A stretch of 64,000 nucleotides of DNA, taken from positions 2,392,483 through 2,456,482 of the forward strand of contig OZ242042.1 of the NCBI GenBank assembly GCA_965204905.1, in the 5' to 3' direction. The stretch's first letter is position 1; the number at the start of each line of letters is the position of its first letter. The position numbers and the translations under genes were made by a program. Below are positions 1 to 64,000 of this stretch, piece after piece. A model generated the notes under the pieces. That model saw only the letters and a list, made by a program, of their open reading frames with translations. It searched no databases and was not told the DNA's origin. This stretch comes from Dehalococcoidia bacterium (GTDB taxonomy: Bacteria > Chloroflexota > Dehalococcoidia > Lucifugimonadales > UBA3495).

Positions 1-1
1 T

Positions 2-973
2 GGCAGTGGCAACGCGATCATTGAGCTTGAGAACATCCGCAAGTATTTCCCCATCACACGCGGAGTTCTGCTGCGCCGGCTGGTGGGCGAAGTCAAAGCG
101 GTTGACGGCGTTTCTTTCCAAATCAAGGAGGGAGAAACGTACAGCCTGGTGGGCGAATCGGGATGCGGTAAAACTACCACCGCCCGCATGGTGCTACAGG
201 TGGAAACACCGACCGAGGGCATCATGCGCTTCAACGGCACTGATGCCAGCCGATTCACCGGACCAGAGCGCCGGGAATACCGCGCTTCGGTGCAGGCGGT
301 GTTCCAGGACCCGTGGAGTTCCTTGAACCCACGGATGCGGGTCGGGTCCATCATCATGGAACCGCTGTTGACTAACCAGCCCATGGGGAAGCACGAAGCG
401 CAGGAGCAGCTGGAAACGCTGCTGAGAGACGTGGGCCTGCGGCAAGCCCAGGGCGAGTATTACCCGCACGAGTTCAGCGGCGGGCAACGGCAGCGCATCG
501 CCATCGCCCGCGCCCTCTCGCTGCGCCCCAAGCTGATCGTGCTGGACGAGCCGGTATCCGCGCTGGACGTGTCCATTCGCGCCCAGATAATGAACCTGCT
601 GCGGCAGTTGCAAGACCAGTACGGCGTCAGTTACCTGTTGATCGCGCATAACCTGGCCACCGTGAGGTACATGAGCCATCAAGTGGGGGTGATGTACCTG
701 GGCCGGATGGTGGAGCAAGCTCCGGTGCGAGAGCTGTTCGCCAACCCCAGCCACCCTTACACCAAGGCGCTGATCGCTGCCTCGCTGCCGTCCCACCCGG
801 ACATTGAGCGGGAAGAGATGGTGATTTCCGGCGAAGTGCCGTCGCCATTGAATCCGCCGTCAGGGTGCCACTTCCACCCGCGTTGTCCCGTGGTGATGGA
901 GCGCTGCTCAGTAGATGATCCTGAAATAAGGCAACTGTCGCCGGTACACCAAGTGGCCTGCCACCTGTTCTAA
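2..973 (+). CDS. oligopeptide/dipeptide-type ABC transporter ATP-binding protein (OppF/DppF-like), 5' end outside window
   Basis: The frame is open from nt 2; GSGNAIIELENIRKYF precedes the listed Met. Walker A GESGCGKTT, ABC signature FSGGQRQRIAIARAL, Walker B LIVLDEPVSALD, and an Opp-type C-terminal tail PPSGCHFHPRCP. Confidence 0.85.
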   Translation, partial: GSGNAIIELENIRKYFPITRGVLLRRLVGEVKAVDGVSFQIKEGETYSLVGESGCGKTTTARMVLQVETPTEGIMRFNGTDASRFTGPERREYRASVQAVFQDPWSSLNPRMRVGSIIMEPLLTNQPMGKHEAQEQLETLLRDVGLRQAQGEYYPHEFSGGQRQRIAIARALSLRPKLIVLDEPVSALDVSIRAQIMNLLRQLQDQYGVSYLLIAHNLATVRYMSHQVGVMYLGRMVEQAPVRELFANPSHPYTKALIAASLPSHPDIEREEMVISGEVPSPLNPPSGCHFHPRCPVVMERCSVDDPEIRQLSPVHQVACHLF

Positions 974-979
974 CGCAGG

Positions 980-3004
980 ATGTCCGCAGACCCGGTCTGC
1001 GCGCGCTGCGGGGCTGTACGCCATACGCTGGCGGGCGTATGTCCCAGTTGCGGATACGATGGCGTCGTTGCTTTAGCTGGTAGCGAACCTTCTCGATTTT
1101 ACCGTCCAGCGGATGCGCCTAGCCGGTGTCCACATTGCGGGGCCGATTACGATTGGGGAACCCCGACCTGCGGTGATTGCGGGAACCGGGTGTTTCGAGC
1201 GTGCCTCAGTTGCGGGGCGGCCAATCCCGTGGGGAACCGCCATTGCATTTACTGCGGGGCACGGAGTGAGGGCGGGACTTCCTGGCATCGGAACGTCGGC
1301 AGGCGGTTTGCGCTGACGGCTTTCGCCACATCGCCAACAATAGCCAGTACGAAGGCTGCCCTGCTGAGCTCCAGGCGAGAGCTGGACGTGTTCGACGGAG
1401 AGCCGTGGCTTCCCTCATCACACAAGGCGCGGCTGGCCGTCGAGATAGCCCTGTTATCTATCCTAACGCTGGCGGGATTGCTGGTACGGGTTTGGGACAT
1501 TGGGACGGCGCCGGGGGCTCCGGCCGGCGACGAGAGCGCAGTCGCGCTGGAGACCATCCGCATCCTGAACGGCGAATGGATTGGCATATGGAGCGGCGCC
1601 GCGCTGGGAAATCCTAGCGGCCACATGTATTGGATTGCTCCTTTCTTCTGGCTGGGCGGGCCGACTCTGACGGCGCTGCGGCTAGCGTCGGCGCTGCCGG
1701 GAGTAGTCCTAATCCCCGTTTGCTACCTGATGGTCAGGATGCTGTTTCCCTTCAAAGTGGCGCTGGTGGCGGTCGGGCTGCTGACCTTCTTTTCCTGGTT
1801 TGTCATCGTTTACCGAATTGGTATCCCGGTTACGTTGTCAATATCCGTTGCCGCCCTGAGCTTATGTCTGGTGATTTATGCAGCGCGTTCCTCTCGGCCA
1901 TGGGTGGCAATAGTTGCCGGGCTGGTCCTGGGAGCAGGGCTTTACGTGTTCAAAGGGTACGTTATCTACTTCTTGGCTATCTGGGCGGCGACTTTGTTTG
2001 TCGCCTTGGTTCACGGCGGGCTGCGCCGGCAATGGACAGTGTATCTGTTCCTGGGCGGTTCACTGGTAGCCGGCGCTGTAATGATTGAGTTCTACCTTAC
2101 TACCGACTACCTGACCAGTAACCTACAGAGCCAGTACCAAGTCAGCAGCACGGATTTGCTGTCGCTGTCCCGTCATCTGGGCAGGATGCTTGATGTGCTG
2201 ATGTATGTACACATCCCTCCTGAAGGGAGCGGATTCGGATTCGATGGCATCATTCCAGAGCCTTTGCTGCATCCTGTCGTCGCCATATTCTTCTGGATTG
2301 GGCTGCTCATCACGCTGCTGTTCATCAATCGGGCATCCTTCCAGCTCTTGCTATTGGGATGGTTGATCGGAATGGCCCCAGCCATCCTGGTGCCAGGGGG
2401 CGAAACCCGGCGTTATCTTTTTGGCGTGTTTTTTGTGCTGGTCATTACAGCAATCGGTTACACCAGCATCCTCAATCTGGTCATCAATCGATGGTTGAAT
2501 CGCCGGGACAGATCGTCGTTCAAATTCCTCGGCGTGAAGAGACAGTGGCTCGGGTATTTTCTGGCTGCGATTGCCACGCTGGTTCTCACAAGCTCATTTG
2601 CCGTTCAGCAACTATCCGCGTTTAACGAATGGACCCGCGGCCAGGAAACGGAGTTTCAGTTCGCCCCTGAGATTGCGGCGGCGGCGCAGTATATGGGCAC
2701 GCTGGACGAAGGCTGGGCGGTGCGCTTCTACTCGGTGCGGTGGTCGGTTGACTACGAGACGGTGCAGTGGTTCGCGCCTTCAATTCAGGGTATTGACGGG
2801 AGCGAAGAATTCGGCGGCGACGGGACTATTTTTTCGGGCGGCGCGGTTGAGCAACCCACCGTATTCATGCTGTTGGGCGGATACCTACACCTGATCGACG
2901 ACTTGAAAGCTATGTATCCCGATGGTCAAGAGCATCTGGAAACCGATGCAAACGGCCAGCCGCTTTTCATCGCCTACACGATTGACACACCGCCGCCTAC
3001 TTGA
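980..3004 (+). CDS. zinc-ribbon-fused polytopic membrane protein, GT-C (family 39/83, ArnT/PMT-like) glycosyltransferase candidate
   Basis: The N-terminal ~95 aa carry six CxxC pairs (CARCG/CPSCG, CPHCG/CGDCG, CLSCG/CIYCG), i.e. tandem zinc ribbons. A long multi-span hydrophobic domain and a soluble C-terminal domain follow. The family call rests on architecture only. Confidence 0.5.
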   Translation: MSADPVCARCGAVRHTLAGVCPSCGYDGVVALAGSEPSRFYRPADAPSRCPHCGADYDWGTPTCGDCGNRVFRACLSCGAANPVGNRHCIYCGARSEGGTSWHRNVGRRFALTAFATSPTIASTKAALLSSRRELDVFDGEPWLPSSHKARLAVEIALLSILTLAGLLVRVWDIGTAPGAPAGDESAVALETIRILNGEWIGIWSGAALGNPSGHMYWIAPFFWLGGPTLTALRLASALPGVVLIPVCYLMVRMLFPFKVALVAVGLLTFFSWFVIVYRIGIPVTLSISVAALSLCLVIYAARSSRPWVAIVAGLVLGAGLYVFKGYVIYFLAIWAATLFVALVHGGLRRQWTVYLFLGGSLVAGAVMIEFYLTTDYLTSNLQSQYQVSSTDLLSLSRHLGRMLDVLMYVHIPPEGSGFGFDGIIPEPLLHPVVAIFFWIGLLITLLFINRASFQLLLLGWLIGMAPAILVPGGETRRYLFGVFFVLVITAIGYTSILNLVINRWLNRRDRSSFKFLGVKRQWLGYFLAAIATLVLTSSFAVQQLSAFNEWTRGQETEFQFAPEIAAAAQYMGTLDEGWAVRFYSVRWSVDYETVQWFAPSIQGIDGSEEFGGDGTIFSGGAVEQPTVFMLLGGYLHLIDDLKAMYPDGQEHLETDANGQPLFIAYTIDTPPPT

Positions 3005-3038
3005 ACCGCCAAAGCACCGAACCGGGACTACACAGGAA

Positions 3039-3770
3039 TCAGGTGCGGAAGGTTACGCGGCGGAAAGCTTCGGCTAACGCGAGTCCGGTAACATCGTCAT
3101 CGTCCGACGAGTTTCCCGCAGCCGCCGCTTCCTGGGCGCGGGCACGAATAAAGGCCCGCATTTCATCATCCGTCCGCTGGCCGGTCTGGGTGCGGTGAGC
3201 CAGCACCGCCCTGAGCTTGGTGTCGAAATTGTCGGCGATATCGAAGAAGGCGTTGGGATTTTCCGAACCCCAGAACATGATGGCGGCGGTCTTGTGCGGC
3301 TCGATCCCTTCGTTGGCGAAAAGATCGCCGAAATGGAGATGGTCGCGAGCGTAGGGGAACACCGCATCAAGAGCTACCTGCCCCGCGATGCGGTGGTCTC
3401 GATGCCACTGCATATTTCGGCGGTAGGGTTCGGTGGCAAGCACTACATCGGGTTTGAACAGTCTAATCTGGCGCACCAAATCCTTGCGAAAGTCGGCGGT
3501 GTCTTCCAGCTCTCCGTCGGGACGACCCAGCATGACCACATTGGAGACGCCCAGTATTTCAGCCGCTTCCAACTGTTCGCGGGCGCGTGTCTTCACCAAC
3601 TCGGACGGATGTATCTCCGGGTCCTGAGTGCCTTTGCTGCCATCGGTGCAGAGGACGCAATGAACTTCAGCGCCGGCGCTAACCCATTTGGATATCACCC
3701 CACCGGCCCATACCTCCGCGTCGTCGGGGTGGGGCGTTATAACCAAGGCCCGTTCCGGGGTGAATTCCAT
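3039..3770 (-). CDS. PIG-L/LmbE family N-acetylglucosaminyl deacetylase (MshB/BshB-like)
   Basis: Hallmark ALVITPHPDDAEVWAGG near the N-terminus and a downstream HRDHR. The length is typical for the family. Confidence 0.8.
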   Translation of the reverse strand: MEFTPERALVITPHPDDAEVWAGGVISKWVSAGAEVHCVLCTDGSKGTQDPEIHPSELVKTRAREQLEAAEILGVSNVVMLGRPDGELEDTADFRKDLVRQIRLFKPDVVLATEPYRRNMQWHRDHRIAGQVALDAVFPYARDHLHFGDLFANEGIEPHKTAAIMFWGSENPNAFFDIADNFDTKLRAVLAHRTQTGQRTDDEMRAFIRARAQEAAAAGNSSDDDDVTGLALAEAFRRVTFRT

Positions 3771-3785
3771 AAGGGGTGTCCTCCT

Positions 3786-4637
3786 CTAGTCCTGGGGTTC
3801 AGTTGTTGCCGCTGGCGCGGACTCGGTTCGGGCCTGCATTACGGGCGCAGATGTGACGCCTCCAGGAGGGACACCGTGAGCCCATCCTGATTCGCGGCCG
3901 GGCCACGAGGCAGTCTCGCTGATGGTCCGTTTAGAGAAAATATCGCCCGCCAGAATGCCACCGGAGATAATCATTCGCATGGCCTCTTCGACCGAGATGT
4001 CCGTGGGGGTAACCTGGCTCTCCTGCACGACCACCAAGTAGCCAGATGAGGGAACCGGGGTGGTGGGAACGTACACTGAAAGGTATTCATCCGCTCCGTT
4101 CAGCTTGCCCAGTTCCGAAGTGATCAATCCCATGGACAACACTCCTTCCCTGGGAAATTCCAACAGGACAACGCCTCGATAGTGGTGGGCCTGGGTTTCG
4201 GACAGGAAGTCAATGCCATGGCGAGTGGTGCTGTACACGGGTCCAATTACGGGCACCCGTCCGATGACATCGTGGACGCGATCTATCATCAATCGGGTCA
4301 CCGCCCAACCGATCAACAAGCCGGTTCCATAGAGGATGAAGAGGATGATGATAATTTCGCCGATGTCAGCGATGTCAACGCCCGGACCATGGGGGATGCC
4401 AAATTGCCGGATGAAGGGGTCCAGCAGTGAGTCAACGATGCCATAGAAAAAATCGACGACGAAATAGGTTACGAAAATTGGGAGGAAAACGAGGACGCCG
4501 GCGATCAAGCGACGTTGAACATGGCCGATGGTCCTAGTCAGCCCACGGCGTGGAGGGCGACCGTCTCTGAGGATGCGGTCGTGGAGGTTCGGAGCGGGTT
4601 CGCCCTGAGGTTCACGGCGTCGGAATCTGCCCCGCAT
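3786..4637 (-). CDS. DUF502 family membrane protein
   Basis: The listed ORF is 391 aa, but its first 108 codons overlap the upstream GT gene. The Met at 4637 overlaps that gene's stop (TGATG). Two TM helices are followed by the family signature VYVPTTPVPSSGYLVVV. Confidence 0.7.
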   Translation of the reverse strand: MRGRFRRREPQGEPAPNLHDRILRDGRPPRRGLTRTIGHVQRRLIAGVLVFLPIFVTYFVVDFFYGIVDSLLDPFIRQFGIPHGPGVDIADIGEIIIILFILYGTGLLIGWAVTRLMIDRVHDVIGRVPVIGPVYSTTRHGIDFLSETQAHHYRGVVLLEFPREGVLSMGLITSELGKLNGADEYLSVYVPTTPVPSSGYLVVVQESQVTPTDISVEEAMRMIISGGILAGDIFSKRTISETASWPGRESGWAHGVPPGGVTSAPVMQARTESAPAATTEPQD

Positions 4638-5869
4638 CACGCCCCCTTCGGGTCGTAGTAGCGACCGGACAATTCCCGGTAAATGGCGAGGAGTTGTTCG
4701 GCTACCGCATGCCAACTCATGCTCTCGGCGGTTTTCCGAGCCGCGCGCCCCATGCTGTCCTGCAAACTGTGATTGACCAGCAGCATTTCCAGGGAGTTGG
4801 CAAAAGTTTCGGGACACCGCCAGGATTTCAAATAGCCGGTATGCCCGTGACGGACGACAGTGGGCAGGCCCCCGACTCGTGAAGCCACCACCGGAGTTCC
4901 GCAAGCCATGCTTTCCAGAGCGACCAGTCCGAAACTTTCGTAATAGGAGGGCACCACGCAAACATCGGCGGCGGAGTAATACCAGGGAAGCCGGTCCTGG
5001 GGCACCTGGCCGACAAACTCGACGGATTCGGCTACGTTGAGTCCCTCGGCCATGGATTGCAGCCGGGCCAGGTCGCCGCTACCCTCCGCATCGTCGCCCA
5101 CGACAAGAACTTTGACATCGCCGGCGTCCAGGTGCGCGGTAGTGTGGATTAGCAAGTCCAGTCCTTTGAGGGCTTCGATGCGGCCAACGAAGAGCAGGAC
5201 CTTGTGGCCGTTCAGACCAAGCTCGTCTCGGGCCTCGGCACGGCCCAAGGGGCGAAAACGATCCAGATCGACGCCGCACGGGACCAGGCGGATGCGGGCG
5301 GGGTCTCCATCGTACATTTTGACCATCGCGTCCCGTTCGTGCCGGCTGAAGGCGATGACGCAGTCGGACCCGGCGATGATCTCGGCTTCGGAGTGCTGGC
5401 GGACGTCCGGCTCAGATTCACCCGAACGCGACTGCATTTTGATCCGGGACAGCGTGTGGAAGGTGATGATGTGGGGAGCGCCGATAGCAGCGGCCAATTG
5501 CTGGCCGGCCAAGCCACTCAACCAGTAGTGGGAATGGACAGCGGCATATTCCGCCTGATTACGGTCGCGGGACGACAGGATGCCATTCAGAAACGCCGGC
5601 AAGTATTCGACCTGCTGCGACAGAGGAGCGTCCGCCGGGCCGGCAGGGATATGAACCACATTGACGCCGTTGGCGATACCGCAAGCATCTATGCCCTGGC
5701 CTTCGTGGACGCGAGTGAATATGTCAACCTGCGCGCCGAGATCAGACAGGGCGCGGGCGACCTCCCGAACGTGTACGTTCATGCCGCCGGACTTACCCTG
5801 TCCGGGAGCAGCCAAAGGACAAGCGTGATAAGCCAGAAGGGCTATGCGGTTGCTGAAATCGCCGCTCAC
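4637..5869 (-). CDS. GT4 family retaining glycosyltransferase (MshA-like)
   Basis: N-terminal LLAYHACPLAAPGQGKSGGMNVHV matches the MshA-type HxxPL..PG.G..GGMNV motif. C-terminal ESFGLVALESMACGTPVV is the GT-B E-x7-E region. GTG start overlaps the upstream stop (GTGA). Confidence 0.8.
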   Translation of the reverse strand: MSGDFSNRIALLAYHACPLAAPGQGKSGGMNVHVREVARALSDLGAQVDIFTRVHEGQGIDACGIANGVNVVHIPAGPADAPLSQQVEYLPAFLNGILSSRDRNQAEYAAVHSHYWLSGLAGQQLAAAIGAPHIITFHTLSRIKMQSRSGESEPDVRQHSEAEIIAGSDCVIAFSRHERDAMVKMYDGDPARIRLVPCGVDLDRFRPLGRAEARDELGLNGHKVLLFVGRIEALKGLDLLIHTTAHLDAGDVKVLVVGDDAEGSGDLARLQSMAEGLNVAESVEFVGQVPQDRLPWYYSAADVCVVPSYYESFGLVALESMACGTPVVASRVGGLPTVVRHGHTGYLKSWRCPETFANSLEMLLVNHSLQDSMGRAARKTAESMSWHAVAEQLLAIYRELSGRYYDPKGA

Positions 5870-6876
5870 GTGACGGCACCCTCGCTAGTTCGCTCCAGGC
5901 TGATGCGGAACAGATGGTGATCGGTTCCGCCGAGGCGGTATTTGTACGGTTCGTTGCCCCGCAAGAAATCGAAGTAACGGTAGCCTTTTTCCAAAGCGTC
6001 CCGGAGGCACAAAGAATGCAAGAGGAGCCCGACGCTGTAGTAACGGTACTCGGGATCGTGTCCGCTGTTGTACAACATGCGAACCCCGTCATAGTCGAAA
6101 CAAAGGGAAGCCGCTACGGGCAGATCGTCCATTTCCATGAAGAACAGCCTGAGCATACCCTCGGTCGCAGTCGCTTCCACCATACGACGGAAAAAAGCCT
6201 CGCGCTCCGGGGTGAGGAATTCGGCCTTGGCGGGGTCGCTGCGGCGCATCAGGTCCACGAAGGTGTCCATGCACTCGGCCGCCTCTGCGGGGTCGGAAAC
6301 GCAATACCACCGCCAGTCACCCTGGGCATCAAGGCGACGGAGCTTGCGGCGGAGTTCGTGCCGGTCCTTCTTGCTCAAACCAGCGAGGTAGTCATCCCAA
6401 GTGTCGGCCAGCATGATGCGAGGCGCAACGTCCTCTTCGGCGACATCGACGGCATACCCTCTGGCACGGGCCAGGTCCGGCAATATAGCCAGGGTAGGAG
6501 ATTCTTCGCTGATGGAAAACAGGTCCAGCCGCGTGGCGCCGTTGGCTGAGATGGTATCGAGCAATGCGGGGTAGAAGACGTCCTCCTGGCCGGCGGCTAC
6601 GATAAAGTCGTTATAGTCAAAGGTGTCGCTGTTGCCCACCAGCGAGTAGTGATCCTCGGCCCTGGAAAGGGAGGCTATCGCGGTGACTGCTCCCCCGTCG
6701 TCGGTGAGATAGAATCCGGCGAGGGAGCGCCCATCCTGGAAAGCGCTCCACCATAGTTCCTGCCACACCGGGGTGATGTACAGGTTGTTCACGGAGGCGT
6801 GACCCAAAAGCTCCTGCCATTGGGAACGAATCTGATCAAAAGAGGTGAGCGGTGTGGGCGGTTCAAACGAGGGCAT
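5866..6876 (-). CDS. GNAT-superfamily acetyltransferase (CelD/BioF2-like) candidate
   Basis: The size and the C-terminal region (FFMEMDDLPVAASLCFDY..YNSGHDPEY) resemble the Acetyltransf_6/FemAB-like fold. No sharper motif was recognised. It is coupled to the GT4 gene by a 4-nt overlap. Confidence 0.5.
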   Translation of the reverse strand: MPSFEPPTPLTSFDQIRSQWQELLGHASVNNLYITPVWQELWWSAFQDGRSLAGFYLTDDGGAVTAIASLSRAEDHYSLVGNSDTFDYNDFIVAAGQEDVFYPALLDTISANGATRLDLFSISEESPTLAILPDLARARGYAVDVAEEDVAPRIMLADTWDDYLAGLSKKDRHELRRKLRRLDAQGDWRWYCVSDPAEAAECMDTFVDLMRRSDPAKAEFLTPEREAFFRRMVEATATEGMLRLFFMEMDDLPVAASLCFDYDGVRMLYNSGHDPEYRYYSVGLLLHSLCLRDALEKGYRYFDFLRGNEPYKYRLGGTDHHLFRISLERTSEGAVT

Positions 6877-6886
6877 GGATACGTCC

Positions 6887-7465
6887 TCACGATTCCAACA
6901 TGGCGAGCAGGTCGCGGTTGGAGTAGCCGGCCATTTGATCGCCAGACCGCACAGCCGTAGTGACCATGCGATGTCCCGGTTTTTGCACGCCGCGCATGGA
7001 CATGCAGAGATGCTCGGCTTCGAGGCGACAGGCCACGGCCAGGGGCCTGACGCGACACACTACGGCATCCGCCAATTGAGAAGTAAGGCGTTCCTGGACC
7101 TGGAGCCGGCGCGACGCCGTATCCAGCGCGCGGGCGATTTTGCTGATGCCGGCAATGTGGCGGTTCGGAACGTACACGAGGCTGGCCTGGCCGAAGAAGG
7201 GCAGCAGATGGTGCTCGCACATCGAATAGAATTGAAGGCCCCGCACCAGCACGGGATCATGAGACACGTCATCTGAAAAGATAGCGTCAATTTCATCGGC
7301 GGGGTTCTTGCCCACGCCCGAAAACAGCTCGCCGTACATTTCCGCGACCCGTTCGGGGGTGCGCCACAAACCCTCGCGGGCGCTGTCTTCATCAACGTAC
7401 TTGAGCACAGCGCCGATAGCCACCTCAATGGCGGCGGAGTTCATTTTGGGGGAATCGACGGACAT
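6887..7465 (-). CDS. folE: GTP cyclohydrolase I
   Basis: GLWRTPERVAEMY, MCEHHLLPFFG and QVQERLT motifs. The start is trimmed to the ATG at 7465 (MSVDSPK); the longer ORF would overlap thrC. Confidence 0.9.
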   Translation of the reverse strand: MSVDSPKMNSAAIEVAIGAVLKYVDEDSAREGLWRTPERVAEMYGELFSGVGKNPADEIDAIFSDDVSHDPVLVRGLQFYSMCEHHLLPFFGQASLVYVPNRHIAGISKIARALDTASRRLQVQERLTSQLADAVVCRVRPLAVACRLEAEHLCMSMRGVQKPGHRMVTTAVRSGDQMAGYSNRDLLAMLES

Positions 7466-7493
7466 CGCTGCTATGCTCGCTTCGGTAGCTGGA

Positions 7494-8561
7494 TCATGGG
7501 CGTTGATCAAGAGACTCCATGATCGCCGACTCGATGGCTTCCAGGTTGGGTTGAACCTCCACAGTATGGGCCTGGGCACTGCTGACCGCCATGTCCGGGT
7601 CTTTCAGGCCGGTGCCGGTAATGATGCACACAACGCGCTTGCCGCGCAGTTCCAGGCCGGCGCGGGACATTTTGAGCAATCCGGCGACCGAGGCGGCGGA
7701 GGCCGGTTCGCCGAAAATACCCTCTTGAGAGGCCAGCAGGCGATATGCGTCCAGGATTTCGTCGTCCGAAACGGCGTCAATCACTCCGCCGGACTGGTCG
7801 CGGGCCCGTTCGGCGAATTTCCAGCTGGCCGGATTGCCGATGCGTATTGCCGACGCAATGGTCTGAGGGTAGGGCACGGGCTTGCCGAGAACTATGGGGG
7901 CAGCGCCTTCGGCCTGAAAGCCCATCATTTTGGGCAATGAATCGTTGCGGCCAAGCTGGTGGTATTCAACGAACCCGCGCCAGTAGGCGGTGATGTTGCC
8001 GGCGTTGCCAACGGGGATGAACAGATAATCGGGAGCGTCGCCCAGCACGTCGGAAACCTCGAACGACGCGGTCTTTTGACCCTCGATCCGGTGTTGGTTG
8101 ACCGAATTTACCAACGTGATCGGACTCGTTTCGGTGAACTGCCGAACCAAGGCGAGCGCGGCGTCAAAATTGCCATCCACCAAGATGATGCGCGCCCCGT
8201 AGGCCATGGCCTGGGCCAGCTTACCAAGGGCCACCTCGCCTTTCGGAATCAGGACCCAGCAAGTCAGGCCGCAATAGGCCGAATAGGCGGCGGCAGACGC
8301 GCTAGTGTTACCCGTAGAGGCGCACATGACGCCGAGGCAATGTTCTTCCATGGCCTTGGCGATGGCGACAACCATTCCGCGATCCTTGAAAGATCCGGTG
8401 GGATTGCAGCCCTCCAGTTTGAAGTACAGGTCGCACCCCAACTGAGGCCCCAAGTTTCGAGAGCGGACCAGCGGCGTGTCGCCTTCCCCCATGGAGAAGA
8501 TGGGGGTTTCCTCGCTGACCGGCAGCAGTTCACGGTATTGTTGTAATACGCCAACGCCCAT
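7494..8561 (-). CDS. thrC: threonine synthase
   Basis: PLP-lysine region NPTGSFKDRG, SMGEGDTPLV, and full-length similarity to ThrC. ATG at 8561; a TTG 5 codons upstream is also possible. Confidence 0.9.
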   Translation of the reverse strand: MGVGVLQQYRELLPVSEETPIFSMGEGDTPLVRSRNLGPQLGCDLYFKLEGCNPTGSFKDRGMVVAIAKAMEEHCLGVMCASTGNTSASAAAYSAYCGLTCWVLIPKGEVALGKLAQAMAYGARIILVDGNFDAALALVRQFTETSPITLVNSVNQHRIEGQKTASFEVSDVLGDAPDYLFIPVGNAGNITAYWRGFVEYHQLGRNDSLPKMMGFQAEGAAPIVLGKPVPYPQTIASAIRIGNPASWKFAERARDQSGGVIDAVSDDEILDAYRLLASQEGIFGEPASAASVAGLLKMSRAGLELRGKRVVCIITGTGLKDPDMAVSSAQAHTVEVQPNLEAIESAIMESLDQRP

Positions 8562-8599
8562 GAGATTTCCGACCAAAGCTTGCTTTCCAGCGGTCCGGT

Positions 8600-9925
8600 T
8601 TACTCCTCAATCCTAATCAGATTGTTGACGCTGACGACTACACCCAATTCAGAAACGGCGCGGAGAGCGGATTGCACGTCGGCCTCTCGGGAGGGGTACG
8701 TGGTAATTACCAATTGGGCGGTGCCGCTGCCCGGGTCGGTATCCTTCTGAATGACGGTTGCGATGGAGATATTGCCGTCCCCCAGGATTTGGGCGATTTG
8801 CGCCAAGACGCCGGCCTGGTCAGCACAGGTCAGGCGCATGTAGTAGGCGCTGGACAACTCATCGATGGGATGCGCCAGGGCATCGGCTCCGCCATTCCGT
8901 TCCACGCCGGGGGTATCGGGGAGTGGCGGAGGGCCGTCCGAGTTGGCCAGCGCGCGGACAATGCCAAGCACGTCGCCCATCACAGCGCTGGTGGTAGCGT
9001 CGCGGCCGGCGCCCTGCCCGTGCAGGATAATCTGGCCGCACAGATCCCCAGTCACTTCAACGGCATTATACACGCCGTCAACTTTGGCCAACAGGTGATC
9101 ATCGGGAACCAGCGCGGGGTGGACGCGGGCGCGCACGGCGCCGTCGGGTTCCGCCACGGCGATGGCCAGGGATTTGATAGCATAGCCCAGCTCGGCGGCG
9201 TAGCGGAAATCTTCGGGCGCGAGACGGCTGATGCCTTCGGTATAGACCAGGTCGTGCGGGATCGGCCGGTGGAAGGCGAGGCTGCCCAGCACGGAAAGCT
9301 TGTAGGCGGCGTCGATACCTTCAATATCGTTAGTGGGATCGGCTTCCGCATAGCCATGGGCCTGGGCTTCGGCGAGAGCGTCGGCGAAGGGCGTTTGCTC
9401 ACGCGCCATGCGGGTGAGGATGTAGTTGGTGGTGCCGTTGATGATGGAACGAATGGAACTGATGTCGTTGGCGAGCAGTTGGGACATCAAACAGCCGACG
9501 ATGGGTATGCCACCGCCGGCAGAGGCCTCAAAAAGCAGATTGACGCGCCGGTCCTGCGCCAATGCCAATAAAGAGGGGCCGCGACGAGACATCACCTCCT
9601 TGTTGGCGGTGACGACGTGTTTTCCCGCCGCGATGGCTCGCTCCAGGTATTCCCCGGCAGGCGAGTCGCCACCCATCACTTCCACCACGATGTCCAGGTC
9701 GGAGTCGGACAGGATGTCTTCCGGGTTGGTGGTCAATAATTCTGCCGGGAAAGACGGGTCGCGCGTGCGGGAGATGTCCCGAACCAGCGCGCGCTTGAGC
9801 CGTACCGACTGCCCGGTTTTCCGCTTGATGGCTTCGACGTTGTCCAGTAGGGAGGCAGCGACGCCGCCACCCACGGTGCCCAAACCCATCAGGCCGATGT
9901 TGATTGTAGAGTTACCGCGGGTCAT
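8600..9925 (-). CDS. hom: homoserine dehydrogenase
   Basis: N-terminal Rossmann motif IGLMGLGTVGGGV, a catalytic-domain pattern (FEASAGGGIPI..INGTTNYIL), and a C-terminal ACT-like domain. It sits upstream of thrC. Confidence 0.9.
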   Translation of the reverse strand: MTRGNSTINIGLMGLGTVGGGVAASLLDNVEAIKRKTGQSVRLKRALVRDISRTRDPSFPAELLTTNPEDILSDSDLDIVVEVMGGDSPAGEYLERAIAAGKHVVTANKEVMSRRGPSLLALAQDRRVNLLFEASAGGGIPIVGCLMSQLLANDISSIRSIINGTTNYILTRMAREQTPFADALAEAQAHGYAEADPTNDIEGIDAAYKLSVLGSLAFHRPIPHDLVYTEGISRLAPEDFRYAAELGYAIKSLAIAVAEPDGAVRARVHPALVPDDHLLAKVDGVYNAVEVTGDLCGQIILHGQGAGRDATTSAVMGDVLGIVRALANSDGPPPLPDTPGVERNGGADALAHPIDELSSAYYMRLTCADQAGVLAQIAQILGDGNISIATVIQKDTDPGSGTAQLVITTYPSREADVQSALRAVSELGVVVSVNNLIRIEE

Positions 9926-10037
9926 GTTTGCAGTTGGCGCTGGCGTATAAACTCAGACATTTCCGTGGCCATATTTGCCATTGTATCAGCGATTACCGGG
10001 CCAGCTCGAAAAATATGCATCGGTGTCACGAGTCAGG

Positions 10038-11264
10038 CTACTGCGGCAGCAAGCCGCCGAGTCCTCCCGGTTGCTGCTGAGGCGGTGGAGTAACCCGGGG
10101 GCGGGTGAGCCGGACCTGCTCGGTGACCCAGGAGTAGCGGTTGCTGTCAAAATTGATCCTGACCCAGCCTTCCTGGGTACCCTGAGTCAGTTGGTCCTCT
10201 TTCCACTGCTCCACGCGGGCGCCGGCCATTTGAAACTGCATGGCAGTTTCAATTTCCCGGGATTCAACGTCCCCAACGGGCTGAATCAGGAAAATCGACT
10301 GCTCGGCATATATCGGGTCTGAAACGTCTCCTGCCGATAGGAGGGGCGGTTGGCGCTGTGTTTCGCCATTTTCAGTGACCACCGTTTCCCCGAACAGGTG
10401 GCGGTCAAAGTCGGGGAATGCGCCTTCGGGCACCCAGCCGACGTATCCGTCGTTGCCGGAGATTTCCCGGGCCACGGCGGCAAAGTCTTCGCCCAGTTCC
10501 AGCCGCTCTTTCACGGCTTCCGGGGCGGCGTCGGAGTTGATGCTCATGGCGATGGCCTGCAATTCCACCTGATCGGCTTGCTCGGGGAGGGAGGCCAACA
10601 TACGGGTGAAGAGTTCTCGTTGCTGCAATTGCTCTTCGACGATCCTGCGATAGGCGTCATCGGTGAGGTTCACCTGGGTCAAGAAACCGGTGTAGGTATT
10701 CTGATACTCTGCGTCCAGTTGCGCGTCATCCACTTCCTGACCGGGCTGTGGCTCCGGGCGGAAGCGGCCCCTGATGGCTTCTTCAATCTGATCACCGGTG
10801 ACGTTGATTTGCAGGCCGGGGGCAGCCTGGCGCAATATCTCGGCGTGCAGCAAGTCGGTCAAGAGCTGGAAGGGAATGGTACTCAGGTCAACCTGCCCGC
10901 CCTGGTAGCGGTCGATTCCCTGGAGGACGCGGATGCGTTCCACCAGGTCTCCCATGGTGAATCGCACGCCACGGACCTCGCCGGCCATAACGCGGGGCGG
11001 GTGGATAAAGGCCTGATAAACGCCGGCCATGATCACGCCAATGATGACCAGGATCAGGACGCCGCCGATTATCAAAGCGATACGCTGGCGTTTTCGCTCG
11101 GCGCTGCGTCGGGATCTGGCGGCGACAGCGGCGTTCTCATTGCTGACGCCCAGACGCCGGTTGCGCCCTCCGCGCCGGCGCGCCGGGCGCCGTTCCGATG
11201 CGTCGGGCGGTTCGTCGGCTCCGGTATCAGCGCTGCGTTTCCAGGGCAGCGGCAGGTTCAGCAT
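10038..11264 (-). CDS. membrane-anchored SurA-N/PpiD-like periplasmic chaperone candidate
   Basis: Basic N-terminus, a single TM helix (IALIIGGVLILVIIGVIMAGV), then a long helical domain resembling the SurA N-terminal chaperone domain. No clear PPIase signature was seen. Confidence 0.4.
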   Translation of the reverse strand: MLNLPLPWKRSADTGADEPPDASERRPARRRGGRNRRLGVSNENAAVAARSRRSAERKRQRIALIIGGVLILVIIGVIMAGVYQAFIHPPRVMAGEVRGVRFTMGDLVERIRVLQGIDRYQGGQVDLSTIPFQLLTDLLHAEILRQAAPGLQINVTGDQIEEAIRGRFRPEPQPGQEVDDAQLDAEYQNTYTGFLTQVNLTDDAYRRIVEEQLQQRELFTRMLASLPEQADQVELQAIAMSINSDAAPEAVKERLELGEDFAAVAREISGNDGYVGWVPEGAFPDFDRHLFGETVVTENGETQRQPPLLSAGDVSDPIYAEQSIFLIQPVGDVESREIETAMQFQMAGARVEQWKEDQLTQGTQEGWVRINFDSNRYSWVTEQVRLTRPRVTPPPQQQPGGLGGLLPQ

Positions 11265-11306
11265 GTGTAAATTGCCGGGGATGGCATGAGGTACGGTCGT
11301 AGTTGA

Positions 11307-11756
11307 TTAACGACCGGAACGCATACCGATGTTGATGCTGTGTTCGGGCGCGTAGGGCAGGAGGGCCAGATAGCGAGCGCGCTTGATGGCCTGGGCCAAC
11401 AGGCGCTGATTCTTGGCCGAGGTGCCGGTTTTGCGGGTGGGTTCGATCTTGCCCTGCTCGGAAATGTACCTGCGGAGCCGGTCAACATCCTTGTAGTCGG
11501 GAGTCACGCCTTCAACAGTGAACGCGCACACCCGGCGTCGCGGGCCGTAGCGTCGTCCGCCCCGTCCGCCGCCTCGGGGACCGCCGCGTCCCGGAGGGCG
11601 TCCACCGGGTCCGCCGGGGCGGCCACCTGGGCCACCGGGAGGGCCGCCTGGACGATTACCGAAGCCGCCCGAAGGTGGACGCGGCGACGCTGCATCGGCG
11701 GGCGCGGGCCGGGGAGTTTCCGACGGGGGTGGAGAAGACGGAGCAGGGGTAGTCAT
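11307..11756 (-). CDS. rpsR: 30S ribosomal protein S18 with Pro/Gly/Arg-rich N-terminal extension
   Basis: The core [49 protein letters not shown] is canonical S18. It is preceded by ~70 aa of P/G/R low complexity. Confidence 0.9.
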
Positions 11757-11797
11757 TTGGGAAGTTCCTCCAAGTTTGTCGAGAGCGCAATCACGGG

Positions 11798-12310
11798 CTA
11801 GAAGGGGAGATCGTCAACATCGGCGCCTGTTTCCGAGGGTTCGCCGGCTCCGTAGCCGCCATAACCACCGCCACCGCCGTAGCCTCCGCCACGCGGCTCG
11901 CCATATCCACTGCCCTGGGGAGTGGCATAGCCTCCGCGCTGGTCGCCGTAACCACCACCATAGCCGCCGGCATCGTCTGCCTGGTCGCCGCGGCGGCCTA
12001 ACATCTGCATCTCGGTAACGTTTACGTCCAGAGAGAACCCAGGAGTGCCGTCGCGTCGGTCATACTGTCTTGACCGCAATCTTCCTTCAACGTAAACCTG
12101 CTGACCACGGGTGAGGTATTGATTGCACACGTCGGCGAGACGGCCAAAGGCAGTGCAGTTGAACCACTCGGTTTCCTCGCGTTGTTCGCCGGCCGCGGTA
12201 GTGTAACGGCGATTGCTGGCGATGCTGAACGACGTCATCGGCTGGCCGGAGGGCGAATAGCGCATCTCCGGATCTCGGCCCAAGTTGCCGATGATGATGA
12301 TCTTGTTCAT
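11798..12310 (-). CDS. ssb: single-stranded DNA-binding protein
   Basis: [20 protein letters not shown]-fold start, a Gly/Tyr-rich linker, and the acidic tip DDLPF. The start is trimmed to the ATG at 12310; the listed 262-aa ORF reads through the rpsF 3' region. Confidence 0.9.
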
Positions 12311-12317
12311 GCCGGGA

Positions 12318-13007
12318 TTACGTTTCGCTTTCGGCAGCGGATTCGCCGGCGGCAGGTTCGGGGGCCGCTGCGGGAGGTTCCGGCTGCGCCTCAGGAGCAG
12401 GTGCGTCAGCAGGAGGCGCCTGGGCGGCCGGGGGTTCCGCAGGGGGCGTCTCGGGGGCGGCCTGGGCGGCGGGAGCGGCCGGGGGTTCCGCAGAGGGCGC
12501 TTCGGGAGTTGCCTGGGCAGCCGGTGCGCCTGGGGTTTCAGACGGCGGAGCGGCTGGCGCGGCAGCCGGCGGTGGGCCAGAGCCACGCTCGGCGGCGGGC
12601 GCCGGCGCTTCGGGTATCGGACCGCCTCCGTCGTTGCGTCGGCCGCGTCCCGGCGGGATGTACCGCGAAGGAGCCGTTAGCGGACCGGGCGGCGGCTTAT
12701 CGGCCAGCGGGCCATCACAGCGGACCACCAGGGCACGCAGCACGTTGTCGTGCAGGCGCAGGTAATTTTCGAGTTCACGGTTGAACGGATTATCCGCGGT
12801 GAATGAACTCAAGTAGTAGGATCCTTCAAGGAAGTTGTAGTTTCCCTTGCGGATCGGGTAGGCCAGACGGCGGGTTCCCCACAGCTGCTCGGCGGTGATT
12901 TCACCCTCGCGATTGGTGATGAAGGATTTTATTTCATCCCAGATGGCGGTCGCGTCGTCCTGGTTGAGCATGGGGCTGAGGATGGTTACAAGTTCGTAGT
13001 GGCGCAA
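12318..13007 (-). CDS. rpsF: 30S ribosomal protein S6 with ~130-aa Pro/Ala-rich C-terminal extension
   Basis: RHYELVTILSP..LWGTRRLAYPIRK is canonical S6. The TTG at 13007 gives the usual M-RHYE N-terminus and has an AGGAGA SD 8 nt upstream. The tail is PAAPE-type low complexity. Confidence 0.85.
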   Translation of the reverse strand: MRHYELVTILSPMLNQDDATAIWDEIKSFITNREGEITAEQLWGTRRLAYPIRKGNYNFLEGSYYLSSFTADNPFNRELENYLRLHDNVLRALVVRCDGPLADKPPPGPLTAPSRYIPPGRGRRNDGGGPIPEAPAPAAERGSGPPPAAAPAAPPSETPGAPAAQATPEAPSAEPPAAPAAQAAPETPPAEPPAAQAPPADAPAPEAQPEPPAAAPEPAAGESAAESET

Positions 13008-13062
13008 GTCGGATTCTCCTGAAAAGGTAGGAACGGGCAACGATTATAGCACAACCCCGGTT

Positions 13063-13803
13063 TCACTCCACGCTCAATTCGTTCAACACCGTAGCAATCA
13101 ATTCAACGCCGCGAGCGCCGGAGCTGGTGCGGGCGATGCGGCCCTCCTTATCCAGAAACACGTAGGAGGGAACACCCCTGATACCGTAGGCGGAGGCGAC
13201 GGCTGCGTCGGGGTCGTAGAGATTGGGGAAGGTGAGTTCATGCCGGTCCACGAAATCCCGACTGGCAGCCTCGGTGGTGTTGAACTGGGAAACGCCGATT
13301 ACATCGATGCCCGCGTCCAGAAGCTCCTCGCGGTAGAGGGCGGCGACAGCGGGCAACTCCCGCTGGCAGTAGGGTCACCAGGGCGCCCAGAAAGCCAACA
13401 AAGTCGGCGTGCCAAAGGTATCGGACAGGACGAGTTCCGACCCGTCCAGCGATTGGGCCTGGAACGGTATCGCGTCGGTGCGCTCTCGTTCGCCGGCCGG
13501 GACCGGTGCGGGGCGCGGCGTGTAGGTGGGCAACGGACGCGGGGTATAAGTGGGCGGAACCGGCGTCTCGGTGACTGGAACCAGCGTGTTGGTTGGAGCA
13601 GCCGGAGCATTGGTGGGGGAAGCCGCAGTATCGGACTGTGCTACCGCCGGCGCGGCGGGTGCAGACGTGGGTAGCAGAGTATCTACCCTGGCTGTGTGTT
13701 CGGCGTCCGAACGATCGGGCGGCGTAGCGGTACAGGCAAGCAGCGACATGACCAGGAATGTCGCGGCAAGGATAGCCATTGTCGCCACTAATCTACGAGT
13801 CAT
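13063..13803 (-). CDS. TlpA/ResA-like thioredoxin-fold lipoprotein, probable selenoprotein (U-P-Y-C redox motif; UGA at 13377..13375)
   Basis: The two listed ORFs (13375..14049 and 13063..13356) are in the same frame and are separated only by TGA. Read through, the sequence is TLLAFWAPW-[TGA]-PYCQRELPAV...GIRGVPSYVFLDKEGRI. This is a complete TlpA-type domain with TGA exactly at the first Cys of WCxxC. The N-terminus MTRRLVATMAILAATFLVMSLLAC is a lipoprotein signal. Confidence 0.7.
13347..13365 (-). promoter_or_regulatory. candidate bacterial SECIS hairpin
   Basis: On the minus strand the sequence reads CAGCGGG-AGUUG-CCCGCUG, a perfect 7-bp stem with a 5-nt loop. G is the second loop base and is followed by U. 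The stem starts 9 nt after the UGA and the loop starts about 20 nt from the U of UGA. Confidence 0.5.
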
Positions 13804-13840
13804 GGGGACTGACAGGGGTAGGCAACTCATACCGGTTGTC

Positions 13841-14620
13841 TCACTCCTGGGTGTCGGGATTCTGCTGGTGGAGTCGGGCTTCCAACTCGCGGACGCGGGC
13901 TTCAGCGGCGTTGGCGCGGGCACGTTCGGCGCTGCGCTGGGCTTCGGCGGCGTTGGTGCGGGCCTCAGCCAGGTCGGCGCGGGCGCGCTCGTCCTCCAGG
14001 GTGGCGATGGGCCGGTCCGTGGCAGGGTCGCAAAAGGCCAGTTGACCATGTTCCCAGCGCAGGCTCAAACCCAGCGCCGCGCTGTATCCCTGCACCCGCT
14101 CCGCCGTGTCCACGTCCATCTCCATGGCATGGTATCGACCGTCATCCCCCAGGTGATAGCCCGTCAGCCGCACGCCGTGGTGCTCCCCCGTCTTGTCAAA
14201 CAGCCAGTATTCCAGCGCCCCCAGCGCTGCGTAGTCATCACGCTTGGCGCCGGTGTCTGTGCTGGCGGTGCTGGGCGAGGCCACCTCCAGAACGAAGTCG
14301 GGCGGCTTACCCTGTTCCGAAACGATGTAGCCGTTGTTGGCCTCATACAGCGCAGGGTCAGCATCCAAGGCCACCAGCAGGTCGGGGTAGCGGGCCAAAT
14401 CCCGAAATGTGCCCGGTTCGGCGATGATCCAGCGGTCAGCCTCCACCAGGGTGGTTTCAGGATTGCCCAGGTGGAGGGCCAGGGAATGGGAAAGTCCGGT
14501 CTTGAACAGTTGGTCGAACTGGGTCACTTCGTCGGGCTCGCGTTCTGGGATGTCGGGCAGGCGGAAGCGGCCCGGAACCGGGGGCGTCTTCACGACGGTA
14601 TCGGGTTTTGCGGTGGTCAT
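13841..14620 (-). CDS. Uma2 (DUF820) family PD-(D/E)xK endonuclease-like protein with C-terminal coiled coil
   Basis: YPDLLVALD...PPDFVLEVASPST...KRDDYAALGALEYWLFD is the Uma2 core. The C-terminus ARADLAEARTNAAEAQRSAERARANAAEARVRELEARL is an Ala/Arg/Glu coiled coil. Confidence 0.8.
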   Translation of the reverse strand: MTTAKPDTVVKTPPVPGRFRLPDIPEREPDEVTQFDQLFKTGLSHSLALHLGNPETTLVEADRWIIAEPGTFRDLARYPDLLVALDADPALYEANNGYIVSEQGKPPDFVLEVASPSTASTDTGAKRDDYAALGALEYWLFDKTGEHHGVRLTGYHLGDDGRYHAMEMDVDTAERVQGYSAALGLSLRWEHGQLAFCDPATDRPIATLEDERARADLAEARTNAAEAQRSAERARANAAEARVRELEARLHQQNPDTQE

Positions 14621-14768
14621 GGGGCACCTGCCGGCGGTAGGTTCTGCTCTCCGGGAGCCGAATGGGTGTTATTGCGTGGTGGTTAAGATACTGCCAACAG
14701 CCCACGCTTAAAGTCAATACACCCAGGCGCGTGGTTCCCGCGACGGCGCTAGCGATTTGAGTCACTGG

Positions 14769-14788
14769 ATACCGGCTTTCGCCGGTAT
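14769..14788. repeat. small palindromic element (IPAFAGMT-type hairpin)
   Basis: ATACCGGC-TTTC-GCCGGTAT, a perfect 8-bp hairpin. It translates as WIPAFAGMT, the peptide ghost of a widespread intergenic palindromic repeat. A partial copy (GCGGATACCGGATAG) lies ~20 nt downstream. Confidence 0.6.
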
Positions 14789-15019
14789 GACGGCACAAAA
14801 ACCGCGGATACCGGATAGTAGGGAATTCGGGAAGGTTCAGTTGCTGGGCTTCTCCTTTTGGTTGGTGGTGTGGGTTTCGGGATTTTTAGGTGTCAGGTTG
14901 GTGGTTCGGGACGAGTGTCGGAGCACGGCCAACACTGTTTTTGCTTGCGCAGATAGATATTGTCCTAGATTTCCACGTGCTGGCCGTCCTGGTGGTGGGG
15001 CTGCTGCCCCCTCACCCAA

Positions 15020-15042
15020 CCCTCTCCCACCAGGGGAGAGGG
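15020..15042. repeat. small palindromic element (CCCTCTCCC/GGGAGAGGG hairpin)
   Basis: CCCTCTCCC-ACCAG-GGGAGAGGG, a perfect 9-bp stem. It corresponds to the PLPxGERG-type ghost peptide seen in intergenic repeats of many genomes. Confidence 0.6.
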
Positions 15043-15372
15043 CTATTGACGACCCTCGTGGGGCGGTGGTGACACCCGCCGGGTCCGGGAGCATCGTCGC
15101 TGAAAGACGGTGCGCCGGAGGCGCATCTACGACCCTAGGCTCCTTGGGAACCAGATTCTGCTGTGGGTAACCGACAGGCCGTTAATCGACCCGAACCGAA
15201 ATGACACCTCGCTATGTGAGTAGTTTGGTGAGACGCCGCTGCTAGCGGTGCGGCGACCCCGCGCGGTTCTCGAGTACGTTGCGGGGAACCTGACACAGTT
15301 AGGATAGAACGCGGGAGCGGAGTGGGGCAACGGGCGGGGTGTCACATTCTCAGAATCAGGGCTGAATATGAC

Positions 15373-15507
15373 TCACGCGTACCCACATTCGCCCAAAGTG
15401 TCATTGCGAGCGAAGCGTGGCAATCTCGTTGGGGCAGCGGCATCGCTACTGGAACGAGATTGCCGCGTCGCTGCGCTCCTCGCAATGACAGAGTGGGTAC
15501 GCATGAG
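15373..15507. repeat. 135-nt nested imperfect inverted repeat (MITE-like element or structured RNA)
   Basis: Outer arms are CTCACGCGTACCCAC (15373-15387) and GTGGGTACGCATGAG (15493-15507), complementary at 14/15 positions. The next pair is GTCATTGCGAG (15400-15410) and CTCGCAATGAC (15479-15489). The innermost pair is GGCAATCTCGTT (15419-15430) and AACGAGATTGCC (15453-15464). Confidence 0.65.
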
Positions 15508-15565
15508 CTGAGGGTGGCACTTGTCAACGGGGCGGCGGCGTGGCAACCTTGTTAGCCGAATCGTT

Positions 15566-16231
15566 ATGGAGCAAGAACAGGAACGGATACCGACCAGGAT
15601 CATCGTGGGCCTGGGCAATCCCGGCCCACGCTACCGGGACACGCGCCACAACGTGGGATTCGGCTGCATTGACCTGCTGGCGCAGCGCTGGGGCATCGCG
15701 ATCAACGACCGCCGGCGCACAACGGCCCTGGGACAGGGGTACCGCGAGGGGAAACCGGTGGTGCTGGCCAAGCCCCGGACGTTCATGAATCTGTCCGGCG
15801 AGTCGGTGGCGTATCTGTTGGCAAGGTTCGGCGGTCGGCCGGCGGACCTGGTGGTGGTGTACGACGAGATGGCGCTGCCCGTAGGACGGATTCGTCTGCG
15901 CGCGCGCGGCTCCGACGCCGGACACAACGGCATCAAGGACATCATCCAAAAGGTGCGCACGGTGGATTTCCCGAGGCTTCGTATTGGCATCGGAGGTCCC
16001 GGTATGTCGGGCAGCGTTGACCACGTGCTGGGACGTTTTTCGGACGACGAAAAGGCAACGGTGGACGACACGATCCTCCGCGCCGCCGAGGCGGTGGAGT
16101 GTCTGTTGTCAGAAGGTATCGACATAGCGATGAACCGGTACAACACCGACCCGCGCCCGCGTTCCGAAGCGAACGATGAAACAGCCGCAAGCGCAGATTT
16201 AATGCAAAGGCGCAAAGACGCAGAGCAATAG
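15566..16231 (+). CDS. pth: peptidyl-tRNA hydrolase
   Basis: IIVGLGNPGPRYRDTRHNVGF and GHNG motifs. The start is trimmed to the ATG at 15566; the upstream part of the ORF lies in the repeat region. Confidence 0.9.
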   Translation: MEQEQERIPTRIIVGLGNPGPRYRDTRHNVGFGCIDLLAQRWGIAINDRRRTTALGQGYREGKPVVLAKPRTFMNLSGESVAYLLARFGGRPADLVVVYDEMALPVGRIRLRARGSDAGHNGIKDIIQKVRTVDFPRLRIGIGGPGMSGSVDHVLGRFSDDEKATVDDTILRAAEAVECLLSEGIDIAMNRYNTDPRPRSEANDETAASADLMQRRKDAEQ

Positions 16232-16243
16232 AGTGGGACGGAT

Positions 16244-18289
16244 GTGAGGAGACCAGCCAGACAACGATTGCGCCGGTTGGGATTGCTGGCGGTTGGCGTT
16301 GCGTCTCTGGCAGCGCTGCTGTGGTTTGGCGCAGGCTGTGGGTCGGAAGAGTCGTCCCCTGCTGCCGCAACAGTAACACCACCGATGGCATCCCCCGATG
16401 TTGGCGCAACGAGGGTGATCTCGGCGCCGGCTCTTGCATCAACAACGGTTGAGTCGCCGGCAGCCATGGCGGAAAAGGTACTGCCCCCACAAATCGCGAC
16501 GGCCGACGGGCCGGCCGACGATGCGATGAAAGCCAGCGACTTTCCGGTTCCACCGGAACGGGACCTCCGGCTCCTGGCGCAGCAGATGCGGTGGAATGGA
16601 GCCGAGCCGCCGGCGTCAGCGCCGGCTTCCGAGGATTTGCGGGTTGGAGAGAGCCGGGATTTCTGGACGCTGGACTACCCGAGTATGGCGATGGTCAACA
16701 ATCGCTTCCGGCTGGCGGCGATTTCGGACAGCGCGTATTGGTGGGTAGGGGAGGACGCCGATGTGGAGAACGGCGCACTGCCCAAGACGATAGAAGAAGC
16801 CGAAGGGCAAGTGTTTCCACGGGTAGAGGCGGTGTTCGCGGATGGTAACGAACCTAATCGTTTGCATATCATCAGCGGAAGGATTCCGGGAGTTGGCGGC
16901 TACGTGTCGGGAAGCGACCAGTACGCGGCCAGTGTCAGTCCTTATAGCAACGAGGTGGCGGCGATCTACATCAACTCGCGGGCCGCCGCGCCGGGCGAGA
17001 CGGGGTTCGTCCGGATCCTGGCCCACGAATTGCAGCACGCGATACACCAGGAAGCGGATGCTTCGGAAGCCACCTGGCTGAACGAAGGGCTGTCGGAACT
17101 GGCCGTAACCGAGGCGGGCTATAGCCCCGGCAGCATCTTCAATTACCTGCACCGCCCGAACGCATCGCTGGTGAATTGGCCTGACCACCTGGGGGCGAAC
17201 GTGGGCTTGAATTACGGCGCGTCGGCCCTGTTTGCCCACTACCTGAGGGAAAAATACGCGCCAAATGGAGGACTACAGGACCTGCTGGCGATTGAAGCGG
17301 ATGGCATAGCTGCGGTGGATGAATTTCTCTCGGCTCGAAACGCGGTGTCCCCCAATGGCGACACGGCTGAATTTCATGCCGTGTTCGCCGACTGGATGGT
17401 GGCAAACCGCCTGGATCTGGAGGCGAGTCCATACGGTTACGACGGGTTAGACGTTGAAGCATCGACAACCCGGAGACAGAAAGCGGACGGCGAGGGGCCG
17501 ATGGAATCACTGGCGCAGTACGGAATCGACTATGTGGAGATTCAGGATGCCGACGAGTCCGGCGTTGTCCATTTTGAGGGATCGGCCACGACGCCATTGC
17601 TGGCGACGGACGTGGAGGGAGAGTGCTGGTGGAGCAATCGCGGAGACTCCATATCGGCAACCCTGACGCGGCGTTTGACAATCCCGACAGCAGCGCCGGA
17701 TGGTTCCCACCCTGCGCTTGCCTACCGATACTGGCATGATATTGAGGAGGAATGGGATTACCTGTACGTTTCGGTCTCGACGGATGGCGGCAAGTCCTGG
17801 GACGTGCTGGAGGCCACAGGAACCACAGACTCCAATCCGGTGGGCAACAGCTACGGATACGGCTACACCGGCGACTCGAAAGGGTGGCAGGATGGCAAGG
17901 CATCGTTGGCGGCATACGCCAGCAGAGACGCGCTGGTGCGATTCCACTACGTTACCGACGATGCCATCAACGGGCCGGGGTTCTGCGTGCAGGGGATGCG
18001 CGTGTCGGGCGACGATTTGGATAGCGACGCGGTGGGCTGGGAACCGGACGGGTTCGTGCTGGTCAACAACCGGGTTCAACAGGACTGGATCGTGTGGGTC
18101 CTGGGCGACGGACCGGAACCGTCGGCGACGAGGATGTCGCTACAACGGGACCCGGAAAACGACGCTTACGTGGGGTCGGTCCCAGTTGCAGCCACGCCGG
18201 GCCAATGGCTAGTGGTTGCGGTTGCGCCAACCGCGCCGGCGACTATGGAAGAGGCGCAGTACCGACTTTGGGTTGAGTCCGGCAATTAG
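16244..18289 (+). CDS. secreted/lipoprotein zinc metallopeptidase (MA clan, HExxH...E)
   Basis: Signal peptide with lipobox-like WFGAGCG. Active-site-like ILAHELQHAIH followed by WLNEGLSELA (third ligand Glu). A large C-terminal domain carries an Asp-box-like STDGGKSW. Confidence 0.6.
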   Translation: MRRPARQRLRRLGLLAVGVASLAALLWFGAGCGSEESSPAAATVTPPMASPDVGATRVISAPALASTTVESPAAMAEKVLPPQIATADGPADDAMKASDFPVPPERDLRLLAQQMRWNGAEPPASAPASEDLRVGESRDFWTLDYPSMAMVNNRFRLAAISDSAYWWVGEDADVENGALPKTIEEAEGQVFPRVEAVFADGNEPNRLHIISGRIPGVGGYVSGSDQYAASVSPYSNEVAAIYINSRAAAPGETGFVRILAHELQHAIHQEADASEATWLNEGLSELAVTEAGYSPGSIFNYLHRPNASLVNWPDHLGANVGLNYGASALFAHYLREKYAPNGGLQDLLAIEADGIAAVDEFLSARNAVSPNGDTAEFHAVFADWMVANRLDLEASPYGYDGLDVEASTTRRQKADGEGPMESLAQYGIDYVEIQDADESGVVHFEGSATTPLLATDVEGECWWSNRGDSISATLTRRLTIPTAAPDGSHPALAYRYWHDIEEEWDYLYVSVSTDGGKSWDVLEATGTTDSNPVGNSYGYGYTGDSKGWQDGKASLAAYASRDALVRFHYVTDDAINGPGFCVQGMRVSGDDLDSDAVGWEPDGFVLVNNRVQQDWIVWVLGDGPEPSATRMSLQRDPENDAYVGSVPVAATPGQWLVVAVAPTAPATMEEAQYRLWVESGN

Positions 18290-18834
18290 CTCAAGTCGGC
18301 GCGCAACAACTGCTCGGCGAAGTCCAGAAGGGTGCCCTGCCGGTCGCAGGCAAAGCAGCGCCAGTGCACGGTAGGCAGGAAAACCCGGAAATCCGGAGCG
18401 GAGCAGAATGGACATTCACCCGAGAGTTTTTGCCTTTGCAGAGAGGACGCTCCCGCCACGGACAGATACGTACAGGAGGCTGCCAGCTGGACGAGACGCC
18501 CGCGGCGCACCTGACCATGGGGATCCGTCCCCATCCCTTTGCAGTTTCGCCAGCGCAGTTCAGCGATGAGCGCCTCACGCAGATTTTCGTCATGCCGCAG
18601 CGAGGCGTCGCCGACGCCGGAACCAAGGGCAGCGGCCAGGGCGTAGAGGCCGGGTTCACTGAGGGAAGTCAAAAGGGAAACGGGGTTGCCAGCGGACACG
18701 CTGACCAGGTGGGCGAGAAAATCGCGCAGATACGTGGCGGTGTAGGGCGGGTATTGGACGTATGGGCATTGCAGAGATGATTCGTCGAAATTCCAGAGCA
18801 GCGAACTGTCCGTGTAAGAATGGATAGCGGTCAA
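18286..18834 (-). CDS. hypothetical protein with C-terminal CHC2-type zinc finger
   Basis: C-terminal CPFCSAPDFRVFLPTVHWRCFACDRQGTLLDFAEQL matches the C-x2-C...H-x2-C-x2-C DnaG-primase-type zinc-finger pattern. The N-terminal 130 aa were not recognised. Confidence 0.4.
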   Translation of the reverse strand: MTAIHSYTDSSLLWNFDESSLQCPYVQYPPYTATYLRDFLAHLVSVSAGNPVSLLTSLSEPGLYALAAALGSGVGDASLRHDENLREALIAELRWRNCKGMGTDPHGQVRRGRLVQLAASCTYLSVAGASSLQRQKLSGECPFCSAPDFRVFLPTVHWRCFACDRQGTLLDFAEQLLRADLS

Positions 18835-18953
18835 GCGCCGATTGGCCTCCGTTGCAGATTGATTCCAGCGTACGGAATCACAGCAGGAAGGCGCAAGGTC
18901 CCGGTGTCATGTCGTCCGGCCGCGCGCCAGTCAGACCGGCGGAAACGGCGGAT

Positions 18954-19883
18954 TCAGGGCGTTGCGCTGGTAGCCCAAGCCTTGATGAGATGATGGGCGA
19001 TAGCGATGGGACCGGGGACGGTGAGTTCTTCGCTGCGACCGTCCAGCGCCTTGAGAACCTCGGCGCGGGTGAACCACTTGACGTCGGTCATCTCCTCGTT
19101 GTCCATGTTGATGTTTGTGGTGTCCGCTTCGGCGATGCAGCCGATCATCAGGGACGACGGGAAAGGCCAGGGCTGCGAGGAGTGGTAACGCACATTCTTG
19201 ACCTTGATGCCCGCCTCTTCCATCACCTCACGGGCCACGGCTTCCTCGATGCACTCGCCTTGATCCATGAACCCGGCGAGAGCAGAGTAGGCGCGCATCC
19301 TTTGGAGACGTCCGCGGGACTGCCCGAGCAGGCACCGGTCGCCGTCGGTATCGGCGACGACGGTGATGACCACGGGATCGGTGCGCGGGAAGTGCTGGGA
19401 GTTGCAGGCCGGGCAATGGCGCACCTGCCCGCCGCGTCCCTTGTCGGTGGGATGGCCGCAAACCGAGCAGAAGCTATGGCGGAGGTTCCAGTCCAGTTGA
19501 GCGCGGGCCTGGGAGAGCATCCCCGTGTTGGGGCCGGACATGGTCTCGCCGGCGGTGCGGCAGTCCTCAAAATGCCATCCGGTGGCGTCCAGAACCTGTT
19601 CGGCGGCGGCGGCATCCTTGGACAGGTCGTAAGCAAAGTGGGCAACGCCGTCCAAAAGTCCGAGGAAGATCCACTCGGCGGTGGCGGGGAGCGGTTGCGC
19701 CTGCTGGGTGGAGAGCCAGCCAAGTTCGGGTGGTGAATCGTCGGTGAGCAGGACGTTGAGGTTGCGGAAGGGCAGGAATCTGCTGCGGGGTTCCTGGGAC
19801 TGCTGGATGATCCAGTCCTCATCGCGGCGTTCGACTTCGCCGCGGTTGAAGGGGTTGTCGGCGAATATGTGGGGTGGGTACAT
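18954..19883 (-). CDS. nudC: NAD(+) diphosphatase / NADH pyrophosphatase (Nudix, NudC-like)
   Basis: Zinc ribbon CSVCGHPT..HCPACNSQHFPRTDPVVI followed by the Nudix box GFMDQGECIEEAVAREVMEEAGI. The ATG at 19883 has an AGGTGA SD; the listed TTG start at 19940 is also possible. Confidence 0.8.
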   Translation of the reverse strand: MYPPHIFADNPFNRGEVERRDEDWIIQQSQEPRSRFLPFRNLNVLLTDDSPPELGWLSTQQAQPLPATAEWIFLGLLDGVAHFAYDLSKDAAAAEQVLDATGWHFEDCRTAGETMSGPNTGMLSQARAQLDWNLRHSFCSVCGHPTDKGRGGQVRHCPACNSQHFPRTDPVVITVVADTDGDRCLLGQSRGRLQRMRAYSALAGFMDQGECIEEAVAREVMEEAGIKVKNVRYHSSQPWPFPSSLMIGCIAEADTTNINMDNEEMTDVKWFTRAEVLKALDGRSEELTVPGPIAIAHHLIKAWATSATP

Positions 19884-19987
19884 GGGTTGGTTCACCTGGA
19901 TAATCGGGATGGTTTGCTCACCAGATTGTAATGCCGGCAACCGGGGGATACAATTGAACTTCAGAGACGATAGGAGGCAACCGGCCT

Positions 19988-20179
19988 ATGAGTACCGAAA
20001 ACCTCGACGAACGCAAAGAGCCGGTGGCTACGGAGCTGGACGAGTTGGATCATCGCATCGCTGAACTGCACCAGCAGGGCGTCTTGATTGGAGGCGAAGG
20101 GCCGCGCGAATCCCTGCGGGCCATCGCTTACATCCCCGGCGGCTTGAAGCGATTCCTGGAACGGAGAGATAGAAGCTAG
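19988..20179 (+). CDS. putative antitoxin of VapBC-like pair
   Basis: A 63-aa acidic/helical ORF ending 6 nt before the PIN gene. Assigned by position only. Confidence 0.4.
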   Translation: MSTENLDERKEPVATELDELDHRIAELHQQGVLIGGEGPRESLRAIAYIPGGLKRFLERRDRS

Positions 20180-20185
20180 CCGTCC

Positions 20186-20587
20186 ATGACCACGCCACTG
20201 CTCGCCGCAGCCTACGTCGATACTACTGCGCTCCTCCCGGTCACCTACGGCGAGGAGCCGGTTGCAGAATCCATACAGCGGAAGCTGGAAAGTTTCCGCT
20301 ATTTGCTGTCTGCAAACCTTTTGGAAGCGGAGATGCGCGTCGCCTTCGCGTCCGAAGGGCGAGCATTCGATGACGACGTGTTGGCCAGCATACGCTGGAT
20401 CATGCCTAATCGCCGCCTAGATGCAGAAATGGCGGCTGTCTTGCAAACGGCGCAACTACAGCCCGTCCGCTTGTGGCACCTTGCGGTCGCTCTCTTCTTC
20501 AAAGAACTCGTGCCCGGCCTGGTTTTCGTAACGCTGGACGAACAACAGGAAACCGCCGCTAGGGAGTTGGGGTTGGCCATCGCTTAA
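20186..20587 (+). CDS. PIN-domain toxin (VapC-like)
   Basis: N-terminal AYVDTTALL (first acidic PIN residue), a mid-protein LLEAEM Glu, and a C-terminal VFVTLDEQQ Asp. The 133-aa size is typical. Confidence 0.6.
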   Translation: MTTPLLAAAYVDTTALLPVTYGEEPVAESIQRKLESFRYLLSANLLEAEMRVAFASEGRAFDDDVLASIRWIMPNRRLDAEMAAVLQTAQLQPVRLWHLAVALFFKELVPGLVFVTLDEQQETAARELGLAIA

Positions 20588-20622
20588 GGAGTGTTTGGCG
20601 CTATGGTGTGAACCTCGGGTAG

Positions 20623-21363
20623 TTAGACCAATCTTGCAACTTTATTTGCGAGCTTGGTTCGCAATTCGTTGGTAACACCAAAAGAGGATTGCAGATTAGT
20701 ACTCCACGCGATAACGCGCACTCGATCAAGTAGCGTCCCCACGAACACACGGGTATCGCGATTTCCATAACCAGCAATCGGGGTAACTTCCCTGAGCGTT
20801 GCTCCTAATTTGCGCTGCAACTGGTCCTTGACGCCCCTACCATTGACCAATAACAGGTTTATGTTTTCGGCAGTCAATTGATGCCTGAGAAACTTGGCAT
20901 CAGCGTCAATCAACTGATTTTGTAGTTCCCGGGACTTTATCTTGCCCCACGTGGGATTCGTCGCCCATTGCACGAGGTCCAGGTGGCAAGCCGAACCGTC
21001 GTAATACGATACCCCACAGGCTTTCAGAATCTTTTCCAATTGGTCAAACCATATACGATATGGGTTGCGCTGAAAGTAAGAATGGCAATCGTGTACCACC
21101 TGGGCAACGGCGGGTGATGGTACGTTGACCAAATCGTCAGTACCTAAAGAACGATGGGTAGCCAATCGGCGGTCATCGCCGATAAGCTCATGTCCGTTTC
21201 GGTCAAGGAATTCTAACCGGCTGGGGTTGAGTCCTAGCGTCGCAACTGTAGCCGTCCGCGCATTGCCGAAAACAACTACTGGCGTTGAGCCGGGGACAAC
21301 GCACGAATCTGCGGGGATCGGTCGGCGGATGCGCTGCTCAATGTAATCGGGAATTGCGGTCAA
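20623..21363 (-). CDS. hypothetical protein (unrecognised family)
   Basis: 246-aa ORF. Its TTG start overlaps the retropepsin stop (TTGA). GC falls towards the 3' end: 24/60 in the line at 20641 versus 36/60 at 21241. LGLNPS and STNLQSS patterns are vaguely UDG-fold-like, but this is not diagnostic. Confidence 0.5.
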   Translation of the reverse strand: MTAIPDYIEQRIRRPIPADSCVVPGSTPVVVFGNARTATVATLGLNPSRLEFLDRNGHELIGDDRRLATHRSLGTDDLVNVPSPAVAQVVHDCHSYFQRNPYRIWFDQLEKILKACGVSYYDGSACHLDLVQWATNPTWGKIKSRELQNQLIDADAKFLRHQLTAENINLLLVNGRGVKDQLQRKLGATLREVTPIAGYGNRDTRVFVGTLLDRVRVIAWSTNLQSSFGVTNELRTKLANKVARLV

Positions 21364-21743
21364 TGTTGGTGCTCCTGCTTCCCATACCGCAGGGCGTGCG
21401 TCGGCGCCGGTCGCTGCCGCACCGGGTCAACCACCAGCAGCGCGCCTTCCAGGGTGTACGCGCCGAGGAGCGCCGGGGCGCCTTCGTTGGCGAAGATTGC
21501 GAGCGTAGGCGTTTCGATGCCCTCGACCCGGACATGCACTATTCCCATATCATCCTCGGTCACGCTGCCGTCTGCGAGTTCCGACCGGATGCGACGATAT
21601 GGAACTACGCCGAGCTCATGCAGTAGGCTCGCCGGCAGGCACGTAAACGTGGAGCCCGTATCCACCGTCGCGTCAACCGTCTCCGAGTGGCTGCCATCCA
21701 CCGAAATGACTTCTATCGGGTAAGTAAAGGTTCCCATGATCAA
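21360..21743 (-). CDS. retropepsin-like (clan AA) aspartic protease
   Basis: ATVDTGSTFTCLP contains the D-T-G-S catalytic motif in the usual context. The 127-aa single-domain size is typical of bacterial retropepsin-like proteins. Confidence 0.7.
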   Translation of the reverse strand: MIMGTFTYPIEVISVDGSHSETVDATVDTGSTFTCLPASLLHELGVVPYRRIRSELADGSVTEDDMGIVHVRVEGIETPTLAIFANEGAPALLGAYTLEGALLVVDPVRQRPAPTHALRYGKQEHQH

Positions 21744-21767
21744 ACCTGCCTGTGCTGTTGTTTCTCA

Positions 21768-22571
21768 TTATAGCGATGCCGACGGATACTCCGGCCGCCG
21801 CCGTTCCCGCAGGGCGGCGAGGCCCTCTTTCACGTCGTCGCCGAAGAAGCCGAGAGCCTCGGCCAGCAGGGAGTAATCGAATGACGTGTGGCCGGCCTGG
21901 CGCAACCACTGGTTGAGGGCGCGCTTGGTGAAGCGGATGGCCGGCTGTGGGCCGTCGGCCAGGCGCCGCGCGATGCGCATGGCGGTTTCCATCAACTCGT
22001 CGCGGGGGACGGCCATGCTGACCAGGCCGATGCGTTCGGCCTCTTTGCCATCGAGGAAGTCGCAGGTGAGGAGGTAGTACTTGGCCTTGGCCATGCCGCA
22101 GAGCAGGGGCCAGATGATGGCGGCGTGGTCGCCGGCGGCCACGCCCAGGCGGATGTGTCCGTCGGTGATGCGGGCGTCCTCGGCGGCGATGGATATGTCG
22201 GCCATGAGGGCCACTGCCAGGCCGGCGCCAACGGCAACACCGTTGATGGCGGAGATGACCGGCTTGTCCAGGTTCAGGATGTTATAGACGATGTCGCCGG
22301 CCTCTTTGGTGTTCTGCGCGACGATGGCGGGGTTGTCGATGGCCTGCTCGATCATCTCGAAATCGCCGCCGGCGGAGAAAGCCTCGCCCGCGCCGGTGAC
22401 GACGGCGACGCGGACCTCGGGATCGGCGGCAATGTCCAGCCAGATGCGGCTGAGTTCGTTATGGAGCTTGAAGTTGGTGGAGTTGAGGGATTCCGGACGG
22501 TTCATCGTAAGGATGATGATGCCGTCGGACTTTTCGATGAGCAGGTGCTCGTATGCGGAGTAGTCGGTCAT
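21768..22571 (-). CDS. enoyl-CoA hydratase/isomerase (crotonase) family protein
   Basis: [28 protein letters not shown] and [14 protein letters not shown] oxyanion-hole motifs. The start is trimmed to the ATG at 22571. Confidence 0.85.
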
Positions 22572-22590
22572 TACGTGCTCACATTGCTGT

Positions 22591-22638
22591 GCGGGTGTCA
22601 GTTGTCGGCGGGTGTCAGTTGTCGGCGGGTGTCGGTTC
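22591..22638. repeat. 17-nt tandem repeat, ~2.7 copies
   Basis: GCGGGTGTCAGTTGTCG occurs twice perfectly (22591-22607 and 22608-22624), followed by a degenerate partial copy. The repeat spans the stop of the 126-aa ORF and the 5' leader of the crotonase gene. Confidence 0.8.
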
Positions 22639-22995
22639 AAAATCGGGTGGCAGGTCAAAGGTGGGCCGTCCGTCGGGACGGTGGCTGTGGGCCAGGATGG
22701 CCCGCATCAGCTGGTTGTGGTTGCGCTCCATGCGTTCTTCAAGGGCGTTGAACCTGCGTTCCATGCGCTCTTCAAGAGCGTTGACTTCCTCGCGCACGGA
22801 GTTGACTTCCTCGCGCACGGAACTGATTTGCTCGCGAGAAGTGGCCTTCAATTCGCCGAATTCTTGCTGAAGGCTGCCCATACGGAGCCAAAGCGCACTT
22901 AGGATTCCCAGTATGGCGGCCAGCAAAATCGCATAGAGGCCCAGCACAACCGATACCAGAGCAACTATCGCGTTGAGGCTAATCGTTTCCATCAA
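22615..22995 (-). CDS. small membrane-anchored coiled-coil protein with internal peptide repeats
   Basis: N-terminal TM (IVALVSVVLGLYAILLAAILGIL), then the repeats SVREEVN-SVREEVN and ALEERMER-x3-ALEERMER. Confidence 0.45.
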   Translation of the reverse strand: MMETISLNAIVALVSVVLGLYAILLAAILGILSALWLRMGSLQQEFGELKATSREQISSVREEVNSVREEVNALEERMERRFNALEERMERNHNQLMRAILAHSHRPDGRPTFDLPPDFEPTPADN

Positions 22996-23037
22996 TGACT
23001 TCTCCCGGGGTGTTCGTTGCGGTCCTTTGCGGCGATG

Positions 23038-24240
23038 TTACCAGATGACTTGCGCATCTTGCAGGGCGGTCAATTCCGCTTCGTCCATGCCCAGCAGGCC
23101 GCAGAAGACCTCCCGGTTGTCCTGGCCGAGCTCGGGAGTCCAGCGGAGGGGGTCGGTGGGAGTCTCCGTGAAACGCCAGGGCGGCGCGACGGCTCGCTGC
23201 TCACCCCGTGCGGGATCCGTAGTTGTCGGAAAGACGTTTCGCGCCGCCAGGTGGGGATCCTCCATCAGCTGGTCGGCTGATAGCGACGGGAACGCGGCGA
23301 TGCCGGCGTCCTGCAACAGGTCGGTGAGTTCAAAGGCTTCGCGGGTGGCGGTCCACTCGGACAGGCACGCTTCGAGAGTGTCCTGGTTCTGCCAGCGTTG
23401 GAACGCGTCGCCGTAGTCGTCGGAATCGGCCCACTGCGGATTGCCCATGGCATCTTTCAAGGCTTGCCACTCGGCATCGTCGGCGACGGCGATGGTGATC
23501 CACTGGTCCTCTCCAATGCAGGGAAACACGCCGTGGGGAGCCATGGCGTCATCGCGGTTGCCCATGCGTTGGGCGTCCCGTTGATTCATGGCGGTATCCA
23601 TGAGCGCGTGGCCCATGAAGGCAGTGGCAATGTCGCGGACGGCCACGTCGGCGCGCTGTCCCACCTGGTGGTTACGGTGCGCGCAAAGGGCGGCCACGGC
23701 GGAGAATGCCGCCATCATGCCGCCGGTATGGTCCATGGCGTGGCGGAGTTCGACGGGCGGGCCGTCGGGGTAGCCGGTGAGGTATCCCAGGCCGCCCAGC
23801 GCGGCGAACATGGGGGCATAGCCGGCATACCGCGCTTCGGGGCCAGTCTGGCCGTTGGAGGACAGGGACACCATGATGATGTCGGGTTTAATTTCGCGGA
23901 GTTGGGGGTAGCCCAAGCCCAGCCGATCCATCACGCCGGGGCGGAAGTTCTCCAGCACCACGTCGGAGATACGCACCAAGTCGTAGGCCAGCTCTAGCGC
24001 CCGCGGCTCCTTGAGGTTGAGGGTTACGGAGCGCTTGCTGGCGTTGACCTGCTCAAAGGACGACGGGGGCTTGCCGTACATGGCGTGGGGTCGGCGCGTT
24101 ATGTCGAGTCTGGCGGCGGACTCGACCTTGATGACGTCGGCGCCGAGGGACGCCAGGATCATGCCGGCAAAGGGGCCAGCGGCGTGCACGGAAAAATCGG
24201 CGACGCGGACGCCGGAGAGGGGAGCGGGTGAGTTGGTCAT
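23038..24240 (-). CDS. family III CoA-transferase (CaiB/BaiF family), paralog 1
   Basis: LSGVRVADFSVHAAGPFAGMILASLGADVIKVE N-terminus and family-wide similarity to the other three copies. The start is trimmed to the ATG at 24240. Confidence 0.85.
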   Translation of the reverse strand: MTNSPAPLSGVRVADFSVHAAGPFAGMILASLGADVIKVESAARLDITRRPHAMYGKPPSSFEQVNASKRSVTLNLKEPRALELAYDLVRISDVVLENFRPGVMDRLGLGYPQLREIKPDIIMVSLSSNGQTGPEARYAGYAPMFAALGGLGYLTGYPDGPPVELRHAMDHTGGMMAAFSAVAALCAHRNHQVGQRADVAVRDIATAFMGHALMDTAMNQRDAQRMGNRDDAMAPHGVFPCIGEDQWITIAVADDAEWQALKDAMGNPQWADSDDYGDAFQRWQNQDTLEACLSEWTATREAFELTDLLQDAGIAAFPSLSADQLMEDPHLAARNVFPTTTDPARGEQRAVAPPWRFTETPTDPLRWTPELGQDNREVFCGLLGMDEAELTALQDAQVIW

Positions 24241-24256
24241 AATTGCCACCGGGATG

Positions 24257-24658
24257 CTATTCGCTTGTCGAACCGTTTTGGAACTTTGCTTGGTACTCCT
24301 GCAACAGCGATGGCAACGAGTCGGGGTTGGTGCGGGCGGCGGCGTTGAGGACCATGAGCATCTCGCTGGCTTCTTTACGGCCCTCTTTGCGGCCCTCTTT
24401 GCGGCCTTCTTCTTTTGCCGCTTCAATGCGGCGACGGCGTTCTGCTAATGCAATGAACATTTTGACTCCCAGTTCAGCCAAAATCACCAGGGAGAGCGAG
24501 ATAAGCAAGCCCCACTCCCACAATCCAATCACGGCCTCCGGTGTTATATCCCAACTCCAAGCATGGCCCCGGGCCCACAGCGTCAACAGATTGACCGGCC
24601 AGATGCCCAAGATGATGAACGGAATGTTCTTTACTGCGTCTCGCGGAGGTATTTCCAT
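24257..24658 (-). CDS. small membrane protein with KEGR tandem repeat
   Basis: Two hydrophobic segments followed by EEGRKEGRKEGRKE, encoded by a 12-nt DNA repeat around 24368-24410. It sits directly upstream of CoA-transferase 1. Confidence 0.4.
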   Translation of the reverse strand: MEIPPRDAVKNIPFIILGIWPVNLLTLWARGHAWSWDITPEAVIGLWEWGLLISLSLVILAELGVKMFIALAERRRRIEAAKEEGRKEGRKEGRKEASEMLMVLNAAARTNPDSLPSLLQEYQAKFQNGSTSE

Positions 24659-24718
24659 AATACCTTATCTGGATAGCGACGGCAGGCGGCCAACGCTGCC
24701 GTCGCCAGGTTGTCTTGC

Positions 24719-25552
24719 CTAGTAGTACACGGCGCTGCCGGTGCCTCCGCCGGCTGCGATGAGTTCGCCGGTGATGGCCCAGGCCTTGTCGGAGGCGAGG
24801 AATGCGGTGAGGTAGCCGATCTCGGAGGCGTCCACCATGCGGCAGATGTGGTTGCCGCGGGCTGAACCGGGGGCAAAGTCCTGTGCCTCGGCTTCCTCGG
24901 GGGACACGCCGAGTTGCTCGGCGCGGGACGCCAGCAGGCTGGGAGTGCGCTCGGTGCGGGTGGTGCCGGGATGGATGCAGTTGACCGTGATGCCGAATTG
25001 CCCCAATTGCGCGGCCAGGGTCTTGGTCATGTGCACCAGCGAGGTGTTGCGCGCGCCGCCGCTGAGGTTGCCGGCGTTGCGGGCGTTGAGTCCGCTGATG
25101 TTGATGATGCGCCCGTAGCCCTGGGCCTTGAGCAGCGGAATGGCAGCGCGGGAGCAGCGCAACGCGCCCACGAACTTGACGTCGAAGTCGCTGATCAGGT
25201 CCTCGTCGATCAGGTCCTCGATTGGTCCAGTAGCCGACGGCGAGCCACCCGGAAGCGACGCGCTGTTGACCAGGATGTGCAGACCGCCCAGGGTGTCGGC
25301 GGCGGAGTTGATGACCCGGTCCACGGACGCGCGGTCGGTGGCGTCGAAGGGCATGGGGATGGCGCGGCGGCCGGTGGTCTCGACGATTTCGGCGGCGGTC
25401 GCCTCCAGGTCGGGCATGGAACGGGAACCGACCACCACGTCCGCGCCCTCGCGGGCCAGTTCAATGGCAATAGCCTTGCCGATGCCGCGGCTCGCGCCGC
25501 CGACGAATGCGAGCTTGCCTTCGAGTCCGAAGTCCATAGGGGTTGCCTCCAT
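24719..25552 (-). CDS. SDR family oxidoreductase
   Basis: Cofactor-binding motif GGASRGIGKAIAIELAREGADVVV. Size and pattern are typical of a classical SDR. Confidence 0.85.
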   Translation of the reverse strand: MEATPMDFGLEGKLAFVGGASRGIGKAIAIELAREGADVVVGSRSMPDLEATAAEIVETTGRRAIPMPFDATDRASVDRVINSAADTLGGLHILVNSASLPGGSPSATGPIEDLIDEDLISDFDVKFVGALRCSRAAIPLLKAQGYGRIINISGLNARNAGNLSGGARNTSLVHMTKTLAAQLGQFGITVNCIHPGTTRTERTPSLLASRAEQLGVSPEEAEAQDFAPGSARGNHICRMVDASEIGYLTAFLASDKAWAITGELIAAGGGTGSAVYY

Positions 25553-25787
25553 TTAGGGCGAACGGGTCCGCCTGCGGCGGATGGGTTCGCGGGGATGGGG
25601 GGATTATACATTGCGAGAATCCGTTGCAGGACGTCCCGCAAAGATGTGGAACGCTCGCACTTTGTTTCATGTGACACTCGCGCCTCGTTCAAGGATACCG
25701 GCCGCATTCACCTCATAGGCCCACTACAGGCCTCAGTCGCAGGCAGCGAATAGTGGAGTAACAGCCCCTGAACCGACTATCATCGTT

Positions 25788-25793
25788 TATAAT
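25788..25793 (+). promoter_or_regulatory. -10 promoter element (TATAAT) for candidate retron ncRNA
   Basis: A perfect TATAAT lies 8 nt upstream of the first inverted-repeat arm. No good -35 was seen (CTGAAC with a short spacer). Confidence 0.4.
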
Positions 25794-25799
25794 GCAAGA

Positions 25800-25965
25800 C
25801 TGAGTTGTCCACGACGGGTTAATCATTGCCGTTGATCCAGCGGTGACCCTCTACTAAGGTTCGCTTTAGCTCGCTGCATCAGTTTCAATCTGTTGTAGTT
25901 AGTCTGCCTCGTCTTGCCTGTTCACTGTGCCGGCGAGGAATGTGAAAATCAATCGTGGGCAACTT
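25800..25965 (+). ncRNA. candidate retron msr-msd non-coding RNA
   Basis: GAGUUGUCCACGA (25802-25814) pairs with UCGUGGGCAACUU (25953-25965): 13 pairs including 2 G-U, which is an a1/a2-like geometry. A G-run follows a1 immediately. Internal hairpins lie at 25816-25849 and 25907-25938. The element ends 27 nt before the RT start codon. Confidence 0.4.
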
Positions 25966-25991
25966 TCGCTTTTTGATTTGGAGGGAAGCCC

Positions 25992-27557
25992 GTGAACCTG
26001 ACTCTAGCGCGAAGCTCAACCGATTCTCGAGACCTGTTTCTCGCACTACGTGACCCAAAAGACATTGCCGATTTGCTTGAGGTTTCATATCGAAATCTCA
26101 ATTACTGGATCTACGCTACAAGCGAGGACAAGAGATATTCCACTTTCTACATACCCAAAAAAAGCGGCGGACACCGAAAAATTGACGCGCCGAACGACAG
26201 CATCAAAATCCTACAACAAAAATTGAACACCATTCTTCAGTCCGTTTACCGTGTCAGACCCAGCACACATGGATTTGCCGTCGGCAGAAGCGTAAAAACA
26301 AACGCACAGCAACACGTTCAAAAAGGGTGGGTATTCAACCTAGACCTCGACAATTTCTTTCACACAATCCATTTCGGTCGAGTCCGTGGTATGCTCATGG
26401 CCAATCCGTACAATCTTCCGGAGCGAGTCGCAACTGTACTGGCTCACCTGTGCTGCTATCAAGGGCACCTTGCCCAAGGCGCCCCGACATCGCCTACTAT
26501 CAGCAACATGATCTGCGCCAAAATGGATAGCCAACTCCAACGACTGGCCCGCGATTGTGGCTCTTGGTACACCCGCTATGCGGATGACATCACATTTTCC
26601 ACCAGGCGCAGACGATTCCCTCCAGATTTGGCGTCCCCCAATGAACTAGGTCAGGTGCAAGTCGGACGTCGTTTGAGTGAGACAATCGAACAGAACGGTT
26701 TCATCATCAATAGAGACAAAGTTAGATTGCTGGGGCAACACCAACGTCAAGAAGTAACCGGTGTTACGGTAAATGACATCACGAATGTTCCCAAGCGCTT
26801 AACCAACCAAATACGGGCTATGTTGTACGCTTGGGAGAAATTTGGCTTGCAAGCCGCCCAGCGAGAGTGGCAAGGGAAGTATGACCGAAAGAGCAGAGGT
26901 CCGGGGCATTCTGGCCCTCACTTCGAACAAGTATTGAAAGGAAAAATCGAATATTTGGGAATGATCAAGGGTCAAGATTCCCTGACATACCTGAGGTTCA
27001 TAGATCAACTCGGTGATTTGGATCCTAGACTTGCCGGCGGTAAAGGCACGCCGTTGCGTTTGCTGCTCCAAACCTACGCGGCACTATCCGACGAAGAGGT
27101 TGACCGTCAAAACCGTGGCTATGAGCTCGAGAAAATCGTCTCTGGGCTATTTTCGGTTTCAGGGTTAGAGGTTGTGCAGAGTTTCAAGAGGAACAGCGGG
27201 GCGGAACAAATTGACGGGGCTTTCCGTCTAGAGGGTTGGCACTACTTGGTTGAGTGCAAATGGACTGCTGCCATGACAGACGTGAAAGAACTAGACAGTT
27301 TGGCTGGCAAATTAGGGCGTTCCGGATCTCAGACGGCAGGGCTGTTCATATCAGTGAATGGGTGGTCTAAGCACGTCGTGCCGTCGTTAAAGCAGAACGC
27401 CAATAAAAACATCATGCTGATGGACGGCAAAGATATCCGAGCGGCACTTGAAAGCGACGTTCATTTGGTCGATTTGATACGCAATAAAATTAGTGCCTTG
27501 AATCTCAAAGCAGAACCGTTCCTTGGGGCTGATGAAGTCGTCGAACAACTCGAATGA
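25992..27557 (+). CDS. retron-type reverse transcriptase fused to C-terminal Mrr-like PD-(D/E)xK nuclease domain
   Basis: RT motifs: IPKKSGGHRKIDAP, NLDLDNFFHTI, LAQGAPTSPTISN, YADD (26577-26588), GFIINRDK. Retron hallmarks: NAQQH (NAxxH) and RQEVTGVTVN (VTG). C-terminal aa ~375-490 read YELEKIVSGLF..AEQIDGAF..YLVECKW..AGLFISVNGWS, a D...E-x-K core in Mrr-cat order. GTG start with a GGAGGG SD 6 nt upstream. Confidence 0.85.
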   Translation: MNLTLARSSTDSRDLFLALRDPKDIADLLEVSYRNLNYWIYATSEDKRYSTFYIPKKSGGHRKIDAPNDSIKILQQKLNTILQSVYRVRPSTHGFAVGRSVKTNAQQHVQKGWVFNLDLDNFFHTIHFGRVRGMLMANPYNLPERVATVLAHLCCYQGHLAQGAPTSPTISNMICAKMDSQLQRLARDCGSWYTRYADDITFSTRRRRFPPDLASPNELGQVQVGRRLSETIEQNGFIINRDKVRLLGQHQRQEVTGVTVNDITNVPKRLTNQIRAMLYAWEKFGLQAAQREWQGKYDRKSRGPGHSGPHFEQVLKGKIEYLGMIKGQDSLTYLRFIDQLGDLDPRLAGGKGTPLRLLLQTYAALSDEEVDRQNRGYELEKIVSGLFSVSGLEVVQSFKRNSGAEQIDGAFRLEGWHYLVECKWTAAMTDVKELDSLAGKLGRSGSQTAGLFISVNGWSKHVVPSLKQNANKNIMLMDGKDIRAALESDVHLVDLIRNKISALNLKAEPFLGADEVVEQLE

Positions 27558-27573
27558 CGAATCTCGCATTTTG

Positions 27574-28788
27574 CTAAACCGCCCCCGGCCGCGCCAACGC
27601 CGCCAAATCCCCGGCCGAATAGCCCAGCAACCCGCAGTACACCTCCGCGTTATGCTCGCCCAGCAGCGGCGCGCGGGTTAGCGTCGTGGGGGTTTCGCTG
27701 AGTTGGAAGGGGGCGCCGGTGTATTCCAGGGGGCCGGTTTCGGGGTGGTTGACCTGCGCGTAGAAGTTGCGTTCACGCTGCTGGGGACTGGTGAAAACCT
27801 CGGACGGGGTGTAGTAGGGCGCGACGGGGACGCCGTGGGCCTGGCCCTCCGCGTAGAGCCACTCGCGGGTGTGCCGGCTGAACCACTCGCGCATGTGGCG
27901 GTTCAACTCGGGGCCGTGGGTGGCCGGGTCGCTGAACATCTCCGGCTTGGCCCAATCAGGATTGCCCATGAACTCAAGCAAGCCCTGGAACTGGCGTGGC
28001 TCCAGCGTCAGCAACTCCACGTAGCCGTCGGATGCCGGCAACACGCCGCCGACGCGGAAGTAGCGGGAGAAACGAGTCTCCGTGATGCCCTCGGACTCGT
28101 GGCGCTGGATGGGCATGTAGCCGACGGACAGCTGCGCCTCCTGCGCCGATGCGTCCACCATCTGCCCCGATGTGTCGGGGTCAGCCAGGCGATGATGGAC
28201 GGCGGCCAATGCGCCCACGGCAGCGGTGAGTCCCGCCTGGTAATCGCCCATGTTGGCTCCGGCGACGATGGGCGGTCGGTCCGGGAAAGTATCCAGGGCG
28301 ACACCGTTGGGTAGCAGCCAGCCCTCGCCGCCAGCGTGGAACGTCGCTAGGTGTCCAGCGCGGTAGTCGGCGTAAGTCCCACTGCTGCCGAATGGCGTAA
28401 TCGGGACGATGATGACGCCAGGATTGGCGGCCAGCAACGAATCGGAGTCCAGTCCGACGGCAGCAGCATCGGCCGGCGTATAGTCATGCACCACCATATC
28501 CACGCGGGCAACCAGTTGCCGCAGCAGGTCGCGCCCGGCCGGGTCGTGCAGGTTCAGGCTAATGCTCTGCTTGCCGGTGTTCAGGTACAAGTACAGCCCG
28601 CTGCGCTCGGGATGAGGAACGTCGTCAGGGAAGGGTCCGCGCCGTCGGGACGGATCGCCGGCGCCGGGCGGCTCGACCTTGATGACGGTTGCGCCGAGCG
28701 ACGCCAGCAGCTTGCCGCAGTAAGGGCCGGGGATGAGCGAGGCAACCTCCAGCACGCGGAGGTTGGGTAGGGCGGTGGGGGTGGTCAT
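27574..28788 (-). CDS. family III CoA-transferase (CaiB/BaiF family), paralog 2
   Basis: LPNLRVLEVASLIPGPYCGKLLASLGATVIKVEPP N-terminus. The ATG overlaps the upstream Uma2 stop (ATGA). Confidence 0.85.
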   Translation of the reverse strand: MTTPTALPNLRVLEVASLIPGPYCGKLLASLGATVIKVEPPGAGDPSRRRGPFPDDVPHPERSGLYLYLNTGKQSISLNLHDPAGRDLLRQLVARVDMVVHDYTPADAAAVGLDSDSLLAANPGVIIVPITPFGSSGTYADYRAGHLATFHAGGEGWLLPNGVALDTFPDRPPIVAGANMGDYQAGLTAAVGALAAVHHRLADPDTSGQMVDASAQEAQLSVGYMPIQRHESEGITETRFSRYFRVGGVLPASDGYVELLTLEPRQFQGLLEFMGNPDWAKPEMFSDPATHGPELNRHMREWFSRHTREWLYAEGQAHGVPVAPYYTPSEVFTSPQQRERNFYAQVNHPETGPLEYTGAPFQLSETPTTLTRAPLLGEHNAEVYCGLLGYSAGDLAALARPGAV

Positions 28789-29432
28789 ATGTCGAAGACG
28801 TACTGTCTAACCGGGAAGGAGAAGCCGGGCAGTACGTCCTCCCCGTCCAGAGTATCAGGGTCATTCAGCAACTGCGGTTCCGGCTGGCCGGCGCGATAGA
28901 CGTGAACCTGTCGCTGGCGCGCGTCTATGAGCCATCCAAGACGGGTTCCAGCTGCCATCCATTCGGCCATCTTATTTTGCAACGGACGTAGATTGTCAGT
29001 GCGTGATCGGATTTCCACCACGAAATCCGGAGCGCCCTCGATGATGGTATCCCGTTCGAGTTCCGGTAGCGCGTCAAATCGCTCTTGCGTTATCCAAGCG
29101 GCATCGGGTCCCAGGACTGCGCCGGACGGAAGCCGAAATCGAACGGTTTGTGATGAGGCGCTGCCGCCGTTAGCAAGCTCCCAGTTGCCAAGCAATACGG
29201 CAAAGTAAAACTCGTGCTTGTTGCCGCGGTATCCGGTCATAGGCAGTATCAGCAGCTCCCCTTCGGCGTTGACCTCCATCTCGTACAGATCGTTCTGCTC
29301 ACAGAACTCTATGAAGCGGGCCGGAAAATCGTCGGCCCGGTGGTCTATACCCAGAGCCGAAAGGCGCAGGACGATTGCGCCGTCGGGTGCGATGGCGGTG
29401 GAGCCGGTCGTGGGTTTGAGCTTGGTCGTCAT
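28785..29432 (-). CDS. Uma2 (DUF820) family endonuclease-like protein
   Basis: EVNAEGELLILPMTG..., VLGPDAAWI, and APDFVVEIRSRTD..KMAEWMAAGTRLGWLID form the Uma2 PD-(D/E)xK core. Confidence 0.8.
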   Translation of the reverse strand: MTTKLKPTTGSTAIAPDGAIVLRLSALGIDHRADDFPARFIEFCEQNDLYEMEVNAEGELLILPMTGYRGNKHEFYFAVLLGNWELANGGSASSQTVRFRLPSGAVLGPDAAWITQERFDALPELERDTIIEGAPDFVVEIRSRTDNLRPLQNKMAEWMAAGTRLGWLIDARQRQVHVYRAGQPEPQLLNDPDTLDGEDVLPGFSFPVRQYVFDI

Positions 29433-29456
29433 CGGTGATGCTCGCCGCGGCAGTCC

Positions 29457-30692
29457 TCACACAGGCAAAATCGGCGGCGCCTCCTCCGGCAGCGTAACGT
29501 CGCGCAGCGACAGGTGGCTGCCGTCGGTGAACCAGGGGTTGCGGGGGTCGCGGGACGGGAGTTGAACCGTGGCCATCCCGGGGGCCGTGATTTCGCCGCG
29601 CTGGTTTTCGGCCCAGATGTCCACGTCCACCAGGGCGTTGCCCTTGTGTACGTACTTGCGGGCGACGCGGCCTTTGAGGAACTGGGTGTCGCCATAGACG
29701 TTGAAGCGGCGGGTCTCGACGCGGAGGCGCTTCAGGAAGGCGTCGTCGCCCATCCAGTTGGTCATCAGGGTGCCGAGCCATGAGACGCGCTGCGGGCCGT
29801 AGTCGTAGGCGCCGGGGACGCCCACGGCCTCGGCGACGGAATCGCGCAGGTGGCCTATGCCGGTGTATTCCAGGCCGCCGCCCGACTCAGGGTTGCGGAA
29901 GAAGTGGTTGGGATGGCGCATGGCCTCGCGGAGCAGGACGCCGTGGGCGCTGGAGCGTCCGGTGCCTACCAGGAACGCGCTCACGTCCTGCAAAGACAGA
30001 GGCCCGCGCACGACGGTAGGCAGTTCCTCGCCGATTTCGGTGTCCTCCCAGTAACGGGGTTGCCCGCCGCGAGCCGTCTCGTTTAGCACCTGCTCGTCGA
30101 TGGCCGCCAGTTCCTCCTCAGTGTACTCGTGGCGCTTGGGCACGTCGGCGTACTTGCCCCGCTCGCGGGAGGCGCGCCGCTGGTGGCGAGTACACCAGCC
30201 CACCACGCGGGCCACCACCTCGTCCCGCTGGTTGGAGTAGGTGGTCTCAACGTACTGGATGACCAGGCGGCCAGAGTATTGGCTCCGCTTCTCCTGAACG
30301 TCCAGCACGCGCTCGACGCAGTTGACGGCATCGCCGGGCCGCAGCACGCGGAAGAACTCCCAGTCGTTGCCGGCGAAGAAGCCGTGGACGCCGGGCAGAC
30401 CCCAGCGGGTGCGTCCCGACCAGTGCCGCATGTAGGGCGCGCAGGGATGGCCGACGACGCTGCCGTACTTGGAGTAGGCGGCGTATTCCTGGTCGCGGAA
30501 CAGCGGGTTAGCATCGCCGATGCCGTTGACGAAGTTGAGCATGGTGTCCAGGTTGGCCTGCCGGACGTACTGCTCGGTGCGCATCCGCACGCCGATCATG
30601 GCGCGAGCGGCGGCGAGGGCTTCGTCGGAGATGCCGCCCTCAACTTCGGGCAGGGTTTCCACGACCTGTTGCTGGGATTGTTGCTGCGTCAT
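29457..30692 (-). CDS. MaoC-like/FAS1-like double hot-dog acyl dehydratase (enoyl-CoA hydratase type)
   Basis: The N-terminal half resembles the MaoC-dehydratase N-terminal domain (IGDANPLFRD, GHPCAPYM). The C-terminal half resembles a hot-dog hydratase (YGDTQFLKGRV..ALVDVDIWAENQRGE). It lies in a CoA-transferase context. Confidence 0.6.
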   Translation of the reverse strand: MTQQQSQQQVVETLPEVEGGISDEALAAARAMIGVRMRTEQYVRQANLDTMLNFVNGIGDANPLFRDQEYAAYSKYGSVVGHPCAPYMRHWSGRTRWGLPGVHGFFAGNDWEFFRVLRPGDAVNCVERVLDVQEKRSQYSGRLVIQYVETTYSNQRDEVVARVVGWCTRHQRRASRERGKYADVPKRHEYTEEELAAIDEQVLNETARGGQPRYWEDTEIGEELPTVVRGPLSLQDVSAFLVGTGRSSAHGVLLREAMRHPNHFFRNPESGGGLEYTGIGHLRDSVAEAVGVPGAYDYGPQRVSWLGTLMTNWMGDDAFLKRLRVETRRFNVYGDTQFLKGRVARKYVHKGNALVDVDIWAENQRGEITAPGMATVQLPSRDPRNPWFTDGSHLSLRDVTLPEEAPPILPV

Positions 30693-30723
30693 TGCCGATC
30701 CTCTCGGTTGTTCATAATCGCGG

Positions 30724-31992
30724 CTAATATACCACCTGCCGCTCTTCCAACTCAGCCAACTCCCCTGCGCTCAAACCCAGTGTGCCACAGAGGACCTCGC
30801 GGTTGTGCTCGCCCATCAGGGGAGCGTGGCGGCGTACCGCGGACGGGGTTTTACTGAGGCCCCACATCAGGTTGAAGATGGGTTCGGCGCCCAGGGCAGG
30901 ATGGTCGATGTCGCTGTAGAGGCCACGCTCCATGAAATGTGGGTGAAACAGACGCTCCTCGGCGCTGAATACCGGAGCGGCGGCGACGCCATGACTCTGC
31001 AACAAGTCGGTCAGACGGTCGGGATCATGGTGCCCAGTCCATCGGGACAGGAGGGCGTCCAACTCGCGACGGTGTCGCTGACGACGATACTGGCTGCCGA
31101 ACCGTGGGTCATTTGCCCATGCCGGGCTGCCCATTGCAGAGACTAGGCCCTGCCATTCGCTTTCGGTGGCAACCGCTATTGAGATCCACTTGTCGCCACT
31201 TCCGTCGGGGCCCGGGGCGCAGGGGTAATTCCCGTATGGAACCATCGTCGGATCATAGTTGCCGCGAGGTTGCAGCGCCCGACCAGTGAGGGCATGTTCC
31301 ATCAGCCCGACGCCCTGCGTTACTACGGTGGCGCGCAGCATGGACACGTCGATGTACTGCCCCTGACCAGTTTGGTTCCGGCGATAGAGGGACGACACGA
31401 TGGCGAACACGGCGTGCAGCGCGCCGCAGATGTCGCCGAAGGCGTGCTTGAGACCCAGGGGGCCACCGCCCTCGTATCCCATCGTGCTATCGAGGCCAGA
31501 CAGGGCGCCGATGGACGGAGCGTAGGCGCGCAGGTCGCGCAACGGTCCGTCCTGCCCGGTCGAGGATATGGAGGCCATGATGATGTCCGGCTTGATGTCG
31601 CGGAGCGTTTCGTAACCCAGGCCGAGGCGATCCATCACACCCGGCGAAAAGTTCTCGATTACGACGTCGCAACTGGCGACGAGGCGTTTCGCCAGTTCCA
31701 CGGCGTCGGGTTCGCCGATGTTGAGCGTGACGCTGAGTTTGCCCCGGTTGACGTTGTGGAACATAGGGTTCTGCTCGGGGTCGGGCTGGTCGCCTACGAT
31801 GGGTCGGCCCATGCGCATGTAGTCGAGGCGTTGGCGAGTCTCGACCTTGATTACCTCTGCGCCCATGTCGGCCAGCGCCATGCCGGGGATTGCTCCGGCC
31901 AGCACCCAGCCAAAATCCAATACGCGATAGCCAGCCAGCGGGCCGCCGTTCGCATCTCTGTTACTGTTTGAAGTGTTTTCAGACATACGCAT
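30724..31992 (-). CDS. family III CoA-transferase (CaiB/BaiF family), paralog 3
   Basis: LAGYRVLDFGWVLAGAIPGMALADMGAEVIKVE N-terminus and family-wide similarity. Confidence 0.85.
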   Translation of the reverse strand: MRMSENTSNSNRDANGGPLAGYRVLDFGWVLAGAIPGMALADMGAEVIKVETRQRLDYMRMGRPIVGDQPDPEQNPMFHNVNRGKLSVTLNIGEPDAVELAKRLVASCDVVIENFSPGVMDRLGLGYETLRDIKPDIIMASISSTGQDGPLRDLRAYAPSIGALSGLDSTMGYEGGGPLGLKHAFGDICGALHAVFAIVSSLYRRNQTGQGQYIDVSMLRATVVTQGVGLMEHALTGRALQPRGNYDPTMVPYGNYPCAPGPDGSGDKWISIAVATESEWQGLVSAMGSPAWANDPRFGSQYRRQRHRRELDALLSRWTGHHDPDRLTDLLQSHGVAAAPVFSAEERLFHPHFMERGLYSDIDHPALGAEPIFNLMWGLSKTPSAVRRHAPLMGEHNREVLCGTLGLSAGELAELEERQVVY

Positions 31993-32007
31993 CGCCTTGC
32001 CTGCGGG

Positions 32008-32268
32008 TCATTCTCGTTTCCGCTCCGGAACTATCCAGGCTGCGATGGCAGGCATCGCGGCCAACGCAACTGCGCCCGCGATTTTCGTGTACAGCGGTTG
32101 GTACACCAGGCTCACTGTCCAAAACCCAGCGAAAACGATGGCGCCCACGATCATGCCGGCGGCTATGATAATCTCCGGGCGATGGTTTTTACGGAGGGCA
32201 ATCTGCCGGGCGACGAGGCAACTGCCCACGAATACCACCAGACAAATGATTCCGATTCGCAGCAGCAT
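32008..32268 (-). CDS. small three-TM membrane protein
   Basis: MLLRIGIICLVVFVGSCLV.., IIIAAGMIVGAIVFAGFW.., AGAVALAAMPAIAAWIV. The start is trimmed to the ATG at 32268 to avoid overlap with paralog 4. Confidence 0.4.
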   Translation of the reverse strand: MLLRIGIICLVVFVGSCLVARQIALRKNHRPEIIIAAGMIVGAIVFAGFWTVSLVYQPLYTKIAGAVALAAMPAIAAWIVPERKRE

Positions 32269-32279
32269 GGCGGTACCAT

Positions 32280-33485
32280 TCAGATGATTCCGGTCTGATA
32301 CAGCTTGACCAGTTCCGTGGGCGAGTATCCCAATTCTTCGCACAGCACGGCTCGGTTATGTTGACCCAAGGTTGGCGCGGGAGATAGAGGGGCAACATCG
32401 GCGTCGCTCAACTTGTAAGGCGGACCTGGAAAGGCCACCGGGCCGGTATCGTCGCGTTCAATCACCACGAACAGGTCGGCCAGCGACGGATCGGCACGCA
32501 CCTCGTTATAGGTGCGAACCGGAGCCAGCGGGATGCGATGTTCCAGGGCAATTTCCAGCAGTTCGGCCTTGGTGTAATCCGCAAGCCATTCCTCCACGTA
32601 GCGGTCCACCTCATCGGCGTAGAGGTTGTTCATGGCGGTGCGGTTGCGGAATCGTTGCTCCTGGGACCATTCCGGGCTGCCCATGATCTGCAACAGGCGG
32701 CCCCACTGTCGTCCCTCCGGCGAGCCGACGAAGATGTGGCCATCCTTGCAACGCAAGATGCAGTTAGGATACGGGAAGTCCAGGGCGTGATGGCCGGTGC
32801 GACGGGTGACCCGCCATTCGTACACGGCCATGAGCGCTTCCGGCCCGTTGTAGAGGCCGGCCATGGTTTCGGCCTCGGCGATGTCGATATGCTGACCGCC
32901 GCGAGTATCGCGGGCCAGCAAGGCCATGACGATGGCCGACGCCGCGGCCATGCCGGCAAAGTACCCCACTTCCGGCGTACCGAACGTGAGGGGTTCCCGG
33001 TCGGCCTCTCCCAGGCCCTCGCAGATGCCGCCAGCCGCGGCCAAGTTGATGTCATACGCCTTATAGTCGCGCCACGGCCCGGAGAGTCCCCAGGGGCTGA
33101 TGCTGGCCATGACCAGGTTAGGGTTGTCGGCCGCCAGCGCGTCGTAGTCCAACCCGGCCCGTTCCATGTCCACGGGCGGCACGTTGTGTACCAACACGTC
33201 GGAGACGGCGGCCAGGCGCCGCATGATGCTGCGTCCGGTGGGAGTTTTCAGGTTGGCGGTGATCCCCTCCTTGTTGGAGTTCAGGTACAGGAACAGGCCG
33301 CTGCGTTCGGGGTGTGGGACGTCGCTAGGCCAGGGGCCGTAGCGTCGCGCCGGATCACCGTCGTTGGGCGGTTCCAGCTTGGTGACGCGCGCGCCGGCGT
33401 CCGCCAGCAACTTTCCGCAATAGGGGGCGGAGAGCATGGAGCCGATTTCGAGGACGCGAAGGCCGGAGAGCAGGGAGTAGGTCAT
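32280..33485 (-). CDS. family III CoA-transferase (CaiB/BaiF family), paralog 4
   Basis: LSGLRVLEIGSMLSAPYCGKLLADAGARVTKLEPP N-terminus. Closest by eye to paralog 2. Confidence 0.85.
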   Translation of the reverse strand: MTYSLLSGLRVLEIGSMLSAPYCGKLLADAGARVTKLEPPNDGDPARRYGPWPSDVPHPERSGLFLYLNSNKEGITANLKTPTGRSIMRRLAAVSDVLVHNVPPVDMERAGLDYDALAADNPNLVMASISPWGLSGPWRDYKAYDINLAAAGGICEGLGEADREPLTFGTPEVGYFAGMAAASAIVMALLARDTRGGQHIDIAEAETMAGLYNGPEALMAVYEWRVTRRTGHHALDFPYPNCILRCKDGHIFVGSPEGRQWGRLLQIMGSPEWSQEQRFRNRTAMNNLYADEVDRYVEEWLADYTKAELLEIALEHRIPLAPVRTYNEVRADPSLADLFVVIERDDTGPVAFPGPPYKLSDADVAPLSPAPTLGQHNRAVLCEELGYSPTELVKLYQTGII

Positions 33486-33497
33486 GGTGACGGAATC

Positions 33498-34493
33498 CTA
33501 TGCGCTCGATGCAATGATCCGCAAAGTGTGGTTGAAGATTTCGTTAAAGAACTCGGATTGGAGATTTTCATTCGACAATAATTCAACGAGCGGAAAGTCC
33601 TTTTCAAACAATCGGCTTTGGTCAAGCCGTCGCCGCATTTCCGGAGTGATTACGCCGGCGACAAGAAAATTCTTGCAGCGTCGGTTGACTTCAATCGCTG
33701 CTTGAGCGGATTTTTCAGCGGCGCCCAAGCGCTCCAGAGCGCCGGCCGGGTCAATACCACCCTTGATTTCAATCGTGGCTTCAAGCGAATCGTCCTGACG
33801 GAAGGCAACGTCAGGCTCTGAACTGAACGTCATCACGAACCCGTCCCGCAGTATGTAATCTCCATTGCCAGGAACAGCCGGCAGCGAATCGGCATCAGAG
33901 TAGTCCGGGGCTAACAGTAGGGAATTCTCAAACAGGTACTGCAACAGTAAACGACGAATTCTCTGTTCGGAGAGTCTGCCAATTGTATTCCGCATCGAAC
34001 CATCGAAGGTTATGCCCAACGATGCGATGATATTGCGGTAGCCGTTTTCCAGAGTCCAGTCCGTGGTGTTTTCTACGATTGACGAAATTACGCTGTTGTA
34101 CAGTCCGGCAACTTGTCTGGCGGGTTCAGGCGTCACCCTCGGCTTGCGCCGTCTTTCGTCTGGAGGAGATTCCCAGTTGACCACCGAGCGCGCCTGGTTC
34201 TGCACTTCTTTCAAGGATAGCCCACCGATGCCCCGGTAGTATAGTGACACGAAAGGCTCTTCCACCAGCATATTGGGATGACAGAATACGCTGACCGGGT
34301 TCAGCCGCAAGCTACGCACGTGTTCCCACGCACCTTGGGAGATCAGGTATGACTCAATGGACTCGGCAAAGTCGAAGCGACTGCTAAGAGACGCCACTGC
34401 AAGGCGCACTCTTGCATCCAGTCGCTTTTGCAGACTGTCTGTGAGATTTTGCGAACGCAACTGGCTGAGCCGCCGCCGGTAGTCGCTACTCAT
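33498..34493 (-). CDS. putative type II restriction endonuclease (PD-(D/E)xK)
   Basis: The ATG at 34493 overlaps the methyltransferase TGA (ATGA). The C-terminal SSEPDVAF...LEATIEIKGGIDPAGALERLGAAEKS fits a PD...E-x-K catalytic core. GC is lower here (30/60 in the line at 33961). Confidence 0.55.
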   Translation of the reverse strand: MSSDYRRRLSQLRSQNLTDSLQKRLDARVRLAVASLSSRFDFAESIESYLISQGAWEHVRSLRLNPVSVFCHPNMLVEEPFVSLYYRGIGGLSLKEVQNQARSVVNWESPPDERRRKPRVTPEPARQVAGLYNSVISSIVENTTDWTLENGYRNIIASLGITFDGSMRNTIGRLSEQRIRRLLLQYLFENSLLLAPDYSDADSLPAVPGNGDYILRDGFVMTFSSEPDVAFRQDDSLEATIEIKGGIDPAGALERLGAAEKSAQAAIEVNRRCKNFLVAGVITPEMRRRLDQSRLFEKDFPLVELLSNENLQSEFFNEIFNHTLRIIASSA

Positions 34494-35950
34494 CTTCGCA
34501 CCCACCAATAGACGCATTTCCGCAGTTCCTTGCGGCCAAACCGTCCCATCTGCTGACTGGCGTTGCCTTTGCCCCTAGCCAACGTCCAAATCACTTTTGT
34601 GTGAAACCCGCATTGCTCGGCAAGGTCGGACAATATCAAATCCACCGGCACTTCTTCGCCGTGATACTGCACGTTGTCGTTCACCATAAATACCGACGCG
34701 CCGGGTCGGCAGACTCTCGACAGCTCGGAGACTACTACCGACATTTCCATGAAGTAATTCCGAACCAACCGTATGACGTGCGGGTTAGGCAGTTCACCCC
34801 GTTGATTGGCGCTCTCCAAGGCCTCCGTTATTTCCCTAATCGCCCCGTGCCGATCAAATCGGGCCAGCGCATCGCCGTGGCCAGCCGAAAGCTGCTCGCG
34901 CTTGGAACGGTTTTCAACGGTGGCTGACAGCAAACTCTGGCGCAGCGTGCTGATGCCCTGGTTATCGTAACCCAGCCAAGCTAACTCCAGCGCGTAGGTA
35001 CGGGTGTAATCGTACCGATTGGCGTAAGGCGGTGAGGTAATCACTGCATCAACGGAGTCAGTGGGTAATTCTGGCAGGGCATCGTAACAGGAACTTTCAA
35101 TAATCCGTACATCTTCAGCCTCATAACGCCCAGCCAATGCCGGCAAGTCCGCGGCGATATTGTCAATCCTACTGTGCAGAGACACCTCGTAAGGCAATAC
35201 GTGCCGTTTCTCCATCCGGGCCTTGAGTTTACGACCGGAGCGATGATCCCAGCGCAGATACTGGCCGTCTTTGCTGGTCCAGCTGGCATCTTCCAGAGCT
35301 GCCATTGCAGCCAGCGCGAGCAGTGCGGTCTCTGGCGTTGCTTCCGCCTGACGCAACCAGTTGCGGGCAGCAGCTATCTTGGCCTCACTGTCCGATGGGA
35401 ACGCCTTTTCGGTGATACGAATGTGGGGGAACCAATCCACTTCCGGCGCGCCGCGCGCAGTTGCAACGTATTTCAGGAAAGCCGTCGCTTGCCGCCCAAA
35501 AGCCGAGTGGTCAATGGCAGGGGCGGCCAACAAGGCGTTAGAGACATTAACCCCTACCGGCAATATCTCGACGCCTATTCCCTGCCATCCTTCGCGGGCC
35601 GCAGTAATTGGCGCAATGCCGGTGCCGGCGAATGGGTCCAGCAGGAGACCGCGTTCGTCCAGAAAACCCAGCAGATAGCACACCAAGGCAGCACTGAAAC
35701 CTTCCTTGAACTTGAACCACCGAAACCCCGGAGTTTGTCTATTGGATTGCCAAGAAACCAACGAACGCGACAGGTCGGGATTGACGGCGATTCGGTCAGC
35801 AAAGCGCGCCAGCAATCCATCCCGCCGGCGCGTCGTTGCGCTAGAGGTGGGGGTTCCGTCAGTAGAGAACTCCGGGAACGCGCGGTTTCCTCTAATGGTG
35901 TCGAGCAAACTCGTCATAATGTGCGCTGACCGCGCCATCGGTTGTCGCAT
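34490..35950 (-). CDS. N6-adenine/N4-cytosine DNA methyltransferase
   Basis: AdoMet motif I LLDPFAGTGIAPITAA and catalytic motif IV ITSPPYANRYDY ~200 aa downstream. The ORF stays open to a GTG at 36022; the ATG at 35950 was chosen. Confidence 0.8.
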   Translation of the reverse strand: MRQPMARSAHIMTSLLDTIRGNRAFPEFSTDGTPTSSATTRRRDGLLARFADRIAVNPDLSRSLVSWQSNRQTPGFRWFKFKEGFSAALVCYLLGFLDERGLLLDPFAGTGIAPITAAREGWQGIGVEILPVGVNVSNALLAAPAIDHSAFGRQATAFLKYVATARGAPEVDWFPHIRITEKAFPSDSEAKIAAARNWLRQAEATPETALLALAAMAALEDASWTSKDGQYLRWDHRSGRKLKARMEKRHVLPYEVSLHSRIDNIAADLPALAGRYEAEDVRIIESSCYDALPELPTDSVDAVITSPPYANRYDYTRTYALELAWLGYDNQGISTLRQSLLSATVENRSKREQLSAGHGDALARFDRHGAIREITEALESANQRGELPNPHVIRLVRNYFMEMSVVVSELSRVCRPGASVFMVNDNVQYHGEEVPVDLILSDLAEQCGFHTKVIWTLARGKGNASQQMGRFGRKELRKCVYWWVRR

Positions 35951-36010
35951 GGTATCCAGGATGCGCAAGTTTCCCCCAGCACCGTGTAGGGCGTCAACCC
36001 TATGGCGGTC

Positions 36011-36036
36011 ATTATGTTGCACTGCTCGCCGCCAGT
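36011..36036. repeat. 26-nt conserved motif, copy A
   Basis: ATTATGTTGCACTGCTCGCCGCCAGT matches copy B at 23/26 positions in the same orientation. Confidence 0.75.
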
Positions 36037-36142
36037 AATACGATTTCTACGACAACCCGATTCCCCTACATGAGGTAGGCCATACCAAAGATTCGGAGCG
36101 CACCTCCCCATCTCGGGTGTCTGGTGGAACATCCGCGTCCAA

Positions 36143-38497
36143 CTACCGGAAAACGGTATCAGTTTTGCCTGGGATGCCGAGGTTCTGGATACGCTGGTCA
36201 TCCAGTGGTGGTGTTTCCGGCCGGTTGAAGGGCGTCTCTGCATGGAAGTGCGCCAGGTACTCGGCAAGGGCGTCCTGTTCCTTGCCGGGAGCGAAGGCAT
36301 CGGCCAGTCCAGGGTCGGCGGCAGACACTGGCCCATCAATGACGCCGTTGGCGTTGGCGTCGGGGAAATCGGAGTCGTGCGGATTGTACTGGCCGGCCTC
36401 GCCGCTGAAGTCAATGCGACCCGGCTGCGGCACCGGGAACGGGTAGCCACTGCCGCCGTTGGCCAGGAAGTTCAGCGTAGCCATCTTGATCACGCGCTCC
36501 GGGTCTCCCACCAACTCGCTGCCTTCCACTACGCGGTCGCTGACCTCGCCATTGTCATCAATCACCGCCAGGGAACGAACGCGGTGGCCCGAGGGAGCCG
36601 CCGGGTCGAAACTGAAGCGCATCCCGCCCACTTGAGGGAACCCGCCGGAAGGGACCGTTCCGATGCCATCGGCCGCGATGGTGTGCTCGATGACTTCCAC
36701 CAGTTGCCGGGCCGTCAGGGGCACGATGACCACACCGTTGTCAAAGCGCAGGGCGCCTTGAATGTCGAATTGGGATACGTCGCCTTGTAGCTTCCCGGTT
36801 GCAGGATTGGCCGAGGGTGGCAAGAATTGTACGTCCGCCGGATCGGTTGTGCCGGGAGGTTGAAGCACCACACCGATGGCGTCGCGGATGCCGCCGCTGT
36901 TTTTGAGGGATACCTGCACATCGGGATCAACCTGCCGGGCTATCCAAAGGAAAGCATCCGCCACCAGGTTGCCCATATTGCTTTCCTGAGTACGCACGGC
37001 GCCGCGCCGACCATCCAGGTACACGTCGGTCCGACCTATGATGTTGCCGTCGCGGACGACAAGGACGCTGCGCAGGGATTCGGCGACGCTGGCCACTTCC
37101 GGTATCGGCTGACCGGCGAAAGCCTGACCACCCTGGCGGTCGGTGGCGTAGGCACCGCTGAGGTACTGGTCTATGGAGTCGGGAATCACGCGGCCCGCAT
37201 CGTCAAATTTCACCACCAGCCGGCCCAGATATTTGTAGTCGCCGTCGGTGTTGACCAGCAGCACGGGCGCGTCGTCCGCGGCGCGGTAGGTCAGGGGATA
37301 AGTATCGTGCGCCGTGTCGCCGTGCCGCAGCCGGTCGGTTGCGTCGGCCAGCAGCGTGTTGGAACCACCGGCGACAATTATGTCAACGTTTTCCAGCCGG
37401 GTAGCAAGGGCTTGCTCGATGTTAATGCGCTGCATGTGGGACAGCAGGATGACCTTGTTGATGCCCTGGCCGGTCAGTTCGTCCACGGCGCCCTGAATGA
37501 TGGCAGCCAGCGCATCCACGTCGAAGATGTCTTCCGGGGCTACGGTGATGGCGCCGGCTCCCGTGATGGAGGCCAGGGTCGGCGTGGTTGCGCCGACGAT
37601 TCCGATGCGTTCGCCGCCCACCGTAATCACCGCGCTGCGCGCCAGGCTGCCGCCCACCAGCATCGCCTCCTGGGCGTCCGGGACCACCAGGCCGGCCAGG
37701 TTTTCATCGCCGCTGAAGTCCAGGTTGCTGGACAAATATGGGAACAAAGCCCCGGTGTAGATCTTGCTATCGTCGGTTTCGGAACCGATGACGCTGGCAA
37801 AGGCTGCGGTGCCCAGGTCAAGTTCGTGGTTGCCCAGCGCCGACGCCTGGAAACCCATGGCGTTGAGGAAGGCAATATCGCCCCTACCATTGCCGGCAAT
37901 GCCCAGCAGGGCTTCGTTGGAATCGTCGCCGGCGGCGAAGTAGCGGGGGCCGGGGACGTAATTATCTCCCGAGCTCAACACCAGTGTGTTGTTGGGAAAT
38001 TGCGCGCGGAAACCGTCGAGCATGGCAGAGAAGTTTTCGACGTTCTCCAAAGCGCCCACCGCGCTGTCCATGTCGGCGGCGTGGAGCAGTTGCAAAGTGA
38101 AGGGCGAACCAGCGGGCAGCGGCGATTGAGCCGGAGGGTGAACTGTCGCCGGCGGCTGGAGTAAACCGGCCGCCAATGCTTGTTGCAGCTGCGCCGCTTT
38201 GGCATCAATATCGCTGACAATACGGTCGATTTCGGATTCCAACCGGCGAATGTCATCGGCAGACGCGGCGGGGGATTCCGCGGGGGCCGGCGCGCTGGCG
38301 GGCTGGGGCGAGGCAGCAACATCTTGCTTCAGGGTGGCTACTTCCCCACGCAGGGCCGCCACGTCGGCCTGAACCGCCGATAACTCCGGGCCACTACTGT
38401 CGCCGCACGCCGCAATCGCAAGCGCCACCAGTATCACGATTCCGAGTGCCCATCCCCGGCGCGCCGATATACTTCCGTTCATAGCGCTTATATTCAC
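36143..38497 (-). CDS. bifunctional metallophosphatase/5'-nucleotidase (UshA-like) lipoprotein
   Basis: Lipoprotein signal LVALAIAACG, a coiled-coil linker, calcineurin-like motifs (LLHAADMDS, GDNYVPGP, GNHELDLG), and a C-terminal 5'-nucleotidase domain. Confidence 0.85.
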   Translation of the reverse strand: MNISAMNGSISARRGWALGIVILVALAIAACGDSSGPELSAVQADVAALRGEVATLKQDVAASPQPASAPAPAESPAASADDIRRLESEIDRIVSDIDAKAAQLQQALAAGLLQPPATVHPPAQSPLPAGSPFTLQLLHAADMDSAVGALENVENFSAMLDGFRAQFPNNTLVLSSGDNYVPGPRYFAAGDDSNEALLGIAGNGRGDIAFLNAMGFQASALGNHELDLGTAAFASVIGSETDDSKIYTGALFPYLSSNLDFSGDENLAGLVVPDAQEAMLVGGSLARSAVITVGGERIGIVGATTPTLASITGAGAITVAPEDIFDVDALAAIIQGAVDELTGQGINKVILLSHMQRINIEQALATRLENVDIIVAGGSNTLLADATDRLRHGDTAHDTYPLTYRAADDAPVLLVNTDGDYKYLGRLVVKFDDAGRVIPDSIDQYLSGAYATDRQGGQAFAGQPIPEVASVAESLRSVLVVRDGNIIGRTDVYLDGRRGAVRTQESNMGNLVADAFLWIARQVDPDVQVSLKNSGGIRDAIGVVLQPPGTTDPADVQFLPPSANPATGKLQGDVSQFDIQGALRFDNGVVIVPLTARQLVEVIEHTIAADGIGTVPSGGFPQVGGMRFSFDPAAPSGHRVRSLAVIDDNGEVSDRVVEGSELVGDPERVIKMATLNFLANGGSGYPFPVPQPGRIDFSGEAGQYNPHDSDFPDANANGVIDGPVSAADPGLADAFAPGKEQDALAEYLAHFHAETPFNRPETPPLDDQRIQNLGIPGKTDTVFR

Positions 38498-38554
38498 TCC
38501 TTTGATATGGTCAGCGGCGAAGTATTGTACATGAATCGCTTTGGTTCAGGGCAG

Positions 38555-38580
38555 ATTATGTTACACTGCTCGCCGTCAAT
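38555..38580. repeat. 26-nt conserved motif, copy B
   Basis: ATTATGTTACACTGCTCGCCGTCAAT. It lies 57 nt upstream (minus strand) of the nucleotidase ATG. Confidence 0.75.
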
Positions 38581-38613
38581 CCGACCCTGAAATCACAGCA
38601 CAGGAGGCACACC

Positions 38614-39273
38614 ATGCCAAAGATGCGCGGCACCGGCCTGATGATGGTCTGGTGCGAAGTTCCTGCCGACGTCGAGGAAGAGTTCAACCAGTGGTACAAC
38701 ACCGAGCATTTACAGGAACTGCTAGCGGTTCCGGGCGTGCTCAACGCTGCCCGCTATGAGGCGACCAGCAGCGGCCCCAAGCACCTGGCGATGTATGAGC
38801 TGGAATCCGCCGACGTGATCAACACCGACGCTTTCAAGAACCGGCCGCCGACGCCGTGGGGCCAGAAAGTCGGTCCCAGGGCCGTTGCGACGACCCTGAT
38901 CAACAACGTGTACACGATGATCCACCCGACCGGCCTGTCCGATGCGTTGGCCAACTCCGATATGTCGCCGGCGTTGCAGATCGGGCGGATGGACGTACCC
39001 GCCGAGAGCGATGAGGAATGGAACAACTGGTACTCCGGCGTGTACGTGCCGAATTACGAGAAAGTTCCCGGCTGCATCCGCGGGCGCCGCTGGAAGGCGG
39101 TGCGCGGCGAGCCGGCCTACGCCACCGTGTACGAGTTCGAAAACCCCGAAGTGTCATCGACCGCGGCCTGGCTGGAGCAGCGCGAAGCGCACCCCGACAA
39201 CGGCCGAATGCGCGACGTGATGACGCACGCCCTTGGATCACCGGGCATCTGGCGCAAGACATTCCAGCCGTAG
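38614..39273 (+). CDS. hypothetical protein with internal duplication (dimeric alpha/beta-barrel-like)
   Basis: Two similar halves: MMVWCEVPADVEEEFNQWYNTEHLQELLAVPGV and QIGRMDVPAESDEEWNNWYSGVYVPNYEKVPGC. The fold guess (EthD/DUF4286-like) is tentative. Confidence 0.4.
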   Translation: MPKMRGTGLMMVWCEVPADVEEEFNQWYNTEHLQELLAVPGVLNAARYEATSSGPKHLAMYELESADVINTDAFKNRPPTPWGQKVGPRAVATTLINNVYTMIHPTGLSDALANSDMSPALQIGRMDVPAESDEEWNNWYSGVYVPNYEKVPGCIRGRRWKAVRGEPAYATVYEFENPEVSSTAAWLEQREAHPDNGRMRDVMTHALGSPGIWRKTFQP

Positions 39274-39318
39274 GCGGGCCGGGGGAACCCGCCGCGATAG
39301 CGTACAATATAGGGGCGA

Positions 39319-39927
39319 GTGATGATTCGCCCCTATATCTTTGCAGGTGGATTCCAGTTGTTCGGCAAGATTGCGAATCAGGTTGGGTTGACAGTCCTGG
39401 CGCTCCTGGGCATCGGCATGGTTCTGCCTGCCAGCGCGTGGGCGCAGGACATCATCGGCCCCGAAACGCGCCGCACCGCGGCCCAGGCCGGTCCCTATGC
39501 GGTGGATGTAGAGGCTAAACCACTGCCCTCTCTGCAATCCGTCCAGTTCATCGTCCAGGTCCGCGACGCTGCCTCCGGTGCGCCGGTGCCTGACGCCAAA
39601 GTAACCGTGCATACCTCCCGGCAGAGCAGCGACGAAGCCGGCTACGCTCACGCCAGTCCCGTCAGCCCCGGCGTCTATTTCGCCACCGTGAAAATGGACA
39701 ACCCAGGAGTCTGGGATACGGTGCTGGACATTGAGGAACCCGGCGGCGAATCGTACCCGGTGGACGGTTTTGAATTTAACGTCATTCCGCCCGCCAGCAA
39801 TGCCGAGGCCGGTTACGTGTTCATCGGCGTCGCGGTGATTCTGGCCGCCGGCGCCGGCTACCTGGTGTGGCGCATCCGGCGGAACCAACGGCAGCGGGCC
39901 GAAAGGTCGGAGAGTACGGCAGCATGA
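39319..39927 (+). CDS. membrane-anchored Ig-like protein (FixH/YtkA-like candidate)
   Basis: Signal/TM N-terminus, a beta-rich middle (FIVQVRDAASGAPVPDAKVTV..YFATVKMDNPGVW), and a C-terminal TM. The stop overlaps the ctaG ATG. Confidence 0.35.
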   Translation: MMIRPYIFAGGFQLFGKIANQVGLTVLALLGIGMVLPASAWAQDIIGPETRRTAAQAGPYAVDVEAKPLPSLQSVQFIVQVRDAASGAPVPDAKVTVHTSRQSSDEAGYAHASPVSPGVYFATVKMDNPGVWDTVLDIEEPGGESYPVDGFEFNVIPPASNAEAGYVFIGVAVILAAGAGYLVWRIRRNQRQRAERSESTAA

Positions 39928-40898
39928 TGCGGCGGGCAGTACCGATTGGCTTCGCGGCCGGCGCACTGGCGACGCTAGCGGTAGGCGTGGGCATCGCGTC
40001 GGCGCACCAGGGGATTCCACCGGGTCAGACGCCGTTGACCGCATGGGGGTTCATCACCAATCCGGTCCCCAGTCTATTCCTGCTGGCGTCCCTTTATTTC
40101 TACATCAACGGCTTGAACAACTGGCCGAATCCAACGCATCCCGTAAGCAATTGGCAAAAAGCCAGCTTCTTCGCCGGCATCGTGGTGCTGTTTGCTGCGC
40201 TGCAATCGCCCATTGAGCCGCTGGCCGAGCACTACTTCTCAATCCACCAGGTCCAGCACATCCTGGTGCGCATGGTAGGCCCGCTATTGATCCTGCTGGG
40301 AGCGCCGCTGACGCCGATGCTGCGCGGTATGCCCGCCTGGCTGCGGCAGGGCGTGATTCGTCGCATCGTGCGGACTTCGATTGCCCACTGGATTTACTGG
40401 AAGATTACCAACCCGGTCTTCACTATCGTTGCTTTCCTGGGTTTGCTGTTCTTCTGGCAGATCCCGGGACCCCACGACCTGGCGGTGCACAACGACTGGA
40501 TGCACGAGTTGATGCACGGCACCATGCTGATCAGCGGGTTCCTGTTCTGGTGGATCGTGGTCGATCCCAAGCCGCACCGGTCGCGTCTGCACTACGGCCT
40601 GCGGGTACTGTACCTGGGGCTGATTGTGCTGCCCAACACGCTGCTGGGAGCGGCCATTACGTTCCAGGAGCGCCTGATCTATTCGGCCTATCAGGAACTG
40701 CCGCGTCCGTGGGAGGGTTTTTCGTACCTGTCCGACCAGCGTTTGGGCGGGCTGACCCTATGGGTTCCGGGCGACATGATGTGCATCATCGGCGCCGGCA
40801 TCGTAATGTTCATGTGGTACCAGCGGGAGATGGAACAGAACCCCAACCCGCCAATGCCAGTTCCGGTGGAGTCGGGCAGCGATGATGACGATGCGTGA
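39924..40898 (+). CDS. ctaG: cytochrome c oxidase assembly factor CtaG (caa3-type)
   Basis: Polytopic membrane protein with HQVQHILVRMVGPLLILLGAPLTP and the later HELMH histidines typical of Caa3_CtaG. Confidence 0.65.
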   Translation: MMRRAVPIGFAAGALATLAVGVGIASAHQGIPPGQTPLTAWGFITNPVPSLFLLASLYFYINGLNNWPNPTHPVSNWQKASFFAGIVVLFAALQSPIEPLAEHYFSIHQVQHILVRMVGPLLILLGAPLTPMLRGMPAWLRQGVIRRIVRTSIAHWIYWKITNPVFTIVAFLGLLFFWQIPGPHDLAVHNDWMHELMHGTMLISGFLFWWIVVDPKPHRSRLHYGLRVLYLGLIVLPNTLLGAAITFQERLIYSAYQELPRPWEGFSYLSDQRLGGLTLWVPGDMMCIIGAGIVMFMWYQREMEQNPNPPMPVPVESGSDDDDA

Positions 40899-40948
40899 GT
40901 GATTGGATTAACGAAACTGAGCGGAGGCCCTAGTTAGGTGAGGAACTG

Positions 40949-42070
40949 ATGGCTAACAACAACGAAAAGCATCGCCCCGAACCCCGTTTCGACTGGTTCA
41001 TACCCATAGACGGCGACGGAGATCGCGCCGGCACCCTGCGCGCGCAGCGTCCGCCCACCTTCGACTACCTGAAACGGGTTGCCCAAACCGCCGAGGACTG
41101 CGGTTTTTACTCCATGCTGATACCGACGCGGTTCGCCAACGGGCTGTTCTCGGAGGATGCCCCGTTGGCTGAGACCTGGACCACCGCCACGGCCCTCGCC
41201 GCGGTAACGTCGCGCATCCGGTTCCTGGTGGCCGTCCGTCCCGGGTTCATCGCGCTGGGGCTGTTCGCGCAGATGGCGGCGGCGTTCCACGAAATGTCCG
41301 GCGGTCGGCTGGACATCAACATCGTCCCCGGCGGCATCCAGAACGACTTCGAGCGCGTCGGCGAGTTCAGCAGCCACGCCACCCGCTACGAGCGCGCCGA
41401 AGAGTTCATCGAAGCCTGCCGCGCGCTCTGGCAGGAACCGCAGCCAGTCAGCTATCAGGGCGACTTCTATCGGCTGGAAGATGCCTACTGCGCTCCCGCT
41501 CCGGGCGACGACGCCCCGCGTTTCTACCTGGGCGGCGCATCCCCCCGGGCGTTGGGCCTTTCGTCCCGGCAGGCGGATGTTCACCTGGGTTGGATCGAAC
41601 CCTTGCCGGACACGACTCAGCGGGTCAACGACCTGCGTGAACAGTTGCAAGTAACCGGCCGGCCCGTGAATCTGGGGCTGCGTACCCACCTGGTGATCAG
41701 GGACAGTGAGGCGGAAGCCTGGGACGCCGCCCGCAGCCTCATCGCCGACGCCGCGCCGGAGGTCAAGGCGCAGCGCCAGACCGCCATCGCCGGCACGCCC
41801 ATGGTCGGGCAGCAGGCTCAGGCCAGGGAGGCCGAAGATCATCGCCTGGGCAAACATCTCTGGAACGGACTGTCCGAGGTGCGGGTGAACTGCGGCAGCG
41901 CGCTAGTGGGCACGGCGGAGCAGGTGGCGGATGAATTGGTCGGCTACTGGCGGCTCGGCATTGACGAATTCATCCTGAGCGGGTTCCCTCACGTCGAGGA
42001 ATGCGAACGCGCCGCCAGTGAACTGCTGCCCATATTGCGGGAACGCATCGAGACGGAACGGCAGCGTTAG
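40949..42070 (+). CDS. LLM-class (luciferase-like) flavin-dependent monooxygenase, SsuD-like
   Basis: FDWFIPIDGDG.., YSMLIPT, and GGRLDINIVPGG patterns of the alkanesulfonate-monooxygenase-like TIM barrel. Confidence 0.8.
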   Translation: MANNNEKHRPEPRFDWFIPIDGDGDRAGTLRAQRPPTFDYLKRVAQTAEDCGFYSMLIPTRFANGLFSEDAPLAETWTTATALAAVTSRIRFLVAVRPGFIALGLFAQMAAAFHEMSGGRLDINIVPGGIQNDFERVGEFSSHATRYERAEEFIEACRALWQEPQPVSYQGDFYRLEDAYCAPAPGDDAPRFYLGGASPRALGLSSRQADVHLGWIEPLPDTTQRVNDLREQLQVTGRPVNLGLRTHLVIRDSEAEAWDAARSLIADAAPEVKAQRQTAIAGTPMVGQQAQAREAEDHRLGKHLWNGLSEVRVNCGSALVGTAEQVADELVGYWRLGIDEFILSGFPHVEECERAASELLPILRERIETERQR

Positions 42071-42147
42071 TTCCCATAGTAATCGCCGGAGCATGGTAGG
42101 GGCGACGCATGCGTCGCCCCTGCGGTTTTAGCAGGTCGGCTCCTGGG

Positions 42148-42915
42148 TTACAGGGCCGCTTTCACGTCCCGCAGGAAATTTTCCCCGGCGATGCGGAGCA
42201 GGCCCCAACCGGAAACGGTTACGAAGTTCGCTCCCTGCCGGACGAACTCGGCGACGCCTTCGGTGTCCGCCGGGTTGTTGCCGCCCACGCCGACGTGCTT
42301 GCCGCCGGCGCGTACCCGGGGGATGACGTCGCTCATTACCTTGCGGACTTCGGCGACGCCGGGATTGCCCATGCTCTGCCCCAGGTCGGAGGCGGCGACG
42401 TGGAGCACGTCCGCGCCGGATACTGCGAGGATGTCGTCCAGGTTGCCCACCGCTTCCACATCCTCGACCATCGGGATGACCAGCACCTGGGAGTTGACCC
42501 ACGAGGTTGCCTCGTCGCGGGCGACGCCGATGCCGTAGTCCTGGGCCCGTCCGCCGCCCATACCCCGGTAACCGTCGGGATAGTAGCGCGCGGCGCGGGC
42601 GATGGCCGCCGCCTGCTCCCCGGTGTTGACGTGGGGGACGATGATTCCCTGCAATCCGCGATCCAAGTAACGCAGGATGGTCGGATCGGAGTGGTCCGGG
42701 ATGCGGGCGATGGGCGTGATGCCGAACGATTCGGCGGCACGGACCATGTGCTCAACCTGGTCAAGGTCAGCGGGGCCGTGCTCGCAATCGATCATCACGA
42801 AGTCGTATCCCAGCGCGCCGAAAATCTCGACCATGTCGGGAGCGTAGCGGGTGATGATAGCGCCGAATACGACGCCGCCATCGTTGAGCTTGGCTTTGGT
42901 GGTGTTGGTTCGCAT
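42148..42915 (-). CDS. HpcH/HpaI family aldolase
   Basis: GVVFGAIITRYAPDMVEIFGALGYDFVMIDCEHGP and PMVEDVEAV motifs. The start is trimmed to the ATG at 42915. Confidence 0.8.
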   Translation of the reverse strand: MRTNTTKAKLNDGGVVFGAIITRYAPDMVEIFGALGYDFVMIDCEHGPADLDQVEHMVRAAESFGITPIARIPDHSDPTILRYLDRGLQGIIVPHVNTGEQAAAIARAARYYPDGYRGMGGGRAQDYGIGVARDEATSWVNSQVLVIPMVEDVEAVGNLDDILAVSGADVLHVAASDLGQSMGNPGVAEVRKVMSDVIPRVRAGGKHVGVGGNNPADTEGVAEFVRQGANFVTVSGWGLLRIAGENFLRDVKAAL

Positions 42916-42940
42916 GATTAGTCCTCCTACAGCTCGCCGT

Positions 42941-44611
42941 CTACAGCTCGCCGTCGATGACCATGTCCAGCAGCGCGGGCTTGCCCGAGGCGATGGCGCG
43001 GTCCACCGCCGGTTTGATCTGGGACGGTTCGGTGATGCGCTCGCCGTGCACGCCCATGCTGTTGGCGATGGCCGCCATGTCAAAGGGCGTGCCGAAGTCC
43101 GAGTACAACAGGCGGCCACCCGACGTTTCCGGCAACTCCAGCACATCCTGCTGGTACACGTTGAAGTTGACCTTGAGCACGCGGTACATCCCGTTGTTGC
43201 AGATAACAAAGATGCAGGGGATGTTGTCGTTGGCGGCGGTCCACAACCCCTGTATGGTCATCATGGCGCTGCCGTCGCCAATGATGCCGAATACAGGCCG
43301 GTCAGGATTGGCGCACTGCGTGCCCATGGTGGTGCCCATGCCGCCACCGATGGACTGGCCCCGGTAGCCTCGCAGGTCGCCCCGGCGTTCCGCCTGGAAG
43401 TAGTGGCGCATCGTGCCGCGGTTGCTGATGGAATCGTCCACCACGATAGCGTTGCCGGGTATGGCGTCGGCCAACTCCGACATCATGCGGGCCGGCGTCA
43501 TGGGTTTATGGTCCCATTTTTCCGCGACCGATTCCTCGAACGCGGCGCGGCTGTCCCTCCGTTGCTGGATCACGGCCTGCTTGCGCTGCTCAATCTCGGC
43601 GAAGTCCCCCGGCGACAGTCGTTCCTTCACGGCGGCGATGAGGTCCGAGAGCGCCAGTCCGCAGTGTCCTACGATGCCCACGTCGGTAGGCTCCGAACGA
43701 CCGATGGCTTTACGGTCCGGGTCGATGTGGACCAGCCTGGCTTCCGGCGGCAGGATCACGTCGCCCCAGTAGAACAGCTCCTCAAACGGGTCGGAGCCGA
43801 CCGCCAGCACCAGGTCAACCTCCTGGAGCACCGCGCGCTGCTGGCTCACCCGCAGCGACAGCGCGCCCAGGAACTGGTCATGCCGAGTGGGGAACGCCAC
43901 CTCCGCGCCCCGCGCCTGATAGACGGGCAGCCCCATCAGCTCGGCCAACTCCACCGCTTGGTCCAGCGCGCCGTCGTCGGACAGGCGGTCGCCCACCAGC
44001 ATCAACGGCCGGCTGGCGTCCATCAGCAGCGTGGCGGCCTCGGCGATGCCGTCGGCGCTGGGGCGCGTCGCATCATGCACCGGCCGCGACGGAACGATGT
44101 TCATTTCGGCCATGCCTTCCAAAGCGTTAGAGGTGAAACCGACGTACACCGGCCCCTTGGGGTGGCTGTTAGCCTCATTGAAGGCGCGGCGAATCACGCT
44201 GGGAATCTGGTCGGCGTGATCAAGCTCCACCGACCACTTGGTGACCGGACGGACCAGGTTGGCCAGGTCGGTTATGGTCTCGTTGACCTTACGCGCGTCG
44301 TAGTTGGCGGAGGTAACCACCATCGGCGTGCCGGTGTTCAGCGCGTCGAGCATGAGGGCGATGCCGTTGGCAAGGCCGCTATCGACGTGCAGGCTCACGA
44401 AGGAGGCCCGCCCGGTGGCCCTGGCGTATGCCTCACCCATGCCCATGGCGACGCTTTCCTGGAGAGTGAGAATGTAACGGAACTCGGGGTAGTCGCCGAG
44501 CAGGTCGATGATTGGGCCTTCGCTGGTGCCGGGGTTGCCGAAAATATACTCGACCCCTTCGGCCTTGAGCATTTCCAAAAGAGCCTGTTTGCCGGTCATC
44601 AGCTGGGACAT
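42941..44611 (-). CDS. thiamine-diphosphate-dependent enzyme (acetolactate synthase large-subunit-like)
   Basis: N-terminal LKAEGVEYIFGNPGTSE and the C-terminal TPP-binding GDGSAMMTIQGLWTAAN..NNGMY. Confidence 0.8.
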   Translation of the reverse strand: MSQLMTGKQALLEMLKAEGVEYIFGNPGTSEGPIIDLLGDYPEFRYILTLQESVAMGMGEAYARATGRASFVSLHVDSGLANGIALMLDALNTGTPMVVTSANYDARKVNETITDLANLVRPVTKWSVELDHADQIPSVIRRAFNEANSHPKGPVYVGFTSNALEGMAEMNIVPSRPVHDATRPSADGIAEAATLLMDASRPLMLVGDRLSDDGALDQAVELAELMGLPVYQARGAEVAFPTRHDQFLGALSLRVSQQRAVLQEVDLVLAVGSDPFEELFYWGDVILPPEARLVHIDPDRKAIGRSEPTDVGIVGHCGLALSDLIAAVKERLSPGDFAEIEQRKQAVIQQRRDSRAAFEESVAEKWDHKPMTPARMMSELADAIPGNAIVVDDSISNRGTMRHYFQAERRGDLRGYRGQSIGGGMGTTMGTQCANPDRPVFGIIGDGSAMMTIQGLWTAANDNIPCIFVICNNGMYRVLKVNFNVYQQDVLELPETSGGRLLYSDFGTPFDMAAIANSMGVHGERITEPSQIKPAVDRAIASGKPALLDMVIDGEL

Positions 44612-44750
44612 TGTGCCTCCGATGGTGTGAGATTGAAGTCCAGTTCGCGGCGCAATTCTACAACAAACGGCGGATCCTGATGGTCACGATTTCCCCAACC
44701 GTAACGGATGTTGTACACTTACCCTAATTCTCACGCTGGCAGACTGCATC

Positions 44751-45800
44751 GTGGCACAAGTTACCGTTATTGGCACGGGTTTAATCGGGACATCACTGGG
44801 CCTGGCCCTGCGGGCGTCATCCCTGCGGAACCTCACCGTGGTTGGCACGGACGCGGAACACGCGGCCCGTTCCGGTGCGAATCGCATGAACGCATTCGAC
44901 AAGGTCGAAAACCGTTTGGGCAGCGCCATCGAGGAGGCGGACATCATCATCCTGGCGACGCCGGTGCTGGCGATGCGCGAGTTGATGGAAGGCATGGCGC
45001 CCTACCTGCCGGAAGGCTGCGTCGTTACCGACGTGGGCAGCACTAAGACCCAAGTTTTGCAGTGGGCCGACGAGTTGCTGCCGGAGGCGGTGGACTTCGT
45101 GGGCGGGCATCCCATGGCGGGGCGGGAAACGCCGGGACCCGAAAACGCCGACGGAACCCTGTTTTCCGGCAAGCCTTACTGTGTAATTCCCAGCCCCAAG
45201 GCCAGTCAGCGCGCGGTGGGCGAGATTACCACCCTGGCCGAGGCAATCGGCGCCGTGCCCTACTTCATCAGCGTGGACGAGCACGACAGTTTCGTGGCGG
45301 CGGTGAGCCATTTGCCGTTTGTCCTGTCCACCGCCCTGGTGGGATGCACCAGCAAGTCGGCTAACTGGTCGGATATAGGGCAGTTGGCATCGTCGGGGTA
45401 CCGGGACATCACCCGGCTGGCGTCCGGCGACGCCATCATGCACCGGGACATCTGCGTCAGCAACGCAGAACCTATCGTTGCCTGGATCGACGCTTTCATC
45501 CGTGAACTGTACGAGTATCGCAAGCTATTGGATACCGATGGCGAAACGCCCGACAGCGAAGCGGTGGAAACACTGTTCGAGGACGCGCGCATCGCGCGGG
45601 CCAAATGGCTGGCCGGTGAAGTAAACCCAAAAGCGCGTGAAATGCAGCAGGCGCAGGAATACCCCTCCTTCGGGCAATCCATGAGCCAGATGTTCATGGG
45701 CAGTTGGGGGGAACGGGCGATGCGCCGGATGATGGGACAGCGGGATGATGACCGCCGGGGCGATAACCGCGGAGATCGTCGCCAGTCGGATCGCGAGTAA
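44751..45800 (+). CDS. tyrA: prephenate dehydrogenase
   Basis: VTVIGTGLIGTSLGLAL Rossmann motif and the GGHPMAG catalytic-His region. Basic Arg/Asp-rich C-terminal tail. Upstream of aroA. Confidence 0.8.
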   Translation: MAQVTVIGTGLIGTSLGLALRASSLRNLTVVGTDAEHAARSGANRMNAFDKVENRLGSAIEEADIIILATPVLAMRELMEGMAPYLPEGCVVTDVGSTKTQVLQWADELLPEAVDFVGGHPMAGRETPGPENADGTLFSGKPYCVIPSPKASQRAVGEITTLAEAIGAVPYFISVDEHDSFVAAVSHLPFVLSTALVGCTSKSANWSDIGQLASSGYRDITRLASGDAIMHRDICVSNAEPIVAWIDAFIRELYEYRKLLDTDGETPDSEAVETLFEDARIARAKWLAGEVNPKAREMQQAQEYPSFGQSMSQMFMGSWGERAMRRMMGQRDDDRRGDNRGDRRQSDRE

Positions 45801-45817
45801 AGCGCAGGAGGGTTTCC

Positions 45818-47128
45818 GTGGAGCAGACCGTCCGAAGTCCCCAACGCCTCGCCGGCGCGTTGGCTGTGCCCGGCGACAAATCGGTTTCCCACCGCTCGCT
45901 GATTCTGAACGCCATCGCCAGCGGCGGCGCAACCGTCACCGGCCTGTCCGACGGCGCCGACGTTCGCTCCACCGCCGCCTGCCTGCGCGCCATGGGCGTC
46001 AGCATCGAGCCGTTGCCGGATTCCTTGACCAATCAACCGGGCAGTTTCCAGGTTGCCGGCCTCGGTCCCAACCTCCAGGAGCCGACCGATATGCTGGACG
46101 CCGGCAACAGCGGCACTTCAATGCGACTGCTGTCGGGCCTGCTGGCCAGCCAGGGATTCCTGTCCGTGCTGACGGGCGACGGTTCCCTGCGTTCCCGGCC
46201 CATGGGCCGCATCGTGCAGCCGTTGCAACAGATGGGCGCGTCAATCATGGGGCGCAGCGGCAATACGCTGGCCCCGTTGGCGATACGAGGCGGCAACCTG
46301 CGCCCCATCGAGTACGAAATGCCCGTCGCCAGCGCGCAGGTGAAATCGTGCCTGATGCTGGCCGGACTTTCGGCATCCGGGCCAACCGTGCTGCACCAGC
46401 CAGCGCTGTCCCGCGACCACACCGAGCGCATGATGACGGCCATGGGCGCCCGCGTCGAAACCGACGACCTCGCCCTTACCCTGCATCCCGCCGAACTGCA
46501 AGCCGTGGACGTGGCCGTGCCCGGCGACATCTCGTCAGCCGCGTTCTGGATGGTAGCCGGGTTGATTCATCCCAACGCGCGGGTGACCATCACCGGCGTG
46601 GGCCTCAACCCCAGCCGGGCCGGCATCATCGACGCCCTGAAAATGATGGGCGCCGGCGACTCACTGCTGCTGGAGAACGAACGGCTGGAAGGCGGCGAGC
46701 CGGTAGCCGACGTGGTGGCATCGTCCGCCAACCTCAAGGGTATCGAACTGGGCGGCGAGATCATACCCATTATGATTGACGAACTTCCGGTGCTGGCGGT
46801 TGCCGCCTGTTTCGCCGAGGGCGATACGATCATCCGGGACGCGGCCGAACTGCGCGTCAAGGAATCCGACCGCATCGCCACCACCGTTTCGGAGTTGACG
46901 CGCCTGGGCGGAAGGCTGGAACCGCGAGACGACGGCATGGTGATTCACGGCGTGGGGAGCCTTACCGGGGCTGACGTGGAGAGCCACGGGGACCACCGCT
47001 TGGCGATGTCCATGGCCGTGGCGGGAATCGTCGCTTCGGGCGACACGGTGATCCACGGCGCGGAGGACGCGTCCGTGTCGTACCCCACGTTCTGGGAGCA
47101 CCTGGCCTCCTTGACCGGCGAAAAATGA
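45818..47128 (+). CDS. aroA: 3-phosphoshikimate 1-carboxyvinyltransferase (EPSP synthase)
   Basis: PGDKSVSHRSLIL, LDAGNSGTSMRLL, and KESDRI motifs. GTG start with an AGGAGG SD. Confidence 0.9.
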   Translation: MEQTVRSPQRLAGALAVPGDKSVSHRSLILNAIASGGATVTGLSDGADVRSTAACLRAMGVSIEPLPDSLTNQPGSFQVAGLGPNLQEPTDMLDAGNSGTSMRLLSGLLASQGFLSVLTGDGSLRSRPMGRIVQPLQQMGASIMGRSGNTLAPLAIRGGNLRPIEYEMPVASAQVKSCLMLAGLSASGPTVLHQPALSRDHTERMMTAMGARVETDDLALTLHPAELQAVDVAVPGDISSAAFWMVAGLIHPNARVTITGVGLNPSRAGIIDALKMMGAGDSLLLENERLEGGEPVADVVASSANLKGIELGGEIIPIMIDELPVLAVAACFAEGDTIIRDAAELRVKESDRIATTVSELTRLGGRLEPRDDGMVIHGVGSLTGADVESHGDHRLAMSMAVAGIVASGDTVIHGAEDASVSYPTFWEHLASLTGEK

Positions 47129-47754
47129 CCGGGGCCGTGGAACTGCCCCAGGCCGGCCCAGCGCCGCCGCTGTTGGTGATCGTGTCCGGACCTTCGGCGT
47201 CTGGCAAGACCACCGTGCTGGCCGGACTACGCAAGTTGTGCCGCCCCTGGCACTTCGCGGTCACGGCTACGACCCGGCCAATGCGCCCCGGCGAAGTGGA
47301 CGGCAAGGACTACATTTTTATGGACACTGCCGACTTTCTACGGGCGCAGGAACGGGACGAACTGCTGGAATCCGCCCAGGTGTACGACCGCTGGTACGGC
47401 GTCCCCCGCTGGCAGGTGCGGGATCCCCTCATCTCCGGCAAGGACGTTATACTGGGAATCGACGTGCAGGGCGCGGCCACCATCCGCAGCATCGCGCCGG
47501 AAGCGTTGAGCGTTTTCGTGATGCCGTCCAGTATGGAGGAACTCCGAAGCAGGCTGGCCCAACGCGGCACCGAGGACGATGCTGAGATGCAGCGCCGCTT
47601 GCAGGAGGCATCCGTTGAGTTGAGCCGAATCGACGAGTTTGACTATCGGGTGGTGAACCGCAACGGGGCACTTGACGACGCGGTGCAAGAAATAGACGCC
47701 ATCATCGCCGCCGAAAAATGCCGGGTGAACCCTCGCCTCGTCCAAATGCTCTGA
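47125..47754 (+). CDS. gmk: guanylate kinase
   Basis: P-loop SGPSASGKTT and the TTRPMRPGEVDGKDY motif. The ATG overlaps the aroA stop. Confidence 0.9.
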   Translation: MTGAVELPQAGPAPPLLVIVSGPSASGKTTVLAGLRKLCRPWHFAVTATTRPMRPGEVDGKDYIFMDTADFLRAQERDELLESAQVYDRWYGVPRWQVRDPLISGKDVILGIDVQGAATIRSIAPEALSVFVMPSSMEELRSRLAQRGTEDDAEMQRRLQEASVELSRIDEFDYRVVNRNGALDDAVQEIDAIIAAEKCRVNPRLVQML

Positions 47755-47819
47755 TTACTTCCAGCATTCCCGCGAAGGTCGTAGTTGCGCCTTTGGTGTG
47801 CGGGAATCCAGGAGCGAAC

Positions 47820-48749
47820 ATGACCACGCAAACCGAAACCCCCATTCGCCCGCGCCTGCCCGACTGGCTCAAAGTCCGTATGCCCGGTGGCCCGCGTTAC
47901 ATCGAGTTGAAACAGCTGATGCGCGACAGCCAGTTGCACACGGTATGCGAGGAAGCCCACTGCCCCAACATCGGGGAGTGCTGGGAACGTTCCGCTGCGA
48001 CTTTTATGATCCTGGGCGACATCTGCACCCGCGCCTGCGCCTACTGCGCGGTGACCACCGGTCGGCCCGGTACGCTGGACCTTGGCGAACCGTTCCGTCT
48101 CGCCGCCACCGTAAAGCGCATGGAGTTGAAGTATTGCGTCATCACCTCGGTGAACCGCGATGATCTCCCCGATGGCGGCGCCGGCATATTCGCAGCATGC
48201 ATCAAGCAGGTGCGGGCTGCCGTGCCGGGTTGCCGGGTGGAAGTGTTGATACCCGACTTTGACGGCAATTGGGAAGCGCTGGAGAAAGTCGTCGCCGCGG
48301 AACCCGAGGTTCTGAACCACAACATCGAGTCGGTCGAGCGCGTGTTCCGCCGCGTTAGACCCAAGGGCGACTACCGCCAGTCGCTGGAACTGATCCGCCG
48401 GGTCAAGGAGATCAATCCTGCAATGCCCACCAAGTCCGGCATCATCGTGGGCATGGGCGAGACGATGGACGAGGTCCGTGAGACCATGGCGGATCTGCGT
48501 TCCGTGGATTGCGACCTGTTGACCATTGGCCAGTACCTTCGCCCTTCCATCAAGCACATCAAGATTGACCGTTTCTACACGCCGGCCGAGTTTGAGGAGT
48601 TGCGTGTGACGGGCGAGACGATGGGATTCAAGCATGTGGCTGCCGGCCCGCTGGTGCGCTCGTCATACCACGCCGACGACCAGCATGAAGCAGCCGCAAA
48701 CGGTATCGCCACGTCGCAGGTCAAGGAGGCAGATCATGCTGACACGTAG
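47820..48749 (+). CDS. lipA: lipoyl synthase
   Basis: CEEAHCPNIGECW and the radical-SAM CTRACAYC clusters. The start is trimmed to the ATG at 47820. Confidence 0.9.
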   Translation: MTTQTETPIRPRLPDWLKVRMPGGPRYIELKQLMRDSQLHTVCEEAHCPNIGECWERSAATFMILGDICTRACAYCAVTTGRPGTLDLGEPFRLAATVKRMELKYCVITSVNRDDLPDGGAGIFAACIKQVRAAVPGCRVEVLIPDFDGNWEALEKVVAAEPEVLNHNIESVERVFRRVRPKGDYRQSLELIRRVKEINPAMPTKSGIIVGMGETMDEVRETMADLRSVDCDLLTIGQYLRPSIKHIKIDRFYTPAEFEELRVTGETMGFKHVAAGPLVRSSYHADDQHEAAANGIATSQVKEADHADT

Positions 48750-48939
48750 CGTCACCCACCAGACACAAATCTACGAGGTGGAGTTGGTAAAGGAGGATGA
48801 CGGCGGCTACTCGGCCAGCGTGCCAAGTGTCCCCGGTGCTTACTCGGACGGCGATACCGAGGAGGAAGCCCTGGAAAACATCGCCGACGCCGTCGCTATA
48901 CTGATGGAGTCCACAGAGGAAGCCGCACATATTCTCTAG
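48736..48939 (+). CDS. small HicB-like (UPF0150) antitoxin-fold protein
   Basis: YEVELVKEDDGGYSASVPSVPGAYSDGDTEEEALENIADAV matches the HicB N-terminal pattern. The ATG at 48736 has an AAGGAGG SD inside the lipA 3' end. No HicA partner was seen. Confidence 0.55.
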   Translation: MLTRSVTHQTQIYEVELVKEDDGGYSASVPSVPGAYSDGDTEEEALENIADAVAILMESTEEAAHIL

Positions 48940-48982
48940 GAACGATGCGAAACATACTGAGGGACGCTGAATTAACCGTCCC

Positions 48983-49894
48983 TCAATTCCGGGAATTGCT
49001 GTAATTCCGCAGAGACAACGGCGCGATGGGGTTGGCATCGCCCGGCAATTGCGCCAGTTCCTCGGTGCGTCCTATCCACTGCGCTGCCATGGGCCAATAA
49101 CGCGATTGCGACGGGTCTGGCTCGCGGTAAGTATCCAACATTCCGGTCGTGGGCGCGTCCTGGTCATCCTGCGGGTTGTCGGCGTCGGGTCGCCAGGGCC
49201 AGGGCAGGTGCCGCACCCACGGGTCAACGCCATCCGAACCGTCGGCCTCGGCAACCGCCGCCAGAACCTGGTGCGGTCGATGCAGCCGATAAGTCGGCGT
49301 CTCTCCCAGGGTGGCTTCGCGATCTATCGTTGACCAAAGCGCCGCGCCGGACGATGCCCCGACGATGCGAGCACACGCCACGTCTTGCGGCCCGTCGCCC
49401 ACGTACATGGCGTCCTCGGGTTCGACACCCAGCCTGTCAAGCACGGTGTAGAGTCCGTCGGGCGCGGGTTTGTAGGGGCGGGCGTCGGTCTTGAAGTCCG
49501 CGTACTCCACCAGGCCGGCCAGCCCCGACCGCTGCAACTCAGCGTGACCGAATTCGGGAATCTTGTCGGACAGCACGCCGATGCGGATACCCCGGCGTTT
49601 CAGCGCGCCCAGCAGGCTGGCAACGCCGGGGAACAGGTAGTTGCGAAACGCCAGGATGCCGTCGTAGCGGGACAGGTAGCTGGCGAGTATCCTCTCAAGC
49701 TCGTCCTCCGCGTCGGGTCGGCTGCCGAAAAACCAGAGCAGATGCTGGCGGAATGGGCGATGAAACTCGGCGGCCACGGCCTCAGGGGACGGTGCTGCCA
49801 CGCCGAGCTCGGCCGCCGTGTTCTCCATCAACCGCAGGTGGATGCCCCAACTGTCCCAGAGGGTGAGGTCCCAGTCGAATATCACCGCGCGCAT
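48983..49894 (-). CDS. HAD-superfamily hydrolase (phosphatase) with C-terminal extension
   Basis: Motif I VIFDWDLTLWDS, motif II GVLSDK, and motif IV YVGDGPQD. Confidence 0.7.
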   Translation of the reverse strand: MRAVIFDWDLTLWDSWGIHLRLMENTAAELGVAAPSPEAVAAEFHRPFRQHLLWFFGSRPDAEDELERILASYLSRYDGILAFRNYLFPGVASLLGALKRRGIRIGVLSDKIPEFGHAELQRSGLAGLVEYADFKTDARPYKPAPDGLYTVLDRLGVEPEDAMYVGDGPQDVACARIVGASSGAALWSTIDREATLGETPTYRLHRPHQVLAAVAEADGSDGVDPWVRHLPWPWRPDADNPQDDQDAPTTGMLDTYREPDPSQSRYWPMAAQWIGRTEELAQLPGDANPIAPLSLRNYSNSRN

Positions 49895-49898
49895 GGCA

Positions 49899-50702
49899 TC
49901 AGCAATGGCCGGGATGGTTGTGCCCGCCGCCGTGGTAGTCGATGGCGCTGGGCATCACGGTGGTGCCGGGGTGTTCCGCCCGGCCGATATTCACCGTGAA
50001 GGCGCCGCTGGCGTAGTGCAGCACGCCGCTCACCTCCAGCGTGGGCGAATCACCGAGATACGTGATGCCGCCGTCGGCCTCGACGCGGAACGGCCGGTCG
50101 TGTCCCGGGTAGATGGTGTCGGCGGCGGCCACGATCTTCTGGATGCTGGCGCGGGCGTCGGCCTCGCTCCAGAATACGATGGCCGGAGTTCCTCGCCCGA
50201 TGGCGCCCGCGTCGGACATGGCATCGCCGCCCACGCACACCGTGCCGCCGGCGGTGTCAACGACCACGCTGACGTGGCCGCGCGTATGCCCCGGGGTTTC
50301 GATGAGCCGCACGCCGGGTTCCAACTCGGTTTCGCCACTGACGGTGCGGACATTTTGATCGACCAGCGTGTTGGCGAAGTAGCGCGCCGTGGCCAGGTCA
50401 CCGGGCCGGGGATTGCGACTGTACTCCAGTTCGTCGGCGTGGATGACGATTTCCGCATTGGGGAAAAGGTCGGTATTCTGGGAATGGTCCCAGTGGGCAT
50501 GGGTCAGGATGACACGGCCGATGTCATCCGTCGATATGCCGTTGGCCTCCAACTGGTCCACCAGCATATTGCGGCGGCCAAAGTGGGCCACATCGACAAT
50601 GGACAGCACTTCGCCTCGGATCAGGGTGACCGTACACAGACCCAACCGAGTCTGGTCGGTGTTGATCGAATACCCGCCCATGATGATTTCCAGCTCCGGC
50701 AT
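49899..50702 (-). CDS. MBL-fold metallo-hydrolase
   Basis: THAHWDH metal-binding motif with downstream H and D ligands (TPGHTRGH, GGDA). The start is trimmed to the ATG at 50702. Confidence 0.75.
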   Translation of the reverse strand: MPELEIIMGGYSINTDQTRLGLCTVTLIRGEVLSIVDVAHFGRRNMLVDQLEANGISTDDIGRVILTHAHWDHSQNTDLFPNAEIVIHADELEYSRNPRPGDLATARYFANTLVDQNVRTVSGETELEPGVRLIETPGHTRGHVSVVVDTAGGTVCVGGDAMSDAGAIGRGTPAIVFWSEADARASIQKIVAAADTIYPGHDRPFRVEADGGITYLGDSPTLEVSGVLHYASGAFTVNIGRAEHPGTTVMPSAIDYHGGGHNHPGHC

Positions 50703-50797
50703 GGTTCCCTCCCGAAATCTGTCAGCGGTTGACGGTTTAACTGAGCAGGGCCGATTATAGCATCGGCGGGTGGTCCGCCTTTGCATTGATCTACAGG

Positions 50798-52294
50798 ATG
50801 GACGGGATTTTGGCTGTCGATTTGATACTGCGGAACGGCACCGTTCATAGGTCGGCGGACGCTGATGCGGTTGCTATCGCCGAAGGATTGGTGGTTGCGG
50901 TAGGGAACAGTTCGGAACTGGCGCGGTTGGCAACCGCGGATACGCAAGTGATTGACTGCGGAGGTCGGGCTATCGTGCCGGGAATCGTGGACGCTCATTG
51001 CCACCTGTTCGCGGCGGCAGCGACTCTCAACTCCGTGGACTGCCGGCCAACGGCTGCCCCGGACGTAGCAACGGTGGTCAACGTGTTGCGGGAGGCGGCT
51101 GCGAACGCCGATGGGTGGATCCGCGGCTACGGCTACGACGACTCCCCGGTTGGGCTGGGCCGTCATTTGAGCCGGCATGACCTGGACACCGTTGCGACGG
51201 AGCGGCCAGTGCGAGTAGAGCATCGCTCGGGACACGCCTGCGTGTTGAACAGCGCCGGGCTGGTTGCCGTGGGCATCGGGGACGACACGCCGGACCCGCC
51301 GGCCGGCGTCATAGTGCGCGATGACGCCGGCGTCCCTACGGGTCTGCTGCTGGAGATGAACGGATGGCTGAGAGAGCGCATCGGTCCCTCTTACGATGCT
51401 GATGCGGCGCCGCTGCGCCGGCTCGCGCAGCAGCTTTCGGAATACGGCATTACCGCCGTCACCGACGCCGGGCCGGACAATGGGATAGAACGGTGGCGAG
51501 CGTTCGAGGACTCCATCAGCAACGGCCTGCTTAACCAGCGCGTTACGATGATGGTCGGAGTTGGCAAGCTACACGACATGCGGCAGGCCGGGCTGGGGTT
51601 CGGCGACGTCGCCGGCAACGGTTTGCTGAAGGTTGGCCACGCGAAGATTATGTTGACCGCGTCGTCGGGTCGATTGCATCCGCATCCAGACGAGCTTTCG
51701 GAGATCGTAGAGAGGGCGCACGGCATGGGCTACCCGGTGGCAATACACGCCGTTGAGCAGGACGCGGTGGTGGCGGCAGCTCTCGCCATCATGGACAATC
51801 CTACTCCCGTAGGACGAGACCGCATCGAGCATTGTGGCGAGTGCCCGCCGGATGTTGCCGAACTCGTGGCCCAATCGGGTGCGCTGGTGGTTCCCAACAC
51901 CGGATTTATCCATTACGACGGCGAACGGTATCTGCGTACAGTGCCTGGGGAACTGTTATCCCATCTTTACCCGGCCGGAGCGCTGGACGCGCTGGGCGTC
52001 CCGGTGGCGTTGGGATCGGATGCGCCGGTGGTGGAACCGAACCCGTGGGCGTCTATGGCGGCGGCGGTGAATCGGCGCACTGCCCAAGGCGATCAACTGG
52101 GTGGTGTCGGATTACCCTCAGTAGCGGACGCGCTGGACATGCACACCGGTCGTAACCGCATCGCGCCCGGGTATCCTGCTGATATTGCCGTGGTGGAGCC
52201 TGACCCGTTCACGACTCCGCTGGCAAATCTGCCGGCGGTGCGAGCGGTGTTGACGGTAGTGGGTGGGCGCGTGGTTTGGCGTTCCGGTATCTAA
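50798..52294 (+). CDS. amidohydrolase family protein (Amidohydro_3/YtcJ-like)
   Basis: PGIVDAHCHL metal-binding motif, a later AIHAVE, and a C-terminal GSDAPV. A TTG at 50786 is an alternative start. Confidence 0.75.
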   Translation: MDGILAVDLILRNGTVHRSADADAVAIAEGLVVAVGNSSELARLATADTQVIDCGGRAIVPGIVDAHCHLFAAAATLNSVDCRPTAAPDVATVVNVLREAAANADGWIRGYGYDDSPVGLGRHLSRHDLDTVATERPVRVEHRSGHACVLNSAGLVAVGIGDDTPDPPAGVIVRDDAGVPTGLLLEMNGWLRERIGPSYDADAAPLRRLAQQLSEYGITAVTDAGPDNGIERWRAFEDSISNGLLNQRVTMMVGVGKLHDMRQAGLGFGDVAGNGLLKVGHAKIMLTASSGRLHPHPDELSEIVERAHGMGYPVAIHAVEQDAVVAAALAIMDNPTPVGRDRIEHCGECPPDVAELVAQSGALVVPNTGFIHYDGERYLRTVPGELLSHLYPAGALDALGVPVALGSDAPVVEPNPWASMAAAVNRRTAQGDQLGGVGLPSVADALDMHTGRNRIAPGYPADIAVVEPDPFTTPLANLPAVRAVLTVVGGRVVWRSGI

Positions 52295-52361
52295 CGAGAG
52301 GATTCTCTCAGGAGAAGTGGTTGGGCGAACAAATGCCCGGAATTGTGGGCACCAGGCGGAG

Positions 52362-52901
52362 CTACTGCCGTCGGTCCGGGCTATGCCAAGAGTGATGGGT
52401 GAACCAATCCTCAAAGGGCGTTCCCACCAAACCTCGTTTTGGCTGACTGCTGAACCATCTGACAAACTCTCGAACAATCTCTGCGGGGAAGTTGCACTTG
52501 TGCCCAGGCCCAATTGGTTTGATAAGAGTACTGAGTTGGCTGGGCAACAGTGGCACATTACCACCCCAGTAGATGAAATCGTCGCTGACCAACACTCGGT
52601 CTGTCCTGATTTGGTCGCGTACATATCAGGAATCCGAGAAATGTTCGAGGTAGCGTTGCTCGGAACCGAACTCCTGGAAGTCGATCACATCGGTGACCCG
52701 CATGGCATAGATTACAGGGTATGCCGGATATTCCGTTCTCCGAATTTTCTGATACTTAGCGCCGGCCAGGCCAATCACGTAATCGCCTACCTGCACAGTC
52801 CGGCGTATTGCGACCATACAATAGGCCAACGTGCAAATGCCCCCGGTCGGATTGGGGGCAAAGCCATCATCATTGACCATAGTGTACGAATAGGTCTTCA
52901 T
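52362..52901 (-). pseudogene. uncharacterised protein interrupted by in-frame TGA (52628..52626): pseudogene or UGA-recoded
   Basis: ORFs 52626..52901 and 52362..52595 share one frame. Read through, the sequence is ...EHFSDS-[TGA]-YVRDQIRTDRVLVSDDFIYWGG.... The N-terminus is MKTYSYTMVNDDGFAPNPTGGICTLAYC. It starts 5 nt after the upstream gene's TAA. Confidence 0.45.
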
Positions 52902-52906
52902 CAGAT

Positions 52907-53686
52907 TTACCCCATCCGCATCGACTCTACTCCCGCCAATAGATCTGCGTCCGCTGTGACGCTGTGTTGCGCAAACCAGTCGCGCAGCGTCGCCGCCCGT
53001 TGCCTTTCATTAGCGTCGCTGATGTCAAGTACACAGCGGCAAGCGCGAGTGTAGGAACTGATTGTGCCTAGTTCAGTGTTTTTGTCCCAAAGCCACAACT
53101 TGCCTTTAGCGTCTCGAAAAACCTGGTCACATATCTCGCGGTTAATTGGTACCGCACGCTCAAACCGGCGGGATTGGTTAGAGCCCGCAATTCCCCAAAA
53201 CCTGGCATCGCCTCTATATGGGTGGGCGTTGTTTTTGAAACGGTCCTCTTCAGCAGATTGCCGAACGACCCAGCCGGCAAATTCAGCCAGCAGCCCACCG
53301 ATCAAGTACATCCCCACCTGTCCAGTGCGTCGCCCGGATTGCCAGTCCTCTAGTCGGGCTAAGAATAGTAGGACATCCCCGGGTTTCATTCTGGTGAGCG
53401 CAGCAGAACGACCATTTTCACCGACATCTCCATAGGTGAAACTCTCAAACTCTGGGTCATTGTGACAGGCTGTGTTCCAGAAAATTTCCGGCACATAGCG
53501 GAGTAGATCGTGGGTCGGGTTGTAGTACGAACGCAGGTCGTGGTAACGAACGACTTTCGGCTGCGTTCCCGTGTTTTCGCCGAACGAAGGAATTGGCACG
53601 AACTCGAATGTCCCGTCGGCGAAGAGCGGGCTGAACAGACCGCGATGGCTTGAATTCGCTCCAACATTGGCCATATAGACGCGCAT
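52907..53686 (-). CDS. uncharacterised protein (partner of 52362..52901)
   Basis: 259-aa ORF beginning MRVYMANVGANSSHRGLFSPLFADGTFEFVPIP, with a GAGGGG SD upstream. GC is lower than the flanks (30/60 in the line at 53101). No family was recognised with confidence. Confidence 0.55.
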   Translation of the reverse strand: MRVYMANVGANSSHRGLFSPLFADGTFEFVPIPSFGENTGTQPKVVRYHDLRSYYNPTHDLLRYVPEIFWNTACHNDPEFESFTYGDVGENGRSAALTRMKPGDVLLFLARLEDWQSGRRTGQVGMYLIGGLLAEFAGWVVRQSAEEDRFKNNAHPYRGDARFWGIAGSNQSRRFERAVPINREICDQVFRDAKGKLWLWDKNTELGTISSYTRACRCVLDISDANERQRAATLRDWFAQHSVTADADLLAGVESMRMG

Positions 53687-53698
53687 TTATATTCCCCT

Positions 53699-54697
53699 CT
53701 ACCGAGTGCGCTCTCGGATGTAGTCCACCATCTGGAGGAGGGAACGGCGCGGCGGGCAGTCAGGCAGTTCGTCCAACGCATCCGCCGCCTCGCCGCAGTA
53801 ATCACGGATCACCGCGAAGCAGTCGGGAATGATGTCGGAGTCGTTGATCATCGCCAGCGATCTGTCAAGCAGTCCGTCAACGTCGCCGTTGCCGGACTTT
53901 ATCGCCGAGAAGAGGGCTTCTATCGGATGGTCGTCGGGATAGCGCTCCATCAGCATGATGCTGGGCAGCGTGAGCACTCCCTGCAGCAGGTCATTGCCCA
54001 CGGGCTTGCCGATTTCCGCGGCGTCGCCCTGCACGTCCAGCAGGTCATCGACGATCTGGAAGGCCATGCCGATGTTGTGGCCATATTTCCGTAGCGCCTG
54101 AACCTCGTTTTCCGGAGCGTTGCCCAAGATGGCTCCCGACTCCGCGGACGTGCAGAACAGCGACGCCGTTTTGCGGTAGATGCGTTCGTCGTAGAGCCGA
54201 CGGGCTTTTTTGGGGTCGAACGTGGTAAAGAATTCGATCAGCTGGCCGCTGGCCAACTCCATTATGGTCTCGGAGAACCGGCGGATGACCCTGATGACTT
54301 CGGTGTCGCATACGAACGTAGCCGACGTGGCGAAGAGGTAATCGCCCAACAGCACGGCGACGTGGTTGCCGTAGAGGTTGTTGATGGTGGGCTTGCCGCG
54401 ACGCATCCCCGCGTTGTCCACCGTGTCGTCGTGGATCAGGGTGGCAAGGTGCAGGAGCTCCACCGCCGAGGCCATGATCTGAGATCGCCGGCGTTCGTGA
54501 GGGTGAAACTCGGAGGCCAGCAGGGTCAACGCGGGCCGGACGCGCTTGCCGCCGGAACGCAGAGCGTAGTCCAGTAGCGGGTCCAGGTCGGCGATATCCG
54601 TTTGGCACAACTCGTGGAGTTGCTCTTCCACCTGGGCCAGCTGATCCACCACCGGAGCGTAGATGGAAACGGTTTTCAGGTCCAGTCCGGTGACCAC
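53699..54697 (-). CDS. polyprenyl diphosphate synthase (trans-IPPS)
   Basis: First Asp-rich motif LIHDDTVDNAGMRRG and second motif QIVDDLLD. Confidence 0.85.
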   Translation of the reverse strand: MVTGLDLKTVSIYAPVVDQLAQVEEQLHELCQTDIADLDPLLDYALRSGGKRVRPALTLLASEFHPHERRRSQIMASAVELLHLATLIHDDTVDNAGMRRGKPTINNLYGNHVAVLLGDYLFATSATFVCDTEVIRVIRRFSETIMELASGQLIEFFTTFDPKKARRLYDERIYRKTASLFCTSAESGAILGNAPENEVQALRKYGHNIGMAFQIVDDLLDVQGDAAEIGKPVGNDLLQGVLTLPSIMLMERYPDDHPIEALFSAIKSGNGDVDGLLDRSLAMINDSDIIPDCFAVIRDYCGEAADALDELPDCPPRRSLLQMVDYIRERTR

Positions 54698-54721
54698 GTC
54701 GTATCGCTCGATTGGTAAGGA

Positions 54722-56407
54722 TCAGGCGGGAACGCCCAGTTGTTCGGCTTCCTGCTCGGCAACGGCGGCATCCAGCTTGGTGTACAGAGCCGACGGGTTG
54801 CGCAACGGCGCGCCGGGCTTGATGCTTGCGACCAGCGCGTCGAAGTCCCACGGCTCAGCCGATACCTCGCCGTCGAACCCCAAGAACTCGTGGAGCTTCT
54901 GGCTGGTGAAGGGCAGGTACGGCGCGAGCATCACCTTGAGGCAGTTCAGCACCTGGATCGCCGTGCCCAGCGAACGGGCAGCGTCGGCCCGGTCGGTCTT
55001 GATGGACTGCCAGGGCGCGCGGGAGTCCAGGTACCGGTTGGATTCCTGAGCCAGCGCGAAGGCGCGGCTGATGCCGGCGCGGAACCTGGTGTGATACAGG
55101 CTGCTGTCCACATCGGCCATTGCCTGCCGTGCGGATTCCAGCAGCGCGACTTCAGCGTCTTCAGGCGGCGCGGGTTCCACCGGCACCTGCCCGTCGAAGT
55201 TGCGATAGGTGAATCGGAGCACGCGATTGACTAGGTTGCCGTAGGTGGCGACCAGCTCATCGTTGTTGCGGCGGACGAACTCGTTCCAGCTGAAATCGGT
55301 ATCGCCGGTTTCCGGCATGTTGATGGACAGCATATAGCGCAGGGGGTCAGGGTCGTAGCGATCCAGGTAATCCGGGACCCACAGCGCCCAGTTCTGGCTG
55401 GTGGAAAACTTGCGGTTTTCCAGGCTGAGAAACTCGTTGGCCGGCACGTCGTAGGGCAGGTTCAGGCCGCCGTAGGCCATAATCATGGCCGGCCAGATGA
55501 TGCTGTGGAAGGGAATGTTGTCCTTGCCAATGAAGTAGTACGCCTTGGTGTCGGCGTCCTTCCAGAAGTCCTCCCAGGCGTCGGGTCTGCCGCTGCGCTC
55601 CGCCCACTCCACGGCGGCGGACAGGTAGCCGATCACCGCCTCGAACCAGACGTAGATGCGCTTACCTTCGTAACCTTCCATCGGGAGCGGAACGCCCCAC
55701 GTCAAGTCGCGGGATATGGCGCGGTCTTTCAAACCGCCTTGGAGGAATCCGCGGGTGGAGTTGGCGACGTTGGGGCGCCAGAACTCCTTGTCGCCGATCC
55801 AGTCCAGCAGGGGCTGCTCGAAAGCGGACAGGCGCAGGAAGAAGTGCTCGGAATCGCGGAAATCGGGCGTCTCGTTGCAGATACTGCACCTGGGTTCAAC
55901 GAGATCTATCGGGTCGAGAGTGTGGCCGCAGTTATCGCACTGGTCGCCCCGGGCGCGCTCGTTGCGGCAGTGGGGACACGTGCCTTCAACGTAGCGGTCG
56001 GGCAGGAAACGGGAGCAGCCGTCGCAGTGGGCCAGCAGCATCGTGTCCGCGTAGATGTAATCCTGTTCCTGGAGGCGTCGGAAGATGTCCTGCACAACGC
56101 GCTGGTGGTTCTCGGTGTGCGTCGTGGTGAACAGGTCGAAGGTGATGCCCAAACGCTGCCAGGTATCGAGGAACTGGGCGTGATAGCGGTCCAGGATCAC
56201 GCTGGGTTCAACGCCTTCCTGGTCGGCCCGTATCGTAATGGGGGTTCCGTGGGCATCCGAACCGGATACCATCAGCACCTCGTTGCCCTTCATGCGATGG
56301 TAACGGGCAAAAATATCGGCGGCCAAATAGCAGCCGGCGATATGTCCCATGTGCAGGGGGCCGTTGGCGTAGGGCCAGGCAACGCCAATGAAAATTCGCT
56401 CAGGCAA
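54722..56407 (-). CDS. metG: methionine--tRNA ligase
   Basis: PYANGPLHMGH (HIGH), a zinc knuckle CPHC..CDNCG, and KFSTS (KMSKS variant). TTG start with a GAGGAGG SD. Confidence 0.9.
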   Translation of the reverse strand: MPERIFIGVAWPYANGPLHMGHIAGCYLAADIFARYHRMKGNEVLMVSGSDAHGTPITIRADQEGVEPSVILDRYHAQFLDTWQRLGITFDLFTTTHTENHQRVVQDIFRRLQEQDYIYADTMLLAHCDGCSRFLPDRYVEGTCPHCRNERARGDQCDNCGHTLDPIDLVEPRCSICNETPDFRDSEHFFLRLSAFEQPLLDWIGDKEFWRPNVANSTRGFLQGGLKDRAISRDLTWGVPLPMEGYEGKRIYVWFEAVIGYLSAAVEWAERSGRPDAWEDFWKDADTKAYYFIGKDNIPFHSIIWPAMIMAYGGLNLPYDVPANEFLSLENRKFSTSQNWALWVPDYLDRYDPDPLRYMLSINMPETGDTDFSWNEFVRRNNDELVATYGNLVNRVLRFTYRNFDGQVPVEPAPPEDAEVALLESARQAMADVDSSLYHTRFRAGISRAFALAQESNRYLDSRAPWQSIKTDRADAARSLGTAIQVLNCLKVMLAPYLPFTSQKLHEFLGFDGEVSAEPWDFDALVASIKPGAPLRNPSALYTKLDAAVAEQEAEQLGVPA

Positions 56408-56554
56408 GGGTACCCCTCCTCTAAACTCACCGCAGCCGGATCGCCAGTTATTCTAGCATAACGCGTAATCCGTAAGTATGATAACGGCAGACGAGGTTTC
56501 CGGTTTAGCCGCGTCTGCGGCGTGCCGATTACAACTAAATTTTGATCCAGTGGG

Positions 56555-57316
56555 GTGAGGATGAGCCAGCAATACGACGGACCACCTGATTTGCCCGTGG
56601 ATGGAGCATCCTTCGCCTTTCCGGAAAGAGAACGCGAGGCCGTTTACCGAGCAATCTATCAACGCCGGGACATCCGCAATTTTCGACCAGACCCGATATC
56701 GGACGGGACGCTGGCGCGCATCATCCATGCGGCGCATCGGGGGCCGTCAGTGGGGTTCATGCAACCCTGGGACTTCATCCTGGTGCGGGATGCTGAACGC
56801 CGCCGCCAGGTGAAGGACCTATTCGACCGTGAACGCACCGCCGCCGCGTGCTTCTTCGACGAACCGCGTCGCTCGGCGTACCTGTCGCTGAAGCTGGAAG
56901 GGATCGAGGAAGCCCCGGTCAATCTCTGCGTCACCTGCGACCCCACTCGCGCCGACGTGGTGCTGGGGCGCAACTCCATGCCCGAAACCGATGTGTATTC
57001 CACCTGTTGCGCCGTGCAGAACCTTTGGCTGGCCGCGCGCAGCGAGGGCGTCGGAGTCGGGTGGGTCAGCATCCTGAAGCTCCCGCAACTGCGCGGAATA
57101 TTGGGCATCCCGCCGCACATCATTCCGGTGGCCTACCTGTGCCTGGGGTACCCGGTAGAATTTCCCGGCGAGCCCGGTCTGCAAACCGCCGGCTGGCGCA
57201 ACCGGCTGCCGATAGACCAACTTGTCCACACGGACGACTGGCACAACCCGGTTGGCGACGAGGGACTGAGCAAGTATCTCGAAGCGTTGGACGCGGAGGG
57301 TGGGCCGGCGCAGTAG
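56555..57316 (+). CDS. bluB: 5,6-dimethylbenzimidazole synthase (nitroreductase-fold)
   Basis: VYRAIYQRRDIRNFRPDPI and GPSVGFMQPWDFILV are the BluB-specific patterns. The ATG at 56561 is an alternative start. Confidence 0.8.
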   Translation: MRMSQQYDGPPDLPVDGASFAFPEREREAVYRAIYQRRDIRNFRPDPISDGTLARIIHAAHRGPSVGFMQPWDFILVRDAERRRQVKDLFDRERTAAACFFDEPRRSAYLSLKLEGIEEAPVNLCVTCDPTRADVVLGRNSMPETDVYSTCCAVQNLWLAARSEGVGVGWVSILKLPQLRGILGIPPHIIPVAYLCLGYPVEFPGEPGLQTAGWRNRLPIDQLVHTDDWHNPVGDEGLSKYLEALDAEGGPAQ

Positions 57317-57430
57317 GCTGGGTAAATCTCCAGTCTGTTGACAAGCATAAGGGGCATCGCCAAAATTGCCGCAACCGGCCGGAGTCGCTGGCCGGTTTTC
57401 GCTTTCCTGAGCGGCAGTAAGAGGTGTTTC

Positions 57431-57634
57431 ATGGCAGATTTGACCGATTCTGAAGTGTTGGCGCTGGCCAAGGCATCAAACATCACCATCCCGAACGACC
57501 TGATTTCAGAGGTGCGCGAGTCGTTGAACGGCTTGCTGGAGGCTTTGGAAGCCATCCAGGAACCGGATGTCGCCGACATTCAACCGCTGCCGATCATCGT
57601 GTCTGCAACAGCGCGGAAGCAGGAGGCCTCATAA
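57431..57634 (+). CDS. GatC/AtzG-like small amidase partner subunit
   Basis: 67 aa reading LTDSEVLALAKASNITIPNDLISEVRESLNGLLEAL, which is GatC-like. It abuts the amidase ATG. Confidence 0.5.
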   Translation: MADLTDSEVLALAKASNITIPNDLISEVRESLNGLLEALEAIQEPDVADIQPLPIIVSATARKQEAS

Positions 57635-59055
57635 TGGCAGACAATAATCTATGCTACCTGTCGGCGACGGAGTTGGGCGAGAAAATCGCGGCCGGCGAGA
57701 TTTCGTCGGTGGACGCGACCGAAGCGTATCTTGACCGGATCGCCCAGCTTGACGGGAACTACGCCTCATACATCACGGTCACGGCGGAGCGGGCGCGGGA
57801 GGATGCGCGGAGGGCCGACGCCGAGTTGGCGGCCGGCAACCGACGCGGGCCCCTGCACGGCGTTCCGGTGGCAGTGAAGGACCAGTTCGATACCGCAGGT
57901 ATCCTCACCACCAACGGTTCCACCATCCTGGGGGAGAATATCCCCGACACCGATGCAACGATCATGGCCCGGCTCAAGGAAGCAGGTGCCGTGCTGCTGG
58001 GCAAGCTGAACATGAGCGAGTACGCCAGCGGAGACGCCTTCCGGCATCCCTACGGACGGCCGCGCAACCCGTGGGACACGCGGCGCAACCCGGGCACGTC
58101 CAGCAGCGGTTCCGGCGCGGCAACGGCGGCGTTCCTGTGCGCCACATCGCTGGGTGAGGACACCGGCGGGAGCATTCGTGGGCCGGCGTCGTTTTGCGGG
58201 TTGGTGGGAATACGGCCCACGCTGGGACTGGTGAGCCGCCACGGCGTGTTCGGAGCCAGTTGGTCAATGGACACCGCCGGGCCGATTTCACGGACGGTGA
58301 CCGACTGCGCGCATACGCTGGCGGCCATCGCCGGCCATGATCCCAACGACCCGCAGACGTGGGACGTTACGGTGCCTGACTACGCCGCCGCCCTGGATGG
58401 CAACATCCGAGGGTTGAAGCTAGGCATCGTTACTGAGCGGGTGCATACGGACGCCAACGATCCCGAGGTGCGGGATGCCGTGATCGCCGCGACGAAGGTC
58501 CTCGAGGGTCTGGGCTCCGAGGTGAGCGACGTTTCCCTACCCCTGATCGTTAATTCGTCCGAGATCTCCTACGCTATCATCAGCAGCGACGCTGCGATGC
58601 TGAACTGGGACATCATTTCTACGGAACGGCTCCGCGATTTGGACCACAACAACCAGGTGCGCCTGCTCATGGGCAGCGTGATTCCAGCCACGGCGTACCA
58701 GAAAGCGATGCGATTGCGGGATGCCCTGCGCCAGCAGATCCTGGCCGCGCTGGAAGAGGTCGATGCGCTCATCATGCCGGCGTCTTCGGTCCCGGCTACG
58801 CTGATTCCCGAGTCCACAGGTCTGGGGACAAAAGCCGACGTGATCGCAGGCTTCAAGGGACGGCGGGGTTTCACCGCACCATTCAACCTTGCCAACCTGC
58901 CGGCGCTGTCCATCAATTGCGGCTTCACAGCATCGGGATTGCCCATCGGCTTGCAGATTGCGGGGCGGGCTTTTGACGAAACGACGCTGTTCCGCCTGGC
59001 CTACGCTTACGAGCAAGCCACTGATTGGGGAGAGCGACTGCCTCCGGGAGTATAG
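57634..59055 (+). CDS. amidase (amidase-signature family, GatA/AtzE-like)
   Basis: GPLHGVPVAVKDQF and the Gly/Ser-rich signature GTSSSGSGAATAA...GEDTGGSIRGPA. Confidence 0.85.
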   Translation: MADNNLCYLSATELGEKIAAGEISSVDATEAYLDRIAQLDGNYASYITVTAERAREDARRADAELAAGNRRGPLHGVPVAVKDQFDTAGILTTNGSTILGENIPDTDATIMARLKEAGAVLLGKLNMSEYASGDAFRHPYGRPRNPWDTRRNPGTSSSGSGAATAAFLCATSLGEDTGGSIRGPASFCGLVGIRPTLGLVSRHGVFGASWSMDTAGPISRTVTDCAHTLAAIAGHDPNDPQTWDVTVPDYAAALDGNIRGLKLGIVTERVHTDANDPEVRDAVIAATKVLEGLGSEVSDVSLPLIVNSSEISYAIISSDAAMLNWDIISTERLRDLDHNNQVRLLMGSVIPATAYQKAMRLRDALRQQILAALEEVDALIMPASSVPATLIPESTGLGTKADVIAGFKGRRGFTAPFNLANLPALSINCGFTASGLPIGLQIAGRAFDETTLFRLAYAYEQATDWGERLPPGV

Positions 59056-59082
59056 CCAGCCGCAGCCATCATCAGGGGGGGA

Positions 59083-59478
59083 ATGATGAAGTACGTCAGA
59101 GCGGCGTTGAAGCTGGCAGCAGAAACTGCCCTCATCTCTACGGTCGGAAGTTTCTTCTGGATGGCCCTGGGCAGACAGGTGGTCACGCAGACCGTCGGCG
59201 GTGGTGTTGAAATCGCCGGCGGCGGGCTTACCTTCTGGCACTTCTTCGTCGGTATCGTCCAGCTCTATCTGCTGTACCGACTGATTCAATGGGTGATAGG
59301 GTTCATCGCCAAGAGGACGGCCAGGAAAGTGGACAGTGGACTGCGGGACGTTCGTGGTTACGGCGAAGTTCGGGACCGCATGGTCAACATCTTTGAGGAC
59401 AAGCCGCGGAGTGGCGGCGCGGCCCGATCATCGTCCAGGAACACGCCGGCTTCATATTTTCGGAATCGCGAGAGATAG
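59083..59478 (+). CDS. small membrane protein, unknown function
   Basis: Two or three hydrophobic helices followed by a basic tail. Located between the two amidase genes. Confidence 0.35.
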   Translation: MMKYVRAALKLAAETALISTVGSFFWMALGRQVVTQTVGGGVEIAGGGLTFWHFFVGIVQLYLLYRLIQWVIGFIAKRTARKVDSGLRDVRGYGEVRDRMVNIFEDKPRSGGAARSSSRNTPASYFRNRER

Positions 59479-59538
59479 AACTCGGGACAAATGCCCGACG
59501 AAAGGCAACAACCGAACCGGTCAAGGAGAACCTGCACG

Positions 59539-60888
59539 ATGCCCAACGCTCACGAACTGACGGCCGCAGAAGCGGCACACGCCATCGCCGAACGCCGCCT
59601 GACCGCAGTAGAACTGGCCGAGGCGTGCCTGGAACGGATTGATGCCCTGGACGACCGGCTCCGAGCCTGGGTTTATGTTGACCGGGAGACGGTCCTGGCG
59701 GACGCGATGGCGGCAGATGCAGCCGTATCCAATAACCGGACGCTGGGTCCGTTGCATGGCGTCCCCATCGGAATGAAGGATATTTACTACACGGCGGGCA
59801 TACCGACCCGCGCCGGCAGCGAAGTGTACAAAGACTTCGTGCCCGACTACGACGCCACCTCGCTGAAACTGCTGAAGCGGGCCGGGGCGATTATGTTAGG
59901 CAAGGCGGTTACCACGGAATTTGCCTGCCTGGATCCCTCGCCCACGTTCAACCCGTGGAACGCGGCCCACACTCCCGGGGGTAGCAGCAGCGGCTCCGCG
60001 GTGGCGGTCGCCTCGCGGATGTGTCCGGCAGCGCTGGGGTCGCAGACGGTTGGATCGGTGTTGCGTCCGGCCGCCTACAATGGCGTAGTAGGATTCAAGC
60101 CGACCTTCGGACGAGTCAGCCGATATGGTGTGGTCCCCGTAAGCTGGAACCTGGACACGGTGGGCTGGCTGGCGCGTTCCGTAGAAGACGCGGCGTTGCT
60201 CCTACAGGTCACAGCCGGCCCGGACGGACAAGACCCGGTGTCGTCCCGCGAGCCGGTGGGGGATTACCTGTCGGCGATCCAAGACCCGCCGGCGCCGCGC
60301 ATCGGGCTGCTGCGCCGGTATTTCTACGAAAAGGCGGACACTGAGACCCGGCGACATTTGGACGGCATCGCGGAACTGTTGGCGCAATCCGGCGCGGAGA
60401 TCGAAGAACTGCCCATGCCGGACAGCATTGAGTCCGCGTTTGAGGACCAGATGTTGATTATGTCGGTAGAAGCCGCCGCGTTCCACGAGCCGATGTACCG
60501 AGAGCAGGCGGAGGACTATCAACCGAAATTGCGGGCGATGCTGGCAGCCGGGTTGCAGGTGGATGGGATCACCTATACCCGCGCGTTGGAGAGGCGGCGG
60601 GAATTCATCGATGACATGCAGCAGCTTTCGGAACGGTGCGACGTTTTGTTGACGCCGGCTACTCCCGCGCCTTCCCAAGCCGACCGGACGAATACGGGCA
60701 ACCCGGCGTTTCAGGGGCCGTGGACTTCCTGCGGCTTGCCGGCGATTGCCCTGCCATCGGGCCTGGCAGAATCGGGTTTGCCGCTGGGGATCCAGATGGT
60801 GGCGTCGCCATTCGCAGAAGCGAGGCTGTTGGCGGCGGCGAAGTGGTGCGAGGAAGTGCTGGGGGTGGAGTTGAACCCGCCCGTGTAA
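59539..60888 (+). CDS. amidase (amidase-signature family), second copy
   Basis: GPLHGVPIGMKDIY and GGSSSGSAVAVA...GSQTVGSVLRPA. The ATG at 59539 has an AAGGAGA SD. Confidence 0.85.
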   Translation: MPNAHELTAAEAAHAIAERRLTAVELAEACLERIDALDDRLRAWVYVDRETVLADAMAADAAVSNNRTLGPLHGVPIGMKDIYYTAGIPTRAGSEVYKDFVPDYDATSLKLLKRAGAIMLGKAVTTEFACLDPSPTFNPWNAAHTPGGSSSGSAVAVASRMCPAALGSQTVGSVLRPAAYNGVVGFKPTFGRVSRYGVVPVSWNLDTVGWLARSVEDAALLLQVTAGPDGQDPVSSREPVGDYLSAIQDPPAPRIGLLRRYFYEKADTETRRHLDGIAELLAQSGAEIEELPMPDSIESAFEDQMLIMSVEAAAFHEPMYREQAEDYQPKLRAMLAAGLQVDGITYTRALERRREFIDDMQQLSERCDVLLTPATPAPSQADRTNTGNPAFQGPWTSCGLPAIALPSGLAESGLPLGIQMVASPFAEARLLAAAKWCEEVLGVELNPPV

Positions 60889-61005
60889 CGAACCCAAGGC
60901 ATGACTGCGCGGCGTCCCGGTGTAACCTTCAATGGGGCGCTGGTACTGCTGGGGACATTTGGTGTAGGATGACGCAGCGCAATCGCATTTGAGGAGTTCA
61001 CAGAG

Positions 61006-62280
61006 ATGACTACTACCCGACCCCGCCGGCTGGCCCGGCAGGTTTCCATTGTAGGCGCCGGCCTTTCCCAGTTTGGCGCGTATCCCGACAAGTCCAGTCG
61101 CGATTTGTTCGTCGAAGCTTTCCAGGACCTCCAGGGGACCATCGACACCGGCATCTCTGCAACCGACATTGAAGCCGGCTACCTGGGCAACTATTCCGCC
61201 GACTTGTTCGAGCACCAGGGACACACGGCTCCGATCATGGCCGATTGGCTGGGGATGACCCCGACGCCGATCACGCGGGTGGAGAACGCCTGCGCCAGCA
61301 GCGGTTCCGCCTTGCGCGAGGGCGTGATGGCAATTGCCAGCGGGATGTACGACGTGGTGCTGGTGGGCGGCGTGGAGAAAATGACCTCGCTGCCCACCGA
61401 GGGCGTGACCGACGTGCTGGCGTCCGCCGCTGACGGGCTGTACGAAGTGCCGGCCGGCCTGACCTTTCCCGGCATATTCGGCGCCATCGCCAAGGCCCAC
61501 ATGGATCGCTACGAAACAAACCTGGACCACTTGCTGAAAGTGGGCGTCAAAAACCACGAGAACGGCAAGTTGAATCCCAAAGCGCAGTTCCAGGTCACCA
61601 TCAAAGACATGATGGACCGGCGCAAAGCCCGCGCGGAACAGCGGGGCGAATCTGTGCCGGAGTGGGCGGACGAGTTGGACTTCCTCAACGACGCCCGGGC
61701 CAACCCATGGATCGCCTGGCCACTGCGCCTATACGACTGCGCTCCTATCACTGACGGTGCATCTTGCGTGCTGCTGGTTGCCAGCGATATTGCCGAGCAA
61801 TTTACCGACAAGCCCATCCGCATCGCCGGCATCGGCCAGGCTACCGGCCGACCGCTGCACGACGCGGACGAGTTGACTTCGTTGTCCGCCGCGAAGATCG
61901 CGTCGGCGCAGGCTTACGAAATGGCCGGCGTTGGGCCGGAGCAGATCGGCGTCGCCGAGGTCCATGACTGTTTCACCATCGCTGAGATCGTGGCCAGCGA
62001 AGACCTGGGGTTCTTCGCACCGGGCGAAGGGCCTCACGCGGTGGACGAGGGACGCACGGCGCGCACCGGTGATCGGCCCATTAACACCAGCGGCGGGTTG
62101 AAAGCCAAGGGGCACCCCGTGGGCGCAAGCGGCGTGGCCCAGGTGATCGAGGTGTACAAGCAACTGCGCGGCGAGGCCGGCGAACGCCAGTTGGACAACC
62201 CCAACCTCGAATTCGGGTTGACGCACAACGTGGGCGGCACCGGCGGCACTTGCGTAGTCAACGTGCTGCAACGCGGTTAG
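61006..62280 (+). CDS. thiolase-like protein (SCP-x/nonspecific lipid-transfer-type thiolase)
   Basis: Active-site NACASSGSALREG and the C-terminal HDCFT..GGLKAKGHPVGASG pattern. Confidence 0.8.
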   Translation: MTTTRPRRLARQVSIVGAGLSQFGAYPDKSSRDLFVEAFQDLQGTIDTGISATDIEAGYLGNYSADLFEHQGHTAPIMADWLGMTPTPITRVENACASSGSALREGVMAIASGMYDVVLVGGVEKMTSLPTEGVTDVLASAADGLYEVPAGLTFPGIFGAIAKAHMDRYETNLDHLLKVGVKNHENGKLNPKAQFQVTIKDMMDRRKARAEQRGESVPEWADELDFLNDARANPWIAWPLRLYDCAPITDGASCVLLVASDIAEQFTDKPIRIAGIGQATGRPLHDADELTSLSAAKIASAQAYEMAGVGPEQIGVAEVHDCFTIAEIVASEDLGFFAPGEGPHAVDEGRTARTGDRPINTSGGLKAKGHPVGASGVAQVIEVYKQLRGEAGERQLDNPNLEFGLTHNVGGTGGTCVVNVLQRG

Positions 62281-62291
62281 GAGGTCATCCC

Positions 62292-62711
62292 ATGAGCGCC
62301 GACGCCGCATCCCGTCCGTTCAATGCCGCATCCTTCTATGAATTCCTCAAGGAAGGTAAGTTCATGGGCGTGCGCTGCCGTGAGAACGGCAACGTGTACG
62401 CCGAGGCGCGGCCGATCGATCCCGTCAGCCATAGCAACGATATGGAGTGGCACGAATTGAGCGGTCGCGCGACCCTGAGCACTTTCACCTGCATCTCCGT
62501 GGCGCCGGCTTCGCTGGAAGCAAAGGGCTACGGGCGAAACAATCCGTACTGCACGGGCATCGTGACGCTGGAAGAAGGCCCGCGTATATCCGCGAGAATC
62601 GCCGGCGTTGACGCCAGCAATCCGCAAAACATCCGCACCGGGATGGCTCTGCAATTGGATCTCAGCGAGATCGATCCCGAAGAACCCGGTTTGGTGTTCC
62701 GACCGGCCTGA
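62292..62711 (+). CDS. DUF35 OB-fold/zinc-ribbon protein (thiolase partner)
   Basis: Size, position immediately after the thiolase, and an AGGAGG SD support the call. OB-fold-like TFTCISV...TGIVTLEEGPRISARI. Confidence 0.7.
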   Translation: MSADAASRPFNAASFYEFLKEGKFMGVRCRENGNVYAEARPIDPVSHSNDMEWHELSGRATLSTFTCISVAPASLEAKGYGRNNPYCTGIVTLEEGPRISARIAGVDASNPQNIRTGMALQLDLSEIDPEEPGLVFRPA

Positions 62712-62730
62712 CCGCGTTATCGCGCCGAAG

Positions 62731-62763
62731 AACGGGCGGGGGTTATTCCCCGCCCGTTTTTTT
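62731..62763. terminator. rho-independent terminator between convergent genes
   Basis: AACGGGCGGGG-GTTATT-CCCCGCCCGTT, an 11-bp GC-rich stem followed by a T-run (TTTTTTT) on the plus strand. Confidence 0.75.
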
Positions 62764-62764
62764 G

Positions 62765-63277
62765 CTACGCTCGGCCCGCCTGCTTGCAGACGTGGCATGC
62801 GGTGTCGTACCAGGCGTAGGAGGTATTGGACGACTGGTACAGGTCAAACAGCCCAACGTCCCGGTACTTCCGGCACACGAAACAGAGTTGCGTGTATTGA
62901 GGGTCGAGTTGCGCAGGCAGGCCCTTTTCCGCGTTGATGAAGACCTTACGGATCTGGAGCTTGGAAAACGGGAGATGCTGGAGGATGCGTTCCTGGATCA
63001 TCAACTTGAAGGCGTCGCTGCCCGACATGGGCCGGTACAGCAACAACTGTTCATCCTCCGGTTGACGTTCGTACACATACTCGATGTAGTTATCCACGGC
63101 TTCGTATAGCGCGGAAACCACGTCCTCGTAGGAATCGCCAATGGCCGGAACGTCGATTTCGACGCAGAATCCTTCCCAAGTTTCCGGATTGGACTGAGTC
63201 TTCTTGATATAGCAGGTGAGCTTCCGCGGTCTGGCTTGCATCGCCAACTCCGAAGCGAGCGCGGGGAGTCGCCGCAA
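62765..63277 (-). CDS. HicB-like N-terminal domain + C-terminal CxxC..CxxC zinc-ribbon protein, paralog 1
   Basis: KLTCYIKKT..WEGFCVEIDVPAIGDSYEDVVSALYEAVDNYIEY is a UPF0150/HicB-like pattern. The C-terminus is CFVCRKY...CHVCK. It shows about 60% identity by eye to the adjacent gene. Confidence 0.5.
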   Translation of the reverse strand: MRRLPALASELAMQARPRKLTCYIKKTQSNPETWEGFCVEIDVPAIGDSYEDVVSALYEAVDNYIEYVYERQPEDEQLLLYRPMSGSDAFKLMIQERILQHLPFSKLQIRKVFINAEKGLPAQLDPQYTQLCFVCRKYRDVGLFDLYQSSNTSYAWYDTACHVCKQAGRA

Positions 63278-63303
63278 AGGGTCAGGTCGTCATGGAGACG
63301 AGA

Positions 63304-63825
63304 TCAGGCCACGCCGGCCCCTTTGCAGATGTTGCAGGTTTTGTCGTACCACACATATGCGGAGTTGGGTTCGTGGAAAACTTCAAACTCGCCGATGCTG
63401 CGGTATTTCTTGCACGCCAGGCACAGTTCCGTGTAGTTCGGATCCAGTTGAATCGGAATGCCTTTCTCGGCGCTGAGGAAAATTTTTCGCACCTGCCGTT
63501 TGGAGAACGGAAGTCGTTGAAGGATACGTTCTTCGAACTGTAGCTTCCAAACGTCTGCCTTGGGCATCGGGCGATAGAGCAGCCGCTGCTCGTCGTCAGG
63601 TTGGTTCTGGTACACGTAGTCGATGTAGTTATCCACGGCCTGATACATCATGGCGGCCACTTCTTCATACGTATCCCCGACCGCGGGGATATCCAGTTCC
63701 ACGCAGAAGGCTTCCCACATATCGGGGCTGGAACGGGTTCTCTTGATGTAGCAAGTAAGTTGTCTGGGCTGAGTATTCACGGCTGCTCCTCGGGCGGCGC
63801 TGAGGACGCCGCCCTGGTCAGTCAC
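63304..63825 (-). CDS. HicB-like N-terminal domain + C-terminal CxxC..CxxC zinc-ribbon protein, paralog 2
   Basis: QLTCYIKRT..WEAFCVELDIPAVGDTYEEVAAMMYQAVDNYIDY. The C-terminus is CLACKKY...CNICK. Confidence 0.5.
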   Translation of the reverse strand: MTDQGGVLSAARGAAVNTQPRQLTCYIKRTRSSPDMWEAFCVELDIPAVGDTYEEVAAMMYQAVDNYIDYVYQNQPDDEQRLLYRPMPKADVWKLQFEERILQRLPFSKRQVRKIFLSAEKGIPIQLDPNYTELCLACKKYRSIGEFEVFHEPNSAYVWYDKTCNICKGAGVA

Positions 63826-63861
63826 GATTGGTGAGGGTACGCTGTGGGGAGGATCTAAAGG

Positions 63862-64000
63862 CTAGTCGAGGCCCCGAGTGCCAACCCAGCCGGTTTCGGA
63901 AACGTCGATCATTTCCCCATTGGGGCCTTCATATTTCGTTTCGACGTTCTGGGTACGGGGGCCGGTCATCCCAGCATGCAAGGCGTGATTGACTTCATCC
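63862..64000 (-). CDS. 3' end of an unidentified gene (5' part outside window)
   Basis: The minus-strand frame is open to the window edge and ends in TAG at 63864..63862. The translation is ...DEVNHALHAGMTGPRTQNVETKYEGPNGEMIDVSETGWVGTRGLD. Confidence 0.3.
   Translation of the reverse strand, partial: DEVNHALHAGMTGPRTQNVETKYEGPNGEMIDVSETGWVGTRGLD

Follow-up and report, generated by a model that had tools for sequence, protein, structure and literature searches.

The 'window' considered here is a 64-kb stretch of DNA. On its minus strand, the frame running from 13803 to 13063 translates into 246 residues with one internal stop, a TGA at 13377..13375, found within the context ...TLLAFWAPW-[TGA]-PYCQRELPAV.... 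An earlier, sequence-only reading of this DNA had described the arrangement as two same-frame ORFs divided by that single TGA, and translation of the minus-strand frame bears this out. Its recurrence at 46 related loci, which were assembled independently, rules out chance or a sequencing error as its source. Some gene callers start the gene at another ATG, upstream, at 13830. The parts of the gene, as understood here, are as follows:

13063..13803, minus strand: predicted complete selenoprotein gene, 246 codons including that for selenocysteine 143 (Sec143), starting with ATG at 13803 and ending with the terminal TGA at 13065..13063
13732..13803, minus strand: predicted lipoprotein signal peptide, from motifs only, ending in the lipobox L-L-A-C with Cys24
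13489..13731, minus strand: Pro/Thr/Ala-rich linker of ~80 residues, with a conserved LLPT and duplicated TYTPRP motifs
13066..13488, minus strand: TlpA/ResA-type thioredoxin-fold domain (as predicted), residues ~106-246, with W-U-P-Y-C and the cis-Pro loop G-V-P
13375..13377, minus strand: putative Sec-encoding UGA, residue 143, position 1 of the U-P-Y-C redox motif
13347..13365, minus strand: putative SECIS upper stem-loop, with 5' arm 13365..13359, loop AGUUG 13358..13354, and 3' arm 13353..13347
13364..13348, minus strand: conserved core of the putative SECIS, i.e., the inner 6 bp
13331..13380, minus strand: possible extended SECIS, an RNAalifold consensus that encloses the upper hairpin

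Annotation of ten neighboring ORFs in the window yields pth, InhA-like, Uma2, rpsF, ssb, rpsR, SurA-like, hom, and thrC, with the gene of interest sitting upstream of rpsF-ssb-rpsR. No redox partner or cytochrome-maturation gene is found within ~6 kb, either in the window or at three of the related loci (L001, L003, and L004), and what can be said of physiological role therefore is a guess from homology. The 64-kb window contains no tRNA gene. Two scans of the window for in-frame TGAs with coding signal on both sides supplied no credible further selenoprotein gene. These scans otherwise gave off-frame artefacts along with one adjacent gene pair (at 54724).

In a Pfam search for which U was written as C, residues 110-231, spanning the stop, match AhpC-TSA (1.6e-23) and Redoxin (1.7e-20), at 83.4 and 73.8 bits, respectively, versus cut-offs of ~26. 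The nearest solved structures are those of ResA, DsbF/MPT53, Etrx, and StoA, with no ambiguity in the sequence matches to structures of the ResA type. The W-U-P-Y-C of the translation aligns with the W-C-P-H-C of PDB 3c71, its G-V-P aligns with the P-L-P of ResA, and the Sec143 column corresponds to the first Cys of the ResA CxxC. That is, the UGA falls at the first Cys of a WCxxC motif, as had been claimed from the sequence, and there lines up with the Cys that acts as nucleophile in Cys-containing homologs. Analyzed in this manner, the domain would be a TlpA/ResA-type thiol-disulfide oxidoreductase, and most likely a reductase. It also fits the definition of the Prx-like selenoprotein family, i.e., a PF00578 domain with Sec in UxxC. 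Two narrower assignments were considered and rejected. A true peroxiredoxin would possess a PxxxTxxC/U motif, which is lacking here, with the active site (FWAPW-U-PYC) being instead of the thioredoxin, WCxxC type. A ResA proper of cytochrome c maturation system II is not indicated either, with the score against NCBIfam NF002854 below cut-off (86 versus 170 bits) and with no resB, resC, or ccdA linkage.

In the N-terminus, MTRRLVATMAILAATFLVMSLLAC, a positively charged n-region is followed by a hydrophobic core and then by a lipobox Cys. Going by motif, the lipobox Cys is recognizable in at least 42 of 43 distinct orthologs, and Cys24 is invariant in A1. The lipoprotein signal that had been proposed for this protein accordingly stands, on motifs, and we infer that the protein would be exported and membrane-tethered, with its domain outside of the cytoplasmic membrane.

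The term 'orthogroup' is used here to describe the gene of the window together with those of the 46 related loci (~41 distinct), all from uncultured Dehalococcoidia/SAR202 genomes. These loci were scanned for using the pattern LLAFWAPW, a pattern from which the Sec column was left out, making the scan unbiased between TGA and TGC. What then is seen at that column is TGA in 47 of 47 orthogroup members and a Cys codon (TGC or TGT) in 38 of 38 outgroup homologs, these latter being more distant and from other phyla. The real terminal stops of the orthogroup genes are TGA in 21, TAA in 16, and TAG in 9, so that TGA in these same genes is neither a general sense codon nor a random stop.

Downstream of the internal TGA, 46 of the 47 sequences retain exactly 103 sense codons, with no indel and with the same C-terminal Glu; the one sequence falling outside of this count (L045) is ended by the end of its contig. 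Median dN/dS over this downstream region is 0.16, with dS of ~1.2, and the columns that vary number 59, 52, and 100 at first, second, and third codon positions, i.e., 100 of 103 third positions. Codons +1 to +3 are CCC/CCA/CCG, then TAC/CAC/CAT/TAT, and then TGT/TGC, through all of which P-[YH]-C is kept. The downstream reading frame, that is, is conserved and under purifying selection across the orthogroup (46/47 full length), and as judged from such patterns translation is predicted to run on past the TGA.

These observations bear on the possibility of a 'pseudogene', that is, of a TlpA-like gene having undergone a nonsense change of TGC or TGT to TGA, with any downstream hairpin a by-product of G+C-rich coding. 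Such decay would be in keeping with gene callers everywhere making two ORFs of this gene (in indexed assemblies, an N-terminal fragment plus a ~97-residue 'redoxin' fragment), with N-terminal pieces going by the name of 'hypothetical protein' at NCBI (two such fragments), and with no Sec machinery being seen in the window. The same TGA, however, is found in 47 of 47 sequences that have diverged to dS > 1, is followed in 46 of 47 by the intact 103-codon frame, and is replaced by a Cys codon in no orthogroup relative. Nor are the 46 loci copies from one contaminant, as ~41 are distinct and protein identities range down to ~50%. Close relatives bearing TGC or TGT along with frame decay, which the sequence-only reading had named as grounds for calling this a pseudogene, were looked for, and neither such a relative nor such decay was found.

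A further way of avoiding selenocysteine would be for the UGA to be a true stop, with the C-terminal part of the protein re-initiated at a TTG that is seven codons on and with the resulting two polypeptides then assembling. There indeed is a TTG at codon +7 in 44 of 47 sequences, a purine-rich GGGAG is found directly before it, and a 97-aa ORF can be called from this point. A functional Shine-Dalgarno sequence, however, is separated from its start codon by a spacer, unlike the abutting GGGAG-TTG seen here, and in three genomes codon +7 is TTT, at which translation does not start. Codons +1 to +3, moreover, lie upstream of the TTG and yet still spell P-[YH]-C, their differences being synonymous, which argues that they are translated. 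Splitting of the protein also would leave the resolving Cys146 missing from both pieces, and would leave the C-terminal piece without a signal peptide even though its partner piece is exported. Taken together, two separately initiated polypeptides would seem to be extremely improbable, and it is a single, 246-residue product, made by reading through the UGA, that is considered in what follows.

The hairpin CAGCGGG-AGUUG-CCCGCUG is found at 13365..13347, exactly where the sequence-only reading had placed a perfect hairpin, with its 5' arm starting nine nt past the UGA. Its stem is 6-7 bp and its loop is 5 nt (3 nt in AGUUU variants). On its own the 19-nt hairpin folds at -12.2 kcal/mol, with MFEs ranging from -9.8 to -15.5 kcal/mol over 13 distinct 19-nt hairpins, while a 61-nt fold comes to -26.2 kcal/mol (z = -2.3 versus shuffles). 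Published criteria for a bacterial SECIS (bSECIS) are an apical loop of 3-9 nt on an upper stem of 4-16 bp (PMC13188914 Fig. 2), a G at loop position 1, 2, or both, in a G[G|U] pattern, a distance of 16-37 nt from UGA to apical loop, and an MFE of -7.5 kcal/mol or lower (PMC13188914). The hairpin falls within these bounds for loop, stem, loop G (in second position, with U next), spacing, and MFE, albeit with a UGA-to-apical-loop spacing, 16 nt, that is the shortest in the published range. The fit to bacterial SECIS geometry that had been claimed for it thus extends to these criteria and, as considered next, to conservation by compensatory changes.

Over the orthogroup alignment, pairing is kept at 99.6% for the six inner pairs, while the outermost stem pair is formed in just 19 of 42 sequences. 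Four of the six core pairs are invariant and hence uninformative with regard to covariation. Of the other two, pair 26-42 is found as GC in 18 sequences, AU in 16, CG in 5, UA in 1, and GU in 1, and pair 27-41 is found as GC in 26, AU in 12, and GU in 4. The resulting covariation score is 0.313, versus a shuffled mean of 0.127, with 0 of 500 shuffles reaching 0.313 and with slid registers scoring at most 0.19; RNAalifold recovers the same upper helix unaided. The loop is A-G-U-U-[G/U], with its first four bases unchanged throughout 42 distinct sequences. Third codon positions stay constant in just three of the 103 codons downstream, namely CGG (R), GAG (E), and CCC (P), each of them within the hairpin, and the loop Leu codon is TTG in 44 of 47 sequences and never CTN. 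The hairpin is in part dictated by the conserved peptide R-E-L-P, and Cys-form relatives, which encode the same QRELP with CTG, themselves have partial hairpins, weaker and of only 4-5 bp. From this combination of position, loop, and covariation we infer that the stem-loop would act as a bacterial SECIS for the UGA at 13377..13375. Compensatory changes along with synonymous-site conservation are also not what would be expected of a hairpin that is but a by-product, and with this the pseudogene reading is effectively refuted, its probability being close to nil.

As for structure beyond the upper stem-loop, a candidate lower helix of 5 bp pairs UGGUG at 13380..13376, which includes the UG of the UGA, with UACCG at 13335..13331. 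This helix, from RNAalifold, is conserved but displays no compensatory change, and thus is unproven. A different lower stem, GGUGAC/GUCGCC, as suggested by the single-sequence MFE, was rejected, being 81.7% paired and without covariation. Searching the whole window against Rfam gave no match at gathering score, and doing so for 13200-13500 at a permissive E-value gave only RF01090, on the opposite strand, at 15 bits and E = 3.2, i.e., a chance match. No curated Rfam SECIS family covers the hairpin. When the window and all 84 loci were searched for in-frame TGAs followed by a hairpin with an AGTT[GT] loop, only this family turned up.

The UGA might still be read through without selenocysteine, whether by a near-cognate tRNA (Trp or Cys) as stimulated by the hairpin or by a lineage that decodes UGA differently. 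Which amino acid is inserted is not something that can be read from sequence analysis alone, the hairpin is short and minimally spaced, and the Sec machinery of the window's own genome is not seen within these 64 kb, all of which leaves some room for this explanation. UGA, however, serves as terminal stop in 21 of 46 orthogroup genes as well as in many other ORFs of the window, and therefore has not been reassigned. The position in question, moreover, is that of the catalytic Cys, for which Sec is the known functional substitute, whereas an enzyme with Trp there would be dead, and Cys could be had more simply from a Cys codon than by misreading. The G-U at loop positions 2-3, in addition, is typical of SelB-binding SECIS elements.

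Bearing too on Sec-independent recoding is the annotation of Sec machinery in a relative. One of the orthologs (L039) is from SAR202 bin87 (MPNC00000000), for which a published COG table lists three COG1921 (SelA), one COG3276 (SelB), and one COG0709 (SelD), with SelA, SelB, and SelD all listed for five of five SAR202 bins (PMC5649159 Table S4). As regards the check on Sec-insertion machinery that the sequence-only reading had proposed, SelA, SelB, and SelD are thus annotated in a related, ortholog-bearing bin. Dehalococcoidia, furthermore, are among the most selenoprotein-rich of known bacteria, with the BSepDB top 10 including two Dehalococcoidia MAGs that have 49 and 46 selenoprotein genes (PMC13326102); in a 2016 ISME J selenium survey, Chloroflexi go unmentioned. 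Sec-independent recoding is judged to be very improbable. It instead is very probable, given the sequence comparisons, that this gene encodes a 246-residue selenoprotein, with the UGA at 13377..13375 read as selenocysteine.

The expression of this selenoprotein can be pictured as follows. During translation the UGA at 13377..13375 would be decoded as selenocysteine. The stem-loop, found 9-10 nt past the UGA and consisting of a G+C-rich stem of 6-7 bp and an apical loop of A-G-U-U-G/U, would bring SelB-GTP-Sec-tRNA(Sec) to a ribosome whose A site is occupied by the UGA, as sequence and comparison suggest. The product, going by its motifs, would leave the cytoplasm via the Sec translocon, its signal peptide would be cut at the lipobox and Cys24 lipidated, and the 80-residue Pro/Thr-rich linker would keep the thioredoxin-fold domain outside of the cytoplasmic membrane. 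There, by homology, Sec143 would serve as the attacking nucleophile and Cys146 as the resolving residue, a selenenylsulfide replacing the disulfide, with recycling presumably by a CcdA/DsbD-type membrane electron carrier. Candidate substrates include apocytochrome c, Cu-centre assembly factors, and an extracytoplasmic methionine sulfoxide reductase. Within one orthogroup, from marine and sponge-associated Dehalococcoidia/SAR202, the Sec form appears to be fixed.

How this state came about may be considered as well. In Cys-form relatives, from other phyla, the peptide C-P-H-C-Q-R-E-L-P is encoded by CGGGAGCUGCCCC, which folds as a partial hairpin of 4-5 bp. A change of CUG to UUG, along with co-varying changes at two flanking codons, could then have given rise to a minimal SelB-binding element at minimal spacing. 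Tentatively, i.e., as a possibility that we would not bet on, the orthogroup may be a lineage-wide and never-reverted selenoenzyme of sponge-associated SAR202/Dehalococcoidia, with a SECIS built upon pre-existing coding context. Were that so, then the family would supply a clean natural example of a Cys-to-Sec switch and of SECIS origin. It would also define, for this lineage specifically, a SECIS of very small size (6 bp with an AGUU loop), by means of which one could find the remaining selenoprotein genes of these genomes, some 40-50 in number.

The bacteria concerned are abundant, uncultured marine and sponge-symbiont organisms. Sec at the catalytic position in 47 of 47 sequences would add to the evidence of selenium dependence among SAR202-type Dehalococcoidia. 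As gene callers split the gene, this conserved, presumably extracytoplasmic redox enzyme is missing from the public protein records examined, though the clade may already be catalogued in BSepDB. The 42-sequence alignment, furthermore, represents an unusually clean, covariation-supported case of a very small bacterial SECIS, and should help in the training or checking of programs that predict selenoproteins, for which, according to the literature, bacterial SECIS diversity is still a difficulty.

Among known systems, the putative SECIS is comparable to those of E. coli fdhF and fdnG, and to the bSECIS consensus, in being a coding-sequence stem-loop that is found right past the UGA and which has an apical-loop G-U. 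In the minimal E. coli SECIS the upper stem-loop is found ~11 nt after the UGA, and here it starts at ~10 nt. It differs from the E. coli elements in having no sequence similarity, no bulged U identified, only 6-7 bp, the 16-nt minimum spacing, and an unproven lower helix.

In terms of protein, Etrx proteins are lipoproteins, and their genes adjoin ccdA and msrAB, unlike the gene here with its location upstream of rpsF-ssb-rpsR. Etrx1 and Etrx2 of Streptococcus pneumoniae (PDB 2yp6, 4hqz, 4hqs) along with DsbE and DsbF of M. tuberculosis (1lu4, 3ios) match with E = 1e-15 to 1e-17 and are likewise TlpA-like thioredoxins, surface-exposed or secreted, of bacteria without an outer membrane, but all are Cys enzymes. 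Bacillus subtilis ResA (PDB 1st9 and 3c71, among others), with E = 1.4e-17 over 135 aligned residues, is the closest solved structure. ResA is an extracytoplasmic thiol-disulfide reductase of cytochrome c maturation, and is similarly membrane-tethered outside of the cytoplasm of a Gram-positive-type cell. It possesses, however, Cys (CEPC) rather than Sec and a transmembrane-helix anchor rather than a lipobox, and is encoded with resBC, whereas here there are no maturation genes nearby.

The UGC-containing TlpA, or ResA-like WAxxUGC, selenoproteins (NF041054; cd02966 in PMC13188914) share a TlpA/ResA-like fold, an active-site Sec, and the W-A-x-x-U context (here W-A-P-W-U). Their motif, however, is U-G-C, of the adjacent type, as opposed to U-P-[YH]-C, and membership in NF041054 was rejected at 63 bits versus a 300-bit cut-off for a profile that is 354 residues long.

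Also close are the selenoproteins from marine metagenomes that are known as Prx-like ('Prx-like 1', PF00578, UxxC) and as Trx-like UxxC (PMC2398784 Table 2; PMC13188914). Shared with these are a thioredoxin fold whose best Pfam match is PF00578, Sec coming first in UxxC, many Cys homologs, a bSECIS just past the UGA, and a marine bacterial origin. The earlier claim that U-x-x-C thioredoxin-fold proteins are an established selenoprotein class thus is correct (PMC2398784, PMC13188914) and, with that class both established and abundant in marine settings, the present finding is correspondingly less novel; knowledge of Sec decoding and of the kinds of proteins that use Sec is unchanged by the selenoprotein gene predicted here. 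The likening to the Prx-like family (reference WP_010940744.1) is by domain and motif definition only rather than by subfamily. Unlike that family, the clade considered here has a lipoprotein signal and a Pro/Thr linker of 80 residues that contains TYTPRP repeats, and its use of Sec, versus that of the Prx-like family, appears to be fixed in Dehalococcoidia/SAR202.

The gene's frame runs from an ATG at 13803 to a TGA at 13065..13063 (minus strand), i.e., 246 codons with a single internal stop, a TGA at 13377..13375 that in translation is flanked by ...GTPTLLAFWAPW-[TGA]-PYCQRELPAVAALYRE.... Re-translation of the window bears out the two same-frame ORFs of the sequence-only reading, as separated by that one TGA. 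Its placement of the stop inside a complete TlpA/ResA-type domain is upheld as well: with the stop written as Cys, Pfam matches to AhpC-TSA (1.6e-23) and Redoxin (1.7e-20) cover residues 110-231, spanning the stop. The hairpin that it described also has the sequence and coordinates claimed, and all of the features described by that reading, as given these checks, are found where they were placed. Two features in addition to the frame are of concern here:

13365..13347, minus strand: hairpin CAGCGGG-AGUUG-CCCGCUG, from sequence
13489-13731, minus strand: Pro/Thr/Ala-rich linker of 80 residues, lipobox to thioredoxin domain, as low-complexity sequence

No tRNA gene is found in the 64-kb window, and no Rfam family matches either the whole window or the SECIS element. 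A second same-frame pair of ORFs, of 576 and 340 codons with one TGA between and coding-like composition on either side, is seen at 54724 (minus strand). Its context, ..LGVPA*SLPIE.., is without a redox motif, the surrounding sequence folds weakly (-8.1 kcal/mol), and most likely these are merely neighbouring genes.

Over 40 homologues were recovered by protein search, 91% to about 40% identical, all terminating exactly at ...LLAFWAPW, that is, gene callers meet a stop at that column in every one. In three closed chromosomes this stop is TGA, followed in unbroken frame by a short ORF with the remainder of the AhpC-TSA/Redoxin domain. Scanning a single genome for each species, with peptide patterns which excluded the Sec column, added 42 orthologous loci, all from uncultured Dehalococcoidia/SAR202/Chloroflexota and many sponge-derived. 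The Sec column is TGA in 47/47 sequences (window included; about 41 distinct) versus TGC or TGT in all 38 of the more distant relatives from the same scan (Acidimicrobiia, Nitrospirota and others; 29-44% identity), these with the motif W-C-P-H-C-QRELP. As judged from this column, the TGA orthogroup and its TGC/TGT relatives constitute a classical Sec/Cys pair, and the apparent fixation of Sec throughout the orthogroup is worth recording.

What follows the TGA is translated. In 46 of the 47 sequences there are 103 downstream sense codons, zero indels and a common terminal Glu; in the remaining one (L045) the downstream frame is cut by a contig end. Over those 103 codons, pairwise Nei-Gojobori estimates have medians of 0.22 (dN), 1.17 (dS) and 0.16 (dN/dS; maximum 0.36), and variable columns number 100 at third positions, 59 at first and 52 at second. 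Codons +1 to +3, as counted downstream of the TGA, differ among sequences (CCC/CCA/CCG, TAC/CAC/CAT/TAT and TGT/TGC, respectively), with P-[YH]-C retained. A pseudogene is excluded by this intact, constrained frame along with the synonymous variation at +1 to +3. Re-initiation would have to employ TTG at +7, the sole start-like codon, and is excluded as well, that codon lying 3' of the conserved P-[YH]-C and being TTT in three genomes. The terminal stop, furthermore, differs among orthologues (TGA 21, TAA 16, TAG 9) while the internal stop is constant. Reassignment of UGA in this lineage is rejected because UGA terminates many genes, the 21 copies of the studied gene included.

The hairpin was considered using an alignment (A2) of 42 distinct 75-nt segments, in which columns 13-15 hold the TGA and columns 32-36 the loop. 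Its inner six pairs are formed in 99.6% of cells, four of these six being invariant G-C or C-G, and RNAalifold without a supplied structure recovers the same six; a seventh, outermost pair is present in just 19/42 sequences. The two other pairs co-vary, 26-42 as GC 18, AU 16, CG 5, UA 1 and GU 1, and 27-41 as GC 26, AU 12 and GU 4. The resulting covariation score, 0.313, compares with a shuffled mean of 0.127 and was reached by 0/500 shuffles, and slid registers score at most 0.19. The co-varying bases alter encoded residues (Q/G/A/R/L at +4, A/V at +9), i.e., protein positions drift in step while RNA pairing is kept. Among the 103 downstream codons, only CGG (Arg +5), GAG (Glu +6) and CCC (Pro +8) have invariant third positions, and all are in the hairpin, with the loop Leu at +7 being TTG in 44/47 Sec forms and CTN in none. 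Cys-form outgroups encode the same Q-R-E-L-P peptide via GAG/GAA and CTG, and their hairpins reach just 4-5 bp, have 6-nt loops and fold at -6.5 to -10 kcal/mol (versus -9.8 to -15.5 for Sec forms). The hairpin thus is not a by-product of the peptide, given also the synonymous-site conservation, and by these comparative measures is a selected RNA structure; a small SECIS with such clean support is worth recording.

Cys-form relatives (L054-L083, from Acidimicrobiia and others) already carry a partial hairpin, CGGG...CCCG, 12-31 nt after the Cys codon, over the peptide C-P-H-C-Q-R-E-L-P and at the SECIS position of Sec forms. Its presence in the same codons suggests how the SECIS may have originated, and the partial hairpin may represent a pre-adaptation for a Cys-to-Sec switch.

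The hairpin lies within every published bound of the bacterial SECIS (bSECIS) model, as taken from a 2026 review (PMC13188914):

bSECIS features, published and here
Apical loop: published, 3-9 nt; here, 5 nt
Upper stem: published, 4-16 bp; here, 6-7 bp
G within first two loop positions: published, required, mostly G[G/U]; here, invariant A-G-U-U
UGA-to-loop spacing: published, 16-37 nt; here, 16 nt, the lower limit
MFE: published, -7.5 kcal/mol or lower; here, -9.8 to -15.5 kcal/mol

A conserved lower helix of 5 bp is additionally proposed by RNAalifold, between 13376-13380 and 13331-13335 on the minus strand, where UGGUG, containing the UG of the UGA, pairs with UACCG of invariant Tyr-Arg codons. 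No compensatory change is seen in this helix, which consequently is inseparable from protein-level conservation; it may exist but is unproven. The lower stem of the single-sequence fold is rejected as unconserved in the alignment.

The protein itself is, from homology, a TlpA/ResA-type thioredoxin. Its closest solved structure is Bacillus subtilis ResA (E = 1.4e-17 over 135 residues), with Mycobacterium tuberculosis DsbF and MPT53/DsbE, pneumococcal Etrx thioredoxins and StoA also among the nearest. In alignment, W-U-P-Y-C falls opposite W-C-P-H-C in PDB 3c71, with the cis-Pro loop likewise aligned. A ResA equivalog is ruled out, as the best NCBIfam model, the ResA subfamily, scores 86 versus a cut-off of 170 bits, as is a peroxiredoxin active site (TxxC), the site being thioredoxin-type WCxxC. 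At the N-terminus lie a basic n-region and a hydrophobic core together with a lipobox Cys, which can be recognised in 42 or more of the 43 distinct orthologues. Within the linker, LLPT is present in 35/43 distinct orthologues and T[YF]TPRP in one or two copies per orthologue (the window copy reads PPTYTPRPLPTYTPRP); these short motifs, conserved in the same region of L001-L045, possibly are a binding or modification site.

We consider it very likely, from the sequence evidence, that Sec is inserted in a SelB-dependent manner at UGA 13377..13375 as directed by the 13364..13348 stem-loop. Export via the Sec translocon followed by lipidation at Cys24 is, going by motifs, probable. With somewhat less assurance, homology favours an extracytoplasmic thiol-disulfide reductase, in which Sec143 would attack substrate disulfides, Cys146 would resolve the selenenylsulfide, and a CcdA/DsbD-type carrier would recycle the enzyme.

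As to machinery, related locus L039 is from MPNC01000001.1, 'SAR202 cluster bacterium bin87' (Chloroflexi, SAR202 clade, 91% complete, 62.8% G+C; Slaby et al. 2017, PMC5649159). Table S4 of that study lists for bin87 three COG1921 SelA, one COG3276 SelB and one COG0709 SelD, with SelA, SelB and SelD in 5/5 SAR202 bins, and an enrichment of SelA and SelB in sponge symbionts over free-living relatives is noted there. BSepDB (PMC13326102), which admits a species only when it has two or more Sec-pathway genes, includes in its top ten two Dehalococcoidia MAGs (49 and 46 selenoprotein genes). The lineage thus is an established, heavy user of Sec, and we infer Sec machinery in the window's own genome.

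The surroundings are a conserved housekeeping neighbourhood, in order NUDIX, InhA-like, pth, Uma2 (window only), the selenoprotein gene, rpsF, ssb, rpsR, SurA-like, hom and thrC, with no redox-partner or cytochrome-maturation gene among the annotated neighbours. The Uma2-family gene (restriction-endonuclease fold; 13841-14620, minus strand), between pth and the selenoprotein gene, is missing from that position in syntenic locus L001. This COG is greatly expanded in SAR202 sponge-symbiont bins, with 42 copies in bin87 (Slaby et al., PMC5649159), which fits a sponge-symbiont origin of the window. In rpsF (12318-13040, minus strand) the S6 domain is only residues 14-107 of 240, followed by a Pro/Ala/Glu-rich tail of about 130 residues, and in rpsR (11307-11756, minus strand) the S18 domain is residues 84-133 of 149, preceded by a Gly/Pro/Arg-rich extension of about 80; gene calls for both are of similar length in L001 and L003.

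Public annotation splits the studied gene in two. The N-terminal part is named 'hypothetical protein' in NCBI MCY3690974.1 and MDE2684344.1 (cluster of P0020), and the C-terminal 85-97 residues are a separate AhpC-TSA/Redoxin ORF in the gene calls of related loci L001, L003 and L004. No full-length U-containing record is among the public records examined (NCBI cluster of P0020; indexed-assembly gene calls), and this splitting and naming are worth recording.

UxxC selenoproteins of Prx-like/Trx-like fold were recognised as early as the first surveys of prokaryotic selenoproteomes, and 'Prx-like 1' (PF00578, UxxC, 225 GOS sequences) is one of the marine selenoprotein families of highest abundance (PMC2398784). 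The 2026 review (PMC13188914) includes a 'Prx-like thiol:disulfide oxidoreductase' and a 'thiol:disulfide interchange protein', plus a TlpA family containing UGC, along with predicted exported selenoproteins, e.g., DsbA-like and DsbG-like. The studied protein, since such families already are known, is a well-supported addition to an existing kind of selenoprotein. Membership in the ResA-like WAxxUGC family is ruled out, the NCBIfam model for which scores 63 versus a 300-bit cut-off, as that family's motif is U-G-C whereas here it is U-P-[YH]-C. It is the UxxC Prx-like/Trx-like selenoproteins that the studied protein instead resembles, i.e., with predicted Sec in UxxC and the same fold class.
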